IMG/VR virus record: IMGVR_UViG_3300038608_000013
Span: 1-43,693 of that record
From: a virus
Taxonomy: Duplodnaviria; Caudoviricetes
Direction: 5' to 3' (one strand)
DNA length: 43,693 bases
Below are positions 1-43,693 of the stretch, piece by piece. Every line of letters starts with the position of its first letter. The stretch's first letter is position 1. The translations under genes were made by a program, and so were the position numbers. The notes under the pieces were generated by a model, which was not told the DNA's origin, searched no databases, and worked only from the letters and a program-made list of their open reading frames with translations.

Positions 1-107
1 GTGTCGAAATCGTTGTCGGTATCGAACACCATCGCTTCCCGTTCCTGGTAGATGAGGCCGCTTTCCTTGGGAATGTTGGTGCGCACAAACCACGCATCGG
101 CATCCGT
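1..107. repeat. Terminal direct repeat, copy 1 (assembly circularisation overlap)
   Basis: 1-107 is identical to 43587-43693 and lies inside the capsid ORF, which reads through the join. Confidence 0.95.
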
Positions 108-833
108 CAGGTAATGGTTCATCTTGATGCCCTGAGGAAGGGCATTGGTGGACTGAATCACGTTGATCGCGTTGTTCGCCGTATCGCTTTGGAGAACACT
201 CTTGACCACGCGATTCGCCTCGAACCACAACTGTCGTGGCACGATGAGGCATTGCGGCTTCAGCGCGAACGCATGGCCTGAATCCGTGGTGGCACCCATG
301 ATCTGAATGATCAGATCCTCCAGCGCAGCTTGCGAGAAGTCTGCCGCAACCGCCAGCTCGTTCGACCAGGTTCCGCCCGAGGTATTCGGGTGGTCCGTAG
401 CCAGAAGCTCCTTCCCATCGCCAAATGTGTAGGAAGGACTGAACGCGCGGTTGTACAGGTTTGCCCCAACGGTTTCCTTCGTGGTGCGGAAGGAAAACGC
501 CAGCGAAGCCGTGCGCCGTTTCGCAACCTTCATGTACAGGTTGTTCTTGAGTTCTTCGTAGGTCACGATGAAGCCAAGGCCATACTGTATGTTGGTTACG
601 CGGGTCACGAACCCCTGCTGGTGTGCAGCGTAAGTCGTTCCTGAACCTTGCGGCTTGATGGGAACCAGCGGGAAGTCCGTTACTTGGACGTATTCTTCAT
701 ACGCCTGCTCGGAGGTGGTTTTTTCAAACAGGTCCAGGTATTCCAGGTCATGTGAGGTGTAATTCATACCCCACCAGCCTTTCACACCGGGCCAGAGGGC
801 CTTCGGGATGGAACCAGTAGTAATAACGCTCAT
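1..833 (-). CDS. Major capsid protein, 5' part (continues across the join to the stop at 43502)
   Basis: ATG at 833 with AAGGAG RBS. Translates MSVITTGSIPKALWPGVKGWWG...LIVPRQLWFEA...NHYLTDADAWFVRT, resembling gpT-like HK97-fold capsids. Follows the scaffold gene. Missing from the ORF track because the window edge splits it. Confidence 0.85.
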   Translation of the reverse strand, partial: MSVITTGSIPKALWPGVKGWWGMNYTSHDLEYLDLFEKTTSEQAYEEYVQVTDFPLVPIKPQGSGTTYAAHQQGFVTRVTNIQYGLGFIVTYEELKNNLYMKVAKRRTASLAFSFRTTKETVGANLYNRAFSPSYTFGDGKELLATDHPNTSGGTWSNELAVAADFSQAALEDLIIQIMGATTDSGHAFALKPQCLIVPRQLWFEANRVVKSVLQSDTANNAINVIQSTNALPQGIKMNHYLTDADAWFVRTNIPKESGLIYQEREAMVFDTDNDFD

Positions 834-844
834 GGAAGTACTCC

Positions 845-1417
845 TTACACGCCAGCGGTGGCTTTATAGACGTGCTCGTTGATGAGCACTTCCCATTTCG
901 CCCAGTCGCCGTGGGCATTGTCTTCGCGCGGAACCAGACGAAGCAGACGCAGTTGCGCCGTACTCGTCACGATAGACGCACGCAGAATCTCGTGGTTCGA
1001 GTTTCCGGTTGTCGTATTCGGCGCAGCGGCGGATACGTCGGCATTGGCTCCGGCATCTGTGGCAACCAAAGCAGTGCCAGCAGCATCCTCTTGGACCTCG
1101 AAAACGATGTCGGGGGAATCCGCAATCAGCACAGTCCCAGCAGTAGACGCAGGAAGATACCGACGACTCAGATTGTCGGGATCAGCATACAGCGTTGCGT
1201 TGGGGCCCACAGAAATACATACCCCCAGCAAATCGCCACCACTTGATCCGGTGTAGGGTGCGACATTCCCATCCGCTTCGCGGATCATGAAGTCACCCAC
1301 ACCAATAGCCGTACCATTGGATGAATCCACGCTGTAAGGCGTGGCTGCCCCATTGTAAGGCGCGCCGCCGATGTATCGGACGGGAACAGCCCCACGCGGG
1401 CGATCTGTGTTAGCCAT
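845..1417 (-). CDS. Virion structural protein (possible capsid decoration protein)
   Basis: 190 aa, Gly/Ala-rich, immediately upstream of the capsid gene, co-oriented. Confidence 0.6.
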   Translation of the reverse strand: MANTDRPRGAVPVRYIGGAPYNGAATPYSVDSSNGTAIGVGDFMIREADGNVAPYTGSSGGDLLGVCISVGPNATLYADPDNLSRRYLPASTAGTVLIADSPDIVFEVQEDAAGTALVATDAGANADVSAAAPNTTTGNSNHEILRASIVTSTAQLRLLRLVPREDNAHGDWAKWEVLINEHVYKATAGV

Positions 1418-1453
1418 GTCAAAAATCTCCAGTGTCGGTCGAGAAAGAAAGCA

Positions 1454-1912
1454 TCAGCGCATCCGTATCCCTTCGGTTGGGATATAACGGCCATCTGACG
1501 CCTTGCCGTCAATGTTTCCTGAGCGAATGGTATCCTCTACCTCTTTGATACGATCCGCTTTTGCGGCCTGATCGGCCTCATACGTCTCTCGGTCAATCTC
1601 CATCAGGTAAGCCCTGAGCGGGCTGCCGTCATCTTTGACGCCCACGATCTTGGAGGTTCTTGAACCTGTGTCTGTGTTGCCTGGAATCACATCGGGAGTC
1701 CCGACATTGGAAATTCGCTCGACAAAGCGATATCCGCCTGCCTCAGCATCTTCCAACCGGCTTTCCTGATCATTCAACCATCGCCGCACGGTATCCGGGC
1801 TGTCATCCGGGACCGTCAGCTTCAGGCGCGGAGCACCCAACGGAACACGACTCACTCTCTCTGCACGACTTTCGTTCTTCGGTCGGCCGGGGCCACGCTT
1901 GATGGTTTCCAT
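1454..1912 (-). CDS. Hypothetical head-module protein
   Basis: Likely start METIKRGPGRPK at 1912 with GGAG RBS, abutting the scaffold stop. Confidence 0.65.
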   Translation of the reverse strand: METIKRGPGRPKNESRAERVSRVPLGAPRLKLTVPDDSPDTVRRWLNDQESRLEDAEAGGYRFVERISNVGTPDVIPGNTDTGSRTSKIVGVKDDGSPLRAYLMEIDRETYEADQAAKADRIKEVEDTIRSGNIDGKASDGRYIPTEGIRMR

Positions 1913-1913
1913 A

Positions 1914-2744
1914 TCAACTCCACTGGTAGTCTTTGACAAACTGCTCTCTCGTAAAGCCGGGTATGTCACGGACGAACCGGTCACACATCGCCTTGACATC
2001 CGATGGTAAATCATTGTACGACTTTCCGCTACGGGGTGCGCGCGGTGTCGATCCTTCCACAGCCGCCGGACTATTCCGGGCGGGATTCTTGAATTTGGCC
2101 GGCATCCGCTCCTGCACGATGGCTTTTACCGATTCAAGGAACTCCACCCCCTTCAGATCCGGTCGGCCACGGGTAAGCCGTTCAGCAACCTCGTTTGCCA
2201 CATCCTGAAGGGCAATATCGTCCTTGTACCAGGGGTTCTTCTCGAACCAGGCTTCAATCTTGGGGTCAGGGGCAACACGCGGGGCCGGAGCGTGGACAAC
2301 CTTCGTCTCCTCGACCTCGCGGATATATTCCTCGATCTGGTCAAACGCCTCGCCGTCCGAGTTCGAGATAGCTTCTTTCCGGGCGGCCTTCAACTGGGTC
2401 AGGGCGGCTTTTCGCTGCTGGTCAAGGGCTTGTTCATGGTACTTGCGGAAGTCTCCCAGCGTATTGCGGGATTCCAGCATGTCCTGTTCGAGCTGCTTGA
2501 CCTTATCAAGAAGCCGCTCATTGTTCTTGCGCAGGATCGGCATGATTTCCCGACCGCGCTGAACAAATGTCTCGGCATCTACCCAGTCATTGGGATTGCC
2601 CCGGAAGTCAGGTTTATCAACCCATCCCATTTGCAGGGCATCGGCCTTGATAGACTCATCAGGACCACCGGCTTCTTCGGTCGATTCAATCTCGGCTTCT
2701 TCGCCGACTTCTTCGTCGATTACAGCATCATCTTCGTCGATCAT
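1914..2744 (-). CDS. Putative capsid scaffolding protein
   Basis: Very acidic N-terminus, coiled-coil middle, located between portal and capsid genes. Confidence 0.7.
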   Translation of the reverse strand: MIDEDDAVIDEEVGEEAEIESTEEAGGPDESIKADALQMGWVDKPDFRGNPNDWVDAETFVQRGREIMPILRKNNERLLDKVKQLEQDMLESRNTLGDFRKYHEQALDQQRKAALTQLKAARKEAISNSDGEAFDQIEEYIREVEETKVVHAPAPRVAPDPKIEAWFEKNPWYKDDIALQDVANEVAERLTRGRPDLKGVEFLESVKAIVQERMPAKFKNPARNSPAAVEGSTPRAPRSGKSYNDLPSDVKAMCDRFVRDIPGFTREQFVKDYQWS

Positions 2745-2748
2745 GTCG

Positions 2749-3066
2749 TCATTCCTCGTTCAGTCGTGCCTGTAACTCGTCATCGTTGACTATACGATAA
2801 TTTGCGCCGTCTGTCCCCTTGAGGAAAACACCGGAATATTTACCGATAATGACGGTATCTCCGGGGGCTGCCCAAGGAAAGCCGCCCAAACCTTCTGCTC
2901 GCCACGCGGTAGGGCCAACCGCGATCAGGGTAGCCTTGAACTGTGCCTTGTCCTCCTTGTCCGCCAGCTTGTCGGGGATGATGATACCACCCCCCACAGT
3001 TCTGTCGGTCAGGACAGGCTTTACCAGTACGCGATGCCCTAACGGCTCGATTCCGGACTCATTCAT
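2749..3066 (-). CDS. groES: GroES/Cpn10-like co-chaperonin
   Basis: EPLGHRVLVKP, T.GGGIIIPD mobile loop, AVGP, GDTVIIGKYSG and YRIVNDDEL match the Cpn10 pattern. Confidence 0.85.
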   Translation of the reverse strand: MNESGIEPLGHRVLVKPVLTDRTVGGGIIIPDKLADKEDKAQFKATLIAVGPTAWRAEGLGGFPWAAPGDTVIIGKYSGVFLKGTDGANYRIVNDDELQARLNEE

Positions 3067-3280
3067 AAAGATCACCTGCCTCAAGTGTCAAAATATCCAT
3101 CACTGCGCGAATCATCCCCAGTGCTTCAGCATTTTTCTGTGCCGTGCCATCACTGTTGGGCTCCGTAAACTGGCCCGCCGCCCATGCTTCCATAATCTCC
3201 CCCTTCCTGTCCTCCAGCAGCCGGTATAGCTTCTCCGTAACCGGGTGTTTCTTCCACTCCAAGAACTCCTGCTCCACCAT
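3059..3280 (-). CDS. Small hypothetical protein (EFLEWKKHPVT motif) after portal
   Basis: 73 aa with GGAG RBS; overlaps the portal 3' end and the groES start. Confidence 0.6.
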   Translation of the reverse strand: MVEQEFLEWKKHPVTEKLYRLLEDRKGEIMEAWAAGQFTEPNSDGTAQKNAEALGMIRAVMDILTLEAGDLYE

Positions 3281-5249
3281 TGTTTATCTCCTGTAGCAAT
3301 CGCCATGTCTCTAGGGCCGCCTGCCTCCGGTTCTCGGCTGCATTGATGCCCTGGTTAAAGGTCTCCATATCGACTTCACCTCCCTCTTTCTCGGCCTTGG
3401 CTAACGCCAGTGCCGATTGTGCTTGCAGATTCAGGATAGTGGCTTGCTCCTTCTCGGCGGAGATAGCCAGCTTCTGCATCTGGAACTCATACTTCATTTG
3501 CTGCTCGCTTTTCCTCTGCTCCAGCTTCGCCATTTCCAGCTCGATCTTCGGGTCTGGAGGCGGCGGCGGCTGTTCTTCCATCGAGTGTACTTCATCGATG
3601 TTCGTTATTCCCAAAGCCTCTAAATAGCGGTGCTCTACGGCTAGTACGTTATATCCAGCTCCCGTATAGGCCGCTTGCCGCAGTGCTTCGGCTTTCGCCA
3701 TAATCTGAGCGGGAGAGGCTATGTTGGGGTCGGCGGAAGGCCGGATATCCTTCGGATCGGAGTCGATATAGTCCTGCTGGTAGACTTCTCCCGTGTTATT
3801 GCCGTCCAGCACTTCAAAATAGGACGTGGGATCGAGATAGGTACGGTTCAGTTCGTATAGCTTGCGGAATTCTTGCTTCAGCGACCGATGGATACGCTTG
3901 AAGATGCCGTTGAATACCATCATCCCTTGTTCAAGGACCGCCATCGTCGTCGCGGCTGGCTGATTCTGGCCCGGACTGTTGCCTGTCATGATTTCAGTCA
4001 CAGATCCGAGCCGGTTCGAGTAATCCACAAGGAATGACAGCACGTTGAACAGGACGGCGGATGGTTCGCGGACGGGAAGCGGCATGATGTTCTTGCGGAT
4101 ATCATCGCCAGTAGCGTCGACTTGCTTCCACTCGCCCTGACGGAACAGCATGTTTCCGCCCTTGAGCTTCACCCGCCCCAAAAACCCGGCTTGCAGGTTA
4201 TATTGGGTGCCCGAGTCAATGATCTGGTTCAAGATGGTGTTGATCGATTCATTCAGCGGCCCCAACAGGTGCCCGAACCCCAAGTCATAGAATCCCCCAT
4301 CAGGGGAAGGGATGAAGGCGTATTTGGTGAAGTGCTGGAACGCCTCGATCTTGATAACCCGGCCCGGTTTTCCGCTTGTAGTCGCTTCCCGCAGGATATT
4401 CTGCTCTCGAAAGCGCGGCATGATACGAACGACTGTCCCGCCATCGCTTGCCGTGACGATATAGGGCTCTGAATACCCGTCGCCGTCCAGATCCATGAAC
4501 GTGTGCTGTTCGAGAAAGACATGATCTTCGGCGGATGAATCGCGGGTAATGCCTTGTCGCTCATCGCGAGCTTCCTGGCCCGGTGTAGCGACAGGAGCGC
4601 CTTCGTGAAGCTCGACATCCAGATAAAGACCCGACCGTTTCCGCTCTTGAAACGACCGTTCGCTGACGCTCAAGACATGAGTTATTCGGGTGGCTTCGTT
4701 CAAGGACTGTGTGTAATACGGGACAATCAGGTCTTCCGGTCGTACCCACTGGGAGACATTATGCCCTCGCAGGGGGTCGAACCACGACTTCTTGAACTCA
4801 CAGCCTTCGATGGGAAGGGCGATGAGCATACGATCCATTTGCTCTTCCCAGTCCTCATCTTCCTCAAGGACTTGCCAGCTCATGTGCTTGGAGATACGGG
4901 AGGCTCTTTTCGCCTTCTCCCCATCCGAATCTTCGCCGATAACCCGCATCCGGACCAGATCAGTGCCGGAAATCAGGGCTGGGTAGGCTCTGGCATGGAA
5001 TTGCAGAGTGGCGATGGTGACAACGGGGAATTTGACATTAGCAGCATTTTCAAACGGGAAGTTCTTGGCTTCAACCGCTTGTAGAGCGAGCTTCATGGCA
5101 TCCGCGCTGCGCTTCTCCCATTCCGATCGGGACCCCTTATCCTTGGTGTAGTCATCAACGACTTGGGAGCCGAGGTCGGACAGTTCCGAATCGGATAGAA
5201 GCTCTGCTACGTTGGTAGAGGCGAGGATGTCGTCCAGATCAATAGCCAC
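3150..5249 (-). CDS. Portal protein
   Basis: 699 aa directly after TerL; FPFENAANVKFP, FKKSWFD, FIPSPDGGFYDLGFG segments and a C-terminal coiled coil typical of podoviral portals. Confidence 0.85.
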   Translation of the reverse strand: MAIDLDDILASTNVAELLSDSELSDLGSQVVDDYTKDKGSRSEWEKRSADAMKLALQAVEAKNFPFENAANVKFPVVTIATLQFHARAYPALISGTDLVRMRVIGEDSDGEKAKRASRISKHMSWQVLEEDEDWEEQMDRMLIALPIEGCEFKKSWFDPLRGHNVSQWVRPEDLIVPYYTQSLNEATRITHVLSVSERSFQERKRSGLYLDVELHEGAPVATPGQEARDERQGITRDSSAEDHVFLEQHTFMDLDGDGYSEPYIVTASDGGTVVRIMPRFREQNILREATTSGKPGRVIKIEAFQHFTKYAFIPSPDGGFYDLGFGHLLGPLNESINTILNQIIDSGTQYNLQAGFLGRVKLKGGNMLFRQGEWKQVDATGDDIRKNIMPLPVREPSAVLFNVLSFLVDYSNRLGSVTEIMTGNSPGQNQPAATTMAVLEQGMMVFNGIFKRIHRSLKQEFRKLYELNRTYLDPTSYFEVLDGNNTGEVYQQDYIDSDPKDIRPSADPNIASPAQIMAKAEALRQAAYTGAGYNVLAVEHRYLEALGITNIDEVHSMEEQPPPPPDPKIELEMAKLEQRKSEQQMKYEFQMQKLAISAEKEQATILNLQAQSALALAKAEKEGGEVDMETFNQGINAAENRRQAALETWRLLQEINNGGAGVLGVEETPGYGEAIPAAGGQEGGDYGSMGGGPVYGAQQ

Positions 5250-6666
5250 AAATCACGCTCCTACCGACGTATTCCTGAGTGTTCCAGCGTTCTTCGTCGT
5301 CATCTTCTTCCGGGGTATTCGCATTCCGAAGCCGGTCCATCAAAAGACCTGCCCACGATAGCATATCAACATAGTCATCATGGGCGCCACGGGGGAACCT
5401 CAGCATCTGCTCTTGAAGCGCCGGAAACCAGTCCGCTTCGGTATCAAACCGCACCCCACCCGCCCGCATTCGTGCTTGAATCGAGCGCGCCCGCTGCATC
5501 TTGTCCTTGGTTGGGATCAGAGGAGGATCGGGAAAGTTCAGATACACCCCCCGCTTCAACATCTCGCGCTTGATGAACGGACCTATCGCCCGCTTGATGT
5601 TCTCTTCTTCAATCCCGAACATCTCAGGCTGCCAGTCTGACTGGATCTGAAACAGCTTCTCTGTAATCTCCCACGAATCCAGCTTGTCCGTCTGAGCGTC
5701 AACAACATGAATGATGCCCTCATCATCCAACCCAATCACTCCAAACGCCGAGCTATCCGCCCGCGCCGCCTTCGACATCGCCAAGTCAGCCAAGGCATAA
5801 AAGACCTTCTTCTTCTTCCGATCCTCATCCGTCATCGGCAGGAAGTCACCCTTCCGGAAGTACGAGCTCGCCTCAGAGATGGGCATATTCAGGATCTCCT
5901 GACTATACCCCTCCGGCATTCCCTGTGACTCAAACTTAGCCCGCAGTTCACGAAGTCGATCCTCCGGCCACTTCTCTGGCCACAACAGCTCAGAGAAGTC
6001 ATCATAATCAGTGTGCCCCTTATACCGCCGCGACACCCAGTTCTTGTCATTCAACAGCCGCTCAAGCAGAGAGTCAAAGTGCAGCACCGTACCCACAATC
6101 CGAACCAGACATCGATCAGACCCAACAGGCAAAAGCGCCTTCATCACCCAGTTCCGGAACTTCTCCCGCCGGTCACCATTCATGACGATCTCATCATTCT
6201 CCAGATCATCACCGACAATCAGGTCAGGCCGCTTCCCGTGCCACTTCAACCCCCGCAGCTTCTGCTCACTCCCCTTAGCAACAATCCGGAACTGCCACCC
6301 ACCCATGTCAACAATGGCGTCCGCCTCGGAATCCTTCAGGAACCCCTTGATCCCAAACGTCTTCCTAAGCTCATCATTCCCATCCAGCTCATGCTTCAAG
6401 TCCCTAAGGAACTCAACAGCCTGACCCTCCGTGTCACTCACAATCAACACAAACTGCGACTCCCCAAACAGCACCCGTGACAGCACATAGGCATGCGTAA
6501 CACACGTGCTCTTCGCATGGCCCCTGGGCGCTGCAATAGCCACATACCTATCATCAAGGCAGCACAAATCCCACAGCTCCCTGTGAAACTCCGGAATAGG
6601 CGCAGGATTGTCGTACTGACTCAGAAGGAAATTCTTGACAACACCCTCGATTACAGCACCGTCCAT
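5239..6666 (-). CDS. terL: Terminase large subunit
   Basis: Walker A APRGHAKST, Walker B LIVGDDLE, coupling motif VGT, nuclease acidic residues ADLA...DSS...HDDYVD. Confidence 0.93.
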   Translation of the reverse strand: MDGAVIEGVVKNFLLSQYDNPAPIPEFHRELWDLCCLDDRYVAIAAPRGHAKSTCVTHAYVLSRVLFGESQFVLIVSDTEGQAVEFLRDLKHELDGNDELRKTFGIKGFLKDSEADAIVDMGGWQFRIVAKGSEQKLRGLKWHGKRPDLIVGDDLENDEIVMNGDRREKFRNWVMKALLPVGSDRCLVRIVGTVLHFDSLLERLLNDKNWVSRRYKGHTDYDDFSELLWPEKWPEDRLRELRAKFESQGMPEGYSQEILNMPISEASSYFRKGDFLPMTDEDRKKKKVFYALADLAMSKAARADSSAFGVIGLDDEGIIHVVDAQTDKLDSWEITEKLFQIQSDWQPEMFGIEEENIKRAIGPFIKREMLKRGVYLNFPDPPLIPTKDKMQRARSIQARMRAGGVRFDTEADWFPALQEQMLRFPRGAHDDYVDMLSWAGLLMDRLRNANTPEEDDDEERWNTQEYVGRSVICGY

Positions 6667-6698
6667 AAGAGCCTTTTAAGTAGTAGCAGCGTCATTGT

Positions 6699-7088
6699 TC
6701 AGTGAATGACCAGCACAGCGCCATCCCTTGAGCCGCAAGGGAGCAAATTCTTATCAACCCACTCACGGTAAGCCCCAGCATTCAGGTCTCTTGCTGAATT
6801 CAAAACAATCAGATCAGGACGGTAGTTGCGCCAATGTAGCCCATTCATCTTAGTCCCATAAGACACCGCTAGAACTCTGAACATCTTGTCACCCATGCAA
6901 GCGATAAAATCGGATGGGGCATCCTTCAAAAGACCATCTGCCCCATAAGAACACCCAAGACGAGAAGCCAGCAGATAGCCCTTTAGCTTACCCACCATCT
7001 CAGCAGCATGACTTTCGTCATCAGCAACCATTAGAATAAACTTATATTCATCATCAAGAATTCGTGACAGCAGACTCACATAGTTCAT
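6699..7088 (-). CDS. TerL-ATPase-like paralogue lacking Walker A/B
   Basis: 129 aa aligning by eye to TerL residues ~58-192 (e.g. GLHWRNYRPDLIV vs GLKWHGKRPDLIV). Start could be as far up as 7223. Confidence 0.7.
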   Translation of the reverse strand: MNYVSLLSRILDDEYKFILMVADDESHAAEMVGKLKGYLLASRLGCSYGADGLLKDAPSDFIACMGDKMFRVLAVSYGTKMNGLHWRNYRPDLIVLNSARDLNAGAYREWVDKNLLPCGSRDGAVLVIH

Positions 7089-7215
7089 ATAAGCCCATCG
7101 GCGCTTTAAAACGCTAGCAGCGTCGGAAGGTGGGTTATGCCCGCGCCCGACTGCTTGCCCTTTCCCCCCACCCCCCGGGCTAGCTAGGGACCGGCGGGGC
7201 CAGATCATCCCGAGC

Positions 7216-7743
7216 TCAGCCACTGGACGGAGTGCATGTGCCGTCTATCGTGCGACCCGAGATGGTGCGCATTTGCTCGCGCAGTTGATCCAACTTGGTG
7301 CTGTCATGCCGGACGATCTCGGTTGCTTCACCACGCACAATCTGCCGTTTATCGGCGGCGATCGCTGCAACAACGGCCGCATCCCGTGCAGAGACTGGGA
7401 CGTTGACCAGCTCGTGAACATCGTTGCCGTCGGCATCCTTGCGCTTGACCAGCCGGCAATCGCCTTGCGCTATTCTGGTGCGTGCAGCCTCTACAGCGCT
7501 GTGTATTAGACCAGACAGCGCTGCGTCGAGCTCATCCTGTTTGCGAAGGCGCAGTTCGGCAACAAGTGCCGACCACCAAGGCAGGCTGGCCCACTCTGTA
7601 ACGGTCCTGACTGGCACGCCAGACGCTGCCGCCGACTCTCGCACGTTACCGCAGACGACATAATGCGTGGCCGCTGCAATAATTGTTTCGTGCGAGTGAT
7701 AGGATCCATGTCGGCCTGGGATGAGCTCATGAAGGTCGGTCAC
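7216..7743 (-). CDS. Putative terminase small subunit
   Basis: GTG start with GAGG RBS, N-terminal HTH-like segment (NVRESAAASGVPVRTVTEW), first gene of the late arm. Confidence 0.6.
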   Translation of the reverse strand: MTDLHELIPGRHGSYHSHETIIAAATHYVVCGNVRESAAASGVPVRTVTEWASLPWWSALVAELRLRKQDELDAALSGLIHSAVEAARTRIAQGDCRLVKRKDADGNDVHELVNVPVSARDAAVVAAIAADKRQIVRGEATEIVRHDSTKLDQLREQMRTISGRTIDGTCTPSSG

Positions 7744-8067
7744 TGCGTTCCTCTCTATCTACCTATAAACACTCTGGCACACACCACCCTACCATCGTCT
7801 CGCAATTGATAATGGTTATCAATCGTGAATTGGCTGTAACGGCAGGTGGCGTATACCTGTAACCGGCTGTCCGGGTCGGCCTGCACCGATTATCCGGGGG
7901 CTTGGCGGGTGTGTCTCCCCGAGCGTCCGGGGTTTCTCCCGGCTCCAGCCCCGCTCCATACGCTGCGTTTATAGCACGGCGCTGTGCGGGCTGCAATGCT
8001 GGGTTGTGCCAGATATAAATACGCTGATCCTTGCGACGAATCGATCTAACCCGGGCGCAGATATAGC

Positions 8068-8095
8068 TTGATCACGGGCCGGGACGGTATATAGT
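8068..8095 (+). promoter_or_regulatory. Candidate sigma70 early promoter
   Basis: TTGATC-16 nt-TATAGT upstream of the first plus-strand gene. Confidence 0.45.
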
Positions 8096-8131
8096 TGGCG
8101 GTAGATACAACAAACCACGAGGGTACGAAAG

Positions 8132-8371
8132 ATGTCGCTAATAGCGGAACGCACTCAACTAGTCAGGGACCTTGAGTCCGCCGTGCTCGATCATTGCATG
8201 TGCGCCAAGTTTATCGCGGAGGGGAAGCGGTACACAGTGATTTATCCCAACGGATTTATCCCCAATGGCGCGCGCGTTTCCGCACTGAACGGGAAAGCGC
8301 CTGCGCTGGAGACTCTGCTAAGTGTTATGGAGCGCCACTGGCAAGAATCAATGTTCTGGAAACAAGCATAA
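8132..8371 (+). CDS. Hypothetical early protein
   Basis: 79 aa ORF with GAGG RBS. Confidence 0.55.
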   Translation: MSLIAERTQLVRDLESAVLDHCMCAKFIAEGKRYTVIYPNGFIPNGARVSALNGKAPALETLLSVMERHWQESMFWKQA

Positions 8372-8380
8372 CCACAACCC

Positions 8381-8398
8381 GCCGCCCTTCGGGGCGGC
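8381..8398 (+). other. GC hairpin with UUCG tetraloop, identical to the 17341 terminator stem
   Basis: GCCGCCC-TTCG-GGGCGGC, intergenic, no U tract. Confidence 0.7.
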
Positions 8399-8417
8399 AT
8401 AAACCGAGGGTAACACC

Positions 8418-8627
8418 ATGAACGATACAGCATACGAAGCACTGTACCGCGCAGCACTGAAAGCCGATGACGACTACGACGCGGCGATCAGGGCGCAGTT
8501 CGGCCCCCGCGCCACGCGCTGGGATCACGACAAATCCAAATACAACGCAGCGACCGCAGAAGCCTACAGCGTAAAAGTCGAGATTGATAAAACGTGGCTA
8601 GCCGCCATGCGCCGGAGGGCATCATGA
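8418..8627 (+). CDS. Hypothetical protein
   Basis: 69 aa, GAGG RBS, ATGA coupling to the next gene. Confidence 0.6.
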   Translation: MNDTAYEALYRAALKADDDYDAAIRAQFGPRATRWDHDKSKYNAATAEAYSVKVEIDKTWLAAMRRRAS

Positions 8628-8887
8628 TTTACAAATCCTCTTACATCTACCAGTCCGGGGCCATTGAGTGCGGCGACTGCATCTATGCAACGTCTGACGC
8701 CGATGCGGTCTTGATGGGCAGAGGCCGCGCAAAATTGCGCCGCGCCGAGCTTTTCGGGCTGTATGAAGTGGCCGGAAGAAATGACAGCGGCGACGTTCTC
8801 CGCCCAATCAGCGGAAAGCGTATTTTCCGCCAAACGGAAGACGAGCTGATCGCAGCATCTAAAGCCGCGGTCATGTACGCACCATAG
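8624..8887 (+). CDS. Hypothetical protein
   Basis: Start MIYKSS overlaps the previous stop; GGAGG RBS. Confidence 0.55.
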   Translation: MIYKSSYIYQSGAIECGDCIYATSDADAVLMGRGRAKLRRAELFGLYEVAGRNDSGDVLRPISGKRIFRQTEDELIAASKAAVMYAP

Positions 8888-8907
8888 AAGCCAACCGGAG
8901 CATAACA

Positions 8908-9141
8908 ATGACCGCACAATTTGAAATCGGCAAAACCTACACCACGCGCAGCATTGTGAACGCCGACCATATCCACAGCGCTCGCATCCTCTCACGCACG
9001 GCGCACACGGTAACGGTGGCACTTGGCGGATGCACCACCACAGGACCCAAGACCTTCCGCGTCCGACCTGACTACACCGGGGCCGAATGCTTCCGGCCCG
9101 AGGGATCTTACAGCATGGCACCGACCATTAGCGCCGGCTAA
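8908..9141 (+). CDS. Hypothetical protein
   Basis: 77 aa, GGAG RBS. Confidence 0.6.
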   Translation: MTAQFEIGKTYTTRSIVNADHIHSARILSRTAHTVTVALGGCTTTGPKTFRVRPDYTGAECFRPEGSYSMAPTISAG

Positions 9142-9164
9142 CAAACACACTGGAGGGTAACGCC

Positions 9165-9773
9165 ATGACCACACTTATCAAACTGGCTATCGACAACAAA
9201 GCGCCCAGCAAAGCCATTGCACAGGGCATCATTCGCGACCTGGCCGAACAGCACCCCGATTCTGTGCGGGAGCTGGCGCAGCTTTACGCGTATTTCATGC
9301 CGCCAAAACCAAAAAAGCCGAAAACCGCATTTCAGTGGGTTTCCGCAGCGGCCGGAGTAAAAGACATCCGCTATTATCTCAATTATGTCTATGTCACCGC
9401 CGAGCACCTGACGGCATCGGACGGCCACAGACTGCACCGCGCCCCAAATACCGACAACCTGACCCCAGGATTTTATGACCCGAAAACCGGCGATCTGGCG
9501 CACCCTCCCGAATATGCGCATTACCCGGATACAGCACAAGTAATCCCCGCGCCGGGCGAGTCTGCGCAATTTTGTTTGATCGATGCGGAACCCGTTGAAG
9601 ACCCGGACGGCAAGCCGTGCTATGCGGTAAGCGGCGCGACCCTGAACGCGCGCTATCTACAGGATGCCATGACATTTATGCCGGCCGCACGGATACAGAT
9701 TACCGGCGCCGACAAGGCCGTGCGCCTGGACGATGGCGACCTGCTGGCGGTAATTATGCCACTGCGCCCATAA
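9165..9773 (+). CDS. Truncated DNA polymerase III beta-clamp (DnaN)-like protein
   Basis: DIRYYLN, ASDGHRL, YPD, LNARYLQD and C-terminal VIMPLR match DnaN domain II/III motifs. Confidence 0.7.
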   Translation: MTTLIKLAIDNKAPSKAIAQGIIRDLAEQHPDSVRELAQLYAYFMPPKPKKPKTAFQWVSAAAGVKDIRYYLNYVYVTAEHLTASDGHRLHRAPNTDNLTPGFYDPKTGDLAHPPEYAHYPDTAQVIPAPGESAQFCLIDAEPVEDPDGKPCYAVSGATLNARYLQDAMTFMPAARIQITGADKAVRLDDGDLLAVIMPLRP

Positions 9774-9798
9774 CTGACAACACCGCGAGGGCACGAAA

Positions 9799-10581
9799 AT
9801 GAAACGACGCGAACGACTCGAGGCCAAGCTCGAAAAACGCCAGCAATGGGCGGACAAGCGCGAGCAGGAAGCCGCAGCACGCTTTGCCGGTGTGCGCAAA
9901 ATTGCCGACGCTATCCCGCTCGGCCAGCCGATTCTGGTCGGCCACCATTCCGAGCGCCACGCCCGCGCCGATCAGCGCCGCATCCACAACGGAATGCGCG
10001 CCGCAGTCGATGCGCAAAACATGGCCGAACATCACACCAGCAAAGCCGGCGGTATTGCGGATCAGCTCGACAAGAGCATTTTCAGCGATGATCCGGACGC
10101 GCCCGAGCGCCTACAGGAGCGCATCGCCGAACTCAAAGCCCAGCGCGACGCGATGAAGGCCAGTAATTCCGCCTACCGCAAGGGGCCGGCGGCATGGGCT
10201 GCGCACCTGGGCGTCAGTGCTGAGCGCGAGGCGGAACTCCGGGCGAAGATCGAATCGGACTATACCTGGCAGCAACAGCCGCACCCGGCCTATGAGCTGA
10301 CGAACCTGGGCGGAAATATCCGCCGACTGGAGAAGCGCCTCGCGGAAGTCGCCGACCGGGTAGAGCGCACAGCCAAGGCCGAGCGGGCCGGCATCCTGAT
10401 CGAAGGCGCGGACTATGTGCGGATTACGTTTCCCGAAAAGCCGCCTCGCGACGTGCTGAATGATCTACGCGGGGCCGGGTTTCGCTGGTCCGGTGGCTCA
10501 TGGTGCGGCTACCGGAGCGCCATCCCGGCATCTGTTCGCGAAATTCATAATGACGCCGAGAATTATGACGAATCGGTCTAA
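9799..10581 (+). CDS. DUF3560 domain protein
   Basis: Hallmark IPLGQPILVGHHSERHAR and late F..KP..G.FRWS segment. Confidence 0.8.
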   Translation: MKRRERLEAKLEKRQQWADKREQEAAARFAGVRKIADAIPLGQPILVGHHSERHARADQRRIHNGMRAAVDAQNMAEHHTSKAGGIADQLDKSIFSDDPDAPERLQERIAELKAQRDAMKASNSAYRKGPAAWAAHLGVSAEREAELRAKIESDYTWQQQPHPAYELTNLGGNIRRLEKRLAEVADRVERTAKAERAGILIEGADYVRITFPEKPPRDVLNDLRGAGFRWSGGSWCGYRSAIPASVREIHNDAENYDESV

Positions 10582-10656
10582 CGACGCATCAAATTCCGCT
10601 TGCATGGCGCGGATATATAGCCAACTATGTGGGCTCTAACAGAGAGGAATCAAGCC

Positions 10657-10926
10657 ATGAAAACCATCACCAAAGACTGCAAAGTCGGCATCTACGACAA
10701 CTGCGATTACGTCGCTCGCATCTATCCGGATCGTATCGTGGTCACTTCGCCATACGTCAAGTGGGCAGGCAATACCGGTGGGTATGCCGAGCGCAAGGAA
10801 CGCATTACCGATACTCGGACGCTGGAGCGCGTACAGGCTGCTTTGGCCGACGATGCCGAAGATAGCGCATGGGGTGCAATTGGCCGAGCCCTGGACGATG
10901 AATGGCTTGCCCAGGCAGGGGTGTGA
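10657..10926 (+). CDS. Hypothetical protein
   Basis: Start MKTITK with GAGG RBS. Confidence 0.6.
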   Translation: MKTITKDCKVGIYDNCDYVARIYPDRIVVTSPYVKWAGNTGGYAERKERITDTRTLERVQAALADDAEDSAWGAIGRALDDEWLAQAGV

Positions 10927-10928
10927 CC

Positions 10929-11108
10929 ATGACCCGCACAATACCCCCCGAACTCACCCGCCAGAGCGGGCGATTCAAAAACCGCTGCATCAGCATCGAC
11001 GACCAAACGGACGCCATTGTCCGCGAGGTAGGCGATAAATGCCGCAGCCGGGGAATCCGGGAGCTGGTGCGCCATTGGCTCCGAACGCACGAGGAGGGCG
11101 AGAAATGA
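10929..11108 (+). CDS. Small ribbon-helix-helix-like DNA-binding protein
   Basis: NRCISIDDQTDAIVREVG..SRGIRELV resembles the CopG/Arc pattern. Confidence 0.45.
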   Translation: MTRTIPPELTRQSGRFKNRCISIDDQTDAIVREVGDKCRSRGIRELVRHWLRTHEEGEK

Positions 11109-11404
11109 GCATTAACCTGCTATCCGACACCATCGACAAGTGGCGAGAAATGGTGCGCGAGCTCGACGCACGGAAAGACCATCGGGCAGCCGAGCAGGCG
11201 CGGAACTGGCTGTTTGGGGCTGGGCTGGCGTTGCAGATTATGGACGTAGAAGCCCTGATGGAAATGTCGAAACGAGCCTTGGAGGCATCGGAAAATGAGC
11301 ATATCCGCAACCGTACTGTGGGCGCTGGCGCTGGCGACAATATGGGGATCAGCGGCGTGGATAATCAGCGGGAAGATCTGGCCGATGGAGGGGCTGAGCG
11401 GTGA
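11105..11404 (+). CDS. Hypothetical protein
   Basis: GAGGAGG RBS, coupled to both neighbours. Confidence 0.55.
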   Translation: MSINLLSDTIDKWREMVRELDARKDHRAAEQARNWLFGAGLALQIMDVEALMEMSKRALEASENEHIRNRTVGAGAGDNMGISGVDNQREDLADGGAER

Positions 11405-12102
11405 ACGATAAACCAACAACCGAGGGTATCAAGATGGACGACAAACAAGCACAGATTTACGCGCTCATGGGCAAGATCATGGCCGAGATCGGGCATGTCG
11501 GCAAGGATTCGGTCAACCAGCAGCAAAACTTCAAATATCGCAGCATCGACGCGGTATATGGTGCTGTCAATCCGCTGCTGGGAAAGTACGGGATTTTCAT
11601 GGCGCCCGAGGTGTTGAGCAAAACCCGCGAGGAACGCACGAACAAAAACGGTACCGTGCTGGCCTTCACCTGCTTGCGCATGAAATACACGTTCTACGCG
11701 CCGGACGGCTCCAGCGTGTCCTGCGTTGTCGAGGGAGAAGGCATGGATTCCGGCGACAAATCCAGCAACAAGGCGATGGCCGTAGCGCACAAGTACGCGT
11801 TGCTGCAAACCTTCTGCATCCCGACCGAAGAGGCTAAAGACCCCGACGCCGAGGTGCATGTTATTGCCGAGTCCGCACCAGCCGTCAGAAAAGAACCGGC
11901 GGCAGAGTCACGCACTGGCGATACCGGAGGCGCAACCATCACGCCCCCACAATTGCGGATCCTATTCAAAGCGCTCGAACGAAAAAAACTGCCCGAGCAC
12001 GCGCTAACCGATGCTTTCGGCATTTCGGCGCTGAATCAACTGCCGGCCGCGAGCATTAACGACGCTATCGAGTGGGTCGCGCAGCAAGACGGTGCGGCAT
12101 GA
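11401..12102 (+). CDS. erf: ERF-family single-strand annealing protein
   Basis: KDSVN..QNFKYRSIDAV, GEGMDSGDKSSNKAMAVAHKYAL, DPDA motifs. Confidence 0.85.
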   Translation: MNDKPTTEGIKMDDKQAQIYALMGKIMAEIGHVGKDSVNQQQNFKYRSIDAVYGAVNPLLGKYGIFMAPEVLSKTREERTNKNGTVLAFTCLRMKYTFYAPDGSSVSCVVEGEGMDSGDKSSNKAMAVAHKYALLQTFCIPTEEAKDPDAEVHVIAESAPAVRKEPAAESRTGDTGGATITPPQLRILFKALERKKLPEHALTDAFGISALNQLPAASINDAIEWVAQQDGAA

Positions 12103-12305
12103 GCGGGAATACGCGGGTTATCACAGTCAGGCAGGGCGAGCACGCATGGTCCGTCCGCGTCATCGTGGGCGGCGAAGTGTTCAGCCTCTACCGCAGCCCG
12201 GATGACTGGCTCGAATCGTATGAAGAAGCGGCTTTCGAGCGCAAACGCATTGCGCGGATGCTGGGAAGCATTATCGGCCCGGTGGATGGTAATGGCGCAA
12301 TTTGA
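12099..12305 (+). CDS. Hypothetical protein
   Basis: ATGA-coupled to erf. Confidence 0.5.
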   Translation: MSGNTRVITVRQGEHAWSVRVIVGGEVFSLYRSPDDWLESYEEAAFERKRIARMLGSIIGPVDGNGAI

Positions 12306-12861
12306 GTTCGATCCCGTCGCACACCGCTACACGCTGGATGGCCGCGAGTTGCCCAGCGTGACACTAATCCTGCGCGGGCTGGACGATTTCTCTAACGTCC
12401 CGGCCCGCGTGCTGGAGAAAGCGCGGGATCGCGGCACGCGGGTACACTCGGCCTGCAACCTGGACGTGCTCGGTATCCTGGACGAGGCTACGGTGGATGA
12501 TGAAGTCGCGCCGTATCTAGCACAGTTCCGCAAATTCCTGCGGGAGTCCGGATTCATGCCGACGCTGAGCGAGTGCCGGGTATACGACGAAAATCTCTGG
12601 TACGCGGGCACGCCGGACCTGTTCGGCGATCTGCCGGGCTGCATCGATGTGCAGATCGATATCAAGTCCGGCGCTATACCGCGCAGTGTGGGGCCGCAAA
12701 CCGCTGCTTATTCTTGCGCGATGTATAAGCGGACTGGGCTAAAAACGCGCAAGCGATACACGCTAAAACTCGAAGGCGGTAAATATTCCCTGATTCCGCT
12801 TGATAGCTTGGCTGATATGGATATATTCAAGCACCAATTACGAAAATTCAAGGAGGCATAG
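12292..12861 (+). CDS. PD-(D/E)XK (Cas4-like) exonuclease
   Basis: HRY, PSVT.IL, RGTRVH, YAGTPDL, DIKSG and QTAAY motifs. Confidence 0.85.
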   Translation: MAQFEFDPVAHRYTLDGRELPSVTLILRGLDDFSNVPARVLEKARDRGTRVHSACNLDVLGILDEATVDDEVAPYLAQFRKFLRESGFMPTLSECRVYDENLWYAGTPDLFGDLPGCIDVQIDIKSGAIPRSVGPQTAAYSCAMYKRTGLKTRKRYTLKLEGGKYSLIPLDSLADMDIFKHQLRKFKEA

Positions 12862-12862
12862 C

Positions 12863-13060
12863 ATGGGCGAGTTCTCCGAAGATTTCTACGAATACCGCCG
12901 CGAAAACGAGATCCCGGTAACCTGCAAATACTGCGGCAGAGAGTCGATGTTCTGGTCAGAAACAATGCAGGGGTGGCGACTTTTTACGCCTGACGGGCAT
13001 TTGCACGAATGTAAAAAACACAACAACGAGGGTGTAAGCAATGACAACGCAAATGGTTAA
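12863..13060 (+). CDS. Small Cys/His hypothetical protein
   Basis: AGGAGG RBS; CKYCG...H.C. Confidence 0.6.
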   Translation: MGEFSEDFYEYRRENEIPVTCKYCGRESMFWSETMQGWRLFTPDGHLHECKKHNNEGVSNDNANG

Positions 13061-13715
13061 CGTATCAATCCCAACACCAGACACAACCCCGCTGCGCGAG
13101 GCTGAACTTGCCCTTGCATGGGCGGCGAAATTATCGATTGCCTCGACGGATGACTATGCTTTAGCGGCTGTCGAAATCAAATCGGTGAAGCGCCAGCACA
13201 AGGAACTTGACGCATTGCGCAAGTCGATTGTTAAACCGCTGGACGAAGCACGCGCGCGGATTCAGACACTTTTCAAGCCGGCGCTCAACTATCTCGACAA
13301 GGCGGAAACAATCATCGAAGGGAAAATGCTCGCGTATCAAACCGAGCAGAGGTGGGCCGCAGAAGAGGCTGCACGCACTGAGGCCGAGCGGCTGCGCACG
13401 GAACAAGAGGCGCTTGCGACGATGGCCGAGCAATGCGGCGATCCCGAGACCGCCGAGGATCTGCGCGGGCAGCATGTGCATGTGCCTGTAGCCGCCCCGG
13501 TGGCCGCTGAGGGCACGCGGCCGGTTACGCGATGGACCGCCGAGTTAACCGATATCATCGCGCTGTGCAAAGCAGTAGCGGACGGCGCGGCCCCCGCCGA
13601 GCTTGTGCAGCTCAACCAGCCCGCAGCAAACCGGCTGGCAACCGCGCTGCGGGATGCGGTGAGTTATCCGGGGCTGCGGTTTGTATCGACGACATCGCTT
13701 GCTGTACGGACGTGA
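13041..13715 (+). CDS. Coiled-coil protein of the recombination module
   Basis: 224 aa, LDALRKSIVKPL coiled coil, C-terminal PGLRF. Confidence 0.65.
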   Translation: MTTQMVNVSIPTPDTTPLREAELALAWAAKLSIASTDDYALAAVEIKSVKRQHKELDALRKSIVKPLDEARARIQTLFKPALNYLDKAETIIEGKMLAYQTEQRWAAEEAARTEAERLRTEQEALATMAEQCGDPETAEDLRGQHVHVPVAAPVAAEGTRPVTRWTAELTDIIALCKAVADGAAPAELVQLNQPAANRLATALRDAVSYPGLRFVSTTSLAVRT

Positions 13716-13746
13716 GAGATCCAACTTTTGAAACCTGGAGGCACGT

Positions 13747-13998
13747 ATGAGCCCATTAGAGATTAACGTCCTGCTGCACTATTACTGCTGCCGAACGGAT
13801 TACCGGGACGGCGATTTTTCTGCTCCGGCTGTGCAGGATGCGATAGAGCGCTTTCGGGATACACACAACCTGCTGGAGCCGACGCACAGCATGGACGTGT
13901 ACCACGACCAGCATTACCAAATCACCGAACGCGGGAGCGCGTTTGTGGAGGCGCTGTGCAATATGCCGCTGCCGGTAAAGACGTGGGTGATACCATGA
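13747..13998 (+). CDS. Hypothetical protein
   Basis: 83 aa, GGAGG RBS. Confidence 0.6.
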   Translation: MSPLEINVLLHYYCCRTDYRDGDFSAPAVQDAIERFRDTHNLLEPTHSMDVYHDQHYQITERGSAFVEALCNMPLPVKTWVIP

Positions 13999-14207
13999 AC
14001 ACGGAAAAAGAGATTGTGCAAATTACATGGGCCGACGGGAGCGATTGGCCATGGTTCTACTTGCTGGAAATGCGGGGGGAGTGGCTGAATTTACAGGGCG
14101 CAGACTACCCTGACGGCAGCGCAAAACATGATGGCGATTGTTTTTGGGTGCATAAATCTGTCGTAGCAAAAATAAAAACTAATGTGTCGTCCGAGGGTTT
14201 GGTATGA
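13995..14207 (+). CDS. Hypothetical protein
   Basis: ATGA-coupled chain. Confidence 0.5.
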   Translation: MNTEKEIVQITWADGSDWPWFYLLEMRGEWLNLQGADYPDGSAKHDGDCFWVHKSVVAKIKTNVSSEGLV

Positions 14208-14404
14208 ACACCCCCTGCAACTGCGAAGCCTACCGCCACCCGCACCGCCCCGGTGGCGGAGACTGCCACGGGCACGATCTGGCCGACTGCCCCTCTCCAA
14301 TTATAAACACTGATCCATACAGTACCAGAGACGGCTGGTACCGTTGGACAGAGCATGGGTGCCGGAAATGGGTGGATAACAAACATCAAGCGAGGGCTGT
14401 GTGA
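14204..14404 (+). CDS. Small Cys/His-rich protein
   Basis: CNCEAYRHPHRPGGGDC motif; coupled start. Confidence 0.5.
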   Translation: MNTPCNCEAYRHPHRPGGGDCHGHDLADCPSPIINTDPYSTRDGWYRWTEHGCRKWVDNKHQARAV

Positions 14405-14686
14405 TGCGAATGCTTACCGAACTATTTTTCGCTGTACCGATTTTAGTTGTTCTGTGCGCCGCGATCCCTGATCCTATGCCTTGGTATGTGGCGGCTAGTG
14501 TAGGATTAGCTGCGGTTATGGCCTCTGCGTCATTTGTCTCGTTGATGTTCGATGAATGACTCACAGCGTCCAGGAATAAAACCGCACCGCGATATGCCAA
14601 CACGATCTAGCGCAGCGGCAGAAACCGTTTGATCCGCCGCAATATGTCTGGCTTTATAGGCTTAAACCTGAAATGAGGATTTCTAA

Positions 14687-14887
14687 ATGGCTACAAAAGC
14701 AGTTAAATTTACCGATATCAATGGTGGTACAACGTATATTGCAAAGCAATGGATTACCGCGATTAAACCAATAATTAGTAACCCAAATCAAACCGTGATA
14801 ATTGTTGGCTTTGGAGAGTACTCGGATTCCTATTTTGTAAACGAACCCCTTGAACTCGTGCGCCTTAAATATGAAAACGAGGCGTAG
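14687..14887 (+). CDS. Hypothetical protein (AT-rich)
   Basis: 66 aa, GAGG RBS, locally low GC. Confidence 0.55.
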   Translation: MATKAVKFTDINGGTTYIAKQWITAIKPIISNPNQTVIIVGFGEYSDSYFVNEPLELVRLKYENEA

Positions 14888-15221
14888 ATATGACCACTTA
14901 CCGAATCGGCAAGCTGATCTACTGCTCAACCAAGATCCGGCACGACCTGGTGATTTACGACGAACCCGCCCGGCATATCGTGTGGCGGTTCTGGTGGATC
15001 TGCTGATATGGGCCCAATGACAAAATCACGGAAACAGGAACATGAAGATCAGTGCGCTTTGCTGCGTGGGCTTGCAATGGAAAATCATGCTCTCTTTGAG
15101 GCGCGCGCCGAAGCGATATGCAGCATGGGTGTCGGCTGTGGTGTGTACGGTGTGTGCTATGCAGAAGCGCACGGCGAGCCGGATATGTGCCCGATTCCGG
15201 GCACTTTCAGTAGGAGGAAGG

Positions 15222-15434
15222 ATGAAGATGAAGATGAAAAAAGCAGAGTTTTTCCGCAAGGGTAACGTCATTCGCTTTGTTGCTTTCGGTGGAGGCAGTG
15301 ATGAGATTTTCAGTTCGGTCAATGCTGCAAAGAGAGCCAGCCGCAAGATTCAACATGAAAACGGTGGTCTTGGCTGTGGAGTTCGTCGCGTAGTTGACCG
15401 CTTTCCTGTCGCACAACAGGAGAACCCTAAATGA
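15222..15434 (+). CDS. Hypothetical protein
   Basis: AGGAGG RBS; FSSVNAAKRASR. Confidence 0.55.
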   Translation: MKMKMKKAEFFRKGNVIRFVAFGGGSDEIFSSVNAAKRASRKIQHENGGLGCGVRRVVDRFPVAQQENPK

Positions 15435-15646
15435 CTGACGAATATCCAAGACCAGTCGCGAAGTGGGCGGTATCGCTGACGTGTCTCTGCCCTGGCTGTG
15501 ACGAGGTTGTTGATCTTCTCGATTACCCGGACTTTTGGGATGGCAGAATGTTTTCGGTCTGTGAGAATGGCACTAAGCGCAGCCGCAACGTTGAGGTGGC
15601 ATGTCCTGACTGCGCCCATGAGTTTGAGGTGGACCTTGAATACTAA
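15431..15646 (+). CDS. Zn-ribbon protein
   Basis: CPGC...CPDC, AGGAG RBS. Confidence 0.65.
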   Translation: MTDEYPRPVAKWAVSLTCLCPGCDEVVDLLDYPDFWDGRMFSVCENGTKRSRNVEVACPDCAHEFEVDLEY

Positions 15647-15671
15647 CCAATACCAGCACAAAAGCATTGCC

Positions 15672-15851
15672 ATGTACTCAACCCTGGCCGCCATCGTCAC
15701 CGCGCTGCTGCTCTGGATCGCCGCCAGCACGATGGACTACAACGACGCCCAGCGGGCAGAGATTGAATACTGCCAGCATGTCCGCGATGGGCTGTGGCCG
15801 GATTGGAAAGGCACTTACAAATCAGGCTGCGAAGGCGAGGAGGAATTGTAA
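15672..15851 (+). CDS. Small membrane-anchored hypothetical protein
   Basis: Hydrophobic N-terminus then MDYND..YC..V.DG.WPD. Confidence 0.55.
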   Translation: MYSTLAAIVTALLLWIAASTMDYNDAQRAEIEYCQHVRDGLWPDWKGTYKSGCEGEEEL

Positions 15852-16030
15852 TGTCTAACATGGGGTATTGCCGTTTCAAAAACACGCTTGAGGATTTGGA
15901 GGATTGCCACCGCGCACTTGATGGCATGGGCGACTACAGGTCCGAGCTATCGGAGGAGGAGCTAGAGGAGGCGCTTAAGCTGTTTCGGCTTTGTGAATTG
16001 CTGGCGGACGACTATCTTGAGGATCGGTAA
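15851..16030 (+). CDS. Hypothetical protein ([16 protein letters not shown])
   Basis: GAGGAGG RBS, TAATG coupling. Confidence 0.65.
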
Positions 16031-16032
16031 CA

Positions 16033-16452
16033 ATGGCTAATGGCGTGAACAAAGTAATCATCATCGCAAACATCGGACAAGACCCTGAAACTAGATACCT
16101 GCCCAGCGGCGAGGCGGTTGTGAACTTCTCCGCCGCCACGTCGGAGTCATGGACGGCAAAGGACGGCACCAAGCAGGACCGGACAGAATGGCATAAGGTT
16201 TGCGCATTCGGTCGGCTCGCTGAGATTATCAGCGAGTATGCCCGCAAGGGCTCCAAAGTGTATCTATCCGGATCGCTGCGCACCCGCAAATGGGAGAAGG
16301 ACGGCCAGACGCACTACACGACCGAGATAGTCGCGAAGGAGATGCAGCTTCTCGACCGGAAGGAAGCGGATGAGCGCAATCAAAACCCGATCAAGAAACC
16401 GGATGCCGTCGGAGTCGATTACTTCGATGATGGGTCCGAGATCCCATTCTAA
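16033..16452 (+). CDS. ssb: Single-stranded DNA-binding protein
   Basis: [35 protein letters not shown] and acidic C-terminus ending EIPF. Confidence 0.95.
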
Positions 16453-16509
16453 AAGGTATTATTGCGGTTCCTTTTGTGTTACTATGTCGAGTACACATAG
16501 GGGCCGCCC

Positions 16510-16965
16510 ATGAAAAAATGCAAAATATGCTTCGCCGAAAAATCGTTTTCGGATTATTACAAAGGACACGCGCAGTGCAAAAAGTGTTACATCGCAAAAG
16601 TAAAGAAATACAGCCTTGAGAATTCCGACAAAGTGAAGGCTTACGACAAAAAAAGATTCAAGGAAGACCCTCGCGTATTGGCGAGGCATAAGAGGTATGC
16701 GGCTTCTGCTGCTGGTAGAGCGGCGGTGAACAGGGGGAAGGCGGGATGGGTTAGTCGCAACCGTATCAAGAAGGGCGCGGCCGCGATTGTAGGAAACGCG
16801 GTGAGGGATGGCCGGCTAATCAGGCCGGATGCGTGCGAGGAATGCGGGTCAGGCAATGTACACGGCCACCACGATGACTATGCGCTGCCGCTGGCTGTGC
16901 GCTGGCTGTGCGCAATGTGCCACCGTAAGTGGCATAAGGAAAACGGGCAGGGCGCGAACGGGTAA
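16510..16965 (+). CDS. HNH-type endonuclease with N-terminal Zn finger
   Basis: CKIC...CKKC, then CEECG..HGHHDDY..PLAVRWLCAMCH..WH. Confidence 0.8.
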   Translation: MKKCKICFAEKSFSDYYKGHAQCKKCYIAKVKKYSLENSDKVKAYDKKRFKEDPRVLARHKRYAASAAGRAAVNRGKAGWVSRNRIKKGAAAIVGNAVRDGRLIRPDACEECGSGNVHGHHDDYALPLAVRWLCAMCHRKWHKENGQGANG

Positions 16966-17007
16966 ATCATGGAAACAAAACTCTGTCCATTCTGATCGGT
17001 GCGCGCC

Positions 17008-17313
17008 ATGAAGACCAAACCCTGCCAATCCTGCGAAACCGCTAAGCCTCTGGCCGAATACTACGCGCACGTCTCCGCAGCGGACGGACTGCGCGGCAAG
17101 TGCAAGCCGTGCATGCGGCGGGAGGCCATCGACAACCGGGCGCGCAAGCTGGCGTATTACCGCGAGTATGACCGGGTGCGGGATAGGCGCGAGGATCGCA
17201 GGGCGGCTAAGATGGCATATGCGGCAACGCCAGAGGGCAGGAGTGCGTTGAAGCAGGCAAAGCGGGAGTGGCGGGAGCGCAACAGGGTTGACCACGCCGA
17301 CGAATCGCGCTAA
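17008..17313 (+). CDS. Zn-finger protein paralogous to the N-terminal half of the upstream HNH gene
   Basis: CQSC..K.L.EYY...CKPC...EYD..R...YAA..EGR; no HNH domain. Confidence 0.65.
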   Translation: MKTKPCQSCETAKPLAEYYAHVSAADGLRGKCKPCMRREAIDNRARKLAYYREYDRVRDRREDRRAAKMAYAATPEGRSALKQAKREWRERNRVDHADESR

Positions 17314-17340
17314 ATTGACGGCTCCACGACACCCTCCTTT

Positions 17341-17365
17341 GCCGCCCTTCGGGGCGGCTTTTTTT
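17341..17365 (+). terminator. Rho-independent terminator, possibly bidirectional
   Basis: GCCGCCC-TTCG-GGGCGGC followed by T7, between convergent genes. Confidence 0.85.
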
Positions 17366-17709
17366 CACTTGTGCATCCACTCCCGCACGCCCATCACAAG
17401 CAGCGCGGCCAGTCCTGACAGGAATATCCCCAGGATCGCCAGCATTCCCTTGTCTTTCAGGGTGTCTCCGGACTGCCGCCACTGTCGTAAATGCTGAAAA
17501 TCCCGCTGCATGGCGAGCGGATCTGATGTGTCTACGCCGAGCTGGATGAGCGTCTGCTTCACCGCCTCTGCCACCACCTGATTTATTTCTGAGCGCTGGA
17601 GCGAGACCTTGGCAGCCGCCAGATTCGCCGCTTCTTCAACGGCCTGCTTCGCCGCATGAGTTGCCGCGGCTGTTGCTATTCTTTCTACTTGTATTTCGGT
17701 TAACGGCAT
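17365..17709 (-). CDS. Hypothetical protein with one C-terminal TM helix
   Basis: GGAG RBS; GMLAILGIFLSGLAALLVMGV; lone minus-strand gene in the plus-strand arm. Confidence 0.7.
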   Translation of the reverse strand: MPLTEIQVERIATAAATHAAKQAVEEAANLAAAKVSLQRSEINQVVAEAVKQTLIQLGVDTSDPLAMQRDFQHLRQWRQSGDTLKDKGMLAILGIFLSGLAALLVMGVREWMHK

Positions 17710-17765
17710 CACAGCTCCAGCGGGCTAATGTCTGTCCACGCAGTATAGGTCAAAAGCGGGCAAGT

Positions 17766-17800
17766 AGGGTATTACCCTGGTGGGGAGGGTGTGGTAGGAT
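17766..17800 (+). promoter_or_regulatory. Candidate array promoter with palindromic operator
   Basis: Extended -10 TG-G-TAGGAT (17792-17800) puts +1 near the first repeat at 17806. Palindrome AGGGTA-T-TACCCT (17766-17778) covers the -35 position. Confidence 0.5.
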
Positions 17801-17805
17801 GCCGT

Positions 17806-17950
17806 GAGCCACTCGCCTTAAGACACCCATGGGAGTCAAGCGAGCCATACCCCACAAGACACCCAAAGTAGCGAAGCGAGCCACAAGTTGAAAGACACCC
17901 ACTATGCGTAAGCGAGCCAATGTGCTAAAGACACCCACGGTTCGGAAGCG
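17806..17950 (+). ncRNA. TIGR-like dual-repeat guide array 1 (4 x 36 nt)
   Basis: Units GAGCCA-N8-AAGACACCCA-N8-AAGC at 17806, 17842, 17878, 17914. Spacer pairs: CTCGCCTT/TGGGAGTC, TACCCCAC/AAGTAGCG, CAAGTTGA/CTATGCGT, ATGTGCTA/CGGTTCGG. Confidence 0.9.
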
Positions 17951-17979
17951 TTGACCGCAAGTTGATCACTAGGTAACAT
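17951..17979 (+). promoter_or_regulatory. sigma70-like promoter for the tas gene
   Basis: TTGACC-17 nt-TAACAT starting immediately after the last repeat. Confidence 0.7.
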
Positions 17980-17987
17980 GAAGAAAG

Positions 17988-18095
17988 GCTGTAGCAGGCC
18001 GAGACAAATTGCAGCTAAAAAATGCCAGCGTCTATGTCCCGAAGCGCCCGCTGTGGCGCTAACTGCTACCGGGGCATGGGCGTTGGCATTTTTTT
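17988..18095 (+). promoter_or_regulatory. Structured 5' leader RNA of the tas gene
   Basis: ~24-bp stem 18017-18040 with 18071-18094 whose only non-Watson-Crick pairs are G-U; inner hairpin AGCGCC/GGCGCT. Confidence 0.65.
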
Positions 18096-18106
18096 GGAGC
18101 CCAATC

Positions 18107-19036
18107 ATGGACAAGAACGCATTCAAATCCCGAGCTACCACCTGCGCCATCACAGGCGCGATCCTCCCCGAAGATCTCGCCCTATTCGACGTTGACCGCG
18201 TCATCGAGAAACACCAAGGCGGGATCTACACCCCCGAAAATACCCGCGCGCTGACCGCACGGGCACACATGGAGCGCCACGGCAACCTGCGCGAGCGCGG
18301 CGAATGGCTGGAGGAACTCAAGTCGATCATGGACGACCGATCCCAAACCATGAAAGTGGTGCTGAAACTCAATAACCAGTTGCTCGCCTACCAGCGCCAG
18401 ACAGACCACGCGCGGGAATCGACGGAAGCGTTTCTGTCGGAGACGCTGGAGACCGTACACAAGCGGCTGCGCAAGATCGATGCTGAGGTCACGAAGCACG
18501 TCAAGTCCAGTGATGATCCGCTTGTGTTGGCCGCGATGGGCGTTGTAGGTGTTGGCCCGATCACGGTCGCCGGGTTGCAGACGTATATCGATCTGGAGAA
18601 GGCCGGGTCAGCGTCGGCGGTGTGGAAATATGTCGGCCTTCACGCGGCATCCCATGAGCGATACACCAAGGGCGAGGCGGGCGGCGGCAACAAGACCCTG
18701 CGCACGATCATATGGAACACCGCCAACAGCATGACGAAAAACCGGGACTGTCCCTATCGCGTGGTGTACGATCAGACCAAGGACCGCCTCGCCGCGTCAG
18801 AGAAGGTGGTGAAGTCGCGCAATACTCAGGGCCACCTGGTCGAGGTGCCATGGAAGGACACGAAGCCCAGCCACCGGCACGGAGCAGCCCTGCGCGCGAT
18901 CATGAAGCACTTCCTTGCTGACTACTGGTTTGTGGGCAGGACGCTGGCCGGGCTGGATGCGCGACCGTTGTATGTCGAGGAAAAGCTCGGGCACTCCAGT
19001 ATTGTGCGGCCTGTTGAGCGGGGCTGGAAATACTGA
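18107..19036 (+). CDS. TasH-like protein: HNH-like domain + coiled coil + Nop/IS110-like RNA-binding domain
   Basis: Start at 18107 (GGAG RBS), 309 aa. N-terminal DVDRVIEKHQGGIYTPENTRALTARAHMERH is HNH-like. GVVGVGPITVAGL, SASAVWKYVGL, GNKTLRT, PYRVVYD and HGAALRAIMKHFLADYW match the Nop/Transposase_20 pattern. No DEDD RuvC domain seen. Flanked by 36-nt arrays. Confidence 0.85.
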   Translation: MDKNAFKSRATTCAITGAILPEDLALFDVDRVIEKHQGGIYTPENTRALTARAHMERHGNLRERGEWLEELKSIMDDRSQTMKVVLKLNNQLLAYQRQTDHARESTEAFLSETLETVHKRLRKIDAEVTKHVKSSDDPLVLAAMGVVGVGPITVAGLQTYIDLEKAGSASAVWKYVGLHAASHERYTKGEAGGGNKTLRTIIWNTANSMTKNRDCPYRVVYDQTKDRLAASEKVVKSRNTQGHLVEVPWKDTKPSHRHGAALRAIMKHFLADYWFVGRTLAGLDARPLYVEEKLGHSSIVRPVERGWKY

Positions 19037-19253
19037 TAGCCAATACGGAGAAGACACCCATAGCTCTGAAGCGAGCCACGAAAGGCAAGGTACCCACTAA
19101 GTTGAAGCGAGCCAAAAAACCCAAGTCACCCAAGCTCCCGAAGCGAGCCAAGAAATAGAAGACACCCATGAAGCCCAAGCGAGCCACAGCACAAAAGGCA
19201 CCCAGTTGATTGAAGCGAGCCACGACTTGTAAGACACCCAACAAGCGCAAGCG
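19037..19253 (+). ncRNA. TIGR-like dual-repeat guide array 2 (6 x 36 nt)
   Basis: Begins on the base after the tas stop. Units at 19037, 19073, 19109, 19145, 19181, 19217. Spacer pairs: ATACGGAG/TAGCTCTG, CGAAAGGC/CTAAGTTG, AAAAACCC/AGCTCCCG, AGAAATAG/TGAAGCCC, CAGCACAA/GTTGATTG, CGACTTGT/ACAAGCGC. Confidence 0.92.
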
Positions 19254-19255
19254 TA

Positions 19256-19284
19256 TTGACATGCCCGCAGTTGGGCAATAATCT
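19256..19284 (+). promoter_or_regulatory. sigma70 promoter of the replication operon
   Basis: TTGACA-17 nt-TAATCT; the spacer holds inverted repeat TGCCC-N6-GGGCA. Confidence 0.75.
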
Positions 19285-19288
19285 ACAA

Positions 19289-19441
19289 GTGCCGGCCTTG
19301 CTATCCGGCACCGCAAACGGTGACCAACCATGATGAATATCAGTCGCCTGAAGATCGAGGAAAAGGGTCCACGCCGTTCCTCCGTTGCGGTTTGCGCCCC
19401 GCTCAGGGTAGCTCTTGAGCCCTCGATCTTGAGGCGATTGA
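19289..19441 (+). promoter_or_regulatory. Structured leader RNA occluding the replication initiator RBS
   Basis: Two 5' hairpins, then a 21-bp stem 19340-19360 with 19421-19441 that contains the GAGG RBS. Confidence 0.65.
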
Positions 19442-20383
19442 ATGACTAGACCAATCTTCTCATGGCGTCACGCAATCCTGAAATCTGAACTGTCGCCAAC
19501 CACCAGGCACGTACTGCTTACGCTTTCGTGCCATATGAATGACGCGGGAGAAAGCTGCTTCCCTTCCATTGCCACGCTTGTCGAAGAGACCGGACTTAGC
19601 CGGTCGTCAGTAATAGCCCATATCAAGTTGGCTAAGGAATCTGGTTGGATAAGGGTCGGGTTGCATGGGTTTGGCGGCCAGAAGTGGAAGTCTCACGAAT
19701 ACACAAGCGCGATACCTGATTCTGTTTTGTACCTCGAAGGTGGTCCAGGAGGTAGACCACCATTATCAGAAGGTGGTCCAGCAGGTAGACCAGCAATGGC
19801 CGAAGGTGGTCCATCTCCTGACAAAAAGGTGGTCCAGCAGGTGGACCCTATCTCTACAAGTACTAACTCCACATTAAGTGATAACTCCACAAGAGACGCG
19901 CCGCCTATCGGCGACCCTGTTATCGACCCACAACCCTCTTTGCCGCCTAAGCGCAAGAACCCGATATTCAGCCCAGCGCTTATGGACCTTCCTGAGTGGC
20001 TGGACGGCGAGCTATGGGCGGCATGGTGCGAAGAGCGGGCCGACAAGCGCAAGCCGATAACCTACCGGGCCGGGCAGTTGCAGCTCAAGAAGCTGGCCGA
20101 GTACCGGAATCAAGGATTCTCGCCGCAGGAGGTGATCGAGCACAGTATCGCCAGCGGATACCAAGGGCTATTCCCACCGAGAGGTAATCAGCATGAAAAC
20201 CGCAGATCAAATAGCAATGGATTCAATGCAATCGACCCAAACGACGAAAGCTGGCTTACCGATGATGCCCTCGCCTACATCGAGAGCGGGCGAGAGATCG
20301 GCAACCGTGTCCGCGCTGGTAAGCCGTTGCTTCGACGGGATGACGACGGTGTGTACCGCTTGGCGACAGGCGACGATGGGTGA
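19442..20383 (+). CDS. Replication initiator (N-terminal HTH, lambda O-like role)
   Basis: LSPTTRHVLLTL...CFPSIATLVEETGLSRSSV HTH, internal iterons, C-terminal W..W...R..KRKP...SIASGYQGLF. Confidence 0.85.
   Translation: MTRPIFSWRHAILKSELSPTTRHVLLTLSCHMNDAGESCFPSIATLVEETGLSRSSVIAHIKLAKESGWIRVGLHGFGGQKWKSHEYTSAIPDSVLYLEGGPGGRPPLSEGGPAGRPAMAEGGPSPDKKVVQQVDPISTSTNSTLSDNSTRDAPPIGDPVIDPQPSLPPKRKNPIFSPALMDLPEWLDGELWAAWCEERADKRKPITYRAGQLQLKKLAEYRNQGFSPQEVIEHSIASGYQGLFPPRGNQHENRRSNSNGFNAIDPNDESWLTDDALAYIESGREIGNRVRAGKPLLRRDDDGVYRLATGDDG
19736..19848 (+). repeat. Iterons / putative replication origin
   Basis: Four AAGGTGGTCCA-N-GAC repeats (19737, 19770, 19803, 19826; first three at 33-bp period) followed by an A/T-richer stretch. 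Confidence 0.75.
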
Positions 20384-20906
20384 TCCGCAGACGTGGGTGG
20401 CGAACTACAAGCGCGAATTGGCCGAAAGCCTGATCCGCGCCGGGATAACCGACGAGGCCGGAATGCGTGTCGGGCTGTCGCGGCTGAAGGCGCTCAAGCG
20501 GGATTTTCTGCCGAATCCGGATGCGTTCGCTGAATTGTGCGTGACGCCCGAGGATCTAGGCCTGCCGAGCGAAGCCGACGCCTACCGCATGGCGCTGAAC
20601 TGGAGCGCGTTACCGCCCAAGCAGCGGCACCCGGCCGTGCTCGCTGCGCTGCGCGAGATGGATTCGTGGGCGTTTCGGCGAATGCCCGAGGTTGAGGCGC
20701 GCAAGACTTTCAAGGCGGACTGGGACAAGGTGGTTGGCCGTGTGCGGGCTGAGGGGCACGGGTGGTTGCCCGAGATAACCGTTGGCGAGCTGCCGAGCCA
20801 TTCAAGCCTGCCGCAAGATGCGAAGGCTATGGGCCGGGCTGTGCTGGCGAATATCCTGGCTGAGTTGCCGCCGAAAACCCGTTCGCCAGTTTCGGTCGAG
20901 ATTTGA
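20193..20906 (+). CDS. Replication protein P-like (putative helicase loader)
   Basis: Follows the initiator; FLPNPDAFAELC..EDLGLPSEADAY..HPAV resembles lambdoid P-like proteins. Confidence 0.7.
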   Translation: MKTADQIAMDSMQSTQTTKAGLPMMPSPTSRAGERSATVSALVSRCFDGMTTVCTAWRQATMGDPQTWVANYKRELAESLIRAGITDEAGMRVGLSRLKALKRDFLPNPDAFAELCVTPEDLGLPSEADAYRMALNWSALPPKQRHPAVLAALREMDSWAFRRMPEVEARKTFKADWDKVVGRVRAEGHGWLPEITVGELPSHSSLPQDAKAMGRAVLANILAELPPKTRSPVSVEI

Positions 20907-20981
20907 TGCCGGCTGGCTAAAAAAGCGTTAGCCACCGTGCGGATGCCGTGGTAATTTGTGGGCAACATTGGAGACGGAATT

Positions 20982-21251
20982 ATGAGCATTAAAACGATTT
21001 ACATCTGCGACAAATGTGGCGCAGAGCAGTTTTCGGAGGAACAATTCTGGACTGTGGGATTATGGGCGGCATGCTCTGCCACACGCACTACGGCATATCC
21101 GAATGAGTATGTAGCTGACAAACGAGTGCATGTTTGCCGGCCCTGCCTTGAGTCGTTTGGAATCCATGTGCGGGTTAAAGATGGCGTGGATCCTGCGCCA
21201 TCGCCAACAATTGAGGAACTGATCAGGGAAATCCTTGAGATGGCGAAATAG
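20982..21251 (+). CDS. Zn-binding hypothetical protein
   Basis: ICDKCG...VCRPC. Confidence 0.6.
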   Translation: MSIKTIYICDKCGAEQFSEEQFWTVGLWAACSATRTTAYPNEYVADKRVHVCRPCLESFGIHVRVKDGVDPAPSPTIEELIREILEMAK

Positions 21252-21261
21252 TGAGGGCTGA

Positions 21262-21468
21262 ATGGACATCCTGAAAATTCGTGCATCGTCCTATCTGCTG
21301 CCAGATCCAGGAGGCGAAGTGGTACGCGATTGCCTGGCCGAGATTGAGCGGCTGAATGCCGCAATGCTGTTTGTTGCCAGCCTGCTTGAGCAGAGCGGCA
21401 AAGATTCAATGGGTTATGGCCCGGCTTTGCGCAACGTGATGACATCCGCACAAGAGGTTGAAAAATGA
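21262..21468 (+). CDS. Hypothetical protein
   Basis: GAGG RBS, coupled to the next gene. Confidence 0.55.
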   Translation: MDILKIRASSYLLPDPGGEVVRDCLAEIERLNAAMLFVASLLEQSGKDSMGYGPALRNVMTSAQEVEK

Positions 21469-21716
21469 AAACGATCGAACTACAGCGCGACGAACGAATC
21501 GTTGCCGTTGTGCCCGAATACTGCTTCGGTCCTGGTTGGGCAAACCCACTGGTATGGGTGTATATCGTGGACTCAATCCAGCGGTTGCGAATTGAAGCAA
21601 TCCAGCCTGAAGACCAAACGCCTAAAATGCGCACGCTGTTTGGTGTCGGCGCGGCGGCTTGCGGTGCTTTGGTTGGCGCTGTGCCAACGCGCCAAATCAA
21701 GGAGAAAAAAGCGTGA
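21465..21716 (+). CDS. Hypothetical protein
   Basis: GAGG RBS, ATGA overlap. Confidence 0.6.
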   Translation: MKTIELQRDERIVAVVPEYCFGPGWANPLVWVYIVDSIQRLRIEAIQPEDQTPKMRTLFGVGAAACGALVGAVPTRQIKEKKA

Positions 21717-21937
21717 CCGAAGATAGAACCATCCCAAGCGCGCCATTGCCGCTCGCATACCCCGAAACCGTGCGGCATGCGCTGGAGATGATATGGGACC
21801 CACGCTGCGACGTGGATGCACCAAAGGCCGGTTGCAGGTCCAGGGGGGCGGGGGCGCAGGGCCGGCACAAGGCGCGGGTATTCGCATTGGACCGGGCGCT
21901 TGAGGCGGCTGAAGCGCATTACGGGGCGGGCTGGTGA
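21713..21937 (+). CDS. Hypothetical protein
   Basis: GTG start with AGGAG RBS, GTGA overlaps at both ends. Confidence 0.5.
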   Translation: MTEDRTIPSAPLPLAYPETVRHALEMIWDPRCDVDAPKAGCRSRGAGAQGRHKARVFALDRALEAAEAHYGAGW

Positions 21938-22419
21938 ACATCCAGAGGTTGCGGAACCTGACCACTGGCCGGCTGCACACAAAGATGTCCGACATCTATC
22001 GGGATATTGAATGCATTACCGGCGAGCCGTGTGTGATGCCCCACATACTGCCGGACGCTATAAAGGCGCTGCTGCCATACCTGCGGACGAAAGCGCCGGA
22101 ATCTAGATTTTGGATCGGAGGGCATGACCCTTCGCACGTCGGCGAGATTGATATTCCGCCCATGAACAGCAGGGAGCGGTCGGAGTTTTGGGCGCGCTTT
22201 GGAGGCCAAGACGATGCGGTCGATGATAGAAAAACAACGGAGCTTGACGCCGCCGAAAAACTGATGGCTGCTGAAAAGTCGATGCTGGAAGCGGCGAGTG
22301 CGCTCGATGAGCTGGGTAGCATCTCGGCATCGTTGCACGCCAAAGAGATGCGCGGTGCGGTCAAAGTCGCGCGGAAATGGGAACTTGAGTTACGGCGGAT
22401 ACATGCGGGGGCCGGATAA
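21934..22419 (+). CDS. Hypothetical protein
   Basis: 161 aa, begins IQRLRNLTTGRLHT; coupled on both sides. Confidence 0.6.
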   Translation: MNIQRLRNLTTGRLHTKMSDIYRDIECITGEPCVMPHILPDAIKALLPYLRTKAPESRFWIGGHDPSHVGEIDIPPMNSRERSEFWARFGGQDDAVDDRKTTELDAAEKLMAAEKSMLEAASALDELGSISASLHAKEMRGAVKVARKWELELRRIHAGAG

Positions 22420-22850
22420 TGGCGCTGGTCATGGGCATTGATCCCGGCGAGCAGACCGGCGTTGCTATCTACTGCGACGGAATCCTGCTCAATCTGCTAA
22501 CGATCACGCCAGCAACGTACTGTGCGGCGCTGGATAACCACAGACCCGATCTGCTAGTGATCGAGGACAGCAGGCTGCAATCCCATGTGTTCACCGGCCC
22601 GCAAGAATCACCCAAGGCGCGCCTCAAGATCGCCCGCAATATCGGCATGGTGGACGGGTTCTGTTCGATCCTCACGCGCCTGGCTGAGACTCTGGAGATA
22701 CCCATGATCGGCGTTTCACCGCTGGACAAGGGCTCAAAAATCAACGCGGCGCAGTTTGCTAAAATCACGGGGTGGATCGGAAAGAACAACCAGCACGAAA
22801 GGGACGCGGCTGTTGTGTCGCACAAGTATCGGAATTGGAGGAATGGATGA
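22419..22850 (+). CDS. RuvC-like Holliday junction resolvase
   Basis: MGIDPG..TGVA, LVIED, HERDAA acidic motifs. Confidence 0.8.
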   Translation: MALVMGIDPGEQTGVAIYCDGILLNLLTITPATYCAALDNHRPDLLVIEDSRLQSHVFTGPQESPKARLKIARNIGMVDGFCSILTRLAETLEIPMIGVSPLDKGSKINAAQFAKITGWIGKNNQHERDAAVVSHKYRNWRNG

Positions 22851-23104
22851 ACGATTTTGGCATGTACCCAAGCAACACGGATGCGGCGCGGCACTGGTAT
22901 GCGGAGCGAGAGAATGCAACCGCGCGGCTGGAACTGGAGCGCACGCGGGAATGCTGCCGATTGCTAATAAGCCAGAGCGACCCGGTTTTAAGTCTTGGCA
23001 TTGACCGAGATGCGCTAAAGGTTCTTCTGGATTTTGTGCAGCATCACGACACCGCGCGCTTGCGCCGCGAATGCGAACTCTTGCTGACGCGGGTAGGGCG
23101 ATGA
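22847..23104 (+). CDS. Hypothetical protein
   Basis: GGAGG RBS, ATGA overlaps. Confidence 0.5.
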   Translation: MNDFGMYPSNTDAARHWYAERENATARLELERTRECCRLLISQSDPVLSLGIDRDALKVLLDFVQHHDTARLRRECELLLTRVGR

Positions 23105-23310
23105 TGTCCGATGCCGAGCTGATCGCACGACAGGCAATGCAGCTTGAAGAATTGCGCGACGAGGTTGCGGACTTGAGGGAGCGCATTAGCACCGCGCTAT
23201 CACACATATACTGCATTGGCGGCCCGCTGAACGACAACAAGCTTGGGTATTCAAGACCGCAGATGGTCACGTTTTTTCGCATTGCTGAGGTGCTTGGTGA
23301 TGACACCTGA
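23101..23310 (+). CDS. Hypothetical protein
   Basis: Coupled ORF; YCIGGPLNDNKL. Confidence 0.55.
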   Translation: MMSDAELIARQAMQLEELRDEVADLRERISTALSHIYCIGGPLNDNKLGYSRPQMVTFFRIAEVLGDDT

Positions 23311-23812
23311 ACTACTGCTCAAGACCGCCATTATTCCCGCCCTGAGCCTGCTCGACCCCAAGCTCGACACACCTGCCGCGCGTGCCCTGCTCATTTGTAT
23401 CGCTCTACAAGAGACCGGACTGCGCGCCCGTCGGCAAATGCTTGAAGCGCGGGACCATTGGTGGGAGAGCAAGCCGGGGAAAGGCCACGGGTTCTGGCAG
23501 TTTGAGCGAGATGGAGCGACGCGCGGTGTGATGGTCCGCCACGCGGCGGCGAGCGCGATTGTGCTGCCGGTGATCGACGCCCTGCTGTACCCTCGTGACC
23601 CTTACGCGGTACATGAAGCGCTGATACACAATGACGTACTGGCGTGTGTGCTGGCGCGTGCGCTGCTGTACTCGGTACCTGAGCCACTGCCAGGGCCGAA
23701 CGACCCGGCAAAGGGGTGGGATTACTATGTCGGCGCATGGCGACCAGGCAAGGCGCATGTAGAGCCATGGGAGAACAATTATCGTACCGCATGGGGGTTG
23801 GTATTTGCATGA
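23300..23812 (+). CDS. Putative endolysin (lysozyme-like fold)
   Basis: IALQETGL..RRQ, GFWQFE, LARALL, WDYY...WRPGK pattern of phage lysin-like proteins; Glu of QET is the candidate catalyst. Confidence 0.65.
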   Translation: MTPELLLKTAIIPALSLLDPKLDTPAARALLICIALQETGLRARRQMLEARDHWWESKPGKGHGFWQFERDGATRGVMVRHAAASAIVLPVIDALLYPRDPYAVHEALIHNDVLACVLARALLYSVPEPLPGPNDPAKGWDYYVGAWRPGKAHVEPWENNYRTAWGLVFA

Positions 23813-24084
23813 AAAACGAGAATATCACGGCATGGGTGACTAAATACGCGCTGACCAGCGGGATACAGAATGTCACCGGAACCGTGCGCCACGAATCGTG
23901 TAGCAAAATGTTTTCGTACAAAGGTCTGAACCGTGATTGGATGGATGTTGTACACGGCAAGGACTGGCACCGCACTCCGGAGGCTGCGCTGGAGCGCGCG
24001 GAAAAAATGCGCGAGGCCAAGATCGCGTCGCTCAAGAAAAGCCTTGCCAAGATGGAAGTCATGACGTTCAGTGTTGAGGCGTAG
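23809..24084 (+). CDS. Hypothetical protein
   Basis: WVTKYALTSGI...DWHRT.EAAL..AE.MR..KIASL. Confidence 0.65.
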   Translation: MKNENITAWVTKYALTSGIQNVTGTVRHESCSKMFSYKGLNRDWMDVVHGKDWHRTPEAALERAEKMREAKIASLKKSLAKMEVMTFSVEA

Positions 24085-24087
24085 CGA

Positions 24088-24255
24088 ATGAATCGGTTTG
24101 TTGAGTTGTTGGCGACGACAATTATCGCGCTTGGGTGGCTGGCAGGTATCGTGCTGGCAAAAGGCGTCATGAGCACAATTGCCGCGATATTCATCCCACC
24201 GTATGCGTGGTATCTGGTAGTCGAGAGGGCCATGTCTATGGCGGGCGTGGCATGA
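24088..24255 (+). CDS. Small two-TM membrane protein
   Basis: Manually translated 55 aa: MNRFVELLATTIIALGWLAGIVLAKGVMSTIAAIFIPPYAWYLVVE... Confidence 0.55.
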   Translation: MNRFVELLATTIIALGWLAGIVLAKGVMSTIAAIFIPPYAWYLVVERAMSMAGVA

Positions 24256-25253
24256 AACTCCGCGACGGCGATCTGCGCACCATCATCGACTGGGTGCTGG
24301 TTGCGCTCCTGGTCGTAGGACTTATGATTATCGCGCTGCTGCTGATTCGCGCACCGGAGGCCGAGGCATTGGACGATAACAGCGCGGTCCCGGTATTGCT
24401 CTATCACTCACGCACGGCTGGGCCGAACTGCAATGCCGACGACACGGGCGTGCTGGCATTCGAGCGCGATGTGCGAATACTCAGGAGTAGAGGCTATGTA
24501 CTGCGACCGCTGCTGGAGGTGGTGTACTGGCGGCTGGGGATCTGGCGTGGCGATCAGTTGCCCGCCAAAGTCGCCGCGATCACGTTCGACGATGGCTTCG
24601 ACCGCGATTGGCTGAGCGGCATCCCGTCGCGGGTGCGGTATCCGGATTATCCCTGCCCGAGCCTGCCATCCGTGCGAGAGATCGCCGAAGGCGACGGCAA
24701 TATCCCGGTGACGTTTTTCGTGATCGCATCGCGGGCCGTGCGGCTGGGAATCCAGCAAGACCACATGAACGACAACTGGTGGCAATCGGCCCAGCGCCAT
24801 TACTTGTTCGATATCGGAAATCACAGCATCGACCACGACCACCAGTCCATAACGCACCCACTGGTTGATGATGATATCGGGGCGACGCTGCCGGCATCAG
24901 GCCACGCGTACGGTCGGTGGCACGGTGAGGATAACCCGCTGCGATGGACCAACTACGCGGCGGCATCGCTGGCCGTCGAACAATCCGCCAAGGCCATCCA
25001 CAGCCGCACCGAGGTCTGGCCGGTCCTGTTTGCGCACCCGATGGGGGTGGTCAGCCCGCACATGCACAACGTGTACCTGCCGACGTATCAGGCCCAACAC
25101 GGCACGCTCGCGGCGTTTTGCACCGAGGACGGCACGTCGGAGCGGCTGGTACGCAAGAGCAGCGATCGTTGGTGTTTGCCTCGGCTCGGGCATGGCGTGT
25201 CGTGGGTTACCGCAGACGACCTGAGCCGGCTGATTGATGGGTGGGAACGATGA
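24252..25253 (+). CDS. Membrane-anchored polysaccharide deacetylase (CE4/NodB)
   Basis: N-terminal TM, VPVLLYH, ITFDDG, TFFVI, IGNHSIDH, FAHPMG and LPRL motifs. Confidence 0.85.
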   Translation: MKLRDGDLRTIIDWVLVALLVVGLMIIALLLIRAPEAEALDDNSAVPVLLYHSRTAGPNCNADDTGVLAFERDVRILRSRGYVLRPLLEVVYWRLGIWRGDQLPAKVAAITFDDGFDRDWLSGIPSRVRYPDYPCPSLPSVREIAEGDGNIPVTFFVIASRAVRLGIQQDHMNDNWWQSAQRHYLFDIGNHSIDHDHQSITHPLVDDDIGATLPASGHAYGRWHGEDNPLRWTNYAAASLAVEQSAKAIHSRTEVWPVLFAHPMGVVSPHMHNVYLPTYQAQHGTLAAFCTEDGTSERLVRKSSDRWCLPRLGHGVSWVTADDLSRLIDGWER

Positions 25254-25438
25254 GCGGTAACAAATCCTCCCGCATCGAAAAGCACATTTACGTTGGCCTA
25301 TCCCGCCCCGAGCTGCACACGATTGCCGCCGAGAAAGTGCGATTTTACCATCGCCGACAACGGTTGGGCGAGCCGTTCCACAACTTGTTGGATGCGTGGC
25401 AGTGGGTTGAGCAGAGGCTGAGGAGCGATAGAAAATGA
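25250..25438 (+). CDS. Hypothetical protein
   Basis: ATGA-coupled ORF. Confidence 0.45.
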   Translation: MSGNKSSRIEKHIYVGLSRPELHTIAAEKVRFYHRRQRLGEPFHNLLDAWQWVEQRLRSDRK

Positions 25439-25647
25439 TTGATGAAAAAAACCAGTTTCACAAGACCATGGTAGAAGAGTTCATCAAACCGAAAATTCTC
25501 GACATGAACTCGCGTGCCTCAAGACTGGAGTCAGAGGGTAATGCCCTGTTGACAAAGGCTGCTACGATCAGGGCCGAGGCGTCTTCACTGGAAAGCAATC
25601 TCTATAGCTACATGAAGTCGCGCGCTGAACAATTTCCCGATGACTGA
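25435..25647 (+). CDS. Hypothetical coiled-coil protein
   Basis: GAGGAG RBS. Confidence 0.55.
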   Translation: MIDEKNQFHKTMVEEFIKPKILDMNSRASRLESEGNALLTKAATIRAEASSLESNLYSYMKSRAEQFPDD

Positions 25648-25659
25648 GTGGTGCTGAAA

Positions 25660-25875
25660 ATGTCGGATGAACTTGCTGTGTGCCCTTGCGGGCAGATACC
25701 AGAAAAATTGACTGTTGCCGAGGCTGCGTCCGGGGGTAAGTGGGCGACGGTGAACGGTTACTGCTGCGGCGAGTGGAATATAGAATTTCGCACGAACTAT
25801 ACCAAAATCGGCTCAGAGGAAAACAATTGGCTAGCGCGCCAGGCGTGGAATGCTGCGCCGAGGGGCAATAAATAA
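25660..25875 (+). CDS. Lar-like Zn-binding protein
   Basis: L..CPCG...CCG...A..AWN. Confidence 0.5.
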   Translation: MSDELAVCPCGQIPEKLTVAEAASGGKWATVNGYCCGEWNIEFRTNYTKIGSEENNWLARQAWNAAPRGNK

Positions 25876-26279
25876 TGGCGGCGTTAACCGATACGCTTGC
25901 CGCCGTGGACTGGGCCGGATGGGTGTTCATTGCCCTGATAGCAATCGGCGGCGCGTACCTCCTGCGGCTCGACAGAGATGACAGCACATTCCGGCTGGTT
26001 GATCTGATTTCGGACGCTGATGGAAAAGCTTATTCCCCGTCGCTAACCTATGTCGGATGCTTCCTTGTCGGGTCGTGGCTGTGTTGGTACCTCGCGCTTA
26101 CCGGGCAGTACGCTGAGTCAGCGGCAACATTCGCCGCGATGATGGCCGGGTTCGTTGCGGGATCAGTGTTCCGGGGGCACACGGCATCGAAGGAACGGAC
26201 GGCGGCTATTAACGCGGATCGACCGATAGCCGAGCCGCAACCCGGAACGACAACCACCACGGAGCGCACAGTCCCGTGA
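25875..26279 (+). CDS. Putative holin (three TM segments)
   Basis: Three hydrophobic segments and a hydrophilic tail; DLISDADGKAYS. Confidence 0.5.
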   Translation: MAALTDTLAAVDWAGWVFIALIAIGGAYLLRLDRDDSTFRLVDLISDADGKAYSPSLTYVGCFLVGSWLCWYLALTGQYAESAATFAAMMAGFVAGSVFRGHTASKERTAAINADRPIAEPQPGTTTTTERTVP

Positions 26280-26368
26280 GCTTTCAGCCTATCGGCGGTG
26301 AGTCTATCGAGGTTTCGGTCGCTGTACCGGCGTAGCGAATCAGCGACCACTAATCTGCGGAGGATGGT

Positions 26369-26743
26369 ATGGACAAACATGAGTGCAATCCCCCGGCTGA
26401 AGCCGTGGGGAGGGTCAAGCACCCGACCATCGATAAGTTGCGCTCTGCTGCCGCGAGAACAACGCGAGTGAACGTTGATGTCGCATTGTTGTGCGAGGCC
26501 GCGCTTGAGGCGTCGGCGTGGGTAGAAGTGTTGACGGCGGAAGTTGATCGACTGAATGCGAGCCGTGATCTGGTGCGCGACCGCCTTGATTGGCTGATGT
26601 GCAAAATTCCACGGCATGTATCTCTGGCTCTGTATGGTGTAGATGGCGAAACCGGTACCATGGCGGAGTGGCTAGAAAAGCTCGACGCTGCTGCAGGAAT
26701 CAACAAGCGGGCAATCTCAAGACCCTCTGTGAGGGCATACTGA
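26369..26743 (+). CDS. Hypothetical protein
   Basis: GGAGG RBS, 124 aa. Confidence 0.5.
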   Translation: MDKHECNPPAEAVGRVKHPTIDKLRSAAARTTRVNVDVALLCEAALEASAWVEVLTAEVDRLNASRDLVRDRLDWLMCKIPRHVSLALYGVDGETGTMAEWLEKLDAAAGINKRAISRPSVRAY

Positions 26744-27058
26744 TGGACAAACTTAAACCAATTGCACGCTACACCCTGCTCGCCGCCGCTACGGTACTGG
26801 GCTGGCTTGTCATCGCAGCCAATGGCGCATCGTATAGGCTGGCCCGGTTGCAGGCCGCCGCGCTAATACGGAGGGAGTTATTGAGATGACTCCCGTACCG
26901 CTGCGCAATCTGCTGTCCGAGATTATCGACAGCCACGCGGACCCGGACAACCCGGATTACAACCAGTGCGATATTGACCCATGCGCGTGGTGTGAGTCGG
27001 CCAAGGCGCATATAGCCGCGATGGATGAGAATCCGCCGCCGTGCCGAGTGACAGAAGA

Positions 27059-27481
27059 ATGAAACGCCGCCTAGTCCTGCGCGATACCAAAAGCCGTGAT
27101 ATTGCTTCGGCCTTTATCGCGTCGCTGCCAGTATCTGCTGATATGCCGCTAGAGGTAATTGTTGCCACATACCGCAAACGGCGCAGCTTGGCACAAAACA
27201 ACTGTTTACACGGCTGGATGCAGGCTATCGCCAACGCTTACGAAGAATCGCACGGGGACCGGATTCCTCCGGCAGCATGGAAGGAATATTTCAAGGGATT
27301 GTTCTTGGGCGAACAGAGCGTCGAGGTCATGGGCAAGATAGTCACGACAACGCGCAGCACGTCCGACCTGCCGGTGGTTGAGTTTCGGGATATGCTTGAT
27401 GCAATCGACCGATGGGCGGTGGAGCACCTGTTTTTGTCACTGCCGCGTGGGCCAGAATACGATGAGGCAATGGGATCGTGA
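27059..27481 (+). CDS. ninB: NinB/YbcN-family recombination protein
   Basis: RKRRSLAQNNCLHGW...WKEYFK...RSTSDL.V.EF. Confidence 0.8.
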   Translation: MKRRLVLRDTKSRDIASAFIASLPVSADMPLEVIVATYRKRRSLAQNNCLHGWMQAIANAYEESHGDRIPPAAWKEYFKGLFLGEQSVEVMGKIVTTTRSTSDLPVVEFRDMLDAIDRWAVEHLFLSLPRGPEYDEAMGS

Positions 27482-27530
27482 AAGGCCGTAGCGAACTGGA
27501 TGGCTAAAATAAACTTTTGGGGTCGGAGAT

Positions 27531-27821
27531 ATGCTGGCTAGTCGCGCGCCTACAGCCGCCGAGAAGGCGCATATGGCATCCGTGGCCGCTCTTGGGTGTA
27601 TCGTTTGCCGCCGGGAGTGGGGAGTGTACAGCCCTGCCGCTATCCACCACATATCGGGCAAGACGAAGCCGGGCGCGCATTTCAAGGTTCTGCCCCTGTG
27701 CGGCAGCCACCATCAGACCGGCGGATATGGGGTGGCGCTACATGCGGGCCGGGCTGAGTGGGAGCGGCGGTATGGTACGCAGGTTGAGCTGATGGCGGAG
27801 ATTGAGCGCATAGGAAACTAG
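27531..27821 (+). CDS. Ref-like HNH-fold protein
   Basis: VAALGCIVC..IHH..VLPLCGSHHQ..H..W...YGT. Confidence 0.75.
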   Translation: MLASRAPTAAEKAHMASVAALGCIVCRREWGVYSPAAIHHISGKTKPGAHFKVLPLCGSHHQTGGYGVALHAGRAEWERRYGTQVELMAEIERIGN

Positions 27822-28026
27822 CCGTTTGTATGCATGTATACTCGGACGTGTATAGAAATTGAGGTGGTTTAATGTCATTGGCAACGGTGATTATATTTGC
27901 AAGCGCGGCCGTTGAGGCCGGGTTGGTAATTTACGACCCATCGTCCAGGTTCGAATGGTTTGTGCTGGGGTTTGCAATTGGTTTAGGCGTGGCATCGTTG
28001 GTGCTTGATGTCGTGTGGAGAGAGGC

Positions 28027-28245
28027 ATGAAAAAGCTTCGCATGACAATCGAGCTAGAGTACGATCCGGAGCACATGTACGGGCCAGACGGCGAGCAGTG
28101 GGCTTTCTTCGAGGAGGTGCTGGGCGCCGATAGCGGGCTGGCGCTTACGTCCATGCTGTTGGGTGGCGACATCGTTGGGCCGGTACAGGTTATCAGCGCA
28201 GTGGAGGTGGTGGATGGGCATGAGCACACACAAAATCAAGGGTGA
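28027..28245 (+). CDS. Hypothetical protein
   Basis: GGAG/GAGG RBS. Confidence 0.5.
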   Translation: MKKLRMTIELEYDPEHMYGPDGEQWAFFEEVLGADSGLALTSMLLGGDIVGPVQVISAVEVVDGHEHTQNQG

Positions 28246-28495
28246 GGACAGATACTATTGTCGCGAGGTCAAGGCCGAGCGCGATAAACTGCGAGCTGAG
28301 GTCGAACGGCTCAAGCAGGATATTCCCGAAGCCTACAGGGCGGCGTACTTTCATGTGGCCGAACGGTGCGTGCAGATAGCCGACGAGCACGCTTCGGTTG
28401 AGGGCATCGCACAGCGGATAAGTGCCGCGATATGCGATGAGTTTGGGTTGGGTTACGGTGCGGCACCGCCGGAATTTGGGTTGGGGGAATCGTGA
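28220..28495 (+). CDS. Hypothetical protein
   Basis: GGAGG upstream; coupled to the next gene. Confidence 0.45.
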   Translation: MSTHKIKGEDRYYCREVKAERDKLRAEVERLKQDIPEAYRAAYFHVAERCVQIADEHASVEGIAQRISAAICDEFGLGYGAAPPEFGLGES

Positions 28496-28695
28496 GCGCG
28501 ATATGTCGGCACTGCGGAAAGCCGGGAGTTGCTCATCATGCGTTCGAGCCGCTTGGCAGGCCAGCCGGATGCGTGTGTTATTCCCCGACTGAGAAATATA
28601 ACCCGATATGCGACGAATACACCGGCCACAACGTGTGGTTGTACTGCACATATTGCAAGCACGATGAGGCCTGCCATAACGAGGTGGCGAAATGA
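28492..28695 (+). CDS. Cys/His-rich small protein
   Basis: CRHC...C.C...CTYCKH..ACH. Confidence 0.5.
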   Translation: MSAICRHCGKPGVAHHAFEPLGRPAGCVCYSPTEKYNPICDEYTGHNVWLYCTYCKHDEACHNEVAK

Positions 28696-29123
28696 TGGGG
28701 ACAAAAATAGCCGCAGCCATCGCGCTGCTGCTCGCCATATCCGGCTGGGGGCTGTACAAGCAGATAGCCGCGAACGGTAGTCTGAAAAAGCAGATTGAAC
28801 AGCGCGAGCAGCAATTGCGGGACGCGACAAGCCGCATTGACGAACTGGGCGCCGACATCAAGGCGCGGGACGAAGCAAGCAAAAAATTGCAGGCCGCTTA
28901 TGCAAAGCTACAAGATACGAAAGCACAGGTTCAAACCGTGGTCCGCAAGGTATATATCCAGCCTGACGTACAGCCGTGGGCGGATACTGTCCCGCCGGCT
29001 GCTGTGGTTGATGCTATTGGTAGCGGTATTGCCTGCCTGTGGAAGTCAGCGGACGGTGGAGGTAACGCGGACTATAGTGCTGTCACCGCCAGCCGAGACA
29101 ATGGCGGACTGCCCGCGCCCTGA
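28692..29123 (+). CDS. i-spanin (Rz-like)
   Basis: N-terminal TM, long coiled coil, WADT.PP.AV motif. Confidence 0.75.
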   Translation: MMGTKIAAAIALLLAISGWGLYKQIAANGSLKKQIEQREQQLRDATSRIDELGADIKARDEASKKLQAAYAKLQDTKAQVQTVVRKVYIQPDVQPWADTVPPAAVVDAIGSGIACLWKSADGGGNADYSAVTASRDNGGLPAP

Positions 29124-29271
29124 CGTGGATCTGAGTCGCAACAGCGCGATCACGGATAGCCTGTTAGCGGCGCACGCGGCTTTGATACAATGCACATTGA
29201 CAAAGCGCGCGGCTCGGGCGTATATCGAGGATGCCGGGCGCAGGTTGGCGAATGGCAAAGACTCCCATTGA
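29011..29271 (+). CDS. o-spanin (Rz1-like lipoprotein)
   Basis: Overlaps Rz in another frame; lipobox LPAC, PP...DCPRP...L.QC. Start uncertain. Confidence 0.7.
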   Translation: MLLVAVLPACGSQRTVEVTRTIVLSPPAETMADCPRPDVDLSRNSAITDSLLAAHAALIQCTLTKRAARAYIEDAGRRLANGKDSH

Positions 29272-29314
29272 GTTTTGTGCTAGTTTAGCGTTGTAGCGGA
29301 TCGAGGGCTTTGAC

Positions 29315-29956
29315 ATGGCATTATTCGATGGGTTTCGCAGCATGAGTCCACGCCTTCAACAGCAAGGGTACAAGAGCCCGTGGACGTACTTGCGTGATAT
29401 AGCGCAACAGCAGTCTCCACAGCAGTTCTCCGGCTATCCATCGGGGTTCAATGCGCCACCGGCCCCTAATTATGCGCCTCGCCCCGCCCAGCAGCCGGCA
29501 TATCCGGCAGCGGCCCCAAGTTTTACGCCCCCTGGAAGTGGTACTTTGCCGTCAGCGTGGTATAGCCGACCGCTGCCGCAGAACAAGTACAATCTGGCTC
29601 CGGGTCAGTCGGGGTCTGCTTACGATATAGGTGGTGGGCGCACACTCTACACCGGCGGCGCTCAATCCAAAACTTCGCTGGCGCGCGGGAATCTCCGGCG
29701 GATGAAATCGCAACTGGATCAGATGCGCGGAGGGCTTGGTGTCCAATATGATCCCAGCCAGTTTTCAGACAACCTGAACTATTACCTGAATAACCGCGTG
29801 TTTGGGTATAACAATTGGACTCCTGAGCGCCAAAATGAATATCTAGGCCGGCTGGGTGGATGGCGTGAGCTTGAGTCGGCGCGTCGTGCGGCAAGTCCTG
29901 AATATGCGCAGTTGTCACAGCAATACGCATCGGCTCCGCGTGGGATAATCAGATAA
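29315..29956 (+). CDS. Low-complexity Q/P/G/Y-rich protein
   Basis: 213 aa, GAGG RBS, converges on the late operon. Confidence 0.6.
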   Translation: MALFDGFRSMSPRLQQQGYKSPWTYLRDIAQQQSPQQFSGYPSGFNAPPAPNYAPRPAQQPAYPAAAPSFTPPGSGTLPSAWYSRPLPQNKYNLAPGQSGSAYDIGGGRTLYTGGAQSKTSLARGNLRRMKSQLDQMRGGLGVQYDPSQFSDNLNYYLNNRVFGYNNWTPERQNEYLGRLGGWRELESARRAASPEYAQLSQQYASAPRGIIR

Positions 29957-29959
29957 GGC

Positions 29960-32644
29960 TTATTCCTCGCCTTCCTCGCCGTTGACGCCAAACAACCATG
30001 TCCGCGTCTGACGCATTCTCGCCGCATCCGAGCCTTTCTTGGCTGTGGCTGGCATGGTGAGCATTTCCTTGTACACCTTCTCGTCCATAATCGCTGCGAT
30101 GATAGCGTCGCGGGACTTGTCGGCTTTGGATAGGACTTTATTCGCAAGCGTCTTGCCTTCTTGCGCAAAGATCCCCGGCGTTTGAATATCCCCGCGTGAT
30201 GGGCTGAGTTTAGCCGCCTTGGCCCCAAGAACTTGCAGAGCGCGTGTCAGGAAGCGGTTTTGCGGATCGTCGATGATATGCTTCGGTCCAACCGGCGTCT
30301 CGATTCGCTCCAGTTCTCGGGCGACACGATCCAGTCTGGCGCGCTCTGGTGTCCCAAGCTCTACCCCATCCAAAGCAGCCGCGTACTCCTTGATATTCTT
30401 CTTGAGCGCCTTCGATGTCATTACCCCATCGATCGTGCTCTTGTCGAGGATATGCTGAATAGTGTTCGCCTGAAGCCCCTGACGCGCCCTTTGGTCTTTT
30501 CCCATCTTGGAATAGAGCTTGCGCATGGTCTTGTACTGCGTTCTGCTAGCCATAGCCGATTCAATCTCTTGTCCGGGATCGGAATCAAGATACAGCGCGG
30601 AAACGGATTTTTTGCGGTTTAGAAGCCCCTTTGAAACAGCGGCGTTAAGTTCGCCCGCTTGGTCATAGAGCCGTTGCGCCTCGCCAGCGTTGGATAGCTG
30701 TTCCCGCAGCAAGGGGAAACGTTTGAGTACTTCGGCATACTTCGGGGTGCCAAGAAACCGCTTGACCGCTGCCGGCACCGCTTTCCCCTGCTCGAATACC
30801 AGGTTCAAGAACTCCGTTTTCACGAAGTCCTCAACCTGCTTCAAGGTTTCCGGCGATGCGCGCTCCAGCCGATCGATATTGTCGGCAACCACTTCTCGGC
30901 TGCCAGAGAACAGAGACCGTATCGTAGCGTCTGGCGGGATAGCTGCATCTCCAGTCCGCTCATAGCCTAAAATACGGCCAACCGGGCCCTGCCGGAAGGT
31001 CTTGTTCAGTTCAGCCGATACCGCCCGCGCTTCCGCCGTTCCTGCGGCACCGGATGCCGTCAGATCATCGAGCAGGGCTTCCTGCATCTTGTTCAGAAGC
31101 CGCAATTTATTGCCGTTCGGGGCATCTTTTGCCGCTTCGGCTCGCGCTTCGCTCAAGATAGAGCTTCGGAAACCCAGCAAATCCTTGATATTCCGTTCCG
31201 CCGTAGGTTGTTCACCCGCAGCTACACGGCGCTCCAGCCATTGTGCGGCAATTTCGGATTTGTCGAACTTTGGCGGGAACGTGCTGGAAAATTCGTCGAA
31301 CGTCTGATCAAAAGCGCCTGATTGTGCTTTCTTGTACGCCTGCACCCGCTTCTCAAGCCAGGACGGCATGATCTCAGCACGATTTACATCAGCACCAAGG
31401 CTCGCTTCAAATTCATCAAACGCACCGACTGCATTGTCATATTTTGCCGGGACGGCTTTATCGACCTTCGCCCATGCGGCATCTTCCTGAATCTTTTTCT
31501 GCTCAAGAGCGGTGTCAAGGTTCTGTCTGGCCTGTGTCCCGACTTCGCGCAATTCAGCGGGTTCTCCGATTACCCGCAGGGCGTTTTCGGATTCTTCGCC
31601 AAGCCGTGCGGCTTCTTGCGCCCTGCGTCCGACCAGCTTGCGCCTGCGGGCGGTTAAGGCGCTGCGCACATCTTCGGTATCGCCTTCTAGCCTGCTCAAG
31701 GGGATCTCACGCGCCATCCGCTGTGCATCTTGCCTTATCGTCTCAAGCCTGGCGGCAATAGCCGGATCACCCTCTGCCATAGCCCGCTCAATGCCTACGG
31801 TCTCCGGTGATCCTATGCGTTGCCCAATGGACATGGGCAGCATGTTAGGGCCTTGCATGGCCGCTAGCGCCGCCTCAGGGTCTCCAGCGGCCTGTTGCAG
31901 TCTGGCAGCGGCTCGGCCTTCGCTGAGCACGGGATCACGCATTCCATGGATAAGATCGCGGCCACGGCCAACCGTTTGTTTGGCGGCAAAGCTAGCCAAT
32001 CTCGCAGTAGGTCCGGACAATGCCATCGGGGCGGCAAGTCCGCCCAAAACCTCAAGCGCGGCTTGTGAATATGGGCTTTCCGGGTAATCGCTGGCGGCAT
32101 ATTCTCCGCCAGCAGCCGCCCCACCAGCACCCAAGGCTTCGGCGGTTGCGGTCACTGCGGGGCGTTGTGCCGTGGATAGCGCCATCTTCTGAAGCATGTT
32201 GGGTGCTACTGCGCCTGCGCCAGCCGCCAGCTTTTTACCCCAACCCAGCATCCCAAGATAGGGCACAGCACCGGCCCCAAGAAACTCAGATGCCCTGTCA
32301 ACAAAGCCTTCTGGCGGGACGCCGGGTTCTCTGGCGAGACCAACGTCGGCCATCGCATCGCGCGCTTTATATCCCCAGCCTTCTTCTTCTGGTCGCCCAA
32401 GCGATACCCCAGCGGTAGCGAGCATTTCAGCCAAGCCGGCAATAGAAGAAACGCCCGTACCAAAGCCCTTTAGCGCCTTCGCACCGATGCCTTCGGGTTT
32501 TTGTGGCGCTTCCTGTTGTTCTTGCGGTACAGCATCGCGCTCCGCCCTGATCTTGGCTACACGGGCGCGCAATTCTTCCTCGGGTGCATCGTCGGGCACG
32601 TTCCGGATGACAATCCCGTCTTTTGTTTCCAGATCATACGGCAT
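29960..32644 (-). CDS. Large internal virion / DNA ejection protein
   Basis: 894 aa, Ala-rich helical, last gene of the structural operon. Confidence 0.65.
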   Translation of the reverse strand: MPYDLETKDGIVIRNVPDDAPEEELRARVAKIRAERDAVPQEQQEAPQKPEGIGAKALKGFGTGVSSIAGLAEMLATAGVSLGRPEEEGWGYKARDAMADVGLAREPGVPPEGFVDRASEFLGAGAVPYLGMLGWGKKLAAGAGAVAPNMLQKMALSTAQRPAVTATAEALGAGGAAAGGEYAASDYPESPYSQAALEVLGGLAAPMALSGPTARLASFAAKQTVGRGRDLIHGMRDPVLSEGRAAARLQQAAGDPEAALAAMQGPNMLPMSIGQRIGSPETVGIERAMAEGDPAIAARLETIRQDAQRMAREIPLSRLEGDTEDVRSALTARRRKLVGRRAQEAARLGEESENALRVIGEPAELREVGTQARQNLDTALEQKKIQEDAAWAKVDKAVPAKYDNAVGAFDEFEASLGADVNRAEIMPSWLEKRVQAYKKAQSGAFDQTFDEFSSTFPPKFDKSEIAAQWLERRVAAGEQPTAERNIKDLLGFRSSILSEARAEAAKDAPNGNKLRLLNKMQEALLDDLTASGAAGTAEARAVSAELNKTFRQGPVGRILGYERTGDAAIPPDATIRSLFSGSREVVADNIDRLERASPETLKQVEDFVKTEFLNLVFEQGKAVPAAVKRFLGTPKYAEVLKRFPLLREQLSNAGEAQRLYDQAGELNAAVSKGLLNRKKSVSALYLDSDPGQEIESAMASRTQYKTMRKLYSKMGKDQRARQGLQANTIQHILDKSTIDGVMTSKALKKNIKEYAAALDGVELGTPERARLDRVARELERIETPVGPKHIIDDPQNRFLTRALQVLGAKAAKLSPSRGDIQTPGIFAQEGKTLANKVLSKADKSRDAIIAAIMDEKVYKEMLTMPATAKKGSDAARMRQTRTWLFGVNGEEGEE

Positions 32645-33873
32645 TAGTAGTCAACCACGATTTTGCGATTACCACTAGACTGCGCTGGTCTTCCTGCTTT
32701 TCTTTCCTTCCCCGGTAACGGCTGAGACAGCATATCGAACAGAGCGGATATCCCCACCGCTTGCCGATAGGCGTCAACAGCAACCTGCTTAGGTGTATTC
32801 GGATCTTGATAGGTTGCCATCGCCGCATCAAACGCTTGGCGGAGATTGTTAGTCATGTCCGTTAACACGTTCTGCGCCCGGTCGGGATTCTCAAGGATTC
32901 CAGTCTCCGGTAGCCCTTCCATTGCCAGCCCAAGATATAGATTCGAGCGACCGCCAGGAATCTTGTTCAGCTCGACAAGATTGGCGCGCATAGCGCGGTA
33001 TCGCGATCGCGCTGCATCCCGTTCTTCATTTGAACCACCTTTGCCAAGGAACGGGGCAAGAAGCGGAGCGACGTTCTTGGATATCATTTCTTTGACGCGC
33101 GGCCCCGGCCCCAATTGCCCGGCTATTGCCTCAATGTTCCCGCTGACGGCCTCTTGGTTGTTCGGCAATGAAACACCGCCACCTTGGCCTTCACTAGCAG
33201 GAAGCATCTGGATATCGGTTCCAGCAGGTCCAATCTCATAAATCCCCGTAGGCATTCCACGGTCATTCGTGAGCACACCGTATTTCTGGCTTGGCGGTCT
33301 CGGCGGAGCAAAGCGCGGGCCTTCCCCAACGACTTCCATGCGCCGCGTCTCGGGATTCCACTGCTTCTGCTGCTTCCTGTCGCCCGATATGATGTCTTGC
33401 ACGGCAGGCGGGGCTTTCACTTGGTCTTTGTATGCCATCGACTGCTCATAGGCAAGGCCCCATTCTTTCGGGCTCCACGACAGCATTTCCCGCACGTCTT
33501 CTTCGTCTGCGCCAAACAATGACGCGGCTTGGCCGACCACATTCTGAGCGTGGGCACGAAACTCCATCTCCGGCATTTCCCCGCGCTTCACGCGGGCAAG
33601 CAGCGGCCCCACGTTCTGCACAAGGTAGTCTCGCTGGGCTTGCTCCAGTTTGGCGTCGCCCTCTACATCCTCACGGTACAGCTTTTTGCGTTCATAGGGG
33701 GCGTTCTCCATGTCTAGCAGTCGCTTGAGCCGGGCATCTTCTACTTGAGAGTCTCTATAACGAGCCTCCGCCGCGCGACCGGCGATTTCGGCCTCTGTCG
33801 CGCCCATTTCAGCCTGCGCTTGCTGGTGGCCATAGAATCCAGCCAGCATGGGGTTCTTGTATTCGTATGGCAT
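32644..33873 (-). CDS. Internal virion / ejection protein
   Basis: 409 aa, AAGGAGG RBS, between the pilot and large ejection genes. Confidence 0.6.
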   Translation of the reverse strand: MPYEYKNPMLAGFYGHQQAQAEMGATEAEIAGRAAEARYRDSQVEDARLKRLLDMENAPYERKKLYREDVEGDAKLEQAQRDYLVQNVGPLLARVKRGEMPEMEFRAHAQNVVGQAASLFGADEEDVREMLSWSPKEWGLAYEQSMAYKDQVKAPPAVQDIISGDRKQQKQWNPETRRMEVVGEGPRFAPPRPPSQKYGVLTNDRGMPTGIYEIGPAGTDIQMLPASEGQGGGVSLPNNQEAVSGNIEAIAGQLGPGPRVKEMISKNVAPLLAPFLGKGGSNEERDAARSRYRAMRANLVELNKIPGGRSNLYLGLAMEGLPETGILENPDRAQNVLTDMTNNLRQAFDAAMATYQDPNTPKQVAVDAYRQAVGISALFDMLSQPLPGKERKAGRPAQSSGNRKIVVDY

Positions 33874-33883
33874 TTAGCCTCCT

Positions 33884-34723
33884 TCAGACTACCCGGCTGT
33901 TCCACCAATCATAGGAGCCGCTAAGGTCTCCAAAATCGCTTCCACCGCCCCCTGAACCGCCCCTATTCTTCCACAGACCGCCGACAGTCTCGCCAATCGC
34001 ACCCAGCGTGTCGAGCGTGCCATGGCCCTTGATTTTGCCGGCGGCAAGCAGAGCTTCTGCCGATGCTCCATAATTCGCATCCGATGCGCCGGCCAATCCC
34101 ATCAGCCGGTTCATTTCATTGTCGTAGCGCATGGATTCAAAGTCGCGGCTGTCTTGCATCAATTGCGACAGGCGGTTCACTTCATTGTCGTATTCCGATG
34201 AAGCATAGTCCTGACCATACCGTGTCAACTCCAACAATCGATTTCCGGACCCGAGATAACCCGCCCTTGACGCATTGCGATCAATGGCGGATAGCCCCTC
34301 ATTCAGCCGGAACTGATAGCCCGGCCTTGACGTGATGCTGGAGGGGTCGGTCATCAATGCATTAAGCTGGTCGCCATACAGTCGGGCATTCGCGCCCGCT
34401 TGCCCTTGACCTTCCAGAAACTGATAGCCGGGCAATTGGGCTGTTTGCGATGGATCGGCATACAGGGCGAGCAATTGGTTGCCGAACTGGCTGCGATAGG
34501 CTCCGAATGGGTCAGCGGCTTGTGCGGCTTGCTTTGCCCCTTTCTCGGCCTGTTTCGCTGCGTCCTGAGCGCCGAAGATCCCGCTAATCCCTTGCCCAGC
34601 AGCAACAAGGCCAGGATTCCCAGTAGCGGCCCCATATATCGACAAAGCCGGGCCAGCCAGATCCTTGCCGACATCGACTACCTTGCCGACAACATTCTTG
34701 ACACCCTTGACTATTCCGCCCAT
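33884..34723 (-). CDS. DNA pilot / ejection protein (P22 gp7-like position)
   Basis: Gly/Ala-rich N-terminus; PGYQFRL.EG..A...GSGN.L..L..YGQDYASSEY motif. Confidence 0.7.
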   Translation of the reverse strand: MGGIVKGVKNVVGKVVDVGKDLAGPALSIYGAATGNPGLVAAGQGISGIFGAQDAAKQAEKGAKQAAQAADPFGAYRSQFGNQLLALYADPSQTAQLPGYQFLEGQGQAGANARLYGDQLNALMTDPSSITSRPGYQFRLNEGLSAIDRNASRAGYLGSGNRLLELTRYGQDYASSEYDNEVNRLSQLMQDSRDFESMRYDNEMNRLMGLAGASDANYGASAEALLAAGKIKGHGTLDTLGAIGETVGGLWKNRGGSGGGGSDFGDLSGSYDWWNSRVV

Positions 34724-35175
34724 ACGTCGCTCCGTACAATCCCGTAGCCGTACTCATCGACAAAGCGCCCATCCCGTGTGCAGAATGCGCTACGATATAC
34801 CGCCTCTGGACGCCAGCCACACCGCCTTATCATACTACCGATCCGCTTGTCATGGTGGCGGGTCTCCAGCTTCACAAAGGCTTGCAGACACCTTGCTGTA
34901 ATGGCCCGTACCGCCCGCACCATGTTCCATGTGGAACCCAGGTTAAAGATGTGCGTATCCCCAATCCACGGCGTCTGGCGGCGCAGGAACACATAGGTAT
35001 CGCCATGCTTCAACAGCCATGCCTCTCCGGCGTCTATCTGCCCCTGCATCAACTCCACGATCTGCAAGTCCAGCAGGCCGGGTTCCTGCACCGTCCAGCG
35101 GTCGATATAGGGCAATAGAACGTCTGGCACCCGCTCGATGATCTCGACAAAGGCTGGAATACGCTCGGGCTTCAC
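34711..35175 (-). CDS. GNAT-like virion morphogenesis protein
   Basis: THIF...RRCGWRPEAVYR...DG.F.D..YG; position matches P22 gp14-like genes. Confidence 0.55.
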   Translation of the reverse strand: MKPERIPAFVEIIERVPDVLLPYIDRWTVQEPGLLDLQIVELMQGQIDAGEAWLLKHGDTYVFLRRQTPWIGDTHIFNLGSTWNMVRAVRAITARCLQAFVKLETRHHDKRIGSMIRRCGWRPEAVYRSAFCTRDGRFVDEYGYGIVRSDVWAE

Positions 35176-36623
35176 ACCATGATCTCGGTAACAGCCAAAT
35201 AAGAAGAATTAACGCCGCCAAAATGTCTTGCCCCAGATGCCCCATTGAACGTGATTGTGACCGCAGTATTAGGCCCAGCACGTATCTTAAACGTAGTAGA
35301 TGATGTGGTTTGTGCGCGCATAGAATGTCTAAAGTTAATTATTAAGAAGCCGTTGTTAGTTACCATCCAATTAGTCTTAGCGGCAAGCGCATTTGCTGTA
35401 GAATCTTGGAATAAAGCCGCCGCTATAGCTTGGCCGGTTGAAATAGCGTAGGATCCATTGTGCTCTATCTCAAGCATATTCGCCGCTGATTTTGGCACAA
35501 TCTCCTGAGTCATGAACTCAGTGCCTTCCGTATTCTGCGGGATAGAATCATCCGTCGGAAGTATGGTTGTTCCAGTCGCAACCGCCCCCGTCTGGTTTCT
35601 GCGAATCTGCACCGTCTCGCCCGGCAGTCGGTCGCCCTGAGAATAGATGTTGATGCGCGATGGCGCAGCATCCCACGTCCCCGCTGTGGTGAGAGTGTAT
35701 TCCAGATACCCCAGCACCCGCATCGCCTTCGATGTTACCCCGGTGCCGGTATAGATAACGCCCGAGCTATCAGCAGCCCCGGCCCCACCCTCTGCCGTGG
35801 AGGATTCCAGCACGTTATCTTGCAGCCCGTACACGCCGTCCGTGAGCGCGCACTTGATAACGCCAAGCCGGAATGTCCCTGCGTCGTTGAACGCTACCAG
35901 CCACAGCCGGAATATGGTCGCACTTGTCGCCCCAAGTGTTGACCCGCTGGAGACTACGATGGACGCAGCAGCGGTAACGTCGAGCACAGAATATGCCCCG
36001 GTTCCCGCCGTCGCATCCCGGAAGCCGATGCGGATTTTGTCGGATGCTGACGGGTCGGTCCCAGCGGCGGTCTTTATAGCAATCGTTTCCGCATTACCTG
36101 ACCGGCTGGTTGAAATCTCCAGATTCTCGATCAAGCCGGAAAAGGTTGTTGATGCTCCGCCGCTAGATGCATCCGTCTCTGCAAACCACGTTGTTCCGTC
36201 GCAAACGATCAAGCGCATTTCAAATTGCGTGGTAACAGAAAGATTGGCGCCTCCGTTGATCGTTTCTGCCGCATTGGGGTCTACCGTGATGGCATTGGCC
36301 GAGGAATCCGCCTTTCGGACGTAGCACCAGAACCCGTCCGCCATCGTCGCTGCCGCGGTGAGTGTGAGCGTGACAGCGCCAGCCGTAGCATCGACGTTGA
36401 TGACTTTGCCAAGGTCGCCGGCAACAATCGTATACGCACCGGACTTGTCATCGACGATCCGCCGGACATTCGCCGCCGTCAAGTTAGCGGACCAATCAGC
36501 ATTTGTCGTGCTGTACGCCTGATAGATCGTATTCGTCCCGGTATCTACATAGTGCTGCCCGAGATAGTCCGGCGTGACAACGCCAACCGGAGATCCTGAA
36601 CCAGTACGAGTATGCAGCGCCAT
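35172..36623 (-). CDS. Tail fibre / receptor-binding protein
   Basis: 483 aa, Thr/Ala/Gly-rich modular beta protein in the tail module. Confidence 0.7.
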   Translation of the reverse strand: MALHTRTGSGSPVGVVTPDYLGQHYVDTGTNTIYQAYSTTNADWSANLTAANVRRIVDDKSGAYTIVAGDLGKVINVDATAGAVTLTLTAAATMADGFWCYVRKADSSANAITVDPNAAETINGGANLSVTTQFEMRLIVCDGTTWFAETDASSGGASTTFSGLIENLEISTSRSGNAETIAIKTAAGTDPSASDKIRIGFRDATAGTGAYSVLDVTAAASIVVSSGSTLGATSATIFRLWLVAFNDAGTFRLGVIKCALTDGVYGLQDNVLESSTAEGGAGAADSSGVIYTGTGVTSKAMRVLGYLEYTLTTAGTWDAAPSRINIYSQGDRLPGETVQIRRNQTGAVATGTTILPTDDSIPQNTEGTEFMTQEIVPKSAANMLEIEHNGSYAISTGQAIAAALFQDSTANALAAKTNWMVTNNGFLIINFRHSMRAQTTSSTTFKIRAGPNTAVTITFNGASGARHFGGVNSSYLAVTEIMV

Positions 36624-37042
36624 CAGGGAACTCCAATCAAAAGGTTGCCGCTGCCATCGGTGACAAGCGCGTCACCAGAGGTCAGGAGGATGTCGTTAGC
36701 GTAAGCGGTGTGAATGTGCAGCGAATCAGCGACACTGCCATCGGTCAGTGTTTCCGCTTCCGCTCCGGTCATGTTGGTTGCGGCAAAGAATCCGGTCGCC
36801 TCTGTATGCTGCGCCGAGGTCAGGTGGTAATACTCCGCCGCCGTACCGCCCTGAAAGCTCTGAAGGTCATTGTGGTTTCGTGTTTCAATATCAGTCAGGT
36901 TGGAGCCAGTCGTGTCGAGCTGGCTCCACAATATCTGTGCAGCGCCCGTTACACGAACATGCGTTCGTCGCAGCCATTCCCGCCACTGATACGAGAATTC
37001 AGTATCATGGATCGGGGCATTGGGAAGTCTACGCTGGGTCAT
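36623..37042 (-). CDS. Tail-associated protein
   Basis: WREW, HNDLQSFQGG..EYYHLT; follows the stabilisation gene. Confidence 0.6.
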   Translation of the reverse strand: MTQRRLPNAPIHDTEFSYQWREWLRRTHVRVTGAAQILWSQLDTTGSNLTDIETRNHNDLQSFQGGTAAEYYHLTSAQHTEATGFFAATNMTGAEAETLTDGSVADSLHIHTAYANDILLTSGDALVTDGSGNLLIGVP

Positions 37043-39405
37043 GGCAGGTACTCCCCGACCGAGAATACGATGTCAATGCCGTCCAAACGAATCGGTGAAT
37101 TGGCAGTGCTTTTCACCCGCCACGTCCGGCGGTCCGTCATCCCCAATCGAGTAACGCCCGGCAGGGTTTGAAGCGAAACCGATCGGGCGGTTGAAAACGT
37201 CTTGTAGTTGTCGTCCGAGTAGTCAAAGTCGATGGTTGATCCACTTACGGTTTGAAGGTCGCCGATCAGCTTGGCAAGCGAGACAAACTTCCGGATAGCG
37301 ATGTCGCCATCCCACGATTCGGTTCGTGCCTCGAAGTTGATGTTCTGTCCGCCATCCTGATAAATACCGGACGATAGCCGATAGACAAGACCGTCGATCA
37401 CCCCGGAAACCACCGTGTCGCCACGCCGGATCGTCGCGTTGGATACGTTGAAACAGCCTTCTCCTTCGCCATCGATGGTGGTCCACTCAAACCACTTCAT
37501 CGAATTGATGTCATATACCAGCGTGCGATCAAACTGATTCCAGAAATGGCCCAACTGGATGATGTAGAACGAATGCCCGCCAATCGGCGCGAATATGCCT
37601 TTCGCGTACCGAATGTCATTCCCATAGTTTTTCAGGATGCGCTGTATGACGTGATCCGAGATGACCTTCGCATCAAACCCCAGCAGCAGAACAACCACCG
37701 GGTCATCATTGACCAACCGCCCTATCCACAGCGTAGCATCGCCGATATGGGCAACACTCCACGGCGCGATACAGCCGATGGGCTTGAACGCCGCCTCGAC
37801 ACGGCCCAGCGGTGATCCGGTTGCATTGGCGGCATTGTCGAACAGCTCATAGCTACGGGTGCCCAGGGCAAGAACATAGTTCAAGTGCTTTGTTAGCGCG
37901 ACACCATAGTCCGATTCAATCTCGGCGGTGATGAAGTTCAACGCGTTCCAGGATGTGGGGTCTTCCAGATCGGAGTTGTAAATAACCCCGTTCGGGTCCA
38001 TGACAAACACATAGCCGTCTACAGAAGCGGTGCCGGGGACCGTGATGGCGGGATAGTCAACGTCAGTCACCGTCGTTACCGCAAGCGTTGTGCTATCGAT
38101 GATGTACATGCTTTTGCTGGTCTTGATGATCAGCTTCCGCTGCGTGGACAGCTCTTCGATGGTGACTCCGGGCTCGCCTTCCGTCACATTGCCAAGCGAT
38201 GTGCATTGAATCGTCGGAGTGCTTGTGTCGGTGATATAGACACGCTTTGAAACGCCGTCCGTTGCGTTATATCCGCCAGCATTGATATAAACGCCGTCGT
38301 CGTAGCGGTCGTATCCTGAGCCATAGAACGCAATGGGGAAGTTAACTAGCGTTGTCCACTCGTTTCTGTTGGTGGAATAGGCGTAGATAGCATCATCAAA
38401 CGTCGTGTTTCCTGTGTTAGTCCCACCGCCCCAAACGTATATGTAATCCCCGATGGCTGCCGCGGAAGCATATTGAACCGCCACAGGAAGCGATGCTTTT
38501 GCTGTCCATGTATTTGCCGTAGGATCGTAAAGCTCAACGCTCGTTAGAACAGCCGCTCCAGTCTCCCCGCCAATGGCCACAACCAGGCCATTCTCAAGAA
38601 CAACCGACGTTAAATTGCTTCGTGCCGTGTTCATGGATGTTTTGGCAGTATAGGAGTCGGCGCCCGGATCGTAGAGATAGGTTGTTGCCAGATAAGATCC
38701 GGCTGTATTACGCCCGCCAAAGATCAATAATTTTCCGTCTGAAAGAACGCCAACGCGCGCATCAATCCATGCGAAAGGCAACGGGTTTTTGGCTGTCCAA
38801 GTATTCGTGCCGGGGTTATACCAATAGACATCGGATTTCGCATTGACTGTAGCGCCATAAGTCGATGCGCCACCACCAACATAAATCTGTCCATTGGGCA
38901 GCTTGGCGGCGATTAGCTCAACCCGACCACCTTGCGGTAACGTAGTGGGGCTTGACCATGTATCGGTTGCTTTTACATACTTCTGAACCGTTGCGCTTGC
39001 GGCTGATCCAACGGTTATGCTTGTAGATCCACCAAACACAAAGAAGTCATCGCCAATACTTTCTCCGTAGCATTTTGTAACCGCCGTCGGCATGTCGGTA
39101 ACGCGCGTCCAGACTACCGGAGCGCCGATGATTTCGTGATAGATCGTGTTTCCGAATACGCCGATCAGCTCACCGCCCCAGCTATAAAGCCCCAGGCTCG
39201 GGAGCCCGTCATGGCAGGTATCTCCGCCGTCATCCATCACTTGCAGGCCGGGCCGCTTTACAATGGTGCTGCGGTCATTGTCGTACAGCTCGACGTAAAG
39301 GTTCTTGAAGTAGCGGTCCTTGGTGTAAGCGTAGTCGCGCCCGGTGTTCTCCCCAACGAAGGGAAGTCGAATGACCTTGATGTCATCCGTGTCTTGATTA
39401 GCCAC
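37039..39405 (-). CDS. Tail tube / head-closure stabilisation protein (P22 gp10-like) with Kelch insertion
   Basis: KRPGL N-terminus, DGYVFV..IYNSDLEDPTSW.ALNFITAE, GCIAPWSVA; six GG-containing Kelch repeats at ~38230-39111. Confidence 0.8.
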   Translation of the reverse strand: MANQDTDDIKVIRLPFVGENTGRDYAYTKDRYFKNLYVELYDNDRSTIVKRPGLQVMDDGGDTCHDGLPSLGLYSWGGELIGVFGNTIYHEIIGAPVVWTRVTDMPTAVTKCYGESIGDDFFVFGGSTSITVGSAASATVQKYVKATDTWSSPTTLPQGGRVELIAAKLPNGQIYVGGGASTYGATVNAKSDVYWYNPGTNTWTAKNPLPFAWIDARVGVLSDGKLLIFGGRNTAGSYLATTYLYDPGADSYTAKTSMNTARSNLTSVVLENGLVVAIGGETGAAVLTSVELYDPTANTWTAKASLPVAVQYASAAAIGDYIYVWGGGTNTGNTTFDDAIYAYSTNRNEWTTLVNFPIAFYGSGYDRYDDGVYINAGGYNATDGVSKRVYITDTSTPTIQCTSLGNVTEGEPGVTIEELSTQRKLIIKTSKSMYIIDSTTLAVTTVTDVDYPAITVPGTASVDGYVFVMDPNGVIYNSDLEDPTSWNALNFITAEIESDYGVALTKHLNYVLALGTRSYELFDNAANATGSPLGRVEAAFKPIGCIAPWSVAHIGDATLWIGRLVNDDPVVVLLLGFDAKVISDHVIQRILKNYGNDIRYAKGIFAPIGGHSFYIIQLGHFWNQFDRTLVYDINSMKWFEWTTIDGEGEGCFNVSNATIRRGDTVVSGVIDGLVYRLSSGIYQDGGQNINFEARTESWDGDIAIRKFVSLAKLIGDLQTVSGSTIDFDYSDDNYKTFSTARSVSLQTLPGVTRLGMTDRRTWRVKSTANSPIRLDGIDIVFSVGEYLP

Positions 39406-40327
39406 GTGCAGGAGCCAGGAAGATGCTTACCGCTTCGGTATCAAAGCCGGATACACGCTGATACTCACGGTCGGCCATCGCCGATATGGCCGCCAGCATG
39501 TTCAGTGATTTACCGTATTTCGGCCCGAGCAACACCGCAAGATTGGCGGCAAGTGGCAGATACCATTCCTGCGGGAAGTCCACTTCATCCACTGCTGCAT
39601 CGACATCTTCCAGCGTTCTCTGGATATACAGCTTCAGATAGTGGCGCTCATCGTCCGTTTGCGGCCAGACATAGAGTTTAGGGGCCGCGACTTGTGGGTC
39701 GAAGTAGATCGTGTTCACCCGCCCATCCGTGCCTTTTCCGGACTGGTTGAAATATTCTTCCCGACTTCCAACGTGAATCGGCGTATCGTTTTCGTCATGA
39801 ACAACCGATTCCAGCACACGCATGGGGCGCTTGGCCTTACTGGTGTAGGCATATACCACAGCACCAGAGGCAACGTCAGCAGTCAACGGAGCGGTCAACG
39901 TCACGGTAGAGCCGGAAGGCGCGCCGTTTACCGTCGTCCAGTGCATCGTGCCGTCTTGATATACCCCGATCTTGTCGGAGGCAGAGATGCCGGTTGCGCT
40001 GGTCAACACGATGGAACTGGCACCGGACAATGCCGCAGCGGAAGTCGTGGTTTCGACAAATGACGCGGTATAGTGGTCAGTCGTGGTGCTGATCAGCGAA
40101 TACGCGGACTGGTTCTTGATCAGGAACAGATAGACTTGCTGGACAGCGAACAGGTTGATCCCGTCCGCTTGCCATGCCTTTATCATGTAGTTGAGCGTTC
40201 GGGCGCAGGAGGTTAGCTGTGCCGCGCTGGGCGTTGTTCCTTCCGCCAGAACACCAAGAATCTCCAAGGCTTCGGTAATGATGTCATCCCGGCTCGCCGA
40301 AAGGTTGATTGACCCGGAAGTAGCCAT
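39398..40327 (-). CDS. Head-tail adaptor / tail tubular protein A-like
   Basis: DIITEAL..LGV..G.TP, LN.M..W, LYVWP, FPQEW..L..NLA..L.P.YG. Confidence 0.75.
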   Translation of the reverse strand: MATSGSINLSASRDDIITEALEILGVLAEGTTPSAAQLTSCARTLNYMIKAWQADGINLFAVQQVYLFLIKNQSAYSLISTTTDHYTASFVETTTSAAALSGASSIVLTSATGISASDKIGVYQDGTMHWTTVNGAPSGSTVTLTAPLTADVASGAVVYAYTSKAKRPMRVLESVVHDENDTPIHVGSREEYFNQSGKGTDGRVNTIYFDPQVAAPKLYVWPQTDDERHYLKLYIQRTLEDVDAAVDEVDFPQEWYLPLAANLAVLLGPKYGKSLNMLAAISAMADREYQRVSGFDTEAVSIFLAPARG

Positions 40328-40569
40328 TACAGATCCTCAGCGGTTACATCGTCCTTGGTGATAAAGGTATCAGTACCTTCCGGGTTGCTCCAGGGCACAG
40401 TCTGGTCATCCTTGATGCCGCGCAATGTCTCTTGCGGGTGTCGTGGATACCAGCACCGACCGCACACCATGAAATTATCCCATGTTTTCTTGAGCCGGGA
40501 TGCGTGCATCTTGAATCCGCAGCGGTCGCAGATCGCAACCCAATCGCCGGCCTTGAAGCTGGTAATCAT
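40327..40569 (-). CDS. Small Zn-binding virion-module protein
   Basis: AICDRCGFK...L...WD..MVC..C..PRHPQ. Confidence 0.7.
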   Translation of the reverse strand: MITSFKAGDWVAICDRCGFKMHASRLKKTWDNFMVCGRCWYPRHPQETLRGIKDDQTVPWSNPEGTDTFITKDDVTAEDL

Positions 40570-40576
40570 TTCGATG

Positions 40577-40942
40577 TCACAGCGTAGCCGCCAGCACAAA
40601 CAGTTGATCGAGTTGTTCACCCGTCAACCCCAGCGCAGCAGCACCGGCAGACAGCACGGGATCGTCACGGCGCCATGTCTGAGCGCGGTTGATGAAGGCT
40701 TTTTCGAGGAACTTCCGCTTCGGATCGCTTGCCCATGCTTCGTATGCAGCAGAGAGCCCCGCCGCGTCAATCGCCTTCAGCCCCTGCAATGCATCCACTT
40801 CCTGCGGTACGGGATTCTCGGGCACAACGGGGCGCTGAATCTCTCCGGGTGAGTAGCAGCGCCACTCGCCAGGGCCATCAACAAAGATTTCCCACCCCGG
40901 AGGCAGGGCCAGCACATCACCCCAAGCGTTCAAAACTTTCAT
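40577..40942 (-). CDS. Tail-fibre-associated small protein
   Basis: C-terminal RRDDPVL...LGLTGEQLDQLF.LAA motif. Confidence 0.65.
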   Translation of the reverse strand: MKVLNAWGDVLALPPGWEIFVDGPGEWRCYSPGEIQRPVVPENPVPQEVDALQGLKAIDAAGLSAAYEAWASDPKRKFLEKAFINRAQTWRRDDPVLSAGAAALGLTGEQLDQLFVLAATL

Positions 40943-40946
40943 ATCG

Positions 40947-41864
40947 TCACCCCACCAGCTCTAAAACGTAGGACTGCGAAACCATATTGCTGATCCGGGA
41001 GCTTGTGCCGCCGGTTCCAGCACCACCAGGATCGGATGCCATCGCTACGGTGAATGTGTCGGTATCGACTACGGATGCCACGATAACCACGCCGTTGTAG
41101 CCCGCAAGATCGACGCCAGCGATTGTGGTTTTATCCCCCACCGCGAGCGTGTGTACCGCGCTGGTGTTGTAGGTTGCGACACCGCCTACCCACGTTGCGG
41201 TTGAGATTGCTACGGCGGTTTCGGCGGCGGATATCATTTGAACCTGGCAGTACCACGGCAGAGAAAAATCAACAATCAGATCCTGCGCGCCGCCCGGGCT
41301 GGTAAATGATTCTATTCCGGTGACTCCGCTCCTGTGATTCGGCGAATTAGTATCGGAGCGAACATTCACAAGTCCCGCCGAGCGCCCCTCTGGTGTATTT
41401 ATTCCGACTGTCGTGTTGTAGGCTACAACCGTAGTATTTGCAGCGACGGGGATCGGCAATGTGTTTCCGATAAACAGCCTATAGGTGGACGCCGCCCCGG
41501 ACGCTATAGCGGCGTGTTTTACCTGCACGTCGGCCTCCAGCCGCATCCCAGCCCGCACCAGCCCACCCGGAAACGGCCCGATAGTCTCCGCCACCGCGCC
41601 GGCCAAACTCTGCACCGTCACCGGATTGTTCCCCCGCGACGCAAGCACCTGCCGGCCACCCAATGGGCGCCAGATAGTGCCGTTAGAGACCATATACATC
41701 CCTGGTGCCGGCCCCGCATCAGATACGAGATATATCTTCCCGGTAGACGTTGCGGCAGACGGCAGCGCAGCAAATGTAACCGATGCGATCTTTAGGTTGG
41801 TAGACGAAATCTCAGAAGGATAAAATGGCCCACCGCCTGAAGAATTGTTCGTAAGAAGTCCCAT
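40947..41864 (-). CDS. Virion structural / fibre-like protein
   Basis: 305 aa beta-rich; H.L.VGD...I.GV..GYNG...V...TFT module. Confidence 0.6.
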   Translation of the reverse strand: MGLLTNNSSGGGPFYPSEISSTNLKIASVTFAALPSAATSTGKIYLVSDAGPAPGMYMVSNGTIWRPLGGRQVLASRGNNPVTVQSLAGAVAETIGPFPGGLVRAGMRLEADVQVKHAAIASGAASTYRLFIGNTLPIPVAANTTVVAYNTTVGINTPEGRSAGLVNVRSDTNSPNHRSGVTGIESFTSPGGAQDLIVDFSLPWYCQVQMISAAETAVAISTATWVGGVATYNTSAVHTLAVGDKTTIAGVDLAGYNGVVIVASVVDTDTFTVAMASDPGGAGTGGTSSRISNMVSQSYVLELVG

Positions 41865-41867
41865 GGT

Positions 41868-42263
41868 TCAGTCCTTCAAGCGCACAACGATTGAGATATC
41901 ATATGTAGCGCCAGAAACAGCGCCGGCCGTGGTAAGCACGATATCCCCAGTACCACCGGCCGATGCCGGATCAACAAGACCGCCAACTTCCGTGTAGTTT
42001 CTCGATCCGCCACCCGACAAAACGTCAATCTCATCGTCAGTGGTATGATCCCAAAACAGCCTAACCGAGGTAAACCCCTGGATGTTCCAGACTAGCTCCT
42101 CGATAACAAGCCGGCTTGGTTCTGTCCCATCAGGCCCGACAAGAGTCGATTTGTCGATCTTTACGACCGCACTCTCGCCGGTTCCATCGGACACGTTGGT
42201 GAATCGAGCGGCATATCTTCGCCGCCCACTGAACATAACCACCGAGTCTACAGTGTCGGCCAT
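41868..42263 (-). CDS. Virion structural protein
   Basis: TNVSDGTGESAVVKID...GTGDI.LTT, GGAG RBS. Confidence 0.65.
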   Translation of the reverse strand: MADTVDSVVMFSGRRRYAARFTNVSDGTGESAVVKIDKSTLVGPDGTEPSRLVIEELVWNIQGFTSVRLFWDHTTDDEIDVLSGGGSRNYTEVGGLVDPASAGGTGDIVLTTAGAVSGATYDISIVVRLKD

Positions 42264-42278
42264 GTCACGTCTCCGGGG

Positions 42279-42434
42279 TCAGTAAATCTTGCCTTTGGGA
42301 GCAGGCTTTTTGGCCGGCTTCTTCTTGGCCTTCTTGTTGTACGTCACACCTTCGATGCCGGATGCCATGTCGATGTCACGCTGCCGCTGCTCGAAGATGT
42401 TCAGTTTCTTGGGTTTTGCCGGGGGCTTTGCCAT
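42279..42434 (-). CDS. Small Lys/Pro-rich basic protein (51 aa)
   Basis: Manual translation MAKPPAKPKKLNIFEQRQRDIDMASGIEGVTYNKKAKKKPAKKPAPKGKIY; GAGG RBS; fills the operon gap. Confidence 0.65.
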   Translation of the reverse strand: MAKPPAKPKKLNIFEQRQRDIDMASGIEGVTYNKKAKKKPAKKPAPKGKIY

Positions 42435-42445
42435 GTCATTTATCC

Positions 42446-43414
42446 TCAAGCATCAACTGCTGGCAGCAAGTAGCCTTGTGCATTGGCAACCGCGGTTGCT
42501 CGGTTCTCAAACAGCCCGTAAGTGTGTGTGGCTGTGATGAGAATTTCCGTGGTCGCGTCGAGGTGTTTCAGGTTGTTGTACGCGATGATGCCGGTCCCTG
42601 CTGTGCCGTCCGTAGTAATCAGCGTGCCAGCCGTGGATGCCGCGTTGCCCGTCACATCAATGCTATTCCGAAGCACACGAAGGCCAGTCAGATTCTTGCC
42701 GGTCGCAATCGTGAATAGGGCTGCTGTATCAGCCGTCGCATTACCGTTTACGAACACGTTGTCACTGATGTTCCAATCCGCATTGCTGCCGTCCACCAAG
42801 GCAAATGCCAGTGTCGCGGCATCCGGTTCGTGCCAGTAGCAGTTCGTTACAGCCAGACCTTTGGCGTCATCCGTGGTTGCGTTGGTGTCGATGACGTGCA
42901 GGAAGTTCATGTTGGTGGCGGTCGCCAGAACATCCACATGGTCCAGCGTGAAATACTTCGCTGTGGTCAATGTGAAGGCGCTGACAATATCGGCAAAGTT
43001 GGCCGAAACCACCACATTCTGCAAGCTGACGTTCGCCGCAGATACCGCGATAGTCGCCGTTGTGGCGGTATCCAGTGTGATGGTCGGACGATTCGCGCCA
43101 ACCCCAAGCCCGATAATGGCAATCCCCGCCACATCAAGCGCCAGGCCGGTAGCCGAAGACACCGTAGTGGCATGGTTCGGGCGCACCATGATGATATCGC
43201 CCCGGTTCGCCGCACACCGGCCTACCGCGTAGTCCAGCGTCGAGAATGGAGCCAGGAATGACCCATCGTTGCCATCGGAAGCCCCACGTTCACCCACCAG
43301 TGAGGTTGCGGAGTTGCCAACCCAAAACACCTTGCCGGGATGCGTCATTGCGATAGGCACACCACGGATACTGACGCCTTGAGAAAAACCATTCGGAAAG
43401 TTGGACATTGTCAT
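42446..43414 (-). CDS. Virion protein with predicted parallel beta-helix
   Basis: 322 aa, AGGAG RBS; PFSTLDYAV..C.ANRGDII.V.P and Asn-ladder-like repeats. Confidence 0.65.
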   Translation of the reverse strand: MTMSNFPNGFSQGVSIRGVPIAMTHPGKVFWVGNSATSLVGERGASDGNDGSFLAPFSTLDYAVGRCAANRGDIIMVRPNHATTVSSATGLALDVAGIAIIGLGVGANRPTITLDTATTATIAVSAANVSLQNVVVSANFADIVSAFTLTTAKYFTLDHVDVLATATNMNFLHVIDTNATTDDAKGLAVTNCYWHEPDAATLAFALVDGSNADWNISDNVFVNGNATADTAALFTIATGKNLTGLRVLRNSIDVTGNAASTAGTLITTDGTAGTGIIAYNNLKHLDATTEILITATHTYGLFENRATAVANAQGYLLPAVDA

Positions 43415-43501
43415 TTCAATTCTCCTAAATGAAGCCGGAGCGGGAAACCCGCCCCGGAGTCGCCGTTAGGCACTTCAAGCACCGGGCGTTAGCCTTGTGC
43501 A

Positions 43502-43693
43502 TTATGCACCCGCAGAGCCATACAGCGCGCGAGGGTCAACCACGGAGAAAGCGTAATCTTCGTAGCCTTTGGCTTTGAAGTTCTTTGTGTCGAAATCGTT
43601 GTCGGTATCGAACACCATCGCTTCCCGTTCCTGGTAGATGAGGCCGCTTTCCTTGGGAATGTTGGTGCGCACAAACCACGCATCGGCATCCGT
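43502..43693 (-). CDS. Major capsid protein, 3' part
   Basis: ...DNDFDTKNFKAKGYEDYAFSVVDPRALYGSAGA-stop, in frame with 1-833 through the overlap. Confidence 0.85.
   Translation of the reverse strand, partial: TDADAWFVRTNIPKESGLIYQEREAMVFDTDNDFDTKNFKAKGYEDYAFSVVDPRALYGSAGA
43587..43693. repeat. Terminal direct repeat, copy 2
   Basis: Identical to 1-107. Confidence 0.95.

Follow-up and report, generated by a model that had tools for sequence, protein, structure and literature searches.

A phage locus of the SpTasH kind with 8-nt spacers and a ninth-slot A read as a repeat base

Background

In the window, i.e. the whole stretch of 43,693 nucleotides of viral DNA analysed here, a single gene is flanked on either side by short arrays in which eight variable letters alternate with repeats and each variable stretch is followed by an A. 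The question raised by this locus is how many letters of each half-guide stand for target DNA, and whether the A at the ninth position belongs to the spacer or to the repeat. A sequence-only reading had left two options, namely an 8+8 subtype of the TIGR guide systems, or a 9+9 type whose fixed A imposes a target motif or records a bias during acquisition. It had also taken characterised tigRNAs to carry 9-nt spacers. This premise was incomplete: 9 nt applies to the TasR and TasA systems, but SpTIGR has 8.

The 35 ORFs that were scanned against PHROGs included portal, terminase, head-closure, recombination and O/P-like replication genes, and the 43.7-kb contig most likely represents a whole tailed-phage genome.

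Organization of the two arrays

The frame CCA-N8-AAG was present in 20/20 spacers, which form ten guides in two arrays (Table 1). Array 1 consisted of 8 such half-units with an exact 18-nt period (box C at 17809 to 17935) and array 2 of 12 half-units with the same exact period (19040 to 19238). A further match at 19121 is out of register and reflects a chance overlap. Elsewhere in the 43.7 kb the motif occurred 14 times on the plus and 12 times on the minus strand, so that 8 and 12 consecutive copies with exact spacing lie far beyond chance. The earlier statements that CCA precedes and AAG follows every spacer with only eight positions varying, and that edge and loop repeats share AAG-N4-CCA at an 18-nt sub-period, were exact for both arrays.

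The four guide units of array 1 and the six of array 2, each 36 nt long, are located within 17807-19253. A unit is composed of half an edge repeat, the 8-nt spacer A, the loop repeat, the 8-nt spacer B and another half edge; its ends were set by analogy with the SpTasH guides given in Table S3 of PMC12045711. The edge repeat AAG-CGAG-CCA, with CGAG as its middle, was constant within both arrays, and in each of them the first edge was truncated at its 5' end and the last one at its 3' end (AAGCG). The loop repeat read AAGACA in 7/10 guides. AAGGTA, AAGTCA and AAGGCA were found once each and all in array 2, as had been noticed before. CCA and AG were present in edge and loop repeats alike. Taken as a whole, the locus shows the features by which dual-repeat TIGR-Tas loci are recognized: two alternating short repeats, spacers A and B, 36-nt units and an adjoining tas gene. 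An A at the ninth slot in 20/20 half-guides has a p of ~3e-11 if the slot is free (A at 0.30) and of ~0.01 at the clade rate of 0.80.

Table 1. Coordinates of features at the TIGR-TasH locus of the window
Feature	Position	Strand	Remark
-10-like hexamer TAGGAT	17795..17800	+	7 nt before the 5' end of the first guide; putative promoter function
TIGR array 1, four 36-nt guide units	17807..17950	+	units 17807-17842, 17843-17878, 17879-17914, 17915-17950
Invariant ninth-slot A (example), first letter of AAG	17820..17820	+	repeats every 18 nt in both arrays
Sigma-70-like promoter TTGACC-17-TAACAT	17951..17979	+	adjoins the 3' end of array 1; predicted promoter of tasH and array 2
Structured 5' leader of tasH	17985..18101	+	small hairpin and long terminator-like hairpin with T tract; common to SpTIGR
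tasH, 309 aa, HNH, coiled-coil and Nop domains	18107..19036	+	225/309 residues identical to SpTasH, no gaps
TIGR array 2, six 36-nt guide units	19038..19253	+	three loop variants; begins 1 nt past the tasH stop

The tasH gene and its product

The start of tasH was placed at the ATG which aligns with M1 of SpTasH; the listed ORF starts at 17978. SpTasH was the best PDB match of the product over its full length (E 7e-155), and the SpTasH protein of phage CGphi29 was also the best among the 4 phage records matched. A Nop match (PDB 9MTY, E 1e-13) covered residues 157-346 of the longer ORF. The residues D28, D30, R31, N45, H54, H58, Y289 and H296 of SpTasH were retained, as were 9/9 DNA-contact and 4/4 dimer residues among those checked. 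The RNA-contact positions of the Nop domain were the same at 8/10 sites, with K167 and K180 of SpTasH replaced (K167G, K180A). The position printed as H182 for SpTasH is S in both proteins according to our numbering. H54, H58, N45, D28 and R31 were invariant across 43 aligned proteins, and mutation of H54 results in a dead SpTasH (Guan et al. 2026, bioRxiv 10.64898/2026.08.11.744272). The family comprised 699 proteins at E <= 0.001. On this protein evidence we assign the gene to TasH of the SpTasH clade.

Comparison with described TIGR systems

SpTIGR-TasH of the Salicola phage CGphi29 (NC_020844; PDB 9W02-9W04, 25QK, 25QL) encodes a 309-aa HNH-Nop protein with 73% identity and no gaps. CGphi29 and the window have the edge repeat, the 8-nt spacers between CCA and AAG and the 36-nt unit in common, and in both the same structured leader is located before the tas gene. 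The loop consensus differs by one letter (middle ACAC against ACAA). The synthetic SpTasH guides of Table S3 likewise carry the edge repeat of the window and a loop one letter apart (Faure et al. 2025, PMC12045711). In the window arrays are found on both sides of tasH and the cassette lies before a replication gene, whereas CGphi29 has an array downstream only and its cassette follows the major head gene. No spacers common to both were found.

The guides of SpTIGR are described with 16 variable nt, and no targeting motif is described in the flanks of TasH targets (Faure et al. 2025, PMC12045711). This is in line with the pairing of '8 nt Spacer A' in the cryo-EM structure of SpTasH and a mismatch series running from MM1 to MM16 (Guan et al. 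2026, bioRxiv 10.64898/2026.08.11.744272), and with a numbering in which position 17 of the target is where the duplex sets in again (Zhou et al. 2026, PMC13421893). The published numbering, rather than oligo sequences, thus suggests that the laboratory target of SpTasH is a gapless 16-bp site. An A occupied slot 9 in 18/20 parsed SpTIGR units of the CGphi29 array.

The 8+8 option was hence right as to spacer length, but it had already been catalogued for SpTIGR, whose edge repeat is identical and whose loop is one letter off; the earlier reading had itself named a catalogued grammar as an outcome that would speak against it. The guide grammar is thus a published one, and the locus of the window is a TIGR-TasH of the SpTasH kind and no new subtype.

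The systems TaTIGR-TasR and FpTIGR-TasA are more distant in design. According to Faure et al. (2025) their 36-nt unit is composed of two 18-nt halves as in the window, box C is CCA and the box D slot ends in G. Common to them and to the clade of the window is also a repeat middle of 4 nt, in which pairing of the outer bases is seen for the edge repeat (CGAG or TGAA in this clade); across the homologues analysed here the edge middles alternated between CGAG, TGAA and TGAG. In contrast to the 8-nt spacers of the window, the TasR and TasA systems have 9-nt pairing spacers and an 18-bp target, their box D is UG instead of an AG behind a mostly fixed A, and their nuclease is RuvC or missing, whereas TasH carries HNH. 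The box motifs are reported to diverge together across systems (Faure et al. 2025, PMC12045711). Spacers of 8-10 nt are considered allowed in a recent preprint, in which natural targets and acquisition are stated as unknown (Xu et al. 2026, bioRxiv 10.64898/2026.09.09.750476).

The ninth slot in homologous loci

To describe the ninth slot across the clade 110 tas loci were collected, excluding the distant locus L013. Four or more units at the 18-nt period were present in 94 of them, and 70 non-redundant loci with 1171 units were analyzed. Slot 9 was A in 1017, G in 87, T in 42 and C in 25 units and carried 1.25 bits, compared with 0.07 bits or less for each of slots 1-8. Slot 10 was A in 1170/1171 units, a figure that the search pattern partly constrains for slots 10-11; a parser with slot 10 left free resulted in A at 0.80 in slot 9 and at 1.00 in slot 10 (602 units, 44/49 loci). 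Slot 9 was invariant in 29/70 loci, 28 with a fixed A and one with a fixed G. AG was the majority box D in 68/70 loci, and the edge and loop middles of the window were common to 11/70.

Free variation at position 9 in homologous arrays, which had been named as the observation that would speak against a fixed A, was therefore not what we found, since the slot is clearly biased. The description of the A as fixed holds for the window itself but is too strict for the clade. In 33 loci the divergence per locus was 0.13 for slot 9, 0.15 for the loop middle and 0.59 for slot 8. The slot thus behaves as a repeat base, close to the loop middle and far from the neighboring spacer position. A comparison of slot-9 divergence with loop divergence gave a Spearman coefficient of 0.34 (p 0.055). 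The A at the ninth slot is read as a base of the repeat.

Some loci depart from the common pattern. L044 carried a G at slot 9 in 9/9 units, and in L034, L015, L027 and L042 the slot was loosely held (e.g. A in 12/29 units of L034). L013 of the Microcystis phage Mvi-JY20 (PP438412) encodes a Tas relative annotated as hypothetical, with 29% identity and a match only beyond the HNH region; it is followed by a short array (2694-2765) in which an A precedes TG or CG in 4/4 units.

Geometry of the target site

If both halves of a guide derive from one DNA site, spacer A joined to the reverse complement of spacer B should read like phage DNA at the correct distance only. De-duplication of 672 guides, among them the 10 of the window, left 655 from 84 loci, which we analyzed with Markov models of phage ORFs against shuffles of partners within each locus; positive controls recovered every true gap. 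The full junction test gave a z of 4.99 at gap 0, -0.63 at gap 1 and -0.12 for the 9+9 reading. Two other models, trained without loci picked by pattern, yielded 4.06 and 6.02 for the gapless reading and -0.39 and -0.49 for 9+9, and a test of reading frame alone gave 2.4 at gap 0 and null results at gaps 1 and 2. Six other joins of the spacer pairs of the 655 guides were null or negative. The gapless signal was present in both halves of the loci (z 2.8 and 3.2) and in the groups with fixed and with variable slot 9 (z 2.8-3.2). Furthermore, the dinucleotide ratios at the junction tracked those of phage genomes (Spearman 0.74, p 0.001).

The size of the effect was ~40% of that in a control of coding DNA, a reduction that chimeric or drifted guides, or guides taken from non-coding DNA, would account for. 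The 10 guides of the window alone, too few for the purpose, showed no junction signal and their mean leans to gap 1. Considering the guides of the clade together, each guide likely stands for one unbroken DNA site of 16 bases.

If the halves join without a gap, the target continues with an A in only 3/20 half-guides of the window. Clade-wide, the base facing a fixed A was A in 294/1134 cases compared with 330/1310 overall, which argues that the fixed A is not derived from the target. The junction test does not separate copying from selection for a match. Overlaps between the 8-nt halves of the 655 guides were not supported (1 base: 184 vs 172 expected, sd 10; 2 bases: 38 vs 42; 3 bases: 16 vs 12), nor was there an excess of complementarity between the two slot-9 bases (43 vs 42).

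Search for natural targets

Four of the ten guides were scanned against viral contigs for exact matches with gaps of 0-2. The 148 matched loci formed 98 clusters, 26 with gap 0, 53 with gap 1 and 19 with gap 2. For 3/4 of the scanned words the preference for gap 1 was predicted by a codon-phase model, although the matches lend no support to the gapless reading either. None of the matched loci (0/148) had DNA similarity to the window, and 12 showed distant protein similarity. We read these matches as background, and no natural target was identified, either for these four guides in viral contigs or in the window itself. Within the window, 10 near-matches to the published geometry with at most 3 mismatches (best, 2 mismatches) were present outside the arrays, compared with ~10 by hand calculation. 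Spacer sharing with the loci L001-L050 was limited to single-spacer look-alikes with one mismatch.

These results bear on two other geometries. In a 9+9 guide the fixed A at position 9 would pair, and every target would carry a central AT as a target motif or a strict acquisition motif. The register of the window does match that of the 9+9 systems (CCA-N9-NG-N4), TasR tolerates gaps of 1-2 bp in its target (Faure et al. 2025, PMC12045711), which makes a functional gapped site conceivable, and the array of L013 has its A before TG or CG throughout. We nevertheless consider this reading highly improbable. The junction test was null for it with all three models, although a true 2-nt gap was detected in the control, and null as well where slot 9 varies within the locus (z 0.01). 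Natural 18-bp sites with central pairing of slot 9 thus find no support in this indirect, statistical test. SpTasH pairs 8 nt in the published structure, and a G replaces the A throughout L044. A central AT was found in 0/19 of the match clusters with a two-base gap, which are mostly chance matches and count for little. With the gapless 8+8 reading positive and both the 9+9 and the 1-nt-gap readings null (z -0.1 to -0.5 for 9+9 against 4.1 to 6.0), the fixed A imposes no target motif, and this part of the earlier interpretation is not supported.

A 17-bp site, in which 8+8 guides leave a gap of 1 bp, would be equivalent to a 9+9 site with a one-base overlap of its halves. It was the commonest class of matches for all four scanned guides (53/98 clusters), but the codon phase of the matched words predicts most of this excess, and the matched loci lack DNA similarity to the window. 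Since the junction test was null at this distance in the 655 guides (z -0.63 and -0.47) while its positive control worked, such a site is likewise very unlikely. We therefore retain the gapless 16-bp reading with 8 nt paired per strand.

Exceptions at the ninth slot

The half-guides with a letter other than A at slot 9 behaved differently from those with the fixed A. In 71/176 cases this letter was the first base of the partner half-site, compared with 50.4 expected (sd 5.1), and the same comparison at offsets 2-8 was null. More loci were above expectation than below (29 and 16). The excess persisted without the three strongest loci (z 2.9), after stricter de-duplication (69 vs 48.8, z 4.0) and when stratified by the letter's own slot 8 and GC (p 0.0002). 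A C at slot 9 matched the next target base in 19/32 cases. Altogether the excess covers ~1 in 6 of the non-A cases. With its non-A letters partly linked to the target, slot 9 is no pure repeat base.

The idea that position 9 records acquisition is thus given some support by the exceptions in homologous loci and none by the A itself. As a possible trace of spacer writing, slot 9 may mark the boundary of the copied tract: a single site would be the source of both halves, whose 3' ends meet there, and the A of the repeat would normally be kept and sometimes overwritten by one extra target base. A guide would then be a contiguous 16-bp piece of foreign DNA split mid-way with its second half inverted, the copy occasionally running one base too far over the A. 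This proposal refines the gapless 16-bp reading and replaces nothing in it. The match of the non-A letters and its restriction to the adjacent position speak in its favour. On the other side, most non-A cases are left unexplained, a random mutation followed by selection for one more base pair would look no different, the literature consulted describes no acquisition machinery, and the window itself contains no non-A case. We regard both the boundary and the copying mode as tentative and somewhat doubtful. If true, acquisition would for the first time be seen to leave a footprint in sequence, and natural targets could be rebuilt by rule. In the literature passages searched, no published report of the ninth-base excess or the junction statistic was found.

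Regulatory elements and genomic context

The hexamer TAGGAT upstream of array 1 is retained in relatives without the cassette, where it continues into the leader of the replication gene. The search for sigma-70-like promoters returned one candidate compared with 0.8 expected in shuffled sequences, which is weak if taken alone; SpTIGR has a TTGACA box at the place matching TTGACC of the window. In the window a TTGAC box (17951, 19256) comes directly behind the half edge repeat that closes each array, an arrangement that would restore a promoter for the next gene.

Copies of the tasH leader were found in the window, in L012 (2999-3116) and in L203, L204, L251, L263 and L267. The leader precedes tasH in four collected loci, and L263 and L267 carry it without a tas gene in the collected stretch. 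The loop of its small hairpin is complementary to an invariant internal-loop stretch of the long hairpin, and two-sided changes were present in 11/34 predicted pairs among 6 aligned copies. From this predicted fold the leader is possibly an attenuator or a pseudoknot switch. Rfam gave nothing at gathering score in the window, with two chance snoRNA matches at E >1.

The leader of the O-like replication gene (19286-19445) has the same layout of two hairpins with complementary loops. A model derived from the leaders of tasH did not recognize it, and this replication-gene leader had no match in GenBank phages. Inside the replication initiation gene, 33-nt repeats with palindromic parts are located at 19736-19857; they are likely iterons of an origin, comparable to those in the O genes of lambdoid phages. 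The tandem genes 16510-16965 and 16999-17313, which lie shortly before the cassette, match one and the same PHROG endonuclease family (phrog_2340).

Variation in related phages

Contigs of related phages, mostly single contigs of low depth, were compared at the locus (8 comparisons, 7 runs). In the runs X7 and X8, which come from two studies, array 1 differed from the window in spacer A of guide 4 (17920-17927) only. Here 6/8 letters were exchanged including the first and the last, while the following A and spacer B were unchanged. That the change is confined to one full 8-nt slot speaks for the 8+8 reading. Recombination between identical loop repeats would explain such a single-spacer swap. 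In X6 guide 3 had a different loop middle and two different spacers, and in X9 98 letters stood in place of 134, with one unit fewer.

A contig of run X15 joined 17780 to 19291 and lacked 17781-19290, and loose ends of the same kind were present in X5, X6, X9 and X12. Some relatives thus have an empty site, and the cassette is an accessory insert located just upstream of the leader of the replication gene.

Proposed working of the locus and its significance

What is established here is the array grammar, the identity of the protein with its retained residues for catalysis and processing, and the statistics obtained on guides of homologous loci. Based on these, we put the probability at roughly 0.88 that this is a dual-repeat locus of the SpTasH kind, whose ten 36-nt guides would direct an HNH nuclease dimer to unbroken 16-bp sites with 8 nt paired per strand. 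By analogy with SpTasH, array 1 would most likely be transcribed from a promoter with the -10-like box in front of guide 1, and a second promoter behind array 1 would drive the structured leader, tasH and array 2. TasH is expected to process the transcripts itself inside the edge repeats through the pair Y289/H296, which would release the 36-nt guides. The Nop domains would bind CCA as box C and AG in the box D slot, and a TasH dimer would assemble on each guide and pair 8 nt with each strand of the 16-bp site. Judging from the 73% identity to SpTasH, both DNA strands would be cut and a flanking motif would not be needed. The A of the ninth slot preserves the 18-nt geometry of the half-unit of the 9+9 systems and is read as a repeat-derived base whose pairing is not needed. 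The cassette is probably used for cutting competing phages or other mobile DNA.

As such, the finding adds one more SpTasH-like locus with a grammar that was already known. The junction statistic goes further, since it fixes the natural site geometry of the clade (gapless, 16 bp) without any target match. Together with the ninth-base results it bears on the source of spacers and on their targets, questions which the papers cited here call open. The ninth-base excess, the single-spacer swap and the relatives with an empty site provide concrete leads on the acquisition and turnover of spacers.
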